DNA from: Octopus vulgaris
Taxonomy: Eukaryota
DNA: 64,000 nt
Direction of reading: 5' to 3'
Assembly: GCA_951406725.2 (NCBI GenBank)
Contig: OX597815.1
Coordinates: forward strand, 63,178,001 to 63,242,000
Below, piece by piece: positions 1 to 64,000 of this stretch (its first letter is position 1; every line of letters begins with the position of its first letter). Below the pieces are notes generated by a model. It saw only the letters and a list, made by a program, of their open reading frames with translations. It was not told the DNA's origin and did not search any database. The position numbers and the translations under genes were made by a program.

Positions 1-262
1 CCATCGCCATCTGCAGGGGAAGATCAGGGACTCAGGTTTTTGAAATGCAAAAGACATTGTGTTTCTTGACTATCTTCAAAAGGACACTCCACCAATGGAA
101 AGGCTAAGAATACCGAACGTGCAGGAATACTGAGGAAGGGGCCTTGTTTCATCAGGGCAATGCTCCAGCACAAAAGTGCTTGGTTTCAATAGCTGTTATG
201 CGTGATTGTGGATTTAAACTGGTTGATCATCCTTCCTATCTTTCTGCTTTGGCTCCATCTAT
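1..262 (+). mobile_element. mariner transposase C-terminal remnant
   Basis: Translation LFHQGNAPAQKCLVSIAVMRDCGFKLVDHPSYLSALAPS matches the mariner HQDNAPAH...HPPYSPDLAPSD motifs; degenerate. Confidence 0.85.
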
Positions 263-279
263 CATCTTTATGTATATGA

Positions 280-485
280 GTGCGTATGCGTGCGAGTTTG
301 CGGGTGTTATCTCATCACTTGACAACCGCTGTCGGTTTTTTAACGTCTCTGTAACTGAGTAGTTTGGCAAAAATAGATTCCTATAAGTTAAGTGCTTCAC
401 TTAACGGAACATGGGTCTTTTACAAGGCAGTGCCCCAACATGGACGCAATCTAATGACTCAGACGTGTTAATTAATAAAAACAAA
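280..485 (+). mobile_element. SINE family A, 3' half, decayed
   Basis: ttgacaaccg...gtaactgagtagtttggcaaaa...aaggcagtgccccaacatggacgca aligns by eye to the full copy at 38731-39152. Confidence 0.7.
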
Positions 486-889
486 ATGAAGAATGGTCAT
501 ATAACGTGATAGAAAGAGCAGGCAAAATTCACTCAAAGCCCCAAACCTTTCATTCTTACAAAAAAAGAAAAGAAAAAAAAAAAGGAACTAGATAATGTGG
601 TTCTAGGAATAGTTATGGCCTGTTGTCCACCACAACCGCGATCAACGGCTTCACTGCCGCCATTACCATCACCACAACCACTATCAACAACAACAGCAAC
701 AATCGTAACAGTAGTTACCATGACAACATCAACAGCCGCTAAAAATAGCAGCTTAATTCCTTCAAAATACACCCCACAGACTAGAAAACGCAAGCAATAA
801 TGCAGTTCTTTGTATATGTATGGGTGCGAAGCTTCCATGTATGTACGTGTGTATATGATTCTGTGAAAAATGTATATCCAAGTATACAC

Positions 890-1021
890 AATTATATATA
901 TATATATATATAAAATATACGCACACGTATATTGTTTTGGCATGTGTTAAAGATATATACGTATATACGTGTATGTATATATGTATGTATAAAAGTCTGT
1001 ATTCGTATTTATGCTTAGGTG

Positions 1022-1089
<68 letters not shown>

Positions 1090-1117
1090 CATACATACAT
1101 AATATATATATATATAT

Positions 1118-1166
<49 letters not shown>

Positions 1167-1215
1167 CATAACATACGTACATATAAAATATGTATGTACC
1201 TATATATGTATGTGT
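890..1215. repeat. (TA)n/(TACA)n microsatellite block
   Basis: Direct reading; representative of dozens of similar tracts in the window. Confidence 0.95.
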
Positions 1216-1540
1216 GCGCGCCTTCATGTTCATGTGCGTATATGTTTGTGTGTGAAGGTGTATTTCCCTTGAGTACACACGCAAACACACGCGCTCACCA
1301 ATTACCAACACACTCATCGACAATTCTTTCTCTCTCCTTCTCCTCCTCCTCCTCCTCTTCCTCCTCCCCTCTCCTATATCACTACGACACACACACATAC
1401 ACACACAGCCGTGTGCACATTACTAATTCGCTTAAAGGTTCCCACTGCTATAAGAAGCTACAATAATCCTCCAACCATTCTCTCTCTAGCTTCACGTCAT
1501 CAGCTGGATCAATTACCGCCACCATCACCACCACCACCAT

Positions 1541-1589
<49 letters not shown>

Positions 1590-1934
1590 GTTTTCTTCGT
1601 CACGTGGCTTTATTTTTTGTGCTTTTGTTTTGTTTTTCCGTTACTTCAGAAATTTTTCTATTTTCACCCCAAGTTCATGTTTTACCCCCGATCTATAACA
1701 TCACACACATTTCTTTTTTTCACATTCCATAAACATGCGGCCCACCCCCACGTATGTATGTATGTATGTATGTATGTATGTATGTATGTATGTATGTATG
1801 TATGTATGTATGTATGTATGTATGTATGTTGTATGTATTATTGTGTGTGTGTATGCGTATGGGATGGGTATGTGCATGATGAATTATATATATGGAAAGC
1901 GAGAGATTCAAGTGTTTGTGTGCTTATATATTCT

Positions 1935-2235
1935 TTTATTCTTTTACTTGCTTCAGTCATTTGACTGCGGCCATGCTGGAGCACCGCTTTTAGTCGAACA
2001 AATCGACCCCAGGGCTTATACTTCGTAAACCTAGTACTTATTTTATCGGTCTCTTTTGCCGAACCACTAAGTTACGGGGACGTAAACACACCAGCATCGG
2101 TTGTCAAGCGATGGCGGGCGGGGGACAAATACAGACACAAACAACAGACACATACATAGATATATATACCGTCTACCAAATCCACTCACAAGGTGCCACG
2201 CAAGCTACTTACCACACAGCAACTACTGCGCCTAT
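1935..2235 (-). mobile_element. SINE family A, internally deleted
   Basis: cagtcatttgactgcggccatgctggagcaccgc...gtaaacacaccagcatcggttgtcaagcgatg...ctaccaaatccactcacaagg. Confidence 0.85.
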
Positions 2236-2250
2236 ATATGTATGTATATG

Positions 2251-2281
<31 letters not shown>

Positions 2282-2475
2282 ATATAGTATATATATATAT
2301 ATATATATATCTAGTGTATATATATATATAATAGTGTAATAAATAAAATATATGCATATATACATACATATATGTACGTACCTACATCTACATGTATATA
2401 TACATGCATATATAAATATATATACGTGAGTACAGGACACCACAAATAGACGTAGAACCCAACGAGAAACGAAAA

Positions 2476-2886
2476 CGTGATTCATATGGAGCCCGTCTGG
2501 GTATTAGCGCGCGTCTACGATGAGTCTACGATTTTAAAAATAATTTAACATCATTTTTTTCCATTTCTTCCAATTTTTTATTGTGTCGATGGCGGCAGAG
2601 TTGGCGTCCATGCTCACACCTGCACCTGTGTTGCTTCTCCCCCTTCTTCCCTTCCTCGTGAAGCTGTGGGGAAGGAAGTGTAAGGAAATCAACGTCGTAA
2701 AGCGTTGTCAAGGAGACCAGCGTTCTTTTAGAACAACGACTTCATGGCTTGAAGACACCAAAATTATCATCATTTTTTATTCCATTTTTAATGCATTCTT
2801 TTGCTATTTTTTTGCTATAACTCACTAAAAATGCTTATATAGTTATTTCCCTTACAAACCCGAGCAACGCCGGGCGATACTGCTAG
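2476..2886 (+). mobile_element. non-autonomous Helitron-like element, 5'-truncated first unit
   Basis: Near-identical to 2999-3401; ends in the cccgagcaacgccggg hairpin followed by gatactgCTAG. Confidence 0.75.
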
Positions 2887-3400
2887 ACTATATATATATA
2901 AAACTGTAGTTTTGTGAGTGTCTGTCCCCTTCGATTTAGATTCCTAACTACTCCCACATTTTGCGGTGCAGTTTAACCAAATTCGGGTATCTTATAGTCG
3001 TGATTCATATCGAGCCCGTCTGAGTAGTAGCGCGCGTCTACGATGAGTCTACGATTTTAAAAATAATTTAACATCATTTTTTATTCCATTTTAATGCATA
3101 ATTTTTCGTGTGTCGATGGCGGCGGAGTTGGCGTCCATGGTCACACCTGCACCTGTTTGCTTCTCCCCCTTCTTCCCTACCTCGTGAAGCTGTGAGGAAG
3201 GGAGTGTAAGGAAATCAACGTCGTAAAGCGTTGTCAAGGAGACCAGCGTTCTTTTAGAACAACGACTTCATGGCTTGAAGACACCAACACAGAAATGGCT
3301 AAGAAAGCCCAAATTGGCATCTATAAGGGAAGTAACTCTCTAAAAATGCTTATATAGTTATTTCCCTTACAAACCCGAGCAACGCCGGGCGATACTGCTA

Positions 3401-3401
<1 letters not shown>
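2887..3401 (+). mobile_element. non-autonomous Helitron-like element, complete second unit
   Basis: Starts actatatatatataaaactgtag...gtgtctgtcc; ends with a GC hairpin then CTAG (3398-3401) followed by T; no TIRs or TSD. Confidence 0.75.
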
Positions 3402-3481
<80 letters not shown>

Positions 3482-3584
3482 TAATCCAAACGGGAAAACA
3501 GAAAAAACAACAACACGTGGAACAATTACAGTATTATTATTATTAGGCGCTCAGGAAAATGGAAGAAGGAGGGCATATCTTTTT

Positions 3585-3772
3585 GTTTTACCTTCATCCA
3601 TTTGACTACAGTCATGCTGGGCACTACCTTACCACCTTTAACGGCTTAGTCGAACAAACCGATCCTAGTATTCCATTATCTAAGGTTGGTTTCTATTCTA
3701 TAGGTTTCTTATTGAAGAACTCCTAAGGTACGGAAACATAACCAACAGTTGTCAAATGGTCGGAGGAGAAAT

Positions 3773-3775
<3 letters not shown>
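3585..3775 (-). mobile_element. SINE family A, 3' part, decayed
   Basis: tttgactacagtcatgctgggcac...ttagtcgaacaaaccgatcc...gttgtcaaatgg. Confidence 0.7.
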
Positions 3776-3824
<49 letters not shown>

Positions 3825-4203
3825 TAAAAAAAGTCCGTTTCTTTATTTTGTTTTTATGTTTTCGTTTTCGGGAAATAGTTCAGATGCATGTTCAAGAGAG
3901 TAGGAATTTCAGTCAAGCAGGATCTTCTATTTTCCCTGAGCGTTAAACTAATACACTTGCTTGTTGTTCTTACACCTGTCTCCGTCTTACGTTTTCTGTA
4001 AATTTGAACAATGGACATGAAATAAGAAAAACTAATAAAAAGCGAAGAACGATTATATAGTGCGTGTGTTTATTTGACAAGAAAAGAATAACCGTCCCGA
4101 AATATAGCAATGTGTGTGTGTGTGTGCATCCATGTATGTATATATGTATATATACATACTTTTATTTACAGAGAGAGAGATATACAAACACACATACATA
4201 CAT

Positions 4204-4242
<39 letters not shown>

Positions 4243-4954
4243 CACGCATGTATACATGAATATATATACATGAACATATGATGATGATGATGATAATAAC
4301 TGTCCACTCGTGACCGAGAAAAGCCTTCACCAGGCAAAATACCAGCAGAACCCGTGCATGAGATTATTGCACCCTTGCTTGGCTTCATCCGTGTTCGCAC
4401 CTGTGACTTCCATGCTCTACACTTGGCTGCCATCGGAAAGTCATTTGAAACAATTCTAAGAGGCACTTCCCCACTCAGATTGACAGAGATGAGGCTACAC
4501 ATGCAAAAAACGAACGCTATATGCAAATAAGTCCTCATCATCTATTTCACCTGATCAGCATAATTACATTATATACTTAGAATCGAAGCAATCTACTCTA
4601 GCAAAATGGATAAAATGATAAAAAAAAGTCTGTCGTGCTAACAAGCCGGTTTTTAAAAGTTAGATACATACAACACACCCAATGTTTACGCAATATCTAT
4701 AGAAGAAACACAGCATCCCAATCAAAATGCATGCAGAGTTAAGGAATTATGCAGGTCTCACAGCAGCAATATTTAAATGCCGATAGTAAGTTCGAAGTAG
4801 AGTGAGGTCCTTTCTGTGAAAATTTTTTTAGAAGCCAATGGATCACAAAATTGGGCATGACCTAGCAACCGAAAATTTTGTGGACTTATGTACCCTATAC
4901 ACTGATGGGATTCGAAATTTGAGTGTACGCTTGACTATGAAGCAAAACTTTTCG

Positions 4955-5498
4955 TCATACCAAGCAGAAACATTTGTCATACTAAGTTCGTTGTGCAAGA
5001 TATTCTCAACTCTTTCACAGGATATGCTAATAGCATTGGCTATTTGATTTATAGTCAGTCGTCTGTAATTTCTCAGAATGTGGTGAACACGGTCAATGTT
5101 TTCCTCGGTGGTGGCAGTAGAAGTACGTCCAAAGCTTGAGTCATCTTCATGACTCTCCGTTCCCCTGCTAAATTCAGCTATCCACTTTGCTTTGTTGATA
5201 AAGCTGGAGCAACATGCATTAATATAGCAACTATGGCGGCATGAATGTCGTTGAGGGCTAAACCGTTTATCAGCAGGTACTGGATAACATCACGATACTA
5301 AATATTGTCCATTTTGAAAGGAAGTGGCTACAAGTTAGTTTTGAAGTCTTTTTTGAACAGTCAGGTGTCAGTTTACCTGGAAAAAAGTGATGCAGTTATT
5401 TACAACGAGAGATGGAATTAATGCAAGCATGATATAGCAACAGCTCTAGCATCACTCCTTCATAGTCAGCCTATGAACTTTTCAGGCCACCCTCTTAC
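4955..5498 (-). mobile_element. mariner 5' end (TIR plus N-terminal HTH region)
   Basis: Minus strand gives MDNI*YRDVIQYL...KWIAEFSRGTESHEDDSSFGRTSTATTEENIDRVHHI...RLTINQIANAISISCERVENILHNELSM; TIR-like taagagggtggcctgaaaagttcataggctgac at 5465-5497. Confidence 0.85.
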
Positions 5499-6260
5499 AC
5501 TATTAAGAATAAACAGCAACTGCATCATCTCCACGCGTGTAACACAAGATAATAGTCCCCTTCTTATAGTCGTTATTAGTGATGTCTTCAAAACACAGCG
5601 ACTCATTTCAAAGTTGCCTGATTGGACGCACTTGGCAATAGAATCTCAGTGATAACAGTGAAACATGAACGGGTTCCTAATAAATATAGACTCTTCATTT
5701 TGTATTCCGTTTTGTTTCCCACCTGTAAAAAAAAAACAAATAAAATAAGTTTAAATGTAGTCATTGCTCGATATTTTTTTTTAATTTATGAGATTGCTCG
5801 ATTTATATAAATGCTCGAATTTAATGTAAACGATGTCACACAAATCAAGCGATATATATTGAAGTCTGTTACATTCAATGTTATATTCAAGTTGCATTCC
5901 TCACACAAAGTGCTTGACTAATTTTGAACTGAAATTATTTTAATTTGGTGTAGGAACCTAGCCTCGAAGTAGACCAAGGTATTCTTTCGTGAAGCATTTT
6001 ACAAAAGTACTCGATATATTGTCTTAAAGTAAGTAATAATAATAATAATAAGTTATTTTTTCAAGTGACAACATATTTGTTTTCTTCGTGTCGTTTCATT
6101 TTCTAAAGTCGAGGAACACTTTTAAAGCTTCCGAAACCCAAACAGTCTCGATGGTTAGATACATATTTATTTGGAATGTAATTATTTATTTTTGTGTGTG
6201 CGCGTGTGTGTGTCTATACATACATACACACATACATACAAGTATTACACAATGCTTACT

Positions 6261-6356
<96 letters not shown>

Positions 6357-6548
6357 ACATTAGAAGCAAATATATGCGTACATATTAGTTACATCTGAAG
6401 ATCGCAGAGCCAAGACACTTTCAGTTTCAAGTTCAGTTTCCTCTACAAAATGTATTGAGCACTCCTTTTTCATTCGTTCGACATTTCTGCAACATACATA
6501 CATTTTATACATTTGGCACGTTTGTAAAGGCATATTGCTGCATTTAAC

Positions 6549-6870
6549 TTGCTCGTTGTTGTTGTTGTTGTTATTGTGGTTGTTGTTGCTATTGTTTTTG
6601 TTCATTTTTTTTACAATTGTTTTGTTGTTTTTACTGTCCTTGCTTTTACAGATGTTTTTGTTGTTGTTGCAGTGATTTCCCTGTTGTCATTGTATTTGTT
6701 GTTGTCACTGCACGTTCTGCGGATATCGATACCGTTGCTGCTGCAGCTGTTGTAATTGTTTCTTGCTATTATTGTTGTAACTGCAATTCTGGTTGTTCTC
6801 GTATGTGTTGTTGCCACTCCTACTACCACTTCAACCCCTCCTACTGCTGCTTCTGCTGCTATTGCCCTTC
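6549..6870. repeat. degenerate (GTT/GCT)n trinucleotide low-complexity tract
   Basis: Direct reading. Confidence 0.8.
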
Positions 6871-7241
6871 TTAGTGTTTTATAAAATTCCCAGTTATTTC
6901 ACGCATCTCGGTTTTGTATAGATAGTTGCACATTGAAGAAAGCAAGTAACTTGCAGCTGCACGCAATGTACGGCTTAGATGTGCATCATAAGGTTGCAGA
7001 GAGAAAAATCTTCAAAATGGATATTGGAATAATTAGTCTACTGCGTGACATGAGAGAATCGTTGTGGTATGAAGACAACTGGAAGGATTGAGAAGGGGGT
7101 AGGCAGCGGGGTGGCAGCCAGTGAAAGATAAGATTTGATTGGCGCATCACTTATGTTCTTATTTCTTGTTGTTGTTGCTGGTTGCATGGAGGACCGCTTG
7201 GTTGGATGCGTTCTTTTTTACTTGATTAACGTCACTTCACA

Positions 7242-7302
<61 letters not shown>

Positions 7303-7609
7303 ACACACATACACACATACACACACATACAAAGAGCAAGAATCGGTTCGATAATATTTGTATGGAATGGAGGCGATATTCCTCTTGCATCCGGAAGAAG
7401 AAAACTGAGGTGAATGCGAGTAAGCGCGAAGAAGAAACTGAAGGAAGGACATGCGTGTGTGTGCACGCGTGTGTATGTATGTGTGTGTGTGTGTGCAAAT
7501 ATCTATCTATATGTATAGAGAGACAGACAGATAGATAGATATGCGTATTTATATTTACACACACACACACACACACATGCACACACACGTACACACATAT
7601 TTTTATGAG

Positions 7610-8040
7610 TTGGGGCTCGAAAGATTGATCGTTAAGACAACCTACTCGTGAAATGTGAAGACGCAGGCTGGGAAGCTGAGTATTTTCCAACCGAAGTCGG
7701 ATGTAGAGGATTCGTTGGACACAGTGTGTGGCGACTGTTGTTGTCGCAAAGCCTAACTCATCGTTAAACAAGTACCCCCATGAGTGATATCCATACTACA
7801 GTGGAGAAGGCATGCCACTGGATTTGGATAAAAAGAGACGATGAGTAATGGCTAGAAGAATATTGAGCGAAACTTGATAACCAGTTGATCTAGCAAGCGG
7901 GGCCTCATTTCATTGAAGTGGGTTGGAGAGTGCGCATGAGATGAACGCCTCGAAACGGCGCACATTCTCTCCTGATGACTCAAAAAAGTTGCTACCATTT
8001 GGTATGCAGAGCAGTCAAGTGGTAGGACTTGTGTCTGCAA
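7610..8040 (+). mobile_element. HERO-clade (RLE) non-LTR retrotransposon 3' remnant
   Basis: Frame from 7621 reads KIDR*DNLLVKCEDAGWEAEYFPTEVGCRGFVGHSV...VEKACHWIWIKRDD, matching the HERO C-terminal PVEVGCRGF and W-L-W-x-KR motifs; internal stops. Confidence 0.8.
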
Positions 8041-8660
8041 GTTGTATGTTATGTATTATAAATTTGACCAGAATTTCACTTTGTTCCTCTTAACACACAC
8101 ACACACACACGCACACACACAAATGTGTCGGGTTGTGTGTGAGTGTGTGATGAACTACAAAAGGCAAAAAAGGGTACCTCATACGATTTTTAAATCCGAG
8201 TCAACACAACTATGAAGAACAACTTATATACGGATTTGAAAAATTAAATAGGGAAAGAGCTTATACACAATGCAAAAATTTCCTTTCAGAAAAAAATGTG
8301 ACTTTCTATTCAAAAATAGATTGTTTTTTAAATATAATTTATGATTTTTTTTAAAAGAAGCTCGTTGTTCAAGTAATCTGAGTGTAACATGAACGAAAAA
8401 AGAAACATACAGAACGAGTTAAAGATAAAAGAAAATAGACCCTAGTGTAACACCAGCACTATATTTCTCGAATGTGCGAGTGTGTGTAATATATATAATA
8501 CATACATACATACATACATACATACATACATACATACGTACATACATATATATATATATAGTGCCATAGTGCCCAAATTCTGACTTGAAAGACTTCACCA
8601 GGTGGTGCTATTAAGTTAGACATGGCCTGGGCCAATAATGGCCGAAACCTATCAAAGTAT

Positions 8661-8700
<40 letters not shown>

Positions 8701-8704
8701 TAGA

Positions 8705-8739
<35 letters not shown>

Positions 8740-8929
8740 GCAGATAGATAGATATGTGTGTATATATATATATATACACACATATAGAATCATACATATA
8801 AATACATCCATTAATCCAAATACACAACCATGTATACATACATATAGATGCATTTAAATCATTCATCCACATACGCACGCGCGCGCACACACACATACAT
8901 GCATACCAGTTCCAGTTTAATCGTTTTCT

Positions 8930-9790
8930 GTGTATGTCTGTATATTTTATCCGAACTGTTGCCATAGTAACGAAGCTAAAGCATACTGAGTAAAGTTTCT
9001 TGGCACAAATTGACCCTGATATCAGCTGTGTACGTACACTAAATTTTAACGTTCCAGCTCACCTCCGCTGTTTACAGCAGTTCTTGGAAGGAATGTGTGT
9101 AGAATATGATCGTCACAATGAACATGAGAGAAAAAGCTGATCTAAGAATGTGCATCAAATTTTGCCAAAAGCTTGGCGATACCTGCTCAGAGGCCTATGC
9201 AAAGTTTTCAAAAATTTTTCATCGTGTAACAGAAACCCCAGGGTCCTTTTGGTCAGCTGAAAGCAGTTGTGGCACAAACTAGGCAGACACGCGTATCATA
9301 CCCAAATTTTCAAGGACAATGGGCTGAATTCAACCGTAACTAATATGCACATGGTCTGATAACTAAAGGATTGAGATTCGACGATTTCCCGTCAGAGCTG
9401 CACGCACATGTGCAATGTTTTCTCAGTTCTGTTGCTTCCGGGACTCCTAGAACATTTGTCAGTATCGACATTTTTCGGCCATCTAGGAAAAATCTGAACC
9501 ACTCGTACACTTGTGTGCAGCTCATACACTCGTCTCCATACACTTTCTGCAATTTTGCAGCTATACATAGGCCTCTGATCAGGTATCGCCATTACAACTT
9601 TCTCTGTTATGTTCAATACAACGATCACACGCTACACACGTTCCTTGCAAGCATTATTGTAAACAGCGAAAGTTAGCTAGAACGTTAAAACTTAATGCGC
9701 AAGGTCAATCTGTGCCAAGCGGCTTTACTCTGCCTGCTTTAGCTTCGTTACTATGCCAACAGTCCGAATACTTATTGATCAGACCTCGTA
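8930..9790. mobile_element. two inverted mariner 5'-end fragments
   Basis: Plus copy about 8935-9215 (ccgaactgttgccatagtaacgaagctaaagc...RMCIKFCQKLGDTCSEAYAK); minus copy about 9215-9790 with TIR tacgaggtctgatcaataag and QKVYGDECMSCTQVYEWFRFFLDGR. Confidence 0.8.
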
Positions 9791-10079
9791 TATGTGTCTG
9801 AATGAGTGTGCATGCAAGTTTGTGTAAGTCTCTCTGTATCTTTGTATGCATTAGCGGAGAATACTTTGTGTGTACAAAGAGAGGGAGAGAGTGTGAAAGA
9901 GGAAAGGAGGAAAAAAGACAAGGAGGATGATGTTTGAAGCAAGGAATTTCATATAATGAGTATGATAGTATGATTTTGCTGGTGGCAAAATTTATCTAGC
10001 TTCATTAATTTAACGTTTACCACATACATACATACATACATACATACATCATACATACATACATACATACATACATACA

Positions 10080-10146
<67 letters not shown>

Positions 10147-10367
10147 GGAAAGAAAGAAAAGAGAGAGAAATATATATGTGTACAAATTATCTATATATAT
10201 ATATATATCTGTGAGTATGTGAATATGTGTGTGCGCCTGTGTGTGTGACTGTATTTATTTGCACATTCATATATTTATATTAATACACACGCACACATAT
10301 ATAAAATATATATGTGTGTGTGTGTGTGTGAGTATATCTATATGGACATTCATGCATTTATGTTAAT

Positions 10368-10445
<78 letters not shown>

Positions 10446-10535
10446 ATGTATATATGTATGTGCATATATATATATATGTATATGTATATATATATAGATA
10501 CATATAGATATGTTCATAAAGATGCACTCACCTCC

Positions 10536-10582
<47 letters not shown>

Positions 10583-10585
<3 letters not shown>

Positions 10586-11692
10586 CTTCTGTAGTTTAAC
10601 AATTTTCAGTGTTAAGGACTCCGGCCTTCTTTGTGTGTTTCAACAGTGGCCCCACGGCATTTTTATATACCACCCTAAGCTGCTTCAATACAGTCCTTGC
10701 AACTGATTAAAACTCTCCCACCTTTTCTTCTTGACATGTACAGCCTATCGGTGTCACTCTTAGGGTAGAAGTCTCCGTGTACTACCAACATTTTTGTGGT
10801 CTTGTTATCCATTTTCTTCACTTCTCTGTTTTGCCATTTTATAACTCCTGCTCCATACCGTAGTGCTGCTATCGCCCACGTATTAACTGCTTGGATTTTA
10901 CTCCATCCAATCAATTTTGAGCGCAACACCAACCCCAATCTTCGGTAATATTCCATCCCCAGTTGCTCTTTCATTGCTCTAGTACACCAAGGTATTTGTA
11001 TCCTACCGCTTCAATTTGTTTAATACAGTCTCCGTTCGGTAATTTTATCCCCGCTAGAGACTGTACCTTGCCTCTTTTTAGATAGATTATTCCGCACTTC
11101 TTGAGTCCAAATTCCATTCTAATATCAGGACTAAAACAGTGGACCTTGTTCACCAAGGAACTTGCTTGAGTTTCATCTTTGCCATACAGTTTCAAATCAT
11201 CCACGCAGAGGAGGTGGTTGATTGTTTGGGTGTTTTACTTCAGTTGGTACCCCAGGTTTATTTTCCTAAGTACCAAGGCCAGAGGTATAATGCAGAGAAC
11301 AAAAAGCAATGGAGAGAGGCTATCACCATGGAAAATCCCTCTTCTGATACCCAGAGTGCCCAAGCCTTTTCCGTAAGATGTCAGTTCAGTTTTCCATCCC
11401 ACCATACTTCTCTTCAGGAAACGCGTTACATTCTTCACAGTTCCAAACAGACTTAAGCACTCGATGATCCACGAATGTGGAATTATAGCATAAGCTTTTC
11501 GATAGTCAATCGAGGCCATTTCCAGATTTGTTCTCCTTCGTTTACAATCTTGCTTTAACATTTTGTCTATCAATAGTTGATCTTTGGAACCTCTGCATCT
11601 CCTACAGTCTTTTTGTTCGGGCAGTAATATACCGTTCTCGTCCATGAATTTATAGTTCTTCTGTCATTCCTCCGGACCGTAACTTCCACATT
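10583..11692 (-). mobile_element. R4/Dong-type LINE, internal RT fragment
   Basis: [44 protein letters not shown] and DRLYMSRRKGGRVL motifs; frameshifted; its 5' junction abuts the (TAA/TGA)n tract. Confidence 0.9.
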
Positions 11693-11925
<233 letters not shown>

Positions 11926-12653
11926 ATGTTTAACTTTTGCTTTGTATTCGTACAAGTTGACGCCAAGTCTCACCCAGAGACCTCAAGAGACAACAAGTTA
12001 GAAGTTCAAATTGGTGTTATGTCTAGGGTGCCATATATTAGGTTTTGTACAGTGTATTGTTCTAGAGAATGTATAAGAAAACATAAGAAAATTATAAGTT
12101 TGTTTTGAAATTTGAGATTACATAGACAGTATTTTTTATGTAGGATATGGGCAGTTCCCATGAGCCCTAGTTTTTTAATTTCTACTATTTTGTATTTCCT
12201 TCTATCTGAGCTAGGTAACAATCAGCCCCTTCTACTATCATTCCCAGGGCACCTATGACAACAGGTATTGTTTTTGTTTTGAGTTTCCACATTTTGCCGA
12301 TTTCTAATTCATGGTCTTTATACTTCCTCAGTTTTTGGTAGGTATTGACAGATATTTTTATGTCGATTGGGATAGTCATATCGATGGAGAGGCATGATTT
12401 TTGTCTGGAGTCCTTCAATTCAATGTTTGGTCTACTCACACCTATCTTTCTGTCAGTTTGAAGTTCCAGAGGAGTGAAATATGGTCATTTTTCAAGCACT
12501 GGAAGTGGTTTGTATTCCCACCAGTTTTTATCGTGGGGCAGATACTAGTTTTTGCAAATTAGACAGTGAATATATTGTGCAGCTCTATCATGCCTGTTGA
12601 GATACTCTGTAGGTTCAAGAAGGCTGCACATGGAGACAACATGATCGATGTTT
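11926..12653 (-). mobile_element. R4/Dong-type LINE 3' end (CCHC remnant, RLE and 3' UTR)
   Basis: IDHVVSMCSLL..EYLNRHD..IH, RPNI..CLSIDMTIP..KLRKYK..IPVVIGALG; its 3' end runs into (TAA)n. Confidence 0.85.
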
Positions 12654-15600
12654 GCGGTTTAGGTAATTTTGAATGCCAAAGTTTGGGACAAGACCCTCCA
12701 GGATTTTCCAGATATATATCACCGCATATCTCTCCCGCCTTCGCTCTAGGGAGAAGAGTTTTAATACTTTCAGTCTTTCCCAGTAGCTGATATGTTGCCT
12801 TGAGACGATCTTCATTGTGTAGCTTCTTTGAATTGCTTCGAGTTCAGCTGTTAGTTTTATATTGTGTGGTGACCATATTTGGGAGCAGTAGTCCAAGCGG
12901 CTGAGGACGAAAGTTTTCTACAGGACAATCAGTGTCTCCTCTCTTGTTCTGAAAGTTCGGAGAATCCATCCAGCTAGCCGTCTGCATTTTATCACCAAAT
13001 TAGTAATATGCACTTGGAAAGATGCATCATTGCTTATGTCAATGCCCAGGTCACGCACTGATTTTGACTCCGGGATTGCAATTCTTCCCGGGCCAGTGTA
13101 TCCAGTCTGCATGTCGTTTACCTTTGTGTGCTGGTAGCGCAGGGCCTGGAACTTACCTGCATTAAACTGCATGTTGTTGTCCTCAGCCCACCTGTATATT
13201 GTATCCAACTCCTGTTGCAGATGTGCAATATTTCCAGGGATTTGTATTGTGTGGGAGACTTTTGTGTCATCTGCATAGCTAGCAAGGGTGGTCATCTTAG
13301 TAACTGAGGACATGTCTGAAAGGGCCACTATGAACAGCAGTGGCCCCAAGACAGTGCCCTGTGGAACACCGCTTGTTATTTGTGTTTCATTGGAGGTGGC
13401 TCCATTGGTCACAACTGCCTGCCTTCTATCTTTTAGGAAGTTGTGCAGCCACTCTCCAAGTTTTCCGCCTATGCCGAGACCACAGAGTTTGTGACAAATC
13501 ATACAGTGGTCGACTTTATCAAAGGCTTTTGCAAAGTCGAGATATATCACATCCTCATTTGAGCCATTTAGTAGCTGTTTTAACACCCAGTCATAGTGTT
13601 GCAAGATCTGTGATAGGCAGCTTCTACCTGGTCGAAATCTATGCTAGGTGCCAGTCAGCAAGTCATTTTCTTCAAGGAACATGATTAGTTTCTTGAGGAC
13701 TATTCGTTTCATGACTTTGCTGATGTGTGAGGTCAAAGAGATAGGCCTATAATTTTTAGCGTCTGCTCTGCTTCCTCCCTTATGGATAGGACATATTACC
13801 CCCTCTTTCAATTTGACTGAGAGCTTACCACTTGCAAGAAAGCTCTGAAAAAGAAGCTGTAGCGGTTTTGCAAGAGCTCGTTTGTACGATTTGAGAAGGA
13901 TCGCTGGAAATCCATCAGGTCCAGCAGCTGAGTTTGTGTCAATTTCATCTATGGCCAGTGTGATATCATCATCTTCAATGTTGATGTACTCAATTTTTGC
14001 CTTTTTGGCCGCAGGTAAAGTGGCAAAGAATTGTTCTGGGTTGTTTACTTGCCTGTGTCTTAGAGGTGTAGTGAACACACTTTGGAACTGTTCGTTCTGT
14101 ATTTCACTTATCCTCGTGGGATTTCCTGTGAGAGAGCCATCTTTTGGAAGAGAGGTCCTATTATCTGGTGCACTGTGGCTGTCTCTTTGGCAAACTTAAA
14201 GAAAGCTTTAGGCTTTGACCTTATATTTTCTATTACCAAAGCTTCTTAAATCTGCTCTCTCCTTTTCATGAGACTGATGCAGACTTTTCTCAGTTTCCAT
14301 TAGCATTCTCTCGAGCCGAGACTTCTCACCACTTTTGGTGTGCTTGCTCAGGCGGTTCGCAATCCTTGTCCGTCGTCATATAAGAATCTTCCTTTCTCTA
14401 GGGATCCTGTTTTTGTTTTTGTGTCTGCTGGCCCTGCACACTAGGACATATTTGTCACATATGGCTTGTATTATGGATATGAAGCGTTTGTGTTTCATGT
14501 TAATGTCCGGTGTGGAGAGACATTTAGGCCAATCCTGTTTGAGGATCTCTTTCTCGATCAACTTCCAATTTGCTTTATGAAAGTTAAAGTTGGAGAGATT
14601 GTGGATGCTTCGTAAAGTCTGTGTGTCTGCGGGGGCTTTTGGTCCATACATAGACAGCTCTATTATGTTGTGATCCGAGATCATTGTCGGCATCACTTTA
14701 ACATTATGGATAATATCCATATTGTTTGTGAAGCAGAGATCCAGTATATTATCTGCCCTTGTTCGTTGCAGCACTATTTGCTCCATGAAAGAGGCATTTG
14801 TGAGATGGAGCAGGGATTCCGCCTGTGCCTTCTGATGGTATGTCATCCCTAGGAGCATCTGCCTCCCAGGCCATTCCACATTGGGGAAGTTATAGTCACC
14901 CTGTGTTGTTCCAGGTTGGTGAGAACTTCTATTTTTGTTAGGCAGTCTTCAAACATGCCTGTGTGATTTGGAGCATCCGGTGGGCGATATGTAGTACATA
15001 TGACGATATTCAGTTGTCTTATGTGTACAAATGGAATGTCACACACTGAGTTTGAATATGACAACAGGACCTGAGGCATGAGGTCATCTCGGATGTACAT
15101 TGCAACTCCACCATGGCTCCTCTCTTTTCTATCTGAGCGTAGGACAGCATATTGCGGTATGTGTATTTCTGCATCCCCTATATCGGGTCCAAGATGCGTT
15201 TCTATGAATGCCATGCATATAGCTTGATTGCATGCCGCAAGGTCTCTCAGGAATGAGAATTTGCTTTTACAGTTGCCGCGCAGCAGCTCTCCTACGTGCA
15301 GTAGAAATATTTTTGTGGTGTGTGTATTGGTGTCTGTGGTGGCCATCCTGCATCTGTTGGTAGTGGCCTTATGTGGTGGTAGTTCCAGCTTTGTGTCTGC
15401 AGCTAGGTCAGCTACTGGACAATTTTTTGTGCCATGCACAAAAAAGATTGCTGTTCAGCTTCCCATCTCACATCTGGGTGAAGCTGGCCATTTGTTGGGC
15501 TATGCAGTATCTTTTTTGGACCGCGCACAAATCCGCATATCTTCTTTCAGAAGTAGTCAGTGCGCCATTTTTCCTTCTTTTATATTTTTCTTCTTTTTGT

Positions 15601-16410
15601 GTCTATGCGGTTTTGGCAGGGCTCCTGATGTGCAAAACGACAGTTTGCACCATCGACGCCATGCTAGCAGTCTCCCTTCAGGTAGAATTTGCAGATGTTT
15701 CTGCTTTTGCCCTTGTAGATCTTACTGGGTTTCTTCTGTTTTTTTCTGAACAGTGTTTGTTTTAGTTTTCTTGTCGTTTACCTCTTGTTTTCCGTCTATT
15801 TTTGGGTGCTTTCCTTTTTTTGCGGCCATCGCACCTCTTTGGTCTTCAGTTGTGTTGGGAGCTGGACATGTGCCGTTGTTTCTCAGTTGTGTCTTTTGTT
15901 GGGTCCTGGATGCCTTCTCCATCCTTTTAGTCTTCCCTCGTGTAGTCACATCCTGGGATGATGTCCAAAGTGTCCATGTGTTGCCTGATTACAGCGTAGG
16001 AACTGAGGAACTCCAATTTCTTTCGCTCTATCTGGGTCCTCGAGAAATCATTGCTCTTAAGCGCCGCTGCAATGATATTGTATAGCGGGTCGCCCTCGGC
16101 AATTTTCCAGGCGCGGACGAACAATTGCAACTCCCTCGCAGACCAGTTTCTTGGCATCTTCACCCGAGATACACTGAGAGTGAAATAGTCGAACAGAGAG
16201 AGGGAGAGAGAGGGCGGGACAGAGAGGGAGGTGAGATGCCAGAGAGTTGAATTTGAGAGAAAGCGGGGGGGGGGGGACGCAGAAAGAGAAAGCGAGTGGA
16301 AGTTCAGTAGATGGTGGCAGGGAGAGAGAGAGAGAGAGAGAGTGCGGAATAGAGGGTCTGAGGGAGGGAGAGACAGATAAGGAGGGGAGAATGGCAAGAC
16401 AGGGATAGAA
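12654..16410 (-). mobile_element. CR1-group LINE, 5'-intact and 3'-truncated (ORF1 Myb/SANT-like plus CCCH; ORF2 APE-RT)
   Basis: ORF1 ATG at 16157 (MPRNWSARELQLFVRAW...). APE: IETHL, RSHGGVAMY, YRPP, NILDLCFTN, SDHNII. RT: NYRPISLTS, YLDFAKAFDKVDH, SGVPQGTVLGPLLF, YADDTK, LFSLERRRERY. Several stops and frameshifts. Confidence 0.9.
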
Positions 16411-17155
<745 letters not shown>

Positions 17156-18338
17156 TGTTTTTTCGGTTTTTTTTTTGTATCAACACAGAGCTGCGGCCGT
17201 GCTGATGCACCACCGTTTTGTGCTACACTGTTATTACGAAGAGTTTCCTCTAATATGTGGCACTTGGTGAAGAATGGAGGTTGATATAGCTACTCTCATT
17301 TGCACCTCTTGCCGTGACGTAGGTTCAAATGGGACTCTCGACAGGAAGATGTCCAGCTTTGATTTAAAAACCGCTACATCTACTTTGTGCAAGTTCCTCA
17401 GACTCTTTGGGATAATATTAAAAAGCTGTGGGCCCTTGAAACACAGGTTGTTACAGTAGCTGGTCTTGAAGCGTGATGGCATTGCTGGGATCTTTGGCAC
17501 TATGCAGTGTCGTCCCGTTCTAGCATTGGTGTAGCTTTCAATGCCAGAATTTTGCACAATTCCTTCCAGGATTTCCAGAAATATATTACTGCATACATCT
17601 CCCGTCTTCTCTCCAGGGATTAGAGTCTTGGCTGTTTCAACCTTTCCTAGTAGCTGAGCTGTTGCAAAGAGACGATCTTCTTTTTGAATCTTCTCTGGAT
17701 TGCTTCAAGGTCCGCTGTTAATCTAACACTGGTGGGTGACCATAGCTGTGAGCAGTAATCCAGGCGGCTGAGGACGAATGTCCGCCAGAGGATCATGATG
17801 GTTTTTTTATCTCTGGTTCTGAATGTTCTTAGGATCCATCCAGCCGGTCGTCTGCACTTTGTCGCCATCCTGGTAATGTGCACTTGGAAAGAGGTATCAT
17901 CACTCATGTCGATACCCAGGTCCCTCACAGACTTAGGCTATGGAATTGAAATTCCCTGTTGACCGGTGTATCCTGTAAGTTTAATATTCAGCTTTGGCTG
18001 CTGGTAGCGCAGGGCCTGGAATTTTTCAGCATTAAACTGCATATTAATACCCTCAGCTCATCGGTAGATTGAGTACAACTCCTGCTGTAGGTGTGCAACA
18101 TCGCTGGGGTTCTGTGTTTTCTGCGAGACTTTCGTATCGTCTGCATAGCTTGCCAGAGTGGCTATCCGGGCATTTGAGGGCATATCTGAGAGGGCCACTA
18201 AAAGAAGCAGTGGTATCAGGACAGTGCCCTGTGGAACACCGCTCACTATTTGTGTGTCCATTAACCACTACTGCCTGACTCCAATCTTTCAGGAAGTCAT
18301 GTAACCACACTCAGAGTTTTCCAGCTATGCCGAGGTCA

Positions 18339-18342
<4 letters not shown>
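17156..18342 (-). mobile_element. CR1-group LINE, 5'-truncated 3' fragment
   Basis: SGVPQGTVL, YADDTK, RDLGI, LSRLDYCSQLWSP and KGPQLFNIIP motifs, stop at 17234, short 3' UTR and A-rich tail; flanked by (TA)n on both sides. Confidence 0.9.
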
Positions 18343-18380
<38 letters not shown>

Positions 18381-18383
<3 letters not shown>

Positions 18384-20786
18384 GGCATTCGTCGTGACAA
18401 GACGTACTTTCAATAGCTCCGGTGAAAGTCAGTAGTCAAAGAAGCATATTTCAACTCAAGCCAGCAGAAACTCTCCTTGTTTTTAGTTCCAGTACTTTTG
18501 AATTCTTCAATTCTACTATCCTACTCTTTTACTACCATCGGAGGATAAATTTATACAAATCTATATACAACCTGGAGAAAGAAATATAAACCAAAACTAA
18601 ACCCAAGACTAGTTCTAAAACTAGTCCCGTGAGTACAATTCTTTTTCCCTGATCTGTATTAAACTCACCGCTCATCCTGATTTGTACTAAATACACTGAA
18701 CTCTCCCACACACACTCAGATATAGCCACGCATTTCCGTATATATCGACACGAACCTTTCAACGGTGTTTTCACTATTATACATCAAGCCATAAATAACT
18801 AAAATATAGTGTATAATACTGCCCCACTGAATATGGCCAATAATATTAAAAAACGCCACTGGGTTGAAAATGAAATCACTGCAATGATAAACGCTTGGTA
18901 CACTCACCACAATGAAGCTAATGTTTACAGCAAAATAGCTGAAAAATTAGCAAAACAATCCTTTCACAGATTTGTAAAACAGATCGAAAATAAAATAAAA
19001 GATATTGTAAGAATATTTCCTATTTTCCACACGCACATGGCAACACTAGAAGCCATCCTTGTCAATGAATTTAGAGCACCAAATGACCCAACTCCAACAG
19101 GTCAGGGGTCACTTCAACGACCCGATAGCCAGTAACAAACATCTGACCTCATTCCACCCATTCCACAGGACTCATCACAACAGCAGCAGCCTGCCTCTGC
19201 TACTACATCACCAGTACCTGACACGATTCCACCTAGCCCTGCTGTTGCAAGTCAAGTTTCACTGCTGCTACAGCAATAACAACACTCTGCTACTGTTACT
19301 ACAGCCAGAATAGAAAAATCACCAATACACCCATATCAAACACCCTGCCGTTACTATTCTCAAGGCAACTGTAGATTTGGCCCCAGCGGCACCAACAACA
19401 AGGGACGCTGTGCTTTTTTCCATCCTACCTTATGTCGTAGACTTGTTAAGGGCACCTGTCCATATGGTATAACGGGAAAAAACTGCCCTCACCTCCACCC
19501 CAAATACTGTCCTAAATACAGAGTCCATAGTCCTGATCCCAAATATGGATGCACAAAAGGCAATGGATGCACCTTCTTCCATCCTAAACTGTGCCAAACT
19601 TCTGTGTCACTAAGGATGTACCTGAACCCAGAATGCAACCACCACTATCTGAAGGGCACAAAACGATCGCAAAATAAATATAAACAGCAGCAGATAAGAT
19701 CTTCGACAACAATAAAAACAAAATACAACCACGTTTCCCCTACTACAATCAAACAACGAAGACAGAACCATGAAAAAACCATAACACCAAATAACATAAA
19801 CATGAAATATGTATCCTCTGACCAAGTGGCAAACCAAAGAGGTAACTCTTTTTTACTGACCTACCTAGAAAATATGAAGGCCGACCTAAGCCAGGAGATC
19901 CAACGAGCTATCAGCAACCAGCCATGCAAATCACAAGGACCACACACCCACTACCAACAAGAAAATCACACATACACAGCTCCATACAAGAACTACCCAC
20001 ATTGTTACCACTGAACAACATAAAACACAACTTAGAACAATGCAAACATCAAACTTCCCTTACCTCGACATTCCTGTTAAATGTACGTGGCATCAACCCA
20101 TCAATTATTGCCCAAAAATGGAAGATCCCACATATAGAGAGTTGGCTTGCCGAAACAGCACGTTGCTTCCCTTTCTTTATCCTTACCGAGACTCACCTGA
20201 ACAACACCCATATGGACGCCGAGGTGAAAATAAAAGATTTCACCATTGTTCGTGCGGATCGCACAGACCGAAATAAGGGAGGGACAGCCATCTTTATCCA
20301 TGATTCCTTTTCACTTGATGCCAAGGACATATTTTCCAATGGCTATTGTGAATCTGTATCACTATTCAGCAAGGCCAAGGACATAATCATTGTTGGTCTT
20401 TACAGGCCTCCCCAAGCACCTCTAAAGTGCTTTGAAGAGTGCCTTAGCAAAGTCAAGTCCTTCCTTCGGAAGTACAACTCCGGAAACATACTAGTGATGG
20501 GTGATTTTAACCTCCCTCATGTGAACTGGCCCTCAAATACTCTGAAGTTAGGCAAATGCTCTACATCAGATAGAGCAGCAGCAGAACTGCTCTTTAATCT
20601 AATGGATGAATACTTCCTAACTCAGCTAGTGCTCGAACCAACGAGACAGAATAAAACGATCTTGGATCTGGTATTGACCAATCACTCTAGCTTCGTTCAC
20701 AGTATTTCAGTTGAAAAAACTCTCCTCTCAGACCACGACATGGTACTCTGCAACTTTAATTCCCGACATATAAAAACCAAAAAATT
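18381..20786 (+). mobile_element. CR1-group LINE 5' half (5' UTR, ORF1, APE domain); RT missing
   Basis: ORF1 from ATG 18833 (KRHWVENEITAMINAW...YSKIAEKL..QIENKIK) with CCCH repeats at 19345-19650; APE domain follows. Confidence 0.9.
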
Positions 20787-20856
20787 CGTAAAGATACTCC
20801 CAACGAATTCGATGTGCGTATGGGTAGTTCAGATAGCGCGCAGATTGCCGATTTGA
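19924..20856 (+). CDS. LINE ORF2 apurinic-like endonuclease (APE) domain, truncated
   Basis: LLNVRG, LTETHL, RADR..KGGTAIF, YRPP, MGDFN, LDLVLTN and SDHDMV motifs, uninterrupted; the frame is open from 19846. Confidence 0.85.
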   Translation: MQITRTTHPLPTRKSHIHSSIQELPTLLPLNNIKHNLEQCKHQTSLTSTFLLNVRGINPSIIAQKWKIPHIESWLAETARCFPFFILTETHLNNTHMDAEVKIKDFTIVRADRTDRNKGGTAIFIHDSFSLDAKDIFSNGYCESVSLFSKAKDIIIVGLYRPPQAPLKCFEECLSKVKSFLRKYNSGNILVMGDFNLPHVNWPSNTLKLGKCSTSDRAAAELLFNLMDEYFLTQLVLEPTRQNKTILDLVLTNHSSFVHSISVEKTLLSDHDMVLCNFNSRHIKTKKFVKILPTNSMCVWVVQIARRLPI

Positions 20857-22568
20857 TCGGAATCTATATTCTCTACGAATTATCCGACCAGTTCCCGGAT
20901 ATCGGGGGCGGCCTATATCGTGACGATTGTCTGTTTTACCTACAAAACACCCCGAACAGAATCGTACAGAAAACTAAAAACAGATTAGCTAGGTTCTTTA
21001 ATAGGATGGGCATGAGTATAGTTTTTGATAACGAACTTACTAAGGCTAATTTCTTAGATGTCACACTAAACCTCCATAGCGATTCTTACTGCCCTTACCA
21101 TAAGCCTTCCACTAACTTAAAGTATGTCAGTGTCTTCTCGAATCACGCTAAAACTATAATAGACAATTTGGTTAAACATATTTCTCAAAGATTAACTAAT
21201 TTGTCTGCCAATGTCGACATTTTTAGGCAGAAAGCGGAATTTTATAATGCCGCCCTGTCTAAAGCCGGTTATAGGGAGAAGGTAGTATATATAGATCCGG
21301 CCCTTCCGATGCCAGCATTCTGTCATCAGGATAGGGCCGGCTACAATAACATAAATAATTTAAGTAGTGATGGTAGCCTGAGGAATGTCGAAACAAGTAC
21401 ATCTAGAATAAATTTAGGTAACATAAATAATTTGCGGTCCAGGGGAGGCCATAGTAAGCCAAAACCTATTATTCAACCTAGAAATACCCACCTTAATGTC
21501 AGAGTTGACTCCCCGACCCAGTACAAAAACAGGAATAAATATATTTGGTTTGTAATTCCCTTTGGTAAACAAATAAGATCTAATCTACCTCTGCAGTTTC
21601 GCCAAGCCATTGCCAGTAATTTTCCCAGAAATTCCAGATATTACGCCACTGTTAACTCACACAAAGTTAGGATAGCCTTCTCCAACACTAAGAATCTCTC
21701 ACAGATAATTTCCTCCCATAACAATAAGCTGCTAAATAAGACCCTCTCACCCTCGGTCGGAGACGCAGCTCCGTCTAATGCCAGAATAACGCGCAGTAAT
21801 AATAATAATAATAATGATAATAGAACCGACACGGAGATTAGCAATCTCCATACCAGCCATGGAGTTAATAATAGGAATAAGGATAGGAGCAATGGTGACG
21901 ACACTAGCGTTAGTAATGGTAATAGGGATGAGAGCACTGTCCGAGTCATTAATGTAGAGAGTCCCAATAACACTTTTAGCAACGGTTTTGGCAACAGTAG
22001 CATCACGGACATTAGCAATCACAGCGATCTCAGTGGCAGGGAATATACAGGTGATATTCCATTAAATAGTATTGATAATGGGGTGTATAATGTCGAAGAC
22101 ACCCGCAGTTCTCACAATCATCATAGTAATAAGAACGCCGTATTAATATCTGAAGCCAATCCCAATAGAATAAGGTTCTTATCTAGTAATTCCAAGATTA
22201 GAAATGCCATTTACCAATGCAGAGTTTATACTGAATCAGATGTCTACTTGTATATCGGAGCGTCATCATCAAAATTGGCCGTGAGAATATCGAACCACTT
22301 CACAACATTTCGCGATTTTAGAAAACAACACGCGACCGGACTAAGTAAATTGATCTGGCGTTTGAAGAACGCGAATTCAGCATTTAGACTGGAATGGTCG
22401 ATTTTATCGGTGTCTGTACCGTTTGATAGAGGCAAAAAAATCTGTAATCTCTGCAACTCTGAACTTTTTCACATTTTATTCGCCCGAGGGCAGCTAGTTA
22501 ACGCGATTTTGCAAAACTCTTTCAGATGTCCCCATTGGAGGCGGCACACATTTCTTGCATACAATTGA
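20814..22568 (+). CDS. PLE reverse transcriptase (C-terminal half) plus GIY-YIG endonuclease
   Basis: FDVRMGSSDSAQIADLIG, GLYRDD, NFLDVTL, YVSVFSNH, AIYQC..LYIG, R..NH..F, LSKLIWRLK, CNLC and CPH motifs; 584 codons without a stop, but the N-terminal RT motifs are absent. Confidence 0.85.
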   Translation: MRMGSSDSAQIADLIGIYILYELSDQFPDIGGGLYRDDCLFYLQNTPNRIVQKTKNRLARFFNRMGMSIVFDNELTKANFLDVTLNLHSDSYCPYHKPSTNLKYVSVFSNHAKTIIDNLVKHISQRLTNLSANVDIFRQKAEFYNAALSKAGYREKVVYIDPALPMPAFCHQDRAGYNNINNLSSDGSLRNVETSTSRINLGNINNLRSRGGHSKPKPIIQPRNTHLNVRVDSPTQYKNRNKYIWFVIPFGKQIRSNLPLQFRQAIASNFPRNSRYYATVNSHKVRIAFSNTKNLSQIISSHNNKLLNKTLSPSVGDAAPSNARITRSNNNNNNDNRTDTEISNLHTSHGVNNRNKDRSNGDDTSVSNGNRDESTVRVINVESPNNTFSNGFGNSSITDISNHSDLSGREYTGDIPLNSIDNGVYNVEDTRSSHNHHSNKNAVLISEANPNRIRFLSSNSKIRNAIYQCRVYTESDVYLYIGASSSKLAVRISNHFTTFRDFRKQHATGLSKLIWRLKNANSAFRLEWSILSVSVPFDRGKKICNLCNSELFHILFARGQLVNAILQNSFRCPHWRRHTFLAYN

Positions 22569-23175
22569 AGCCTAAGATAATTAACACCTTGATGTCCTAA
22601 GAAAAGAAAAAAATTTTGGAAAAAATTTGGAAAAAAATTTTGAATTAAATTTGTAAGGGGAAATTACTCCCCTTTTAGCGTATGATCTGCTACTTATTTA
22701 GAAACAATATCAGGGATTATACTCCCCTTGTTTGACAAGTCATCTGTGTATAAACTGGCCACAGACGAACACACAGACACAGGCTTTTATCAGCCGCTTG
22801 ACCAACAATATCTGCAATATATTTTCCCTCTAGCTGCTTCCTAACATACTGCCACACATACACAGGCGCACACACACATACATGTAAGTAGTTTCTCACA
22901 CCCAAATAAGATAGCTTTCATTCTTAAAACAATTCGAACATTAACATTAGTTATACAGAATATATTCACACTCTTTGGTTTTCTGGAATTCTTCCCCTAC
23001 CAAATTTAACCGCAGTTTGACCTCGATTTATTCCAACGGACTTTTTCGTCGGCCTTCACCCACCCTGACGTCAACGCACATTGAGAGACAGTCTTGTGCC
23101 TTACCATGGGCTCCTAGGGAGCGTTTTGTTCGAATAGCTTGCTGCGCATTTGTTTGGAGATTTATATTCCTGGTT

Positions 23176-23257
23176 TTTCCTGAAGAGAAAGCTGCAAAAT
23201 GGTCTCCTTATTCAATCCGAATTTGGAAATTTGCAGCCTTTGAAACATGTGTAGAAA
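23176..23257 (+). ncRNA. type I hammerhead ribozyme motif in the PLE terminus
   Basis: tttc CTGAAGA gaaagctgcaaa...tttgcagccttt GAAAC atgt GTA gaaa: core intact, short stem I, palindromic stem III. Confidence 0.7.
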
Positions 23258-23311
23258 TTAATAAAAAGGAATTTTGTAGAATCTTCGTTCAGCTATATTT
23301 CTTCCCTTCAC

Positions 23312-23358
<47 letters not shown>

Positions 23359-23433
23359 ATATACTTTTACTCTTTTACTTGTTTCAGTCATTTGACTGCG
23401 GCCATATATATATATATATCGAGCAAATCGATA

Positions 23434-24411
<978 letters not shown>

Positions 24412-25589
24412 AAGGCAGCATGCTCCTTGTCTATCTCCTTAACTTCTTGGAGATTTTAGGTAAAATTATACTAATGTGTCCATCTGTTTTAATTTAATTA
24501 AATTGTATGTCTTTGGGCAGCTGAAGATTGCTCCGCATTTAAATTGATGTAATGATTGCATTGTTCAATTAAATGGATTTGCGTGAAACGATTGGACGGC
24601 ATTATCTCTGGAAATCCTTGTTGCTTATTTTGATTTTATACATATATATATATATATTCCAGCACGTTTTGACCATGAACTCAGACACTTCTTTCTCCTC
24701 TTTTTCTCTTCTCAACTATTCTATCCCTAGAAGAGCGTAGGCTTGAAAACTTCAAAATTTCTTGCATTTTTCCTGAGCATTAAATTAAATTGTTTTATTT
24801 TTAGGCAACACACACACAAACACACACACACCTGTACATACATACAAATATACATACTTACATATGTGTGTATGTATGTGTTTGCATGTATGTATATAAG
24901 CATGTATTTATGTGTGTATATTTCTCCTGTTAATTTTCTAATTCGAAATAATTTTATGAATAAATTAACTCTAACAACTATTCTTTTTCACAACAGATTG
25001 TACCTCTGATCTATTTAACCTCTCCAAGCAATTTTATTTTCCCTACCTACAAATATATAATCATGTATATTTACTCAGTGATTCATTCGTCTCTACATTA
25101 GCAAATAGAGTGAACGTCACAATTCGCTGATGACGTCATAATAAAACCGAAACACGCCCCGAGTTTCTCTCGTACTTAACGAAAAAAAAATGAAAAGATT
25201 ATTAGTCATAAGCGTGATAGGATTTTTTTTCTCTCTTTTGATATATTTTTATCTCGTTATTTTTTCCAATGCCCCATGCAGTAAATATGTTAGCACAAAC
25301 TTGTTAATCTCCACTAGCTGCTGCATTGAAGCCTCAAGGGAGACAACCAGTTGTATGTGCTTCCACTCCTTAGTCTCTCTCTCTCCCTTCTCCTCTCTCT
25401 CTCCCAATTTATCTCTCTGTCTCTACCTCTCTATCTCTCTCTTCTGCTTCTTCTCTTCGCCATACACACAATGGCCATATACTTTCTTTTTCTCCTCTTT
25501 TCTTTGTCTTTTCATTCTCTCTGTATCTCCCAGCATATGTATGAATGTATATGTATATCCATATCTGTATCTATATCTATCTCTCTATA

Positions 25590-25674
<85 letters not shown>

Positions 25675-25699
25675 ATACATGTATATATATATATGTACT

Positions 25700-25883
25700 T
25701 TATAGGAGTGTCTGTGTGTTGAGAAGCTTGATTCCTAACCATATGGTTCCGGGTTCAGTCTCTGAATGTCACTTTGGGCAAGTGTATTCTGCTATAGCCT
25801 CGGGCCAACCAAAGCCTTGTTAGTGGATTTGGTAGACGAAAAATGAAAGAAGCCCGTAGTATGTATGTATGTATGTATGTATG

Positions 25884-25973
<90 letters not shown>

Positions 25974-26162
25974 TGTATTTGTATGTCTTTGTTTGCCCCC
26001 CTCCAATCCTTACTAGACAACCGATGTTAGTGTTTTCACGTTCGCGTAATTTCACGTTCGGCAAAAGGCTTACAAAGCATAAGTCCTAGGGTCGATTTGT
26101 TCGACTGTAGGCAGTGCTACAGCATGGCCGCAGTCAAATTGACTGAAGTAAGTAAAAGAAAA
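25700..26162 (+). mobile_element. SINE family A, near full length, with internal microsatellite
   Basis: tRNA-like head with B-box-like ggttcagtc, internal (TATG)/(TA)n, tail cagcatggccgcagtcaaattgactgaa. Confidence 0.85.
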
Positions 26163-26174
26163 AAAAAATATATG

Positions 26175-26257
<83 letters not shown>

Positions 26258-26579
26258 ATGTGTACACACACACAGAGATATATATGTATATGTAAAAGCA
26301 AAAATGCTAGTTCTAAAATCTCTCTAAGTGATCAACGCAGTTGTATTGGCAAGTAATATTCGTAGCCATTTCAAAATGGCTGTCAATTCGAGCGAACTCT
26401 ACTGCCATTTTTTAACCCGAGATGACATCTCCTCTTGCTGGTTAACGATTCATCCCTGCTCGCAATTTTATCGGATGCTGTGCTGTGCATCGTTAACCAT
26501 CTAGAGAAGAAGTCCTTTTGGGATAAAAAAATCGCAGTAGAGTCCGTTCGAACGGACTGCCATATATATATATATATAT

Positions 26580-26767
26580 GTAGTTGAAATTTACAGAAAA
26601 TAAAAGACGAAACAAGTGTATAAACAACAAACATGTATATTAGTTTAGCGCTCGGGAAGGTGAGAAAGTCTTTTACGTTTCGAGCCTGCTCTCTTCAACA
26701 GAAAATAACACGAGTAGATAAAAAGAGAGTGAATAAAAAAAACTTTTGGAGCTAGCGGTCAATCATG
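26580..26767 (-). mobile_element. solo Neptune-type PLE terminus (pLTR fragment)
   Basis: Homologous to 63385-63575 and 44350-44610; contains a hammerhead-like motif at 26670-26705. Confidence 0.7.
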
Positions 26768-27048
26768 ACAGTAAGTTGTAGTTATAGTACTCGGAGTTTC
26801 GAATGTCGGATCGAAGAGCTACGATGCATTCTGGTTTGCTATTAATGGCAATAAACGCTATAAAAAAACCGTTAAAAGGGAAGTTACTCTAATATGTAGA
26901 AAAAGAGAAAAGAAAAATGTGAAAAATTACATGCAATAAACATTTCATGCAAGAAACATAAATCTCCTGCGTTCATAACGCTCCCTTCATTTATACAGAT
27001 ATGCATATGTTTGTATATGTGCAGGTCTAGCTGTGTAATAGGAGGATG

Positions 27049-27080
<32 letters not shown>

Positions 27081-27168
27081 CGTGTATGCATGCAACAACC
27101 TATATGTATATGAGGATGAAGTTGCGTAGACATATACATACAGACTTAAATATGTATATATATATATG

Positions 27169-27216
<48 letters not shown>

Positions 27217-27320
27217 CATGTACATATACATGTTTGTGCGAGTGTGTACGTAGTTAGACGTTATGAAAGCAGGAGGTTTATGTCTATGTATTGTGATGTA
27301 TATGGTTACGGGTATTTTTT

Positions 27321-27355
<35 letters not shown>

Positions 27356-27505
27356 CTATATGTTACGGGTACGTACGTATTAAAGTAACTTACCTTTTAT
27401 TCAACGGTTTTTCATAGCGTCAATTGCCATTGATAGATGACGAGAATGCATCGTAGCTCTTCGCTCCGACGTGCGAACTCCGGCACTATACTGACAACTT
27501 ACTGT
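26768..27505. mobile_element. putative MITE with about 120-bp diverged terminal inverted repeats
   Basis: 26768-26888 (acagtaagttgt...cgaagagctacgatgcattct...gttact) is the reverse complement of 27384-27505. Confidence 0.6.
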
Positions 27506-27577
27506 TTGTTCTAAATTATAACTTATATAAATAATTCTCTATTTATCTAATATCGAGGTCTCATGCTTTTGTTATCA

Positions 27578-27578
27578 C

Positions 27579-27670
<92 letters not shown>

Positions 27671-27692
27671 GTTATAGTTATAGTTATAGTTA

Positions 27693-27760
<68 letters not shown>

Positions 27761-27916
27761 GTTATTATTATTATTATACTTTTTTTTTATTTTTATTTAT
27801 TTACTACTTTTTTTTTTTTCTATAATTTTCTTTCTTCTTATTTTTTCAATTTTCTTATATATTATATATATCTTCTATTCTTATATTTCTATATTGTCTG
27901 ATCAATATACCTTCTT

Positions 27917-27947
<31 letters not shown>

Positions 27948-28114
27948 CTCTTTGTCTTCTTTTATTCCTCTCTTTTGTCTTCTTTTTTCTCTTTTTCTCT
28001 TTTTCTATCCTTCTTTCTTTTTTTTTTTTTTTCTTTTCTTTTCTTTTTTGTTTTTGTTTTTTTTTCTTCTTTTTTCTTTTCTTTTTTTCTTTTTCTTTTC
28101 TTTTTTTTCTCTCT

Positions 28115-28155
<41 letters not shown>

Positions 28156-28505
28156 CTTTTTTCTTTCTTTTTTCTTTCTTTATTTATTTCTCTTTATTTT
28201 CTTCTTTTTCTTTCTCTTTTCCTTTGTTTTTTTTTTTTTCTCTTCTTTTTCTTCCCCCTTCCCCTTTTTTTTCTTGTACTTTCTATTTCTTTTTTCTATT
28301 CCCATATCTAGTTATATTCCTTGTCTTTCTGTCTAAGCTGTTTTTCATTTTTTTTTTTCTTTCTATTCTTTCCCCTTTTTTTTTTTTTTCTTTTTTTTTT
28401 TCTCTCTCTCTCTTTTCTTTTTTTTTCTTTTCCTCTTATCCCCTTTCTCTCTTCATAATAAATTATATATATATATAATTTTTTGTTTTTTTTTTTTTTT
28501 GTGTT

Positions 28506-28548
<43 letters not shown>

Positions 28549-28709
28549 ATTCAACAGTTTTCATTATTAGTTATAGTTATTGTTATCTAATATGTTATTG
28601 TTGTCACTTATTATTATTATTATTATTATTATTAATATTATTATTATTATTATTGTTATTGTTATTGTTATAGTTATTGTTATTGTTATTATTATTATTA
28701 TTATTATTA

Positions 28710-28789
<80 letters not shown>

Positions 28790-28790
28790 G
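27578..28790. repeat. (TTA)n tracts flanking a T-rich low-complexity block
   Basis: Direct reading; the central block is probably garbled sequence (see findings). Confidence 0.85.
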
Positions 28791-31440
28791 CCTTTGCAAA
28801 GCTTCTAACGCTGGAGATGTACTACGGTGTCCAGCTGTTCACTACCAGTGAACTAAGGTAACACCTCTTATTTTTCGAGCACCTTCGGAGTACTCGAGCG
28901 GTTCCAAGCAGTGCTGTTTTCTGCAAGTGCTCCACCCTCATTGCAGCCCCTATTTATTCCATGTACTCATCAAGATTTTTATTCACTGTTCCCAGGGCTC
29001 CGACTATTATTGGTACTACTACCACTTTTTCATCGACAACCTTAACTTCCCAATCTAACCTGTCATATCTACTCAACTTTTCTTTCTTCCTTATCGCATA
29101 TCTTGTCAGCTGGGCATGCTATATCTATGTCTGATTTCCTATTCTCTACCTTATTGTCTCACTGAATCATACAATCCTACACACGATCTTTGCATTATCA
29201 TTTTCGATGATACCTTCGGGTTTGGCGTAACAATTTTTTGCCCTGTCAAGTCCATACTTGTTGCAAAGTGTCCAATGGACAAGCCTTGCTATATTGTCGT
29301 GGTAATCTCTTATATTCCTTCTGGGATAGTGGCATACATTGGCTGGTAATATGCCATACAGTTTCACCATTTTGCACTTATCACTTTCTGCTATGTTGTT
29401 TATTCTGTATTTGATGTAGTTTGTTCTTAATGCTTGCTCTTAGGCAGCACAGATTAAAGCCTCTGTTTCCAGTTTTAAATCACTTTTAGTCATCCACAGT
29501 CATCTTTTTTCTCTGTCTGTCTTAACTTCAACATCCCTATGAAATTACCCATGCATTCTTTTTTTACCCACCTTATTTTTTAGTTTCATTCGTTTTCAAT
29601 TGCATGTACAGTGCTTTATCTTTGCATTCTTTTATCCTACACATAAGACTGACCTTCTTACTTCTAATAATAGCGGTTCTGTGGCATTTTTTATACCATG
29701 CTATGTTGTTTTCTTCTGCTCTAATGCTGTGTTCGCATCCAATAAGTCCCCTTCCCCCATCTTTTTCTTGGTACATACAGTCTGTCTGTGTCACTTTTGG
29801 GTGGAATGTCCCATATCTAGTTAGCAACTTCCTTGTCTTTCTGTCTAAGCTGTTTAGTTCATTTTACTGTCCATGCGATTACACCTGTTCTATATCTAAG
29901 AGTGAAACCGCCCACTTGGGTGTTGATAGCTTCAACATTTCGTCCGTTTAATTTCGACTCAAGGATCAGTCTCAGTCTGCATTAAGTATTACCTTAAATT
30001 TTTTGTCATTTCCCAAGTACTTATAGCCACGTCTCTTCTATCTGCTTCATAACCTCCCCCGACAGTATCGTTAGCCTGTCCATGCAATTACCAACTTTGC
30101 CTCTCTTCAAGGCTAACACACCACACTTTCTCAGTACGAACTACTTTCTGATATCAGCACTGAAAGTATACACTGTATCTTGGGAACTGACTTGGGCTTT
30201 AACTTTACCATAAAGTTTGAGGTCATCCATGAATAACAAAAGGTTGACTTTTGTTAGCGGCTTTTGAATACATACCCATATTTTGCTTTCCTCAGAATCA
30301 GTGTTAGTGGTATCAAGCACAGTACAAAGATCAGTGGGGACAGACAGTCCCCTCAGAAGTTGCCCCTCCTGATTTCTACTGTCCCTAAACTTCTTCCGTA
30401 TGCTGTCAGGTCCGTCATCCAACTCGACATACTTTTCCCAAGCAATCGCTCAACATTCGATGCAATACCATATAGGTTCATACATTCCATAATCCAAGAA
30501 TGTGGGGATAATACCGTACACCTTACGATACTTGATCCGTGACGTGGCTAAGTTATTTCCCCCTCTTGCAGTCTCTAAGTACAGTTTTGTCTATCAGGTG
30601 TTAGTACCTCTGCACTTATGCTTGTAACTCTTCTGCTCGTGTGGCAGGACTCCATATTTTTCCAGATGTTCGTTCATTGACTCTGCGAGTATTCCAGTCA
30701 ATAATTTCCACATAAGTGGTAAATAGGATATCGGCCTGTAATTGTCTACCGTATTGCCTTTTTCGATGTTTTACAAGCACAGCACTGTCCTACCCAATGT
30801 CAACCACTCTGATGTTGAATTGCGCAGCTATTCGTGCATGACATTCACCAAATCTTTTGATCTAGTAGCCTTGAACTCCATCTGGTCTCGGGGCCTTCCA
30901 ACTGCTAATTTTTTGCTGATTTCCTTCACTTCTCCAACTGAAATGACTAGTTCTGCCTGTTTTGGACAGACTGCTCTTTGTTTCAGTTCTTGCAACCATT
31001 CAGCATCCTTCTTGTGCTCCTTGTCTTTGCTCCATATGTCACTCCAAAACCTTTGGCTTTCATTGTTATCTGGTATCAACTTTTTATCTGTACACTCTCC
31101 ATTTCTTTCTTTATAGATTCTCTTCTGATCTACTCTGAACAACCTATTCTGCTGGTAACCCTTCATTCTTTGGTCGTATCTTTCCATCTTTGCTTTCTTT
31201 GCAACGAGGTGCTGTTTCAGTTCCTCCATTTCCACTTTCAGGTCCTTTATTTCAATATTATACTTCCTTTTCAGCGCCCTGTATTTTTGTTCGCTTTTAA
31301 GCTCCCCTTTTCTTTTCAGTCTAACACAGAAATGTCCTTCGAAAGCATATCTAACCCTGCCTATATTCTTCCTTTCCACCTTGGATCTTTTCTTTTGTCA
31401 CTCCTATTATATTTCTTTTTCTTGACATCAACACCCATGT
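28790..31440 (-). mobile_element. R4/Dong-type LINE, 5'-truncated, heavily frameshifted
   Basis: YQQNRLFRVDQKRIY, FWSDIW, LLFMDDLKLY, GGRGLI and HDNIARLVHWTLC motifs; its 3' end abuts (TAA)n. Confidence 0.9.
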
Positions 31441-31732
31441 AGTCGAGCAAATCGACCCCGGGACTTATTCTATTGTCTATTTTGCCGAACTGTTAAGTTA
31501 CGGGGACGTAAACAAACCAGCATCGGTTGTCAAGCGATGTTGGGGGAACAAACACAGTCACCATCAATGGCTTCAGTTTCATTACCACCGTTATTCACAA
31601 TATTTTGTTCTTTCATTGTCACTCGTATAAAGTAGCGATTATCAGGTTGCGCAGTTACCAGTATTTTTATTGTGACATCATCACTAGATGTATCATTAAT
31701 CAGGACATGGGGGAGATTCAACCCGTTTCCTT

Positions 31733-31815
<83 letters not shown>

Positions 31816-32468
31816 GTTATTATTATTATCATTATCATTATTATTATTATTACATATACATATATGTTACTTTCTTTTTGTCGATTCAATCATCACACTG
31901 CGGCTGTGCTGATGCACTGCTTGGAAGAATTTTTGTCAGATGAATCGACTCCAGAAGGAATTCTTTCTAAAGCTTGGTACTTATTCTATCGGTCTGTTTC
32001 GCCGACCCGCTAATTTATTGGTACTTAAACACACCAATACCTGTTGTCAAGCGGTGGTGGGAGCAAGCATCTCTCTCTCTACACACACACACACTCACAC
32101 ACACACACGCACACACGCACACACACACACATACACACACACACGCAAGCATATATACACGCACGCACAAAGACATCTATATATAGAACAGTTTTTGTTA
32201 CTGAACATATGAGAATACAATTAAAAATACTTGCAAAAAACTTTACAATATACTGACTATAACTAGTATGTATAATTAGACTGCGGCCATGCTGGGGCAC
32301 CGCTTTGAAGAATTTTAGTCGAACAAATCGACCACAGTCCTTATTTTTATTTTAAGACTGGTACTTATTCTATCGGCTTCTTATGCCGAACTGTAATACG
32401 AGGACGTAAGCATACACATAAATGCACACACGCATAGAAATACGCGCACGCGCAAACACACATATAAA

Positions 32469-32507
<39 letters not shown>

Positions 32508-32681
32508 CATAAACAAATATATTAATATATAGTTATATCAGATATATAAAGATATCGATATCAAGACTTGTAAGTGCATTTCAAAATAACAGATAACGAA
32601 TTTATATGAATATACCATATATAGCAGCATAAAGAGAAAACGTGGAATTATAACGCAGAAACATAACAATGAACATAAGGC

Positions 32682-32727
<46 letters not shown>

Positions 32728-33184
32728 TATATTCTCTTATTCTTTTCTTCTTTTACACGTTTTAGTCATTAGCCTGCGGCTATGGTGGAGCACCACCTAA
32801 ATGGGTTTTAGTAGAAGAAATCGACTCCAGGACTCATTCTTTGTAAGTCTAGTACTTATTCTATCCATTCGCAAGGATTTCATCGGCCCGAAGTAATATT
32901 AGACATTTATCTAGGAGCCACGGAGTAGGATTGAACCCGGGACCATAGGTTGGGAACCAAGTGTCTTACCACAGACACAGCCATGCCTGTACCTATATAC
33001 TATTTTGCTCTTTTATTTGTTTCAGTCATTTGACTGTGGCTATGCTAGAGCAGTTAGAGAAAACACAACAACGCGAGGACGTGATTTGATAGTATTATTG
33101 GACGCTCAGGAAAGAAGGAAAGAAGGAGGGTTTAACGCTTCGAGCATTTCGTCAGAAACATAGGAAAAGGAAAGAAAAAAAAAG

Positions 33185-33223
<39 letters not shown>

Positions 33224-33384
33224 CGACGGGCTTCTTTCGGTTTCCGTCTACCAAATCCACTCACAAGACTTTGGTCAGCCCGAGGCTATAGTAGAAGACA
33301 CTTGCCCAAGGTGCCACGCAGTGGGACTGAACGTGAAACCATGTGGTTGGTAAGCAAGGTACTTACCACACAGCCGCTCCTGTG

Positions 33385-33385
<1 letters not shown>
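31441..33385 (-). mobile_element. cluster of SINE family A fragments
   Basis: Pieces at about 31441-31560, 31895-32060, 32275-32410, 32745-32995, 33005-33050, and a tRNA-like head at 33220-33385. Confidence 0.8.
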
Positions 33386-33463
<78 letters not shown>

Positions 33464-33874
33464 TCCAAATAAGGAAAAAATACTTTAACACATCTTTAAT
33501 GATTACTTGCAATTGTTTCTGTACCAACGCCAGGTTCCGCAAAATTGGAAGTGAAAATTTGCGTAAAAGTTTTCGGTTTTAGACGTTAGAGTGGCATCAA
33601 AGGTGCTCTCTTACCCTGTGCTATTGTAAGAATTCACTTCGAATATTGCTTAAACTGGCAAAGGGGTGGGGGTTGGGTCACCACAGAAATTGTAACTGGT
33701 TTACCGCACAAATGAATCACATTTAACTTGTTAAAACAACATTGTATATATATATATATATATATAATAATATATATAATGTGTGTGTATGTATATATAC
33801 ATACACATTATATATATATATATTATATAAACATGTATATATATATGAATATATGTGAAATATGTATTTGATGC

Positions 33875-34070
33875 TCATGCTGGGGCATTTGAAGTGTTTA
33901 GTCGAACAAATCGACCTAGACATCATTTTTATTTTAAACCTGGTGCTTATTTTCTCCATATCATATGCAGAACCGATAAGTTACGGGGGCGTAAACACAC
34001 CAACATCGGTTTCTAAATGATGGTGGAGGGAACAAACACAGACACAAATACACACACACACATATATATA
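33875..34070 (-). mobile_element. SINE family A, 3' half
   Basis: catgctggggc...gtcgaacaaatcgacc...gtaaacacaccaacatcgg. Confidence 0.8.
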
Positions 34071-34329
34071 TACATATATATATACACATACTATACATAT
34101 ACATATATATGTCGGTTATATATAGATATATCTATATATATATACACATATATGGTTAACAATATTACTTAGAGCATCTATGGCCCTTAATCTGACACTG
34201 AAGTAGATACACACACAATCATATATACGTCAATATGAAACACATAATAGAGAAGATATAACAGAAAACACAGGATTCAGTTTGTCAGTATAGGGTGTAA
34301 TATTGGTGCAGGGTTGAGGATTTTAAGGT

Positions 34330-34590
34330 AGAGAAGTGATATTTTTTACGCTTCAGTCAAAACGTTTCTCTTGTATGTAGGTATTTGGCCTATGTTTAAA
34401 AGATATCAAGCTTCAAGGTGAATCCGGTTCCCAAGGTTGATCCGGTCCTCACGGTCGATCCGGTGCTCAAGGTCGATCCGGTCTCTATGGTGCATAGGTT
34501 GCAGGTGCTGCTATTACGCTTATATTTTTGATTTGACCTCATAGTAAAGGTCAGCGAATAAATGCATTTGGAGGAGCAACACATCTGTTT
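34330..34590 (-). mobile_element. decayed Naiad-type PLE C-terminus containing an 18-bp tandem repeat
   Basis: KYKRNSSTCNLCTIE-(insert)-KLDIF resembles the PFDRGKKICNLCNSE motif of ORF 20814-22568. Confidence 0.45.
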
Positions 34591-34621
34591 ATGCGTGAAT
34601 TTGCGTGTGTATATATATATA

Positions 34622-34830
34622 CAGTTAATCCAAACACGAAAACACAAAGAGAAAACACAACAACGCGAGGACGTGGAACACGTATAGTATTATTGGATGC
34701 TCAGGAAAGAAGGAAAGAAGGAGGGTTTAACGTTTCGAGCGGAGCTCTTCGTCAGAAACATAGGAAAAGGAAAGATCCAAAGAAGGAAGACGGAGGAAAA
34801 AAATCGCCAACGGAACACACGCGGTCACAT
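34622..34830 (-). mobile_element. solo PLE terminus (pLTR-like) with minimal hammerhead
   Basis: Minus strand gttt CTGACGA agagc tcc gctc GAAAC GTT aaac at 34725-34759; related copies at about 3480-3575, 33057-33180 and 63780-63945. Confidence 0.7.
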
Positions 34831-34834
34831 ATAA

Positions 34835-35050
34835 AAAATAAACGGGCCCTTTTAAAGCCTAGCCAAGGCTCATGTACCCGGTTTCCCGGTTTCAATGGCG
34901 TATATGTGTTCCCCAGCTGGACGGGACGCCCGTCCATCGCACCGTTACTTATTTTTGCCAGCTGAGTGGACTGGAGCAACATGAAATCAAGTGTTTTGCC
35001 CAAGAACACAACGCGTCGCCCGGTAGGAATCGAAACCACAATCTTACGAT
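34835..35050 (-). mobile_element. tRNA-derived SINE with Meta- and V-domain-like segments
   Basis: Minus strand gtttcgattcc (B box), ttgggcaaaacact...ctccagtccactcagctg, gcgatggacgggcgtcccgtccag. Confidence 0.7.
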
Positions 35051-35158
35051 CTTCAATATTTCAATATTTCTAATTTCGGTGACCAGTGAATAGATTTCAC
35101 TGTAAATACATATATTTGCGAAGGCTTGACAGGCACCTCAGCTAGCAAGACTTGCTAC

Positions 35159-35204
35159 CCTAGGCTGATGACGAGCAAGACTCAGAAACATGCATGTCTC
35201 TAGG
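35159..35204 (+). ncRNA. canonical type I hammerhead ribozyme
   Basis: cctagg CTGATGA cgagcaagactca GAAAC atgcat GTC tctagg: all core nucleotides present, 6-bp stem I, predicted cleavage after C35198. Confidence 0.8.
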
Positions 35205-35375
35205 TGCTAGTCCCAGCTGGTGGGAGTGCTTATCTCCCCTTCGCAAATATAAGGACACAGGAAATGTGTCAAAGCTGACAGGAAGCGTCGATGCTTTCTA
35301 GGGCTAAATAGCGGTGGTGTAATTCCCTTTACGGGACTGTCACGTGATGTTGACAGTATACAACCACTCTCTCTC

Positions 35376-35410
<35 letters not shown>

Positions 35411-35659
35411 ATAAAACGGTAAGATAACAAAAGAAAGAAAGAGATCAATATTATGTAAATAGAGGAAATTTATCTATACAATATGTTACATTACTACCTT
35501 GACTACCGAGTAATGTAACATATTGTATAGATATATATATATATATATATAAATATATATATATGTGTGTGTGTATGTATATATACATACACACACATAT
35601 ATATATATATACACATGTATATATATATGTATACATATATATACATATATATATATGTG

Positions 35660-35880
35660 TGTTACTCTTTTATGTCATTTGAGTGTGGTCATGCTGGAGC
35701 ACCACCTTTCAGATGGAGAAATCGAACCCTAGACATCATTTTTGCAAACCTGGTGCTTATTTTCTCCATATCATATGCAGAACCGATAAGTTACGGGGCG
35801 TAAACACACCAACATCGGTTTCTAAATGATGGTGGAGGGAACAAACACAGACACAAATACACACACACACATATATACAT
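35660..35880 (-). mobile_element. SINE family A, 3' half
   Basis: gtcatttgagtgtggtcatgctggagcaccacc...; shares a near-identical segment with 33936-34068. Confidence 0.8.
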
Positions 35881-35939
35881 ATGTACATATACATATATAC
35901 ACACACATATATATGCATATATATACATATACATCTATG

Positions 35940-35973
<34 letters not shown>

Positions 35974-36049
35974 TATGTATGTATATATATATATACACAC
36001 ACGCACACACACATATATATATATATACTCACACATATGTACATGTATA

Positions 36050-36360
36050 TTTCGCTTAGTGATAGGGCCTACGGCTCATAATCGTAGGGCTGTGAGTTCA
36101 ATTCCCGCTGACACGTTGGCACCTTGAGCAAGATACTTTAATTCACATCGCTCCAGTCCACTTAGATGAGAAAAATGAGTAGTACCTCTATTTCAAAGGG
36201 CTAGTCTTGTCACACTGTGTCACATTGAATCTCCTTAAGAACTACGTTAACGGTACACGTGTGTGGCGTGCCAGACACTTGCACGTTATTTTCACGAGCA
36301 AGCTGTTCCGTTGATTGTATCAGCTGGGACCTTTGTCGTCGTAACCGACGGAGTGCTCCT
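36050..36360 (+). mobile_element. tRNA-derived SINE family B (Meta-domain-like)
   Basis: A/B-box-like ttagtgatagg and gagttcaattccc, then ccttgagcaagatacttt...ctccagtccac...aatgagtagtacc; second copy at 51215-51525. Confidence 0.75.
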
Positions 36361-36368
36361 ATATATAT

Positions 36369-36455
<87 letters not shown>

Positions 36456-36756
36456 CACACATACATACATACACAGATATATACATCTATATACTCATAT
36501 ATACATATATATATATAAATATGCATACATATATATATATACATAAATATACATATATACATATACATAGTACATATATACACACACACAAATATATATA
36601 TATATATACACACATAACTTTACATACATAAATATATACATATACATACATATGTATACATACATATACATACATATATATATACATATAATAACGTACA
36701 CACATATATATATACACATACATATATATATACTCATATATGCATTTATATATATA

Positions 36757-37623
36757 CTAGCAGTATCGCCCGGCGTTGCTCGGGTTTGTTTCGACGCGCT
36801 GGAATTGTAATTTTGAAAAGTAAAGATTTTGTGAACATTTTTCTGGTCGAAATACACCGAAAAGTGGCGACACAGCATTGAAAAAATCGTAAAAAATAGG
36901 GATTTTCATAGAAAAAAGCATCTTTTTGATGTAAATAATTTTTGGTGTTAACATGGTCCGATTTGAATTTTATGTTCTACGGAAGGAAGAGCAACCCTTC
37001 TTCTACCATACTCTCAATTTTGGTCAACTTGCGCCGCAGGGTCTCGGAGGAGATAGTGTTAGTTGAAGGTTACCATTGTAGGTGCCTGAGTAACAACCTC
37101 GCGGATTTACAGATAAATGAATTAATTACTATTTTACAGAATAAAATTAAATAATTCTTGAAAATTAATTAATATTAATATTTTTTGAACAAAGTAAATA
37201 ATTTTTAAAACTTAAATAATAATTCTTTTTACACAAACGCGAACGGGGAAAAGGGGGTAGCGAATTCGATTTACATACCTAAATTTTTTCTTTTTCATGA
37301 CGTTGTAGCAAAATAGTAGTGAATTATATAAATACCAGCAGTACATTTTTTTTTCTGGGGTATTTTTTTTCAACCTCGTCACATATTTGCCCCTTTCAAT
37401 TTAAACAAAGTCTTAATTAAGCAATTACAGCAGCTTAGCAATGGTTTCAATACAGGCGTGACATCTGTATCTCAATTGTTCAAAACCCTTCGAATTTTTT
37501 CGCACGTGATGATATCATAGTGAAAACTTCTGTTATTTCTGTCTTTCACTCTGTCTGTCTCTTTACACACACTAACAAAAGCACTTCACTTACACACCCC
37601 ACTTTCTGTGTCGCACAACCCAT

Positions 37624-37664
<41 letters not shown>

Positions 37665-38211
37665 GCACGTACACATGTACATCAATGCTTTCGGAGTGAA
37701 ATGTTAAAATATTGAGTTTTCTCGAATTTTGTCTTAATTGGGGGTGAAATTGAAAGAAATATATTATGGCATGAGCGAATGGAGTACTTTGAAAAATCTT
37801 AGGTAAATTCTAATTGAAGAAATTGTGTGAGGAGTAAATCGTTATGTATTTATTTGTTTCTGTTTGCTGTGTTTTTTTATTTTTTGAGTAGTGGTTTAAA
37901 TACTTTCAGTTTAGTCTTCCTCAAATCACTCTGTCGCTATTTACTTTCATTTTATTCGTTGCACACTGTGTGTGTGCGTTTGCGTGTGCTGTAAACCAGA
38001 CTAAGAAAAGCATTTGACATAAACACCAGAATGTGAGTTTTCTGTAAATTTTGCTTAATTGGAGTTTAAATTTTAAAAACTGGACCTGGCATGACCCGAT
38101 GCATTCTACTCTTAAAAATGCTAGGTAAATTGTAATTGAAGAAATCCTATATTGTAGATTTCTATAACTCCCAAAGGGAGGCAGATAAAATCTGCCTTTT
38201 ATAATAAGAGA
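36757..38211 (-). mobile_element. complete non-autonomous Helitron (1455 bp)
   Basis: Minus strand reads A|TCtcttattataaaaggcag...aaacccgagcaacgccgggcgatactgCTAG|T: 5' TC, 3' hairpin plus CTAG, AT target, no TSD. Confidence 0.85.
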
Positions 38212-38214
38212 TTT

Positions 38215-38251
<37 letters not shown>

Positions 38252-38367
38252 AAGATATAAATATATACATATACATGCATCCATCCATCCATCCATCCAT
38301 CCATACATACATACATACATACATACATGCATGCATGCATACATACATACATACATACATACATACA

Positions 38368-38399
<32 letters not shown>

Positions 38400-38730
38400 A
38401 TAACGTACATAAATATATATTGAAATGAAACTAATATATTCAGATACATAATGAAAGTAACTGGAATTGAAACCATGTAGTAGTGAAAGTATTAATAGAG
38501 TTGTTATTATTTCACTTTTGACACAATATGAAAATAGAGTAAGAGATAACTGATTGCTCCGGCCTCGCGTTAGGGAAGAAGTTGAAATTTGTTTGGTCCT
38601 ATGACACTGCATAAACCCTAAGTAAGGCGTGTGTAAAATTTCAATGAAATCCATTGGGTAGTTTTCAAGTTGTAGTGATGCATACATACAGACACACAGA
38701 GAGACATACATTCTCCGCTTTATATATATA
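38400..38730 (-). mobile_element. Helitron-like 5' fragment
   Basis: Minus strand tatatatataaagcggagaatgtatgtctctctgtgtgtctgtatg...aaaactacccaatggatttcattgaaatttt, the same layout as the other Helitron-like 5' ends here. Confidence 0.55.
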
Positions 38731-39152
38731 GGCGTAGGAGTGGCTGAGTGGTAAGTAGCTTGCTTACGAACCACAGGTTCCACGTTCAGTCCCACTATGT
38801 GGCATCTTAGGCAAATGTCTTCTACTATAGCTTCGGGCCGACCAAAACCTTGTAAGTGAATTTGGTAGACTGAAAATGAAAGAAGCCCTTCGTATATATG
38901 TATATATAAATGTATGTGTGTGTATATGTTTGTGTGTCTGAGTTTCTGTGTTTGTCCCCCTCCAACATCGCTTGACAACCGATGCTGGTATGTTTACATC
39001 CCCATAACTTAGCTGTTCGGCAAAAGAGACTGATAGAATAAGTACTAGGCTTAGAAAGAATAAGTCCTGGTATCGATTTGCTCGACTAAAGGCGGTGCGC
39101 TGCAGCATGACCACAGTCACATGACTGAAACAAGTAAAAAGAGAGAGTAAAA
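38731..39152 (+). mobile_element. SINE family A, full length (reference copy)
   Basis: ggcgtaggagtggctgagtggtaag (A box), gttcagtccc (B box), internal TA/TG microsatellite, tail aaggcggtgcgctgcagcatgaccacagtcacatgactgaaac plus purine-rich end. Confidence 0.9.
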
Positions 39153-40001
39153 AGTATATATATATATATATATATATATTGCTTTATACGATCACCTCAC
39201 ATGCATTATCCACGCTAGTAATAGCTTCACCTACATGGTAAACCAAGTACGCTGTTCAGGCCTGAAGACGTACTTGGGTTTCCATGTACCTGAAACTATT
39301 AGTAGTATAGTTTATGTATGCTAGGTGTTTGTATAAAGCAATATTTTACCCTCGCCAGATGGAATACTCTTTTTGTTGAACCATATTACACGGATCAGTA
39401 TATTATATCAACTACATATGTGGAAAATCGGTGTGTGTTTGTTTGTGGAGTTGTTAGCTAACTCCTCCTACATCGTTTTATTCTCATGAAACTTAACAAG
39501 TGAGTAGAACTCATGTCTAGAAACCTCGTGACATACTTAGAGTATTAAAAAATCGATAATACGGCCCCTGGAAGGAAACTTTATATCTACCTCATATAAC
39601 TAATTTTTTTTAAACACTCAAGGGAAATAACCCATTTTATTTTTTATGTTCGATTACTTTGAATATTGATTTTTTTGTGTCTTATTTCTAATTTTTGCCG
39701 ACAAAAATGTTATACTTTATTTGACACGTGATTAGAGCTCATGTCAGGAAACCTCGTGACATACTTAGATTGTTGAAAAAAATCGATAATTAGGCCCTTC
39801 CAATGGATTCTTCTATGTACTGCATATTACTAATATTTTATTTAAACAACCAAAGAGAAATAACCCATACCACCTGCAGAACTTGGCGAAGCGATCAATA
39901 TTTGATTCTCACCATCAGTCGAACTAATTCTGCATTTCACTACTCACACTTCTGAACTGCTAAACATTATTTTTGCACTTCCTTATAATTCAAACATTTT
40001 T

Positions 40002-40090
40002 ACTTCCGACACATGTTTCGAAGATATCACTGATATTATTCCAAAGGAATAAAATGGTCTAAAACAATGTAATCTTCTCTTCAGGGAAGT
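40002..40090 (-). ncRNA. type I hammerhead ribozyme motif
   Basis: Minus strand acttcc CTGAAGA gaagat...atcttc GAAAC atgt GTC ggaagt. Confidence 0.75.
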
Positions 40091-40631
40091 GAAGAAATGA
40101 AACTCGTTAATAAGACATTTTAACAGAAAATGTTGGATATGTACAGTGATTTACTGAACGCTATTAATATTGTTTAAAAAGACGTTATATGATATAACGT
40201 CAGAAGCAGCCTATAGAAAGAGGAGGGATATTTTTTTAGTGAATGTTAAATATAAAAAGAAAATTAATGTTTAAATTATATATAATTATAGAGATTACTT
40301 CTATGAACTAAAGGTGTGTTTTTGCCAATGTTTACATTGGTATGCATGCGCTATAACCGTGTTTACTAGGGGATTTTTAGAAAAAAAATAATGAAAAATA
40401 GTTCAGAATTACAGAGAAGACATAATTCCTTGCCTTTGTCATAAGGTATCGATATTGAGAGAATCAACCATTCTAAATTCACTAAAACAAATATCCCTCC
40501 TCTTTCTATAGGCTACTTCTGACGTTATATCATAAAACGTTTTTTTAAACAATATTAATAGCGTTCAGTAAATCACTATACATATCCATCATTTTCTATT
40601 GAAATCTCTTATTGACGAGTTTCATTTCTTC

Positions 40632-40720
40632 ACTTCCCTGAAGAGAAGATTACATTGTTTTACACCATTTTATTCCTTCGGAATAATATCAGTGATATCT
40701 TCGAAACATGTGTCGGAAGT
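40632..40720 (+). ncRNA. type I hammerhead ribozyme motif
   Basis: acttcc CTGAAGA gaagat...atcttc GAAAC atgt GTC ggaagt; perfect 6-bp stem I and 6-bp base of stem II. Confidence 0.78.
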
Positions 40721-40765
40721 AAAAGTATTTGAATTATAACTGCGTTAAACTCTATTTATATATAT

Positions 40766-40861
<96 letters not shown>

Positions 40862-41639
40862 ATGAAGAATGATTTTTAATAATTAAGTTAGAGTAGTAGT
40901 GGCGCGAGTATGAATATCATAGACAAATACAGGTACCTCAAATACCATACAACATCAAATATTGAATTTTTTAAATTATCACCAATTCTGGATGATGCTT
41001 CATAATTACAGCTCCATACGAAAAGGAAAGACAATCACAAGAACAAACACTAGTGAAAGAAACAGATGCTTTTATTGAAAAAAGGTAAATGGATAGATAA
41101 TATTTAGACCTATATATAGATGTATCTTTCGCTGTAAATATTTGAAGGATATAAATTATGGCAGAGAACCGATGCTCTTCGAGTGAAATCCATCGAATTA
41201 GGAACGTTCTTTCTCACGTTCACGATAAAACGTAGAGTGAACAAATTCAGACAGTTGCTGAGAATTTGAAATAAACGACGCTATTGTACACAAATGGCGA
41301 TACGTTATATAGTATATGAAAATATTCACACGCATGTACACGTATGCAGGTTTCTATAATGATGCACATTAATAAACAGGAATTCATATTGCAGTATTGG
41401 GGTGGGGTGCCACTTGCATATGTCGGTGAGTGTGCATGTGCATGCGATTGGGTGGGCGCGTGTTGTCTTCAGTCAATTCTTGGAAACAATGCATAATTAA
41501 ACCTCGTCATTGATGCTAACTAATGAAGCTGAGTGTGTATATATACATTCTTGTGTGAATGTATGTGTATGCTAGTCCGAGTGTATGTATATCTATACAT
41601 TATATTATGTATGCGTGAGTACGTGTAAACGAGTGTGCA

Positions 41640-44349
<2,710 letters not shown>

Positions 44350-44352
<3 letters not shown>

Positions 44353-44610
44353 AGAATTTACAAAAGACGAAGTTGAGTGTGTAAACAACAAACGGATGTA
44401 TTAGTTTAACGCTCGGGAAGTGAGAAAGTCTTTTACGTTTCGAGCCTACACTCTTCGACAGAAAGGAACACAGAAATAAACAGGGAGAGAAAACAGAAAA
44501 AGGTCTAGTGGCTAGCTAGCTATCATAACGAATGCCGCTCAGAAGGGTCACACAGAAGAGCTAGGAAGAACATAATAAAGTAGTGGTGATCCCAACACGA
44601 AGGTGCGCAT
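44350..44610 (-). mobile_element. solo Neptune-type PLE terminus
   Basis: Homologous to 63330-63575; hammerhead-like motif at 44430-44465; flanked by (TA)n. Confidence 0.7.
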
Positions 44611-44612
44611 AC

Positions 44613-44738
<126 letters not shown>

Positions 44739-45211
44739 TTTTTATATATGAGCGTCTGCTAATACTTTACATGTACCACGTCCTCGCGTTGTTGTTTTTT
44801 CTTTGTTCTTCGTTTTTTTGGGGAGGGGGATTATATATATATATATATACACAAATAAAAAGAAAGACAAAAATAAAAACATCGTCAAAAGACTATACGC
44901 AGTAAAAGTATTAGCCTGACACTCAGTTTAAGATGGTAAAATAAAAATGGCGTGTGACGCTATATGCATGGATGTTCGTCAGAAAGAGGAAATATACATG
45001 CATATGCATAGAATGACTGAGAATGGCCAATAACGTGTACTTGAATAGCAATCACAAATAAGATATGAAATAACATGCAAGATAAATTTCAGACTTTTCG
45101 AAATTTTAAAATTCTTGAGATTATCTACCTTCCTCATTTCGAGTTGGTACCAATTGTCTGTGAGCGTCAATTAAATTTATACATGTATGTGTGTGTGTAT
45201 CTATATATGAA

Positions 45212-45282
<71 letters not shown>

Positions 45283-45677
45283 GCGATGATAATTGCGTTA
45301 AATCAAGGATTTCTTTTTATATTTCTCTTTGTTATTCGTACACCTAGTACTGAACCTTTCTTTGAATTCATTTTAGATTCATGTACGAATACATATATAA
45401 ATATATACCGACATATGTACGTACATAGATATATACGTACATATATACACTTGAGTAAGCACATAAATGTGAAACAAAGTGGAAAAAGAGAGTACTCAAA
45501 TATCAGAGGTAGAGTAATAGACATTATTATTATTATTATAGCAGAAATATCACGTTCCCGTTTGTCGGATGGCTTTGCTACAATGTTCGACGAACGGGAA
45601 CGTGAAACACTGAGTAACAGTTTTTGTAATATTTCTGCTGCTTTTCAATAAAGAATACATCCATATATATGTATATA

Positions 45678-45731
<54 letters not shown>

Positions 45732-46142
45732 CACACATACGTACATATATACAATACATTGCTACATAATCAGATACTCTCATGCACCGTTTTTACACGT
45801 GTATAAGTTGCACCCCTAATTTAGAATAAAATCTTGTTCCAAATTTTTTCCCTTCATACTTTTTGCATTTCCTCATCTATAAAGTCGCGCTCCAAGTTTT
45901 TCTCTTAAAATCAAATACAAAGTAGAACAAATTATATAAGAGTAAATGCAGTTTGTTGCCTTCAGTTTCTCATTTTATTAATATTATTGAGACGTTTCAC
46001 TAATTCTCGTTGCATGAAAATATATGCGAATTATGTATAACTACTATAACAGTTCATTACATTAAACTTGTTTGGAAATCCTTTTTGTTTCAATGATGAT
46101 ATCGGTAAATTTGAGTTCTTTTGCGTTTATTATCATTATAAC

Positions 46143-46203
<61 letters not shown>

Positions 46204-46216
46204 GTTGTTGTTGTTG

Positions 46217-46284
<68 letters not shown>

Positions 46285-46402
46285 GTTTACTTTTAATATC
46301 CATATTTGATGTATTCACTTTCCGGGACACAGCTAGGGCCCTAGGGCAGGTGAAGGTAAAGAGATGTTGAAATATAACTGAAAGCTTGACGAGGGCATTA
46401 TT

Positions 46403-46820
46403 TAGGCGGCGAGCGGGCAGAATCGTTAGCACGCTGGGCCAAATTCTTAGCGGTATTTCGTCCATCACTACATTCTTAGTTCAAATTACACCGAAAATGA
46501 CTTTGCCTTTCGGGGTCGATAAAATAAGTACCAGTGAAACACAGGAGTCGATGTAATCGACTAATCTCCTCCTCTAAAATTTTGAGACTTGTGTTTTTAG
46601 TAGAAACAATTATTGTTATTATTAAGGCGACGAGCTGACAGAGTCGTTACCGCGTCGGGAAAAATGCATAGTGGCATTTCTTCCGACTTTATGTTCTGAG
46701 TTCAAATGCCGCCGAGGGTGACTTTGCAGTTCGTTCTTTCGTGGTCGATAAAATAAGTATCAGTTGAACACTGGGGTTGATGTAATCACCTTATCTACTT
46801 TCAACCTGCTAGCCTTGTGA
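46403..46820 (+). mobile_element. two tandem copies of SINE family C (Deu/Nin-domain-like)
   Basis: aggcggcgagc-ggcagaatcgttag...gagttcaaat...gactttgcctttc...ggggtcgataaaataagtaccag at 46403-46620 and 46625-46820. Confidence 0.75.
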
Positions 46821-46821
46821 T

Positions 46822-47355
46822 ACAGGGGTAAAATATACGAAGCCCAGTATACCCATCATGACTACCCGTCTGATATGTCGCGCACATATGGTTGTGATGC
46901 ATGTGCCTGGTGTAACTTATGTGCGCGACATGGTGATCTCATATCAAGATAAACAGCGCATGACCTTGCAGGTGGGGCCCAGTTAGAATTTTCTTCTGGT
47001 CGAGTAACCCATCCCGCTCAAAAGGTCTCTGAATAAGGGTTGTTTAAGGATGTTGAGCGAAACATCCATGTTTCCTGGGGTGAATTATTCAAACCCCAAT
47101 GAATCCCTCTCAACACATGTCTATGATGCTCCCACACTACTGCTCGTGATCAGAGATGCATATATCGTCAGCCACTTAGGGACATGCTCAACTGGTTAAG
47201 GTCAAATAACTGACAAGCAAATCTGTGGTATTGATCAGAATATTTGCTGTAGCCCATCTTTTATACCAAGACAAAACAATGTACATGATAACACTTCCAA
47301 TCAGTTAAGATCAGAAGCCACGAGAGCCACTGTCTGGTACTGCATCAGGGCATCA
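46822..47355 (+). mobile_element. unclassified interspersed-repeat-like segment ending at (TTA)n
   Basis: Higher-complexity non-coding block between SINE C and the long (TTA)n; no protein motif recognised. Confidence 0.3.
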
Positions 47356-47360
47356 TGGCA

Positions 47361-48041
<681 letters not shown>

Positions 48042-48949
48042 TTCATTTTGTCGTAGATCGTATCAGTATTTCTCTATAATCATCCTTCTTAGTAAAACGT
48101 GATGTGTACCATGACCAGCGAGAATAAAAACACTGGCTTACATATTTATTCTGAATTCATTCCGGCAGATTCGATCGGGAATATGCTAGTTGCTGTTGTA
48201 TCTCGACAACGCAGCTTCTCTTTGAGATGAATGTTTGTTCACAAGCCGCTCTATTCTTAGTACTAAAGCATATTTAAATAGAAGCATATTTAAATAGCTT
48301 CACACAAATTGCAAATTTCTTCAGGCATCTTTCACTGACGAAGACATCAATTCATCATAGACACCTGTGAGCCTAACTATCAAAACACATTATGTCTGGA
48401 GATATGTTATTTGATGGATGCTATTCATTTCAATATACAGGTTCACTTCATCTCCAAGTACCTTTTTATTGTAACTGCATCTATTATATAGCTTTGCATA
48501 TAGCATCGTTTCAAATTTAATCTTATTCTGTAGCGATTTTTTTTTGCACGCAAAATTTCTTCTCCTCATAACTAGGATATGCTTATTCGTATACAGAATA
48601 CATACAAAGGAATGTTAATGTCTGGGGATTTGGGCAGTTGCTGCATCTTTGACCTTAGTAATGACCTTGAAAGCGATAATATATCAATAAATATTCTGCT
48701 GTGTTGACAGCAACTCATGCTACAGGTAATTGTGTAGCAAATGTGTAAGCATGCTACTTATATAAAAAATATGCCTCTATATACGCGAAAATGGGTAGCT
48801 TTGAATTTTTGCCTTAGTACCTGGGGCTCTTTGTATTGAGTGGTCATGGGCCTGAGAAAATAGTGGTAGAGTGTATGGAATATAGACTAGTTATCCTGTT
48901 GGATAGGTAAATATTTGAAATGCAGTAATGCTTAAAATCCCAGTTTCTT

Positions 48950-49145
48950 CGCAGCCTTTTAAAATGATCGCTGTTGAAGTTAGGATGTTTAGCTTCTCTG
49001 TGATACAAAACTTGCCTTTGCTACCTCGTCTCTTATACTTACTGTACTTGGCTATAATACTCCAGTTTATTTCGGGGTTTTCCACGATCCTCTCTTTTAA
49101 TCTCCTTACCACACTGGACAAAATTGTAGCTATGTTCGTATAAAT
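48950..49145 (-). mobile_element. decayed Naiad-type PLE C-terminus
   Basis: ATILSSVVRRLKE..PEINWSIIAKYSKYKRRGSKGKFCITEKLNIL parallels ATGLSKLIWRLK..LEWSIL..RGKKICNLCNSE in ORF 20814-22568. Confidence 0.65.
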
Positions 49146-49325
49146 ATGTTCACATTTTTTACTATCACTTGAACTGATAATACATACACCTACGTACCCA
49201 ATCACACGCACATAACCAATCACATATACAAACGCACGTACGTGCACGCACACTCTCATATAGTCTCACTTCCATTTCTCTTGTACAAATATGTCTCATT
49301 GCATTATTATCGCTAACACGACGAC

Positions 49326-49359
<34 letters not shown>

Positions 49360-51214
49360 TCTCGTAGTCCAAGAAAGATGGTTTCGCAATTTCTTGCTGA
49401 ATAACCAGCACAAGTGATTTTTTTTTGCATTTATCAAATGTTTGTGCTGTACATTAGCTTACCCATTCCATTAAATCGAGTGAACAGGTTTACAGTGTAC
49501 TAAACATCAGGTGTGGAAGTGATCGCAGAGCACAACACATCAGCTGGTCCAGGAACGGAAACCACGATTTCATGATTGCGAGTGCAAAACCTTAACCACC
49601 AGGCCATGCGCCCTCACATTGCACACATACACATATATGAAACTACGTTTGTATTTAAACATTTTGCGCCATGGCTCCTTGTTTTTTATTTTGTTTTTAT
49701 TTTTATTTATTTATTTTTTCTCAGAATGAAAATGCCATGTGAAAAAACCTAAGTTTAGCTTTGCTTTGCTTTCAGACATAATAATTGCAATTATACTTTT
49801 TGTGTAAAATGTTAAACATAAATCTCAGCTGTTTGAAGTTTCAAAAGATTCCTCTCTTTTATCTTCGTCTTGTTTCGTGTTTAGCACGTGTATTAATTTC
49901 TGAATAAAAAATATTATCAAGTGCTGTGTGTCACTATACTTCAGTCTAACGCCCTCTGGGAAAGAGAATGAATCGTTGTCTTTCACCTGACTCATACTTA
50001 ATTTGATTAGTGATAAAGTGAATGTGAACTTCCTTTTTGAAATACTTAGTTCATCCTCGCAGACCTTCCTTGTAAATGTTGGAACTTTTCGGCGTATATT
50101 TATGAGTTGCTGTTTAGTTCTCAACTTAGCCCTGTACCCAGTTCAGCCCATCCAGCTGCACCCGATCAGTATAGTGTACCTAAGACTTTATTATACAATG
50201 TGTCCTCATTATTATTAAAGACTGATTCGTTTTTGTATTGTTTTGTAAGATTGTTGGCGTGAATCATGTGCTAAAACTGATATTGGTGTAATTTGGGAGG
50301 GTCATACTTCCGTTTAAACCACATGTACTGGGTATGTTTCACTTCGGGTTTATGACCAATCAATTAGATAAATAATCAGTTGATTAATTGTTTAATCGAT
50401 TTGTCAATCACAGCCTGTGACTTTATCACTGATGAACAGTAATTAAGCAATAAATGCTGAGAAGAAAGAGATGATTGAGAGTCGCAGTCATTGATAAGAT
50501 CAAAAGTTCTGAAGAAGGACTTTGACAGGTTAATCGATCAACCATCAGATCAATAGATTAATTATCTAGTTGACTGGTACTAAAATTAAAGTGAAATATA
50601 ACCAGGTTGGGTATGATTTTAGTAACATAAGACTAATATTTCTGACAGATCTATTCCTGTAGGGACCTCATTCTGGACTGATGTGTTTGAAGGCTGTGCA
50701 GGCTGTATTTGTAGATATTGGTGTTGATGATGATCCACTTTAACATGAGGCAGATCATTATTAACGTAAGCCTCACGACCAGGTGCATCGAAAGAACACT
50801 TCCGAAGACAAAAGATTAAGTATTAAACTTCCGGTAACTTTGTTGGCGTGAGTTTACTAGTTGGAACTTACTTCTCTTGAAGTTATACTCAAATAACACA
50901 AAGATGGATAGTTACATGGTAGCATGGAGCAGCGAAACTCTCGTCAGCTACACGGTGCTGCCACTACTTACAGCAATTGAATTAATGTTTGCCTTATTCG
51001 GCTGAACCTCATGAAATTAATGTCTTTACTACAGACACACTTCAGTAGCTGGTCAAGATATGAACCGCAGAGCTTTCGGTTGACCGATTGATACCATAAT
51101 CATTCAACCATCTTGAGAATTGGAATGTCTTTATGGTAATATTTGAAATTTGTATATGTTGATGGAAGTCAATAGTCAAGAAATATGAGCCAATAAGTAT
51201 TGTAATATTGTAGT

Positions 51215-51525
51215 TTTGAGGTTAGGGTATTCGGCACACGATCGTAAGGTCATCAGTTTGATTCCCGGCGGTGCGTTTTGTCCTTAAGCAAGGCACTTTA
51301 TTTCACTTTACTTCAATCCATTCAGTTGGAAAAAACGAGTAGTACCTGTATTTCAAAGGGCCATTCTTGTCACATTTTGTGTCACGCTGAATCTCCCGGA
51401 GAGCTACGTTAAGGTTACGCGTATCTGTAGAGTGCTCAGCCACTTGCATGATCATTTCAGGAGCCAGCTCTTCCGTTAATCGGATCAACTGAGACACTTG
51501 TTATCTTAACATACGGATTGCCAGT
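51215..51525 (+). mobile_element. SINE family B
   Basis: Colinear with 36050-36360. Confidence 0.75.
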
Positions 51526-51809
51526 AATTGTAGTCTCATGGATTTTTGGTTGCTACAAAATTCTTCTTGCTGTTTATTTTCGAGATTGGTTTTCATTGAT
51601 CATATTTATGGCCTTTGACCATAAGTATGGTCAACCAGTCTAATTTGCCTTATTGTCACGTTACATCTATAGTATACAATGTCAGTTTCCTTTCAAAGAC
51701 AGTAGGGATTGAGTTGAGGCAATTTAGAAACTATTTCTAGCAGGTCAGACAACCACATAAAGGACTCCTCGTGTATATTATTGTATCTTTTATCTTTTAT
51801 CTTTATTTT

Positions 51810-52205
51810 TTACTTATTCCAGTCACCAGACTTCGGCCATGCTGGGGCACCGCCTTGAAAATTGTTTAGTCGAATGCATCGACCTCAGTACTTTTTAAAG
51901 CCTGATACTCATTCTATTGATCTCTTTTGCTGAACTGCTTAGTTACGGGGACGTAAACACTCCAACAATTATTGTCAATTGGTAGTGAGGGACAAACACA
52001 GACACAAAGACACGCATAGATATATACACAAACAACGGGTTTCTTTCAGTTTCCGTCCACCAAATCCACTCACAAAATTTTTGTGAAGATTATAGTAGGT
52101 TGTAGAAGACGCTATATACAAGGGGACACTTGCCCAAGGTGTCAAACAATGGGAATGAACCTAGAGCCATGTAGTTGGGAAGCAAGCTTCTTAACACGCA
52201 ACCAT
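51810..52205 (-). mobile_element. SINE family A, near full length
   Basis: Colinear with the reverse complement of 38731-39152. Confidence 0.85.
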
Positions 52206-52764
52206 ATCTGTAGTGTAACTTTGTAGTGTAACTTTGTGGAACCAATCTTCAGTGATTCTAACTATAGTCCCTGTACTGTGGAATACACTAGTTTTGTCAG
52301 TCTTAGTAGATATTTTGACGAGTTCAGATTCTATGCTTCGGGTTTCGCTCTTTGATCCTTCTCTATGGGAGCTTGTACTCTAGTCTTTTCGACGTCAGGT
52401 TGTTTCGTAGATACGTTTCTCACCAATTGGTGCTGGAATCTAGTTCTGAAGATCATGTTCATATTAAATATTTAACTATACGATTGTCTATATCACAATC
52501 AAAATGTAGATCTCTGTAACTGTTGTGTACAAGATCTTGTTCACAATCCGGCAATATATTTATCTTTGCAAGCTTCAAGTTTTGAAATTTGACTTTGAAG
52601 ATATCGAGTTCGTTAGAGGATTTTTGTGGGCGTTTAAATTGAAGAGTGAATGTAAGCTTCTTTCTCTGGATTATCTTTGTAAACTACAAGATAGATAATA
52701 TATACATACATACATACATACATACATACATACATACATACATACATACATACATACATACATG

Positions 52765-52817
<53 letters not shown>

Positions 52818-52860
52818 GTATATATATATATACACACACATACATGCATAACACACACAA

Positions 52861-52892
<32 letters not shown>

Positions 52893-53601
52893 CTTTGTAA
52901 GTTTATCTTTGTAGGCTGCAGTGTGAATAAATATATATATTCATTGTTTATCTTCTGCAGACTGCAGAATGTAGAAGTATATATATATATAATTTTGGTT
53001 TATTTTCGTAGACTATGGTTGTGTTCTTGTACAATGGACTTTGTTTTACGTTACTTCAGCCCAGTCAGCTGAAAATTTATACCACCCACACTTGGGTAGG
53101 AAGGATCACCCTCCGACGGACTGATGTTCAGCACGAGGCCGGATGGGGTATGAGTGAAGGGAGTTTGTACATTCAATTATTTATACACCATAGAAAACGG
53201 GATAAGCTCTGGTCCTATGGACACCCGAGGGCTTCAGACGGACTTTAACATAATGATGAGAATGAATGTAAAGTTAGATTTGTTCTGTTTTGAGAATTGC
53301 ATTGGTGATAGACCCAGAGTAGTAGCAACAGTGACATGATAGACATGTTTGTTTTTATAAAGATCATAGTAGCCGTTTGTGCTTTTATGAAGGCTAATGG
53401 CCTTCGTGATAATTATCTCAATGTAATGGTAATGGTTAGTTTGATTAAACATTTCGAAGAAGCTCAAAAACATCTTCATAAAACCCACTGAATGATAAAC
53501 TTTCACTTGAAGATAATATAATTCTTGACAAGTAAACAAAGGAACTGTTACACAGTAAAAAGAATTGGAAAACACAAATCCGATCGCACGCTCACACGCG
53601 A

Positions 53602-53638
<37 letters not shown>

Positions 53639-54481
53639 GACAGAAAGGGAAAGAGAGGCATATAGGCAGAGACAGACAGCTAGACAGAGAAAAAGAGGGA
53701 AAGAGAAAGAGAAGGGAAGAAAGAGAGAGGGGGGAGGGAGAAAGAGAGAGAGGGAGAAAGAGAGAGAGAGAGAGGAGAGAGATAAGGAGAGAGAGAGAGA
53801 GAGACGGAGGTTCTGAGGAAATTTACCAAGTTCTGTGTGTAATGCTGGTTGGTTTATGCCCAGAGTGAATAGAAATTCTAATAAGAGCAAAACAATCAAA
53901 GAAGGAAAAGAAATTTCTTCAAGATTTATGTTACCATGATACCCGTATTATATAACGCTGTTTAGAAAACAACAGACATGACAAACTACTCTAGTTTAAC
54001 CCTGTAAATATTAAAATAAATCCCATTTTTATAACCTTGTTTTCATAGAATCTATTTTCGTCTGAGTCTTACACTAGTGTTGTATCAACCAAATTAAAGC
54101 TCTGCTAAAATTTCTGATTATTTCGTCATCTTTACAGTAAATTTTTCAAGATCATCTTAGTAATGCATTCATTTCTTATAATATTTACTTTGTTTCGGTT
54201 TTTAGTCAACTTCTGTTTTGATTGTTAGTCTTTGAAAATTATAGTTTTAAACTTTTCTGTTTCTTTGTACTTGTTATATTTGTTTTGCAGTCTTTGAACT
54301 GATTATATATTTATTATATTAATAAGCTGTTGAATACAAAAATGAATTTAAAAATATAACTTGCAATTGACTTCGTGGTCATCGTCAACATTTTAATACA
54401 TGCACACAGACTTACAAACTCACACGCACACACGCACACATACATAGAAAGAGAATTCTCTCTTTCTTGTGTCTGTCTGTT

Positions 54482-54524
<43 letters not shown>

Positions 54525-54584
54525 GTCTCTCTTTCTCACACACACACACACGTAAACACTTGGAAGCGTTTACATTATAAGCTC

Positions 54585-54900
54585 TATTGGAAAAGCTTGA
54601 GGACGACTCACCTCCAACTGACGTGGAATCCCACTCCCTGTTGAAGACTTCCCCTCTGTCCCAGAAGCACAATGGAATCATTGGAAAGCACTCGACTACA
54701 CGAGCTCAAGAACGAGTCGATCATGAGTTGCTTTGGTCAAATAGGACTACAAGATCACCTATGAATGTGAAGAAGCAGACCATAATTATGGAACACTGCC
54801 TCGTTTGCGGTCGCTATCCTACCCCTGCAGCTCAAAAAGACCTCACAGAGTTTAATAAAAGTGTGACAAGAAATGAGAAACCCTTTCTTTATAACCATTA
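54585..54900 (+). mobile_element. decayed non-LTR retrotransposon C-terminus (RTE-X/I-like CCHC region)
   Basis: Across frames: WNHWKAL...ALVK*DY...ECEEA/QTIIMEHCLVC, resembling W..LNRLRTG..KWG..CECG..QT..H..C. Confidence 0.45.
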
Positions 54901-55477
54901 TGCTTCGAAGAATCGAAAGTAGAAATGTAAACACTTGTTCAGTGGTTGAAAAATATAGTTTCAGAAAAAATACAAAAGTGAGCTCAAATTTTCATTTTGA
55001 AATTGCGTCGAAAACATGATTCAGAAGTCACTGTAAAATGGTACAAGTATCAAATTGCAGCGGTGTTTGAAAAAACAAGCCAAGCAAAACTATCTTACGG
55101 TATTTTAACAACTAATCAGATTTTAGGTATTTATACAAGGGTCTAAGGAAAATAAACTAATGAACGTTATATAGAATCGACATTGTTACTCGTACAGTCC
55201 ATAATATTTCTCTTAAAGATATATGGAAACGGAAAAGTCAGAACTATGATTCTAAAACTGAAGAATGTGTAGTAGAAGACCAAAGGTGCGAGTTGAAATT
55301 TGATTTATGAAAAGATTCCCTTCTTCAAATTATTCCAGGTGAAACCGCAAAAACAACAAAACGACAAAAACGTCATAGACTTAAATGTTTTGCTTAGAAC
55401 TGTTAATATTGTGAGAAAAATACTTTCTCAGATATGGTCTGACAGGAATCGAACCTGAGTTTATAATAATGATTTCA

Positions 55478-55985
55478 TTTATTTACCACAAGGGCGAAGG
55501 GTGAGGGGGACATTATAAAGACAGAGAAAAAGGGGGTTTACATATAATGAAATAGTAAAAAAGGAAAAGGTGAAAGAAGGAAAGCAAGTATACACGGTAT
55601 ACACTGAAAAAGAAGGGACATATGCATAGCATATAAAGGCAAAGAAAACAGTGGCGGGAAGGATGATACATATGTGGCCCTCCTGATACAGGAACGCCTC
55701 TAGGGATAATCGAGGAATCCCACTGTCTGAGATTACCCTGAAACCCCAGGAGCAAATACCCTCTTCAATTCCTTTTCTCCGGCTCACAGGTCTACACTTA
55801 GAGAGGTATCATCCATTCTTGCCATTTTCACAACTTTTACCTACCTTTCAATAAACCCATTCGAGGACAGCACTTAACCTCTCCACTCTTAATTTCCTTT
55901 TCAGGTGAAACTGGAAAAAGTCAATGAGAGCTCTACCAAAGAGGAAGCTATCTGTCCTCATGCCTTTCAGCCTTGTCCAATCCCC
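55478..55985 (-). mobile_element. Tx1/L1-like LINE 3' end
   Basis: WTRLKGMRTDSFLFGRALIDFFQFHLKRKLRVER, then a pyrimidine-rich 3' UTR ending ccttgtggtAAATAAA. Confidence 0.55.
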
Positions 55986-55987
55986 TC

Positions 55988-56183
55988 CACTATAGGCATA
56001 AGGCCTGTAATTTGTGGGGAGGGGGTAAGTCGATTTCACCGACCCAAGTACTTGATTGATACTTGATTTATCGACCCTGAAAGGTTGAAAGGCAAAGTCG
56101 ACCTCGGCGAATTTTAAACTCAGAACGTAAGGACGGACGAAATGCCGCAAAGTATTTTGCCTGGCGTGCCAGCTCACCGCCTT
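55988..56183 (-). mobile_element. SINE family C
   Basis: Reverse complement of 46403-46620; another decayed copy at 56470-56620. Confidence 0.8.
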
Positions 56184-56246
56184 AATAATAATGATAATCA
56201 TAATAATAGTAATAACAATAACAACAAAAACAACAACAACAACAAC

Positions 56247-56326
<80 letters not shown>

Positions 56327-56648
56327 TAACATATCCTACGCAAAACACTTTCAATACAGCAAACAGCAAACAGCAAACCACAGCACATACCCAAGGCACA
56401 CAGAGCTGCGCTCGGTAGTGAAGTGAAAGCACGCTATAAAAATAAAACTACTGAATAATAATAATAATAATCCTTTCTACTATAGGCAAAAGGCCAGGAA
56501 TTTTGTTGGACTCCAATCATTAATTGATTTTATCGACCCTGAAAGAATGAAAGGTAAGTGGACCTCGACGGCATTTGAAAGCAGAACATACTAGCAGACA
56601 AAAATGTCGTTAAGCTTGGCGTAATCATTAACATCATCCTCATTGTTG

Positions 56649-56706
<58 letters not shown>

Positions 56707-56737
56707 CATCATTATCATCATCATTATCATCATCATC

Positions 56738-56840
<103 letters not shown>

Positions 56841-56908
56841 ATAATATTAATACCCTAACTTTTTGTTTTTGTACGTACCTGTTGTGTTGTTGTTGTTGTT
56901 ATTGTTGC

Positions 56909-56939
<31 letters not shown>

Positions 56940-56941
<2 letters not shown>

Positions 56942-58600
56942 CTTATTTTGCTGGGTGTGATGGAATGTGTCAGCTATCCATAGTCACCAGACTAAGATGT
57001 CAGTTGCTTACTGGACATGCTTCAAGGACCCTGCAGAGTACTTTTGCATTTCCAAGCAATGATGATTTCTGTGGGAGTTCTATCTTTACATTTGTGCCAA
57101 TCTTTTTGTGCCGTGCTGGTAGTTGAGTGCTGATATTTCCAAGCACGGTAATTACTGTTGGTATTTCATCATATTGCCCACAACCTTCAATTCGTTATAG
57201 CTGTTCACTTTTTCTTCTTTCTCTTCGATCCTCTTGTCACCAAGACGTTATGTCGATTATACCATGGATGGTTTTTCATTGTTCACGATGACAATATCAG
57301 ATTTCCGACTGCTGATCTGATGGTCACACAGATTCATTGCATCCCGTAGGATTCTGTGATCTTCATTCTCAGTAATTCCCTGCGGAATTTGGTCATACCT
57401 CGCTTCTGACCTTTCTAGGCCATAATTTCCACAGAGCTCCCAGTGGATCATTCTTGCCAAGTTGTCATGTCCTTTGTATTCGCGTTGTGCCAGTTTCAGG
57501 CATTCCCTAGCAATTTCACCACACATTCTGCTTTTGTCGTCCTCAGTTGTGTTATCAGCTCTGTACTTCACACAGTCAGTCCTTAACGCTTGTTCTTTTG
57601 CTACAGATATACGTGCTTCTGTTTCTATCTTCACTCCTCCGCCCTTCTGTCTTGGAGCTCAAATCTCTTGCAAACTGACCGTATATTTTTTCTTTCCATG
57701 CGATTTCTATTTTTGTGTTCATTTTCTTTTTAGAATTTCCTTTTTTAGCACAATTATCAATTTTGATGATGCCGGACTTCTTTACATGTATTAACAACAG
57801 TTCCACAGCATTTTTAACATGCCACCCTAACTGTTTTCCACTGCTTCAACACACTCCTGACAACTGATTAAACCTCTCCCACCCTTTCTTCTGGACAAGT
57901 ACAACCTATGAGTGTCACGCTTGGGATGGAATGCTCCGTACACTGTCAACAGCTTCCGTGTATTCGTATCCATGCTCATAAGTTCTTTATTCTCCCAGTT
58001 TATGATTCCATCCCCCTACCGAGGTGATGCTATGGCCCATGTATTTACTGCTTGGATTTTATTCCATTTAGTGCATCACCAATCTTAGTCTTCGGAAATA
58101 TTATTTCCTCAGCTGTTCTTTCAATTTCATCTCTATGATTTCATTGAGTCCTAGTATGTCAAGGTACTTATGTTCTTCTTTTTCAATTGGTTTCACTACG
58201 TCTCTAATTGGTAATTCTATCCATGCCAGGAACATATCTTGCCTCTTCTGAGGTTCATTATACTACCCTTCATAACTTCGAATTCCATCTTAACATCAAC
58301 ACTAAAACAATGGAACATGTTTACCTAGGAACTTACCTGTACCTCATCTTTGTAATACAGCTTCAGATCATCCATGAAGACATGATTGAATCTTTGCGTT
58401 TTTCCCTTGAACTGATATTCCAGGTTCACTTTCCTCAGTACCAAGGTAGAGGAATCATGTAAAGTACAAAAAGGCTAAGGGAATCAATTATCGCCTTGGA
58501 AAATTCCTCCCCTGATGCCCAGAGTGTTCAAGCTTTGTTTGTACGATGTCAGCTCAGTTTTCCAACTCACCATACTTCTCTTCAGAAAACATTTAACGTT
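56940..58600 (-). mobile_element. R4/Dong-type LINE, decayed 3' half
   Basis: ETEARISVAKEQALRT, CLKLAQREYKGHDNLARMIHWELC and GIFQGDN motifs; its 3' end lies next to (ATC)/(TTA)/(GTA)n. Confidence 0.85.
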
Positions 58601-58722
58601 CCACACACACACACACACACACACTTACACACATATATACATTCATATAATGCATGCATTACATATTATATACACTTTATGTGTGTGTGTACATTTTATA
58701 TATACGTATATGTGTGTATAAC

Positions 58723-58760
<38 letters not shown>

Positions 58761-60409
58761 AGAGAGAGAGAGAGAGAGAGAGAGGCGAGAGAGATAGAGG
58801 AGAGAGAAAGATAGATTGACATACAGATAGATTGATAAATAGATAGATAGACAGACACATACATACATATAATATTGGGATCATTTTGTACATGCACAGA
58901 AATGGGATTAAGAAATGAGATAGGTAGTCACGTGGCTGCAGATTTAATCTAATGCATGAAATCTCTGACAATAATCTTCGGCACAAGTGAATGAAACTGG
59001 AGAAATAGAAAATGTGCAAAGCATGTCGGGTAGAATCTACCTCTTCAAAGGTGGTAAACTTAAAATGCCACATGATACAACTTTGAGTCTGTTTAAAAGA
59101 GTCAAGTCTGTTAGAAGTATTCAGCCGAATCTCCAATCAGGGTGTAACATCTCTACTTCCACTTAACAGCATCAGAAACTTTACGTTTTCGTTCCTTTTC
59201 TAACTAAGCCACAAGAAATATTGACTATAGAAATGTATCATAATAATAATAATGATGCATTCTTACTTTGGCACTGATTACAGGTTTCAATTTATTTTGA
59301 CTCCAGTACATATCTGGTACATATTTTGATCGATCTATTGATAATTTTAAACTAGATGACTACTGTGTTACTCTTGTTTCATTAACAAAAGTTGACGATT
59401 TCTTAGTTCTATCATCAATCTTATTAAAATGTGTGCGATAATTAATCGACCTCACTCTTTTTGGCCTTCATTAACCTGTAGTTATGTGATCTTTGAAGGT
59501 GATGTATGTTACGTGTTTAGTTAAACACTGTAATCTGCTGCCTCGTTTGTTTACGTATTTATAAATATGTAAGTTAACTTTTCCGTAGTCTTCTCTAGTG
59601 GCACTCGACATATCGTTAGCTAATTCATAAATATTTTTCATTTTATCAGATTTCTTAATGTACCAGATATCAGAATTTAGTTTATTTCTGAAAAGTGTTG
59701 TCGTTCTTACGACATTTTACTTCGCTGGTCTTCTAAGCCGCCTCTAATGCAAAACACGGATTAATCTCAAGAGTGAGATCGGATTAATTACGAAAAACAT
59801 TTTAAATGACTTGAAAGATACAATTAAGAAAGTCAACAACCTTCATCACCAGAACCATAGTAACATCGCCATTCTCTCGCTTAATGATATCATTGACTAA
59901 AGTAAGTGTATATTCACTCATTTCGATATTGCCAAATTTTCTCTTTCTGTTCCCAAATCACTAATTATTAAAGCCTTACATTAAACCAACTTACACTACG
60001 TCATTAATGTTAGTATATAGAATCCATTACGAATACTAGGAACACTTAAAACTTGGTTGGCATCTCTAAAGAAGGGGAGATAATTTCAAGGAAAGAAAAG
60101 TAAATTTATGTGCCAAAGAAAAGTGAATCTAGTATTTGCTACATTCGCGGGAGATGCTTCGGTTATTGGCCTCATCAGCATAAAACAAAAGGCCGAAGAA
60201 AAGTAATAGAAGAATGCCAATTGCATAAATTTCAAAGACAAAGTCAAACAGTGGCTTTGATGTGAAAAGCAAAAGAAAAAAACACTATCGTGGTTTGAGA
60301 CATTCAAAGAGAAGGGAATAAGATAATTTTACGAAAGCAAGGATAAATTTCCGGAAGTATTTTAGATTCTACGCAGAATTAAAATAGGATGTTTGCTGCA
60401 GGCAAGAAT

Positions 60410-60600
60410 TGTAGGCATGGCTGTATAATTAAGGAGCTAGCTTTGAGACCACGCGATTTCAAGTTCAGTCCCATTGTGCAGCATCTTGGCTGTATGTCTT
60501 CTAATGTAGCCCCCGGCAGACCAATGCTGTGTGAGTGGATTTGTTACAGAGAAGCAATATGAATACACGTCGTATTTATGTGTGTGTATCTTTGTGTGGG
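60410..60600 (+). mobile_element. SINE family A, 5' half, decayed
   Basis: gtaggcatggctgtataatt...agttcagtcccattgtgcagcatcttgg...gtgagtggattt. Confidence 0.65.
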
Positions 60601-60769
60601 CATGTGTGTGTGTGAGAGAATGAATGAGTGATAGAGTGTATGTATGTGTGTAATAGTTAATATGTGTATGGCAATATAAATTATTATCGGTCTCCAACGC
60701 AAAGGGAAATTACAAACATTAACAACTTTTATGCACGTATATTTGTATGTATGTATATATATATATTGT

Positions 60770-61290
<521 letters not shown>

Positions 61291-61322
61291 CTGCGCTTAT
61301 TATATACACACACACACATACA

Positions 61323-63575
<2,253 letters not shown>

Positions 63576-63626
63576 ATATATATATATATATGGCTAAGAT
63601 CAAGGTCTGATATCTACTCTCAACAG

Positions 63627-63681
<55 letters not shown>

Positions 63682-63944
63682 ATATATATATATGTATGTA
63701 GGTTCAGTCCGGCTGCGTTGTACCATCGGCATGTGTGTTCTACAATAGATTCGAGCCTACCAAAGCCTTGTGAATAAAAAACGAAAAAATGAAAAGAAGA
63801 AACGAACGTGAGGACGAGCACAAGATGTGCATTAGCTTCACGCTCGGTGAAAGGAGAGCGTTTCGAGCATAGCTCTTCTTCGGAAAGGAGAAAGGGAAAA
63901 GTCCAAAGCAAGAGAAGAAATCGCCAACACGCTCATACACACTC

Positions 63945-64000
<56 letters not shown>

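Follow-up and report, generated by a model that had tools for sequence, protein, structure and literature searches.

Features of the Locus and Its Two LINE Copies

The window analyzed here is a stretch of 64,000 nucleotides of Octopus vulgaris DNA. It carries dead copies of two LINE families on opposite strands, A1 and B, together with a Penelope-like reading frame that starts at the end of the first (Table 1). The CCCH matches to Pfam in the A1 ORF1 fall under the curated cut-offs, and the stop codons at 19133 and 19277 in this ORF1 are specific to the window copy. The window copy of family B is broken by several stops and frame breaks.

Table 1. Features of the two LINE copies and the adjoining reading frame in the window
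Feature	Position	Strand	Remark
LINE of family A1 (CR1-group), 5′ part; dead copy ending within ORF2	18588..20781	+	blastn against intact sister L100
ORF1 of A1: Myb/SANT-like N terminus, CCCH fingers, Gln/Pro-rich tail	18833..20014	+
CCCH zinc-finger array in A1 ORF1	19343..19669	+
TAA closing the −1 frame upstream of the heptamer, element A	19843..19845	+	dispensable: 25/30 copies
Predicted −1 shift site, slippery heptamer T_TTT_TTA in ORF1 phase	19849..19855	+
Stop-free −1 linker from heptamer to APE motif 1, overlapping the ORF1 tail	19846..20076	+
In-frame ATG of ORF2, rival start, element A	19924..19926	+	87 nt upstream of ORF1 stop
APE endonuclease domain, ORF2 of element A	20077..20781	+	Pfam PF14529, E 1e-15
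Penelope-like ORF: RT-like part and GIY-YIG-like C terminus; begins where element A ends	20760..22568	+
LINE of family B, dead copy; older relative of young family G	12657..16157	−
Slippery heptamer T_TTT_TTG in ORF1 phase, element B	15439..15445	−
TGA closing the −1 frame upstream, element B	15455..15457	−	28/30 copies
In-frame ATG, rival start in strong context, element B	15344..15346	−	GTG at same position in G1 and H

The first-pass annotation had described, in element A, a T_TTT_TTA heptamer in ORF1 phase and a −1 frame that is closed by a TAA just upstream and then open into the APE domain, and had reported the same layout on the minus strand around T_TTT_TTG, behind a TGA. Both arrangements were confirmed in the window, the −1 frame of element A being open from 19846 to 20856. 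The residues encoded over the heptamer are N-S-F-L in element A and Q-S-F-L in element B. The heptamer is a property of both LINE families, and both window copies are dead.

Further repeat fragments were seen in the window, namely a second B/G-like 3′ fragment at 17264–18342 on the minus strand and a D-like 3′ tail at 8563–8664 on the plus strand. The 3′ ends of families A, D, G, and H (L100, L157, L242, and L252) have a common tail, GGYGGTGC ... CATGGCC ... GAAAC, followed by short tandem repeats, and copies of family D sit within (TA)n microsatellites. The Penelope-like frame comprises 602 codons with a long Asn-rich linker; a Pfam search with it gave no match, and its RT-like and GIY-YIG-like parts are presumed from sequence motifs.

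Conservation of the Heptamer Within and Between Families

Copies were surveyed in the 2.8-Gb host genome, in which family A gave 652 first-look candidates. The heptamer was present in 28 of the 30 A1 copies fetched and, in the young subfamily A2, which has an intact ORF1 and ORF2, it was in phase in 54 of 61 pattern matches (hand count). Family B had T_TTT_TTN in 25/30 copies, and family C had its heptamer in 18/19. In families D and G1, the T6 run that makes up the heptamer was found in 68 among the first 100 of 331 matches (hand count) and in 70 among the first 100 of 197, respectively. The last base (Z) is G in most B and G copies. Family H had A_AAT_TTT in 29 of 30 fetched copies, which had been chosen by similarity to one carrier; L252, a member of H fetched separately, lacks the site. 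The proposed conservation of the heptamer and its phase among family copies was thus borne out by the A1, A2, and B counts. Given that dead copies of one family share descent, their agreement is not evidence of selection, and the test against chance therefore lies between families. The nearby upstream stop, listed for the same check, fared less well: the A1 TAA was retained in 25 of 30 fetched copies, with CAA in the other 5, and in H the −1 frame opens 21 codons from the heptamer. As a conserved piece of the signal it was therefore rejected.

Families C, D, G, and H came to light when distant ORF1s, Pfam APE models, and the endonuclease of family C were used as queries, and L298, a CCCH-ORF1 element of another host, was taken from LINE contigs contaminating prokaryotic assemblies. 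A quick tree of 19 rows, built without named reference elements and with B left out as broken, placed seven ORF2s from the A, C, D, G, H, and L298 lineages in one clade (SH-aLRT 100). The ORF1s of the clade are of the CCCH-finger type, that of family C also giving a weak PHD-like match. Traits of CR1/L2 elements (Jockey superfamily) are present, namely two ORFs, an ORF2 with APE and RT, and a short 3′ tail; we tentatively take the clade to be CR1-group from its sequence motifs and from its separation in the tree from the Tx1-type rows. Among database proteins, near-identical matches to family C carry the label Octopus vulgaris, and one CCCH-ORF1 database protein is labeled Mnemiopsis leidyi. 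A metagenome scan with the window APE returned a single weak, unusable match, and two scans of viral contigs found no relatives.

Between families, ORF2 identity is 32–65% and four-fold sites are 21–43% identical, so that silent sites are near saturation. Each of the six lineages (A, B/G, C, D, H, and L298) has exactly one in-phase canonical X_XXY_YYZ heptamer in the ORF1/ORF2 overlap: T_TTT_TTA in A, C, and D, T_TTT_TTG in G, A_AAT_TTT in H, and A_AAA_AAC in L298. It lies 1 codon after the opening of the −1 frame in A, 4 in D, 2 in C, 3 in B/G, 21 in H, and 7 in L298, and ORF1 runs on for 37–72 codons past it. In H, the sister of B/G, the residues are R-N-F and A_AAT_TTT lies one codon upstream of the site in G, with an ORF1 helix that aligns with that of G; the switched heptamer of H is the most telling case.

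In-phase canonical heptamers occurred at 32 of 5853 ORF2 codons (∼0.55%), and T_TTT_TTN at 1 of 5853. With a limit of 25 codons, a value chosen after the data had been seen, the chance of a heptamer within 25 codons of the −1 opening is 0.15 per lineage, 1e-5 for all six lineages, and 5e-4 for the four deepest. Given S-F-L and the codon use of each family, the probability of T_TTT_TTR is 0.027 in A, 0.022 in C, 0.020 in D, and 0.018 in G; TTR makes up only 8–25% of Leu codons in these four families. Codon choice alone is weak for H (0.15) and L298 (0.28). As a control, 1 of 42 F-L or F-F dipeptides in ORF2 reads T_TTT_TT, a count in which G1 and G2 are not independent. A second control, the last 25 codons of Tx1-type ORF1s, contained A-rich in-phase heptamers in 2 of 5 cases, and a heptamer near the end of ORF1 is therefore not rare in itself. 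The codon-choice test, the ORF2 dipeptide control, and the heptamer switch together argue that the heptamer is kept beyond what the protein sequence needs.

The motif was also sought at the protein level only, among 74 database ORF1 proteins, of which 66, with a CCCH array and a tail that could be used, fell into 57 clusters. F-L or F-F was found in the tails of 44 clusters (16 expected), and in none of the 44 does Q, E, K, M, or W, residues for which no codon ends in T, stand directly ahead of it (background 26%, p ∼2e-6). One weak match, P0074, has E ahead of F-F. Thirteen of the 57 clusters lack the motif by the pattern used, several of them with N-F or K-F. The residue ahead of F-L is mostly S, H, N, or D, which are typical helix caps, and a helix N-cap preference could lie behind part of the protein-level pattern. 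As compared across lineages, the heptamer is a real, selected feature of this LINE clade.

Downstream Region, Start Codons, and Run-length Variants

A stimulatory hairpin or pseudoknot had been proposed as a check on the site. In a stem scan of 13 junctions, no stem opening 4–10 nt downstream of the heptamer beat its shuffles; the best, in A2, was matched by 5% of them. Covariation or compensatory changes were not found in the B/G/H junctions, and longer downstream hairpins were seen only in H (z −3.6) and D (z −2.6). Pairing of the 3′ tail just behind the heptamer stood out only in D, where it was the best of 57 windows and occurred in 1 of 3 query windows; given that this is 1 of 7 families, a general stimulator of this kind was rejected. 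The site resembles a −1 signal but lacks a stimulator ∼5–9 nt downstream, which belongs to the definition of the canonical cassette.

The ORF2 start codons differ among families. The −1 frame of C, D, and H has its first Met only within APE (+142, +125, and +75, with motif 1 at +73, +59, and +62, respectively), and there is no ATG ahead of the endonuclease. An in-frame ATG ahead of APE is present in A (30/30), B (29/30), G1, G2, and L298. Its position varies, the first being at +22 in G1 and +38 in G2. The A1 ATG has a weak context, with a pyrimidine at −3 in 27/30 copies. The ATG of B aligns with an ATG in G2 and with GTG codons in G1 and H, and a strong context, A-G-G-(A/G)TG-G, is common to B, G1, G2, and H at this position. 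Initiation of ORF2 at ATG 19924 or 15346 had been named as the outcome that would count against a fusion; both ATGs are the family state, and either could serve as an in-frame start.

Where present, the ATGs of the clade lie 45–96 nt upstream of the ORF1 stop, and an overlapping stop-start of the SART1 type (UAAUG) joining ORF1 and ORF2 is absent from the clade. In the Tx1-type element L222, ORF2 lacks an ATG and any overlap with ORF1 (2393–2416; no Met before residue 171, and a gap of 19 nt), and CR1 family F has neither an ATG nor a canonical in-phase heptamer. A missing ATG alone is therefore not diagnostic. A stop-free −1 linker between heptamer and APE has a chance of 0.005 in C and 0.008 in D, and of only 0.06–0.42 in the remaining families, with the background of H skewed by a microsatellite.

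The length of the T run varies among young copies of some families. Among the first 100 of 331 D matches (hand count), 68 had T6, 19 T5, 10 T4, 2 T7, and 1 another form; the corresponding values among the first 100 of 197 G1 matches were 70, 25, 2, 1, and 2. A quarter to a third of the young copies of D and G are thus T5, T4, or T7. The same length variants turn up repeatedly, on different T6 haplotypes and at independent insertion sites, and the idea that T4 or T5 are separate lineages was rejected, given their interspersion with T6 haplotypes. Variation is small in C (0/28) and A2 (6/61). In D, the other A6/A7 runs are variable in no more than 3 of 28 copies, and an A7 run in G1 varies like the T run. 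The variable runs (D, G, and B) are those predicted to pair in a bulged hairpin (D z −5.9, G2 z −2.4), a pairing that would favor deletion at the run, in copying or in sequencing.

T4 and T7 put ORF1 and ORF2 into one frame. Fused open frames of 1417 and 1468 codons were found in two D copies and one of 1439 codons in an A2 copy. T4 copies account for 18 of 331 in D (family D junction, L387–L466), and all 18 keep the ORF1 start, as compared with 24 of 41 T6 copies (one-sided p 0.0005); in a held-out D set, the values were 8/8 and 15/23 (p 0.06). This link was not repeated in G1, where the start was kept in 2 of 5 T4 and 10 of 15 T6 copies, and the notion that fused copies are more often full length was rejected as a general rule. 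The link in D is not counted as support. D copies with T5 (e.g. L157, 3292) end ORF1 at TTT-TAG with ORF2 in +1, a layout resembling a shifty stop.

Predicted −1 Frameshifting and Its Alternatives

The best reading of these data, held at a probability of about 0.72, is low-level −1 ribosomal frameshifting at the heptamer that yields an ORF1-ORF2 fusion. A small share of ribosomes would slip back by one base at the heptamer, at the start of the overlap, and most would finish ORF1 37–72 codons further on. The resulting fusion would supply the endonuclease and reverse transcriptase, and ribosomal slippage of this kind would be the main route to ORF2 protein. In the first-pass annotation, the fusion was likened to gag-pol. 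The heptamer and its phase, present in six lineages, support that proposal; the upstream stop, the stimulator, and exclusion of the ATG do not, and the fusion itself is predicted. Given that a standard 3′ stimulator was not found at these junctions, the rate is probably low, or dependent on, for example, a bound protein or the nascent peptide. A bare U_UUU_UUA has a low basal frameshift rate, and U_UUU_UUG, with Z = G, is a poorer slip site in eukaryotes. A low basal rate may be enough for ORF2 supply, the demand for ORF2 protein being small, as argued in PMC3894237.

The strongest competitor, itself unlikely, is that ribosomes start within ORF1, at an ATG or a near-cognate codon, and so make a separate ORF2 protein, in the manner of L1 and SART1, with x-F-L kept as the start motif of an amphipathic helix. 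The in-frame ATGs of A, B, G, and L298 favor it, as do the shared A-G-G-(A/G)TG-G context, which keeps it alive for the B, G1, G2, and H branch, the helix-cap preference for residues such as those at x, the AUG-less, non-overlapping ORF2 of L222 in the same genome, and the tolerance of L1 ORF2 to loss of its ATG reported in PMC1965478. However, it leaves the choice of TTT and TTR in four families unexplained, along with the heptamer switch of H and the stop-free linkers of C and D, and reinitiation would have to go back 45–96 nt from the ORF1 stop to the ATG.

Slippage of RNA polymerase on the T run is less probable still; transcripts with one more or two fewer U would then read ORF1 and ORF2 in frame. 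The variable run lengths of young D and G1 copies, recurring across haplotypes, and the retention of the ORF1 start in D T4 copies point this way. Against it, H and L298 have no long run, the full-length link is absent in G1, the run is nearly invariant in C and A2, the A7 run of G1 is equally variable, and the variable runs are the hairpin-paired ones, in which deletion would be favored. A use of the T run as the pyrimidine tract of a splice acceptor, giving a spliced ORF2 message, would suit C and D, where T6 directly precedes AG; it is very improbable, with no AG there in A, B, G, and H and with the family C site crossed without a joint in contigs from 3 of 4 probable RNA runs (their RNA status being a guess), the only joint in such contigs being a 51-nt repeat unit. 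Equally improbable is that the run persists because it forms one side of an RNA hairpin serving some other purpose, for instance packaging or pausing: predicted hairpins of B, G, and D do include the heptamer in their paired part, but A, C, H, and L298 have no significant hairpin, compensatory changes were not seen, and a hairpin has no need of the reading phase.

With the gag-pol junctions of retroviruses and LTR elements, as set out in the accessible part of PMC5009743, the octopus elements share an enzyme ORF placed in −1 behind a structural ORF, and an in-phase X_XXY_YYZ. They differ in being non-LTR, with no protease seen that would cut the fusion, in lacking a 3′ stem or pseudoknot at the usual spacing, and in the continuation of ORF1 for 37–72 codons. 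In the same part of that review, HeT-A and TART are the only non-LTR elements mentioned in connection with frameshifting. The first-pass annotation had held that studied non-LTR elements use reinitiation or coupling. Frameshifting nonetheless has a precedent in LINEs, in that a review, PMC5911963, states that ORF2 of the Dictyostelium elements TRE5-A and TRE3-A requires a −1 frameshift. These elements are likewise non-LTR, but belong to another LINE group in an amoeba host, and the statement gives no slippery site.

The clade resembles L1 and SART1, as far as the accessible parts of PMC2881922 and PMC3894237 describe them, in a bicistronic RNA and in low-level ORF2 that depends on ORF1 translation. 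In those elements, ORF2 is reached by reinitiation or through a UAAUG stop-start, and the ORFs overlap little or not at all, whereas the octopus clade has a 37–72-codon overlap and three ATG-less families. In its accessible part, PMC3894237 treats LINE ORF2 translation as an open question and discusses reinitiation, IRESs, and 2A peptides, but not frameshifting. The CR1/L2 ORF1 types I–V of PMC4120745, in the part available, go with a Jockey/CR1-group APE-RT ORF2, as here, and the weak PHD-like match in family C is a further likeness; the types listed there comprise RRM, CCHC, PHD, esterase, and Tnp22, and the Myb/SANT-like plus CCCH arrangement is not among them. The words C3H, frameshift, and overlap are absent from the main text of PMC4120745, and frameshift from that of PMC13343379, PMC11203168, and PMC5633606; PMC1925062 refers to decay frameshifts only. 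Slippery sites in this clade were not described in the literature searched.

With a defined site of seven bases, in an animal LINE clade that is widespread and has young intact copies, the question of ORF2 translation becomes testable. If the frameshift reading is true, an ORF1-ORF2 fusion would join the enzyme with the protein that coats the RNA, a point of relevance to cis preference and to the assembly of particles. Annotation would also be affected, given that these ORF2s would have no start codon; a database model, P0007, joins ORF1 to the endonuclease by a different route. It is tentatively proposed, at somewhat less than even odds, that recoding is normal for CR1-group ORF2, the CCCH clade (ctenophore to octopus) using a stimulator-poor −1 shift, possibly tuned by its RNA-binding ORF1 protein, to form a gag-pol-like ORF1-ORF2 fusion, and its sisters other −1, +1, or readthrough signals.

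Outside the clade, family E (L142, L143, and L154) has G_GGA_AAC right before the ORF1 stop and ORF2 in −1. It has no ATG ahead of APE and a strong hairpin (z −4.9) ∼35 nt downstream of G_GGA_AAC, with a CTG ∼17 nt before the hairpin as a rival start. A set of 35 LINE-bearing, probably eukaryotic stretches (L292–L326) was found in species-representative assemblies of bacteria and archaea and is most likely contamination. Among them, as single copies, are CR1-group LINEs of other hosts with ORF2 in −1, short overlaps, and in-phase heptamers, T_TTT_TTA in L297 (480) and A_AAA_AAC in L303 (1069 and 1084). Other single copies show ORF2 in −1 with an early ATG and no heptamer (L296), ORF2 in +1 (L293, L299, L301, and L312), or ORF2 in frame behind a single stop (L294, L300/L307, and L319). 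Possible +1 frameshift sites, TTT-C, lie ahead of ORF2 in L293 (∼1065) and L299 (∼2530), and a single TGA ahead of an in-frame ORF2 in L294 (679), L300 (353), and L319 (3893) is a possible readthrough site. All five Tx1/L1-type families (L222, L224, L226, L228, and L235) have a GTAAGT resembling a 5′ splice site at or within ∼40 nt of the ORF1 stop; it is a possible donor, or a possible U1 binding site, through which ORF2 expression would be controlled.
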